Shown here one piece after another: positions 1-18,702 of a stretch of 18,702 nucleotides of DNA. Source of the DNA: a virus (Duplodnaviria; Heunggongvirae; Uroviricota; Caudoviricetes); the IMG/VR virus record IMGVR_UViG_2690316273_000003, positions 1 through 18,702 of that record, one strand, 5' to 3'. Every line of letters begins with the position of its first letter. The first letter of the stretch is position 1. The notes beneath the pieces are model-generated. The model was not told the DNA's origin, searched no databases, and worked only from the letters and a program-made list of their open reading frames with translations. The position numbers were made by a program, and so were the translations under genes.

Positions 1-11656: not shown

Positions 11657-12354
11657 AGATTGCTTTAGTTCTTCGCTCTGGTGGTGACTATAACGCTTCC
11701 GATGTGCAGTGGCTGGTTAATCAACTGCCAAAAGGCTATGAAATTATTTGCCTGACAGACCTGAAGCGTTTACATGTACCTGGCGTCAAAGTTGTCCCAT
11801 TGATCAACCAGTGGCAAAAGTGCCGTGGCTGGTGGGCGAAAATCGAGTTGTTCCGACCGGATATAACCGATGATCTGTTCTATCTGGATTTGGACACAGT
11901 TATTGCCGGTGATATACGCCCAATCCTTGAGAATCCACCAACCAGCTTCACCATGCTTAGGGATTTTTACCATCCACAATATCGTGGTAGCGGTGCCCTG
12001 TGGATACCAAATAGTGTAAAAGCGCATATCTGGAGTGCATTCTGGCAAGATCCGGAAGGTTGGGTTGCTCGTTGTGTTACTACTGAATGCTGGGGTGATC
12101 AGGGGTTTTTGCGGAAGGTTATGGGTGATGATACACCAGCATTTCAGGATCTGTATCCGGGATGGTTTGTAAGTTACAAGGCCGATGTTGTGGAACCTGG
12201 TTCGAAATATGCAAGCGCGCGTTACTCCAGGGGGAATGGGGCATTACCAAAAGACTGCCGAATAATCTTTTTCCACGGCAAACCGCGACCTCGCGAAGTG
12301 TCAGAGGATTGGCTTTCCCTTATTAGCTCATTTTTTGAGCAAAAATCAGAATAA
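11653..12354 (+). CDS. GT-A fold glycosyltransferase-like protein with DxD motif (GT8-like)
   Basis: 233 aa. Its start overlaps the phosphatase stop (ATGA). Hydrophobic strand followed by DxD ([14 protein letters not shown]) as in nucleotide-sugar-dependent GT-A enzymes. The C-terminal FFHGKPRP is loosely reminiscent of the GT8 H-x-x-G-x-x-KPW motif. No TM segment. Confidence 0.5.
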
Positions 12355-12355
12355 T

Positions 12356-12372
12356 ATTGCTCTAATAATTCC
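12356..12372 (+). promoter_or_regulatory. P1 C1 operator-like site (left arm of an inverted pair)
   Basis: ATTGCTCTAATAATTCC matches the C1 operator consensus at 14/17, with the first 13 positions exact. Starts one base after the stop of the GT-A gene. Confidence 0.5.
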
Positions 12373-12380
12373 ATATTTTT

Positions 12381-12410
12381 AAAACGTGATGTACACTCAT
12401 CACGTTTTTT
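12381..12410 (+). terminator. rho-independent terminator at the end of the phosphatase/glycosyltransferase operon
   Basis: Perfect 11-bp stem AAAACGTGATG / CATCACGTTTT with loop TACACT, followed by further T residues. The A-run/T-run symmetry makes it potentially bidirectional. Confidence 0.7.
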
Positions 12411-12421
12411 ATTAGAGCAAT
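12405..12421 (-). promoter_or_regulatory. P1 C1 operator-like site (right arm, inverted orientation)
   Basis: The reverse complement reads ATTGCTCTAATAAAAAA (14/17 to consensus). It forms a perfect 13-bp inverted repeat with 12356-12368 and lies 15 nt upstream of the ATG at 12436. Confidence 0.45.
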
Positions 12422-12435
12422 CTATAAGGTGCACT

Positions 12436-12654
12436 ATGTGGCCATTCCGACGGAAATATCACTACTGGCTGATCGCCTTTGTTACGCCGACCGGCGGTAT
12501 CAGGCATGTCATCACCAGGTATCGCAACAAGAGACTCACCTTAGCCAGAATTTTACAGGCTGCCATAGGTGAGGGACTGGATACAAATTGCGTAGTCCTT
12601 CCACCTTCATACTTAGGAAAAATGACCGAAGCACAAGCTAATACGGAACTTTGA
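12436..12654 (+). CDS. hypothetical small protein (72 aa), first gene of the operator-bounded cassette
   Basis: ORF with AAGGTG 6 nt upstream of the ATG. Its stop is 1 nt before the start of the 420-aa gene. No motif. Could be a small regulator or partner protein. Confidence 0.35.
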   Translation: MWPFRRKYHYWLIAFVTPTGGIRHVITRYRNKRLTLARILQAAIGEGLDTNCVVLPPSYLGKMTEAQANTEL

Positions 12655-12655
12655 A

Positions 12656-13918
12656 ATGAGCACTTCAGCACAAAACCAATCAATCGAAAATGTATCTATC
12701 CCTGACGTCCTGAATGCCGGTATCCCGGCCATTATCCAGAACATCCGGGCCGCGCAACGCCGCGTTAGTTGTGATGACCTCACAGCACGTTTTTTTGATA
12801 ATGCGGTTCAGTCAGCGGAGATGCTTCACGCACAGCTTATTGATGTTTATAACGCAGAAGCTGATAGCCATAACTCCATGGTAGATGCAGCTGAAAATAT
12901 GCAGTTGGATCTCGGTCTGAAGGGTAAAGAAATTGAAGAGCTTCAGCTGGAAATTGAACATTTGAAACGCCAGCAACAGGACGCGATCGACGATGCGACG
13001 CATGACGCCAACCAGCGTGCTGATAATGCCGAACGTATAAGCATTGAGCTGGAAACAAAACTCAATGAAATGACCACGATGGTTGAACTGCGGAACTCAC
13101 AGATTTCAACGCTAAAATCTCAATATAAAGAGATCATGAAACTTGATCCTTTTAACCTTGAGAAACGCTATAACAAAGCTAAAAGCGAGCGACAGGAACT
13201 GCGTAAGCAGGTCGCCGACCTTAACCAACAGCTCAAAAAAACTATTAAAGATGCAAGCGAAGCGCGCGTGGCATTTGCTAATAAAAAAGCAGAGGTTACC
13301 GCGCTGGTTAATGAGAATGCCAAATTTGCGACGCTCAAGAAGGAAATGTATGGCATTACTGAGCGCCGTTTCCCTGCAAGCAAACTTCATCCGACGTTAG
13401 GGCAAATCTCCTTCTTCCCGCGCCTCCTGGCTTATGGGATCTCATCGCCTAAAGAGTTCAATAACGAGCGTCCTTATATCGTTTCTAAGCTGGACTTTGC
13501 TTATCAGTTCTGCTGCGACATGGGCTATGCCATTGATATCCGGATCAACGAATGGTTGATGCCAAACTTCCAGCCGTTGGCCATTTTCCGCGAGTTCCAG
13601 CCGGAAGGTTGGGTAGAGTTCTTCCATGAATTGATCTGTAAAGAGATGGAAAGCCGCCGCCCGGAACTGGTCCGTCGAGTTGAGTGGGCGCAAGAGGTTA
13701 TGTTGGCAGAGGCAGAGCTGCCGTTCGAATCGGAATTTATTGATGATCTGGGAGCTAAAGGGCTGCATACCCTGTTTGATGTGGTTACCCGCCGTCATGA
13801 GCAGTTGGTTGTCGAATTGGGTTTAGAGGAAACAGCGGCAAGAAGACTTCTCGATGTTTGCTATGCACGTAGCGATGCATGGGAAAAAGAGAACGGCGGC
13901 ACTATTTACGTTCGCTGA
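12656..13918 (+). CDS. hypothetical protein with a long coiled-coil N-terminal half and an uncharacterised C-terminal domain
   Basis: 420 aa. Residues about 60-240 are heptad-like and rich in E/K/Q/L (LKGKEIEELQLEIEHLKRQQQDAIDD...RQELRKQVADLNQQLKK). The C-terminal 180 aa are globular with several Cys/Trp. No catalytic motif recognised. The gene looks more AT-rich than its neighbours by eye. Confidence 0.6.
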   Translation: MSTSAQNQSIENVSIPDVLNAGIPAIIQNIRAAQRRVSCDDLTARFFDNAVQSAEMLHAQLIDVYNAEADSHNSMVDAAENMQLDLGLKGKEIEELQLEIEHLKRQQQDAIDDATHDANQRADNAERISIELETKLNEMTTMVELRNSQISTLKSQYKEIMKLDPFNLEKRYNKAKSERQELRKQVADLNQQLKKTIKDASEARVAFANKKAEVTALVNENAKFATLKKEMYGITERRFPASKLHPTLGQISFFPRLLAYGISSPKEFNNERPYIVSKLDFAYQFCCDMGYAIDIRINEWLMPNFQPLAIFREFQPEGWVEFFHELICKEMESRRPELVRRVEWAQEVMLAEAELPFESEFIDDLGAKGLHTLFDVVTRRHEQLVVELGLEETAARRLLDVCYARSDAWEKENGGTIYVR

Positions 13919-13940
13919 CAGTTACAGTGTCACTTTTAAT

Positions 13941-13971
13941 GCTGGTGGAGTGCGCCCACCAGCATTTTTTT
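13941..13971 (+). terminator. rho-independent terminator after the 420-aa gene
   Basis: Stem GCTGGTGG / CCACCAGC with loop AGTGCGC, followed by ATTTTTTT. Begins 23 nt after the stop codon. Confidence 0.75.
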
Positions 13972-13990
13972 CGTCCAATGAGGAGGGCAT

Positions 13991-14497
13991 TTGAGTATTT
14001 TCAATAAACACGCACACCAGGAACGTCCGTACATCGTCATAGTAGATATTGATGGGACGATATCAGAGGCAACGGAAGACAGGCTGCATTTACTTCCACC
14101 ACCTGGCAAAGGTGCATTAACAGAGCACTGGAACGAGTTTAACCTTGCCTGTGACACTGATGCTCCCATCACTCCAGTTATTGATATGGTGCGCCAGTTG
14201 TCCGGCATTTACACCCTCTGGTTTGTAACCGGGCGCTGTGAGATAGCCAGGGATAAAACACGAGCCTGGTTGCGTAAGCACGTAACAAATGGGGCTGAGC
14301 CTTTGCTATCTATGCGTCCTGCCACCGATGACAGAAATGACGGTCCAGCAAAGATTGATCTCCTGAAGAAAATTGGTCTAAGTAAAATTGCGTTCGCGCT
14401 GGAAGATAAGATTGAAGTGGCGCGTGTTTTCAGGAGTCACGGCGTACTTACGTTAATGGTCAGGGAGTATGAAAACGCGCTTCTTCATCAACAATAA
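13991..14497 (+). CDS. HAD-superfamily phosphatase-like protein
   Basis: 168 aa from a TTG start with a strong RBS (AGGAGG 5 nt upstream). HAD motif I VIVDIDGTI (DxDGT). Candidate motif II at WFVTGR. An Asp-rich segment near the C-terminal third (ATDDRNDG). Confidence 0.5.
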   Translation: MSIFNKHAHQERPYIVIVDIDGTISEATEDRLHLLPPPGKGALTEHWNEFNLACDTDAPITPVIDMVRQLSGIYTLWFVTGRCEIARDKTRAWLRKHVTNGAEPLLSMRPATDDRNDGPAKIDLLKKIGLSKIAFALEDKIEVARVFRSHGVLTLMVREYENALLHQQ

Positions 14498-14513
14498 TTG
14501 CTCTAATAAATCT
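14497..14513 (+). promoter_or_regulatory. P1 C1 operator-like site (best match in the window)
   Basis: ATTGCTCTAATAAATCT matches the consensus ATTGCTCTAATAAATTT at 16/17. Overlaps the TAA stop of the HAD-like gene and precedes the operon starting at 14596. Confidence 0.55.
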
Positions 14514-14595
14514 TGATTTTTAAAACAGAGAAAGTGAAAATAAAAACATGCCGCAAGGCGCGGCATGTATCCAATCAATCACAGGAGCTGAAAAT

Positions 14596-14682
14596 ATGAA
14601 CACGGCATTCAAAATCATTATGGCCGCGATCTATTTCTGGCTGTTCTCTATCACTTTTGGCGGCATCGTCGCACATGGGTAA
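14596..14682 (+). CDS. small hydrophobic peptide (28 aa)
   Basis: Hand-translated MNTAFKIIMAAIYFWLFSITFGGIVAHG with RBS AGGAG 8 nt upstream of the ATG. Single predicted TM helix. Lies just upstream of the ASCH gene. Confidence 0.3.
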   Translation: MNTAFKIIMAAIYFWLFSITFGGIVAHG

Positions 14683-14691
14683 GGGGGATGC

Positions 14692-15273
14692 ATGAAAGGC
14701 GAAGTGAAAGAGCGCGGCATGATTTTTAACGATGAGATGGTCAGGGCAATTCTTGGCGGGAATAAAACACAGACTCGCAGGATTGTTGAAGAAAAATTCT
14801 ATGGACGGGCAGTGGCCGCAGAGTTGCTTGCTAAACATTGTCCATATGGTCAACCGGGAGATCGTATTTGGGTTCGTGAAACCTACCGGGTACATGGCAA
14901 AGCGACGGACGTCGCAACGCTGGTTTATCGCGCAAGCGTGCGTAACTCCTGGACAGAACAAACGCACCGGGTTCCGGTTGAGGTTTGTAATAAGCCAGTA
15001 TCAGAAAAGTGGACGCCATCAATTCACATGCCGCGCTGGGCATCGCGCATTCTTCTGGAAATTACCAACGTGCGCGTTGAGCGGTTGAACGATATCAGCG
15101 AATGCGATGCAAGGGCTGAGGGCGCACCAACAGAATCGACCCTCATTGGCGATAAGCATTACCCAGGTTTCCGCAGCCTATGGAAATCAATTTATGGCGA
15201 AGATAGTTGGAACGCTAATCCTTGGGTGTGGGTAATAGAGTTTGAGCGTATTCAGGGGGCAACCAGTGAGTGA
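14692..15273 (+). CDS. ASCH domain protein (PUA-like fold)
   Basis: 193 aa with RBS AGGGGG upstream. N-terminal MIFNDEMVRAILGGNKTQTRR matches the ASCH signature (hydrophobic-x-x-x-ail-G-K-T-x-x-R). Confidence 0.6.
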   Translation: MKGEVKERGMIFNDEMVRAILGGNKTQTRRIVEEKFYGRAVAAELLAKHCPYGQPGDRIWVRETYRVHGKATDVATLVYRASVRNSWTEQTHRVPVEVCNKPVSEKWTPSIHMPRWASRILLEITNVRVERLNDISECDARAEGAPTESTLIGDKHYPGFRSLWKSIYGEDSWNANPWVWVIEFERIQGATSE

Positions 15274-15532
15274 GTCAAAATGCCAAATTAATGGCAACAA
15301 GATAGAACCGTGCGCGGCGTTGGCACAATCCCTGGAGCATGACGCTGAATACACGACGCGAAAAGGTCTGCTGAAATACAAAATCTATAACCATGAATTA
15401 ATTCATTCACAAGACCTGATCATGCTGCGGTCTGGTGAATTTTCTAAATCGCCTATTCGAGTTTCATTTTGCCCGTTCTGTGGTGAAAGTCTGAAAACGT
15501 GGGAAGCGGAGGCAACCAGTGAGCAAAATTAA
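15266..15532 (+). CDS. small zinc-ribbon protein (about 88 aa)
   Basis: GTG start overlapping the ASCH stop, with RBS AGGGGG. Cys pairs KCQINGNKIEPC and CPFCGE. The track lists a TTG start at 15242. Confidence 0.4.
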   Translation: MSESKCQINGNKIEPCAALAQSLEHDAEYTTRKGLLKYKIYNHELIHSQDLIMLRSGEFSKSPIRVSFCPFCGESLKTWEAEATSEQN

Positions 15533-16220
15533 CTATCAGGCACTACGTGAGATAGCAAAACAGGCAACACAGGGCGAATGGGTCGCGTTTATTTCGACGG
15601 GTACAGGTACGTATGCTGTGCATACGCCCGGTGATAAACGATGTGAAGATGTTATCAAATGGACCGGCTTTGATGGACTGAAAAACGCAGAGAACAACGC
15701 TCGTTATATTGCCGCATTCAACCCAAAGGTTGCACTGGAGCTACTTGGTGAAATTAAGCGCCTGGAGGACACAAATATTGATGCTATGTGCCGAATAGCA
15801 CCGCTTGAGACTAAGCTCGCGGCTCTGGTGGCAGAGAACGCCGGGCTGAAACACGCAATGGCTGTAACTCTTGATCATGTGTCGGTCACGGATGCAGGGC
15901 AGGCCGGAGTTGCTGCAATGATTATCAACGATGCCCTACACCACAGCGAAACTCCAGCTACCGATGCTTTTCTGGCTGAAATTCGTGCGGAAGCACGCAA
16001 CGAGGGGATTAACTATACCGCCAGCCGTCTTGCTGCTGCGTTCAATCACGGATTTATCAATAAGTCTTTGCGTGAAGTTTTCGACGTTACGCGCATGATT
16101 CTGTCAGCGAAAGAAGAGTTGGCTAATGAACCGTACCCGATTGATGGCCTGTCCGGTGAATATGCGGAGAAATCCCTTGAAGAATGGGCGGAACAGATTC
16201 GCAAAGGAGCTGACAAGTGA
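15519..16220 (+). CDS. ead/Ea22-like family protein
   Basis: 233 aa from a GTG start with RBS GGAGG. N-terminus INYQALREIAKQATQGEW and central YIAAFNPKVALELLGEIKRLED match the conserved Ea22-like blocks of lambdoid early regions. Confidence 0.7.
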   Translation: MSKINYQALREIAKQATQGEWVAFISTGTGTYAVHTPGDKRCEDVIKWTGFDGLKNAENNARYIAAFNPKVALELLGEIKRLEDTNIDAMCRIAPLETKLAALVAENAGLKHAMAVTLDHVSVTDAGQAGVAAMIINDALHHSETPATDAFLAEIRAEARNEGINYTASRLAAAFNHGFINKSLREVFDVTRMILSAKEELANEPYPIDGLSGEYAEKSLEEWAEQIRKGADK

Positions 16221-16627
16221 AGAAGATGATTTTTGTCGCGGCATTGTTGGTGAATATCCAACAAGTGCATGCTTCAGCAGCTATTGTAGCCTCTACCGCC
16301 GCGACTACGGCTGCTGTAGCTGCTGCGAACTCTGCGAATATCGCAAACCAACAGGCACAGCGTGCTGCTAATGCATCAGCCAGCGTTCACCCAATCACCA
16401 TTAAGAGCAGTAAGCAAAATCTGGGATTCATAACGTGCGGCACGCGTTCTAATGAAGCTGTAGGCTCACTGGGATGTACGGTATATGGCGATAGTGAGCG
16501 CAGAGAAATTCCATGGAAAACGTGGCCCGGATACGTTCTCGGATCGAAGCTCCCTGCCAGCTACGAAGTAAATGCCGTATCGTTTGATCACTATAACGGC
16601 GTGGCAACTGTCTATTTTACATACTGA
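16217..16627 (+). CDS. putative secreted/periplasmic protein with N-terminal signal peptide
   Basis: GTG start overlapping the upstream stop with RBS AAGGAG; an alternative ATG lies at 16226. Signal-like MIFVAALLVNIQQVHA followed by an Ala/Thr-rich linker. Two Cys in the mature part. C-terminus ends in aromatic YFTY. Confidence 0.5.
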   Translation: MKKMIFVAALLVNIQQVHASAAIVASTAATTAAVAAANSANIANQQAQRAANASASVHPITIKSSKQNLGFITCGTRSNEAVGSLGCTVYGDSERREIPWKTWPGYVLGSKLPASYEVNAVSFDHYNGVATVYFTY

Positions 16628-16635
16628 GGCTCCGC

Positions 16636-17301
16636 ATGAAATTCTCCAAATTTTCTGAGTTGGTGAATCGTATTTTGTCCAACAACCACAGCCATCGTCG
16701 CGATATGGATGTAACGATCGTTGTTCATTCGCCTGGCAGCATTGGTTCAACACCATCAGTTGAGGTTCAGTCAATTCACGCTGGTTTTGATTGGGATTCC
16801 GGGAAAGTGCTGATTTTCCCAGCACAGCCACTGACCACGCTAACACCAGAACAGATTACTGATATTACTGATAGTGTGCGCAAAGGTCAGTCCTGGCACG
16901 CATATCAGGAATACAAGAAGCATAAAGAGCAGTTGGAAAAATTATCGATTGAACTTGATGCCGCAAAACAGCGCATTGCAGAGCTGGAGGGTAATTTCAC
17001 GGTGCTGGCAGTGGAGAATGCCTCAATGAAGCTGTTTATCAGGGGTTGTTGCTACGTGTTTGATGGCGAGCAGGATGAAATATCTGATGCGTATATCTGC
17101 GCAAGAGACGGAGGCATGCCGCAAACCCCGGCTACAGATGCTCTCCTGGCTGATGTACGGGCGGTGGCGTTTGACGAACTTCGCGCGGCGTTTGTCAGGC
17201 ACGCAAAAGTTGCAGGACTGGATGATGCCGATACCGTAACGCTTAAGGAAGTGACAGAAGCATTGTTGCATTGTGCGGAACAGATTCGCGCGCCTGAATA
17301 A
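16636..17301 (+). CDS. Ea22-like modular protein (shares a C-terminal module with the 15519 gene)
   Basis: 221 aa. Central coiled-coil (KEQLEKLSIELDAAKQRIAELEG). C-terminal block QTPATDALLADVRAVAFDELR...LHCAEQIRA parallels ETPATDAFLAEIRAEAR...WAEQIRKG in the upstream Ea22-like protein. Confidence 0.55.
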   Translation: MKFSKFSELVNRILSNNHSHRRDMDVTIVVHSPGSIGSTPSVEVQSIHAGFDWDSGKVLIFPAQPLTTLTPEQITDITDSVRKGQSWHAYQEYKKHKEQLEKLSIELDAAKQRIAELEGNFTVLAVENASMKLFIRGCCYVFDGEQDEISDAYICARDGGMPQTPATDALLADVRAVAFDELRAAFVRHAKVAGLDDADTVTLKEVTEALLHCAEQIRAPE

Positions 17302-17397
17302 TTAAATTTAGTGTTGTAAATAAAATTTAATCCTTAACCGGAGGGATTTCTGCACCCTCATAACATCAGGAGGCCGCCCGAGGGGCGGTAATGAAAA

Positions 17398-18111
17398 ATG
17401 GCTGAATTAACAAAAGAACAATTAATCGAAGAAGCTAAATTAAAAATAGCGATTGCGAAATGCCATCCCAATTCAGGCGTGGCACGAGTAGAGGGTGAGT
17501 TATTCAAAATTGCACTGGCATCGCTGGAAGCAGATCCAGTTGCTTATATTTTCAAACATCCGGCCGGGAAATTATTCTGGGCTTTAACGGATGAAAGCAA
17601 TAAAGAGCAAGCGGACGTTATTCCTGTTTATGCTGCCGCGCCTGCGTCGGTTGTGCCGGATAATGCATCAGAGCCTCTTGCTTATGCTTACAAAGAGCTT
17701 ACGCCTGAGATTATGCGCAACCATTTAGCTGTATTCGAGCGATATGGAATAGCCCCAAACGATAGCTCTACCACAATTCAGGCACTGCGAATCGCGCTGG
17801 ATGGCATAGAGCGGAGCGACGCCATGCTTCATGGTGCCGAACCTGTAAGCCAAACTTACAAGTTGAACCAGCTATCGGGCAACTCTCCGGTAACTCCGGA
17901 TGATTGGATAAGCTGTAGTGAGCGAATGCCGGATAGCAAAACAGCTGTTCTTGTTGCCAGGGAGTTTGACAGGAAAGGTGACTGGCGAATGAAGTGGGCG
18001 ACTTACATACCGGGACATCCTGACGCTAATGATGGTTGGATAATTCCTGGTGCGTCGTGGATTCCATCACACTGGATGCCGTTACCAGAACCGCCGCAGG
18101 AGGCAAAATGA
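17398..18111 (+). CDS. DUF551 domain-containing phage protein
   Basis: 237 aa. C-terminus WISCSERMPDSKTAVLVA...GWIIPGASWIPSHWMPLPEPP matches the DUF551 signature (W..C.ERLP...THWMPLPEPP). Confidence 0.7.
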   Translation: MAELTKEQLIEEAKLKIAIAKCHPNSGVARVEGELFKIALASLEADPVAYIFKHPAGKLFWALTDESNKEQADVIPVYAAAPASVVPDNASEPLAYAYKELTPEIMRNHLAVFERYGIAPNDSSTTIQALRIALDGIERSDAMLHGAEPVSQTYKLNQLSGNSPVTPDDWISCSERMPDSKTAVLVAREFDRKGDWRMKWATYIPGHPDANDGWIIPGASWIPSHWMPLPEPPQEAK

Positions 18112-18368
18112 TGGATGTAAAAGAGAAGGTTTTGCAGGTGATGCGTTCCCGTGCTGCCCTGCAAGAGAAAGCTCTCGGCGGGGAATATCCATTCACGATA
18201 GCAACCTGGAATCTGCGGTTGGCAATGGAGAAGGAATTTCCTGATGAAGAATGGCGTTCGGCAGATTTGCGCAAAATTCTTATTGGGATGGCTAAAGACG
18301 GAACAGTATCCAAAGATACCCATGCCAGCCGGATTGGTCAGGCGGTATGGAGACTGGAGGTGAGGTAA
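18108..18368 (+). CDS. hypothetical protein (86 aa)
   Basis: ATG overlaps the upstream stop (ATGA) with RBS AGGAGG. The track lists a longer ORF from 18036 that would overlap the DUF551 gene. No motif. Confidence 0.5.
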   Translation: MMDVKEKVLQVMRSRAALQEKALGGEYPFTIATWNLRLAMEKEFPDEEWRSADLRKILIGMAKDGTVSKDTHASRIGQAVWRLEVR

Positions 18369-18442
18369 TGAGCTGGCCTGAAGCATTTGCGATTGTAGGC
18401 GTAGCTATGGCGATTGCCGCTATTTTTATCTTCTGGGGGTAA
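18368..18442 (+). CDS. small hydrophobic peptide (24 aa)
   Basis: Hand-translated MSWPEAFAIVGVAMAIAAIFIFWG. Its ATG overlaps the upstream stop (TAATG). Single TM helix. Confidence 0.3.
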   Translation: MSWPEAFAIVGVAMAIAAIFIFWG

Positions 18443-18444
18443 CG

Positions 18445-18657
18445 ATGGGAAAATTAACTTTTGTAGTCGAATTTGAGGATGGCAAAGAGCCACCTGTTAG
18501 CGCCAATCTTGATGTTGCTGGTGGCAGGCTGGTTTCGGTTCTATTTGGTGATTACCGCGACGACTTCTTTCAGCCTGAAGAAGTTGATGTAGTGCGAGAA
18601 GCATTAAACGAGCTAAGTGCTGATGAATCCCCTAATGATTTTTATCAAAATCATTAA
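18445..18657 (+). CDS. hypothetical acidic small protein (70 aa)
   Basis: ORF starting 2 nt after the previous stop. Acidic composition. No motif. Confidence 0.45.
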   Translation: MGKLTFVVEFEDGKEPPVSANLDVAGGRLVSVLFGDYRDDFFQPEEVDVVREALNELSADESPNDFYQNH

Positions 18658-18702
18658 GTTAAGGTAGATACACATCTTGTCATATGATCAAATGGTTTCG
18701 CC

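Follow-up and report, generated by a model that had tools for sequence, protein, structure and literature searches.

A 66-bp extended palindrome lies between the genes pmgQ and pmgR of a tailed-phage sequence, and it raises the question of what has been kept there: one long RNA hairpin, a pair of binding sites for a repressor, or a terminator and a promoter packed into the same few turns of DNA. We analyzed this locus within a stretch of 18,702 nucleotides (IMG/VR record IMGVR_UViG_2690316273_000003, positions 1–18,702), which is referred to as the window. A preliminary description of this DNA had read the palindrome as two inverted operator copies bracketing a terminator hairpin, by which the end of an upstream operon is coupled to repressor control of a downstream cassette. 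The present analysis suggests, with a probability of about three in four, that two transcription units meet within these 66 bp, which would hold C1 operators, a terminator, and a nested promoter.

Identity of the window and prior annotation

Sequence comparison of positions 11600–14000 with phages P1 and P7 gave 98.2–98.7% identity, and other P1-like phages matched likewise; by this measure, the window is from a P1/P7-like phage-plasmid. It spans approximately 69.8 to 88 kb of the P1 map. The c1 gene is outside the window, and a related contig (L174) carries a gene for a C1 repressor (PF27008) nearby. The 271 bases around the site (12250–12520) matched 687 plasmid records, mostly from Escherichia and some from Salmonella.

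Other parts of the window were also compared with known sequences. The right part, from about 14500 to 18702, was collinear with no single phage record; the best matches covered 28–42% of it and were a mix of P1-like phages (SJ46, JL22, and P7) and lambdoid/Stx-phage ea22-like genes, which is consistent with the pmgT–humD variable region described for P1-like phage-plasmids. At the right edge (18665–18702, minus strand), a partial match to the Rfam family RNA-OUT, the IS10 antisense RNA, was cut by the window end (44.3 bits against a gathering score of 41) and suggests an IS10-type element at this edge. A tRNA with the anticodon CAT, called Met by ARAGORN, was found at 1137–1212 on the plus strand and corresponds to trnI (tRNA-Ile2) of P1, located between tciC and ban.

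At the junction itself, the curated P1 record (AF234172) annotates both arms of the palindrome as binding sites of "phage repressor C1" under the names OpmgRa and OpmgRb, formerly Op86a and Op86b. According to this record, OpmgRa "controls expression of pmgR and pmgS", and OpmgRa and OpmgRb are each "monovalent". Their equivalents in the P7 record (AF503408) are Op(sht[a]) and Op(sht[b]). When the P1 and P7 annotations were transferred to the window (window coordinate = L001 coordinate + 8599), the annotated C1 sites of both records mapped exactly to 12356–12372 and 12405–12421, in orthologous positions. The stretch from operator b to the ATG reads CTATAAGG in the window and CTACAAGG in the P1 record. 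Since both records have carried the operator pair for years, the core finding, namely inverted operators before a repressor-controlled cassette, was already known; the comparison of the hairpin among lineages, the fixed length of the module, the verdict on the pairing of the arms, and the placement of the -10 element are added here. The features of the junction are listed in Table 1.

Table 1. Features of the pmgQ–pmgR junction and the downstream unit (window coordinates)
Feature	Position	Strand	Basis
pmgQ (P7: hdmD), final gene of the ppp-pmgQ unit upstream	11653..12354	+	ORF list; P1/P7 annotation
C1 operator OpmgRa (Op86a; P7 Op(sht[a])), ATTGCTCTAATAATTCC	12356..12372	+	Annotation AF234172/AF503408; consensus match
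Annotated predicted sigma-70 promoter PpmgR	-35 TTGCTC 12357-12362; 17-nt spacer; -10 TAAAAC 12380-12385	+	AF234172
Candidate -35 TTCCAT of the loop-centred promoter	12369..12374	+	PWM; overlaps 3' end of OpmgRa
Hairpin	Left arm 12381-12391; loop 12392-12397; right arm 12398-12408	+	Sequence; fold; covariation
G+C core CGTGATG/CATCACG	12385-12391/12398-12404	+	Sequence
Candidate -10 TACACT (the hairpin loop)	12392..12397	+	Alignments; PWM
U-tract TTTTTTATT; bases shared with the 3' part of OpmgRb (opposite strand)	12405..12413	+	Sequence
C1 operator OpmgRb (Op86b; P7 Op(sht[b])), ATTGCTCTAATAAAAAA	12405..12421	-	Annotation AF234172/AF503408; consensus match
Shine-Dalgarno TAAGGTG, 4 nt before the pmgR ATG	12425..12431	+	Sequence
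pmgR	12436..12654	+	ORF list; P1 annotation
pmgS (P7: shtB), 420 aa, follows pmgR in the controlled unit	12656..13918	+	ORF list; P1/P7 annotation
Intrinsic terminator-like hairpin TGCTGGTGG-AGTGCGC-CCACCAGCA, then TTTTTTT	13940..13964	+	Own scan, d = 31.8

Geometry of the palindrome and its C1 operators

The outer arms, ATTGCTCTAATAA (12356–12368) and TTATTAGAGCAAT (12409–12421), are 13 nt long and 100% complementary, with 40 nt between them. They enclose a perfect hairpin at 12381–12408, in which AAAACGTGATG (12381–12391) and CATCACGTTTT (12398–12408) form an 11-bp stem, also 100% complementary, with a 6-nt loop. Both the exact inverted arms and the 11-bp stem of the preliminary description were therefore borne out by the sequence. 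The RNA fold prediction that it had proposed was carried out on 12340–12435 and gave one interrupted hairpin with a folding energy of -26.9 kcal/mol (z = -6.7), with none of 200 shuffled sequences as stable. The stop codon of pmgQ (TAA, 12352–12354) ends 1 nt ahead of operator a, and the pmgR ATG (12436) comes 14 nt past the right arm, close to it as had been noted.

By annotation and by consensus match, the two 13-nt arms are the cores of two 17-bp asymmetric C1 sites lying in inverted orientation before pmgR–pmgS, and the earlier reading of the arms as inverted repressor operators agrees with the P1 and P7 records. The C1 consensus is an asymmetric 17-mer, ATTGCTCTAATAAATTT, with 22 sites in P1, and C1 has a co-repressor, Lxc, and an antagonist, Coi (PMC8546580). 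OpmgRa and OpmgRb match this consensus at 14 of 17 positions each, the first 13 being exact. Three exact copies of the 13-mer were present in the window, and five copies were found when up to two mismatches were allowed, compared with 0.51 expected; none of 200 shuffled sequences reached five. Among the P1-clade contigs examined, the arms were invariant in all but one variant. A bivalent C1 operator, in which two overlapping 17-mers form one incomplete palindrome, was considered for this site and rejected, since 32 bp lie between the 17-mers and the annotation calls each of them monovalent. Elsewhere in the window, a match to the C1 operator core with two mismatches, ATTGCATTAATAA, was found on the minus strand at 2857–2869 in the ban/dbn gene junction; it is unannotated in P1 and is probably due to chance (0.5 such matches expected in the window).

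Scanning viral contigs (twice) and genome contigs for relatives of PmgS yielded almost exclusively sequences of 98–99% identity, which gave no depth; depth was obtained by protein search and contig look-ups. Orthologous junctions beyond the P1 clade came from Cronobacter phage JK004, Salmonella plasmids, and the contigs L172 and L168–L170, with PmgS homologues of 63% identity in L172 and 52% in L168–L170. A DNA pattern scan of viral and metagenome contigs returned only variants of the known lineages and five hairpin-less chance matches. Measured from the first base of operator a to the last base of operator b, the module was exactly 66 bp long in all ten loci tabulated, which represent about five lineages with PmgS identity down to 52%. 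One P1-clade variant had an extra T in the module.

The most distant relative, L173 (contig ERR12361609_339; PmgS homologue 27%), had no C1-type site upstream of its pmgR-like gene. In the equivalent place (2204–2250), it had an inverted repeat of its own with perfect 15-bp arms, AAGATACTAATTTAT / ATAAATTAGTATCTT, separated by 17 nt; the repeat was unique within the 6.3 kb of sequence covered and had a CTAAT core common to the C1 site. A diverged repressor may use this repeat as its pair of operators.

The inner hairpin as a putative terminator

The preliminary description had placed a terminator between the operators, and the anatomy of the inner hairpin agrees with this. The predicted folding energy was -8.5 kcal/mol for the core (CGTGATG-TACACT-CATCACG) and -13.4 kcal/mol with the A.U extension, directly after which TTTTTTATT follows. 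Taken by itself, the 7-bp G+C core, with four G-C pairs, leaves the tail TTTTTTAT. The core begins at 12385, just past the end (12352–12354) of the co-oriented gene pmgQ. A built-in promoter/terminator scan of 11500–13200 listed nothing at the hairpin, probably because the full 11-bp stem leaves just four T in the 8-nt tail window. We then used our own terminator scorer, in which A.U base pairs may count as tail and which follows a d'Aubenton-Carafa-type formula. With this scorer, the hairpin at 12385–12404 with the tail TTTTTTATTAGA gave d = 10.7 on the plus strand and d = -20.7 on the minus strand. Scores above 10 were obtained at only three sites on the two strands of the whole 18.7-kb window, 13940–13964 (plus strand, 31.8), 12385–12404 (plus strand, 10.7), and 14567–14547 (minus strand, 34.1), and at no site in 10 shuffled sequences. 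The putative terminator is thus modest in P1, with d = 10.7 and a 7-bp core. The hairpin at 13940–13964, which lies 22 nt past the pmgS stop codon, is the best plus-strand site in the window and is absent from the P1 feature table. The minus-strand site is a very strong terminator-like hairpin, written as AAAAATAAAAA-CATGCCGCAAGGCGCGGCATG on the plus strand (14547–14567), and lies between OpmgT and pmgT; P1 annotates no minus-strand gene around it, and the P1 record notes a resemblance to E. coli sequence downstream of hsd loci.

Among the eight lineage representatives, d was positive on the plus strand in six (10.7–28.4) and negative on the minus strand in all eight. L168 and L170 have kept the hairpin and lost the U-tract (TCTTGATT, d = -25.6), so that termination cannot be the sole reason for the retention of the hairpin. 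No Rfam family matched the locus at the gathering threshold, and the tRNA and RNA-OUT were the only matches elsewhere in the window. The feature tables of AF234172 and AF503408 list no terminator at the hairpin; the strong hairpin after pmgS is equally unlisted, and the missing entry is therefore uninformative. A literature search for mapping of P1 transcription start sites and terminators, Term-seq, 3'-RACE, and 5'-end data found none, and a P1 RNA-seq preprint gives gene-level changes only (bioRxiv 10.64898/2025.12.28.696737). A minus-strand function of the hairpin was rejected on the basis of the lack of an annotated minus-strand gene, the negative terminator scores, and the weaker folds. 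Taken together with the comparative evidence described below, the anatomy suggests that the hairpin is a plus-strand intrinsic terminator for transcripts of the upstream pmgN–ppp–pmgQ unit.

Promoter candidates and the downstream unit

The preliminary description had expected a promoter overlapping the structure, and one is predicted in the P1 annotation as well as by scoring across lineages. Scores were calculated with a simple sigma-70 position weight matrix (PWM). In all eight lineages, the best match between pmgQ and pmgR was a candidate centred on the hairpin loop. Its scores were 6.4 bits in P1 (TTCCAT-17-TACACT), 8.4 bits in Salmonella, 10.2 bits in JK004 and L172, and 11.8 bits in L168/L170 (TTGATT-16-TATTAT), and its -35 element was weak in P1 (TTCCAT) and stronger elsewhere (TTTACT, TTGATT). 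As background in the window, scores of at least 6.4 bits occurred at 4.55 per kb-strand and scores of at least 10.2 bits at 0.19 per kb-strand, and 11.8 bits was never reached. In the loop hexamer, T1, A2, and T6 were invariant and positions 3–5 varied, giving TATCAT or TATTAT outside P1; this T-A-x-x-x-T invariance is the pattern expected of a -10 element. An extended -10 element was tried and rejected, since the TG before the loop abuts the hexamer directly and is not one base away from it. Based on these comparisons, we prefer the loop-centred promoter to the annotated PpmgR, with a confidence that comes close to even odds.

The same layout with PpmgR as the promoter would be the less likely arrangement, at odds clearly below even. 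Transcription would then start in the loop, C1 bound to OpmgRa would block the -35 element, and OpmgRb, at about +13 to +29, would act as a downstream roadblock or as a cooperative partner. PpmgR was annotated by the P1 genome authors (AF234172), and its score of 5.2 bits in P1 and the Salmonella lineage is near that of the loop-centred candidate. Its hexamer pair TTGCTC-17-TAAAAC recurs after OpmgT within a stretch in which 26 of 30 nt are identical, which favours the annotated promoter in P1. However, the -10 element of PpmgR is not conserved, being TGAAGC in JK004 and TGCGGC in L172, and the scores were -2.2 bits in JK004, -4.4 bits in L172, 0.2 bits in L168, and -5.6 bits in L170. In addition, TAAAAC does not end in the T that is highly conserved at the last position of -10 hexamers, and the match at OpmgT may stem from common ancestry and not from function; the best candidate there is a different one, which scores 10.3 bits and has its -35 element at the 3' end of the operator. 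These comparisons suggest that the annotated -10 element of PpmgR is probably misplaced. The likeness between the two operator regions extends over 14497–14526 (from OpmgT) and 12356–12385 (from OpmgRa), including TTTTTAAAAC beyond the operator, and points either to duplication of an operator-promoter module or to a functional element common to both.

It is also conceivable, with a rather small probability, that the 66 bp contain no promoter at all and that pmgR–pmgS is transcribed by partial read-through of a leaky terminator, the C1 sites being roadblocks that tighten termination together with the hairpin in the lysogen. Both P1 promoter candidates are weak, and neither passed the built-in promoter scan, which uses a 9-of-12 consensus; the terminator is just moderate, and the annotated upstream sources of transcription are the Oppp/PpmgN unit, which is under C1 control, and a late promoter, LPpmgL. 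On the other hand, read-through would leave unexplained that the loop keeps T-A-x-x-x-T across lineages and that the candidate in L168/L170 attains a score unmatched anywhere in the window, and the fixed span of 66 bp is easier to explain by operators placed around a promoter.

The leader of the pmgR transcript would be about 32–44 nt long under either candidate promoter, with a Shine-Dalgarno sequence in front of the ATG, and the "nearly leaderless" transcript of the preliminary description is not supported. On this reading, pmgR–pmgS would be a two-gene unit with a terminator on either side. Deletion analysis has reported that pmgR is essential and that pmgQ and pmgS are non-essential (PMC10695390). 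PmgQ, PmgR, and PmgS had no Pfam match above the cut-offs.

Conservation of base pairs across lineages

The covariation of the inner stem was evaluated by aligning 17 distinct sequences over 28 nt without gaps, with L172 left out, because a 66-nt MAFFT alignment gaps the stem of L168/L170 and L172 pairs in another register. In this alignment, which rests on about five lineages, 97.3% of the cells were paired and four of the 11 pairs showed compensatory changes, and none of 500 shuffled alignments scored as high. The stem core was CGTGATG/CATCACG in P1 and CATGGTG/CACCATG or GTGTGGTG/CGCCACAT in others. All non-Watson-Crick inner pairs in the lineage representatives were G.U pairs, and these were on the plus strand only, so that the fold of the plus strand was kept and that of the minus strand was weakened. 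The folding energy of the plus strand was -13.4 to -16.5 kcal/mol in all eight representatives, and that of the minus strand was -5.8 to -11.0 kcal/mol in the six with wobbles. In L172, the stem in the P1 register is replaced by CGGCATG/CATGCCG, a 7-bp G+C stem three positions off register, followed by TTTTTT (d = 28.4). Against this pattern, rare single variants within the P1 clade were of five types that keep a wobble pair and five types that break a pair. The covariation, the strand-specific wobbles, and the re-registered stem of L172 point to selection for a plus-strand RNA hairpin before a U-tract, i.e., for a terminator of pmgQ-side transcripts.

The outer helix formed by arm a and arm b showed a different pattern. 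Compensatory changes were found at none of its 13 pairs, every departure resulted in unpaired cells, and shuffled alignments scored as high in 500 of 500 cases. In L168/L170, G4 of arm a is changed to A and an A of arm b to C; these changes are uncompensated, and the outer helix is shorter. The lack of covariation suggests that two inverted protein sites give rise to the 66-nt RNA hairpin as a by-product, and the conservation of the arms is sufficiently explained by their match to the known protein-binding consensus. Thus, the "one long interrupted hairpin" of the preliminary description holds as a stable predicted fold and is not supported as a functional RNA, since the outer helix does not covary and each arm substitution breaks a pair.

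Accordingly, we consider it very improbable that the 66-nt interrupted hairpin works in its entirety as an RNA element, for example as a long stem by which the pmgQ transcript is processed or stabilized at its 3' end: the fold is very stable and was predicted in most lineages, but the uncompensated changes that shrink its outer helix, and the sufficiency of the repressor sites, speak against it. Equally hard to sustain is the notion that the inner palindrome is a DNA site for a dimeric protein (a phage or host regulator), for which its perfect 11 bp in P1 and one Salmonella lineage and its persistence in L168/L170 without a U-tract may be cited, given that the stem sequence is unconserved with compensatory pair changes, that the stem of L172 lies in another register, and that the plus-strand G.U pairs of the lineage representatives are mismatches in DNA and on the minus strand.

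Proposed organization of the junction

In the organization that we prefer, the hairpin and the T-run, which is also the 3' end of OpmgRb, would stop transcripts arriving from the upstream pmgN–ppp–pmgQ unit. With less certainty, a sigma-70 promoter for pmgR–pmgS would be nested in the same 66 bp. Its -35 element (12369–12374) would abut OpmgRa, its -10 element (12392–12397) would lie in the loop, and transcription would start near 12403–12405; with the annotated alternative PpmgR (-10 element at 12380–12385), the start would be near 12392. From either promoter, the pmgR transcript would begin without the left arm of the hairpin, so that the hairpin could not form and the transcript would escape the terminator.

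In the lysogen, C1, together with its co-repressor Lxc, would cover the -35 element and the upstream region when bound to OpmgRa and the region of about +1 to +17 (or +13 to +29) when bound to OpmgRb, and the promoter would be shut. When C1 is inactivated, pmgR–pmgS would be transcribed as a two-gene unit ending at the 13940–13964 terminator. The pairing of the operator arms in RNA would be a side effect of their inversion rather than a selected structure. With the loop-centred promoter, the placement of operator a over the -35/upstream region and of operator b over about +1 to +17 would give a simple reason for the fixed span of 66 bp.

In its most specific form, the proposal is that of a three-in-one module, in which the terminator holds the core promoter of the next unit, with the loop as the -10 element and the start at the foot of the descending arm, and is clamped by two inverted sites for a monomeric repressor at a fixed distance, one of which doubles as the U-tract. 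We regard this form as tentative, its chances falling a little short of one half. If true, it would correct the annotation of PpmgR in P1 and would explain the exact length of 66 bp even where the hairpin shifts register.

Significance and comparison with known systems

The junction is a case of ordinary phage gene control, and its reach beyond the biology of P1 is limited. What is gained is the separation of a protein site from an RNA structure, a likely terminator that is absent from the records, and a predicted pmgR promoter that is probably to be corrected. Resistance genes are commonly carried by P1-like phage-plasmids, and pmgR is reported to be an essential gene of morphogenesis; an accurate transcription map of this region would therefore be of some use in engineering. 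The module would also be a compact natural case in which one unit is insulated and the next is repressibly started within 66 bp.

The closest known systems are OpmgRa/OpmgRb with PpmgR in P1 (AF234172) and Op(sht[a])/Op(sht[b]) in P7 (AF503408), which have the same position, sequence, and flanking genes; the 66-bp segment of the window is their orthologue and shows no material difference. OpmgT (Op88), O26 (Op82), and Oppp (Op83) likewise have a 17-bp asymmetric C1 site that overlaps or abuts a predicted sigma-70 promoter, and at OpmgT the best -35 element begins at the 3' end of the operator, as in the model with the loop-centred promoter. However, these three are single sites, and only at the pmgR junction do two inverted sites, spaced by 32 bp, bracket a putative terminator hairpin.

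The bivalent C1 operators of P1 consist of two overlapping 17-bp sites that form an incomplete palindrome. They also provide two inverted C1 sites per promoter, whereas the sites of the pmgR junction are non-overlapping, with 32 bp between them, and are annotated as monovalent. In compact phage and bacterial genomes, an intrinsic terminator, with a G+C-rich stem and a U-tract just past a stop codon, may overlap the promoter of the next unit, and such promoters start inside or after the hairpin, so that their transcripts are immune to the terminator. Compared with these general terminator-promoter overlaps, the pmgR junction differs in that half of a repressor operator coincides with its U-tract and in that its loop may be the -10 element.
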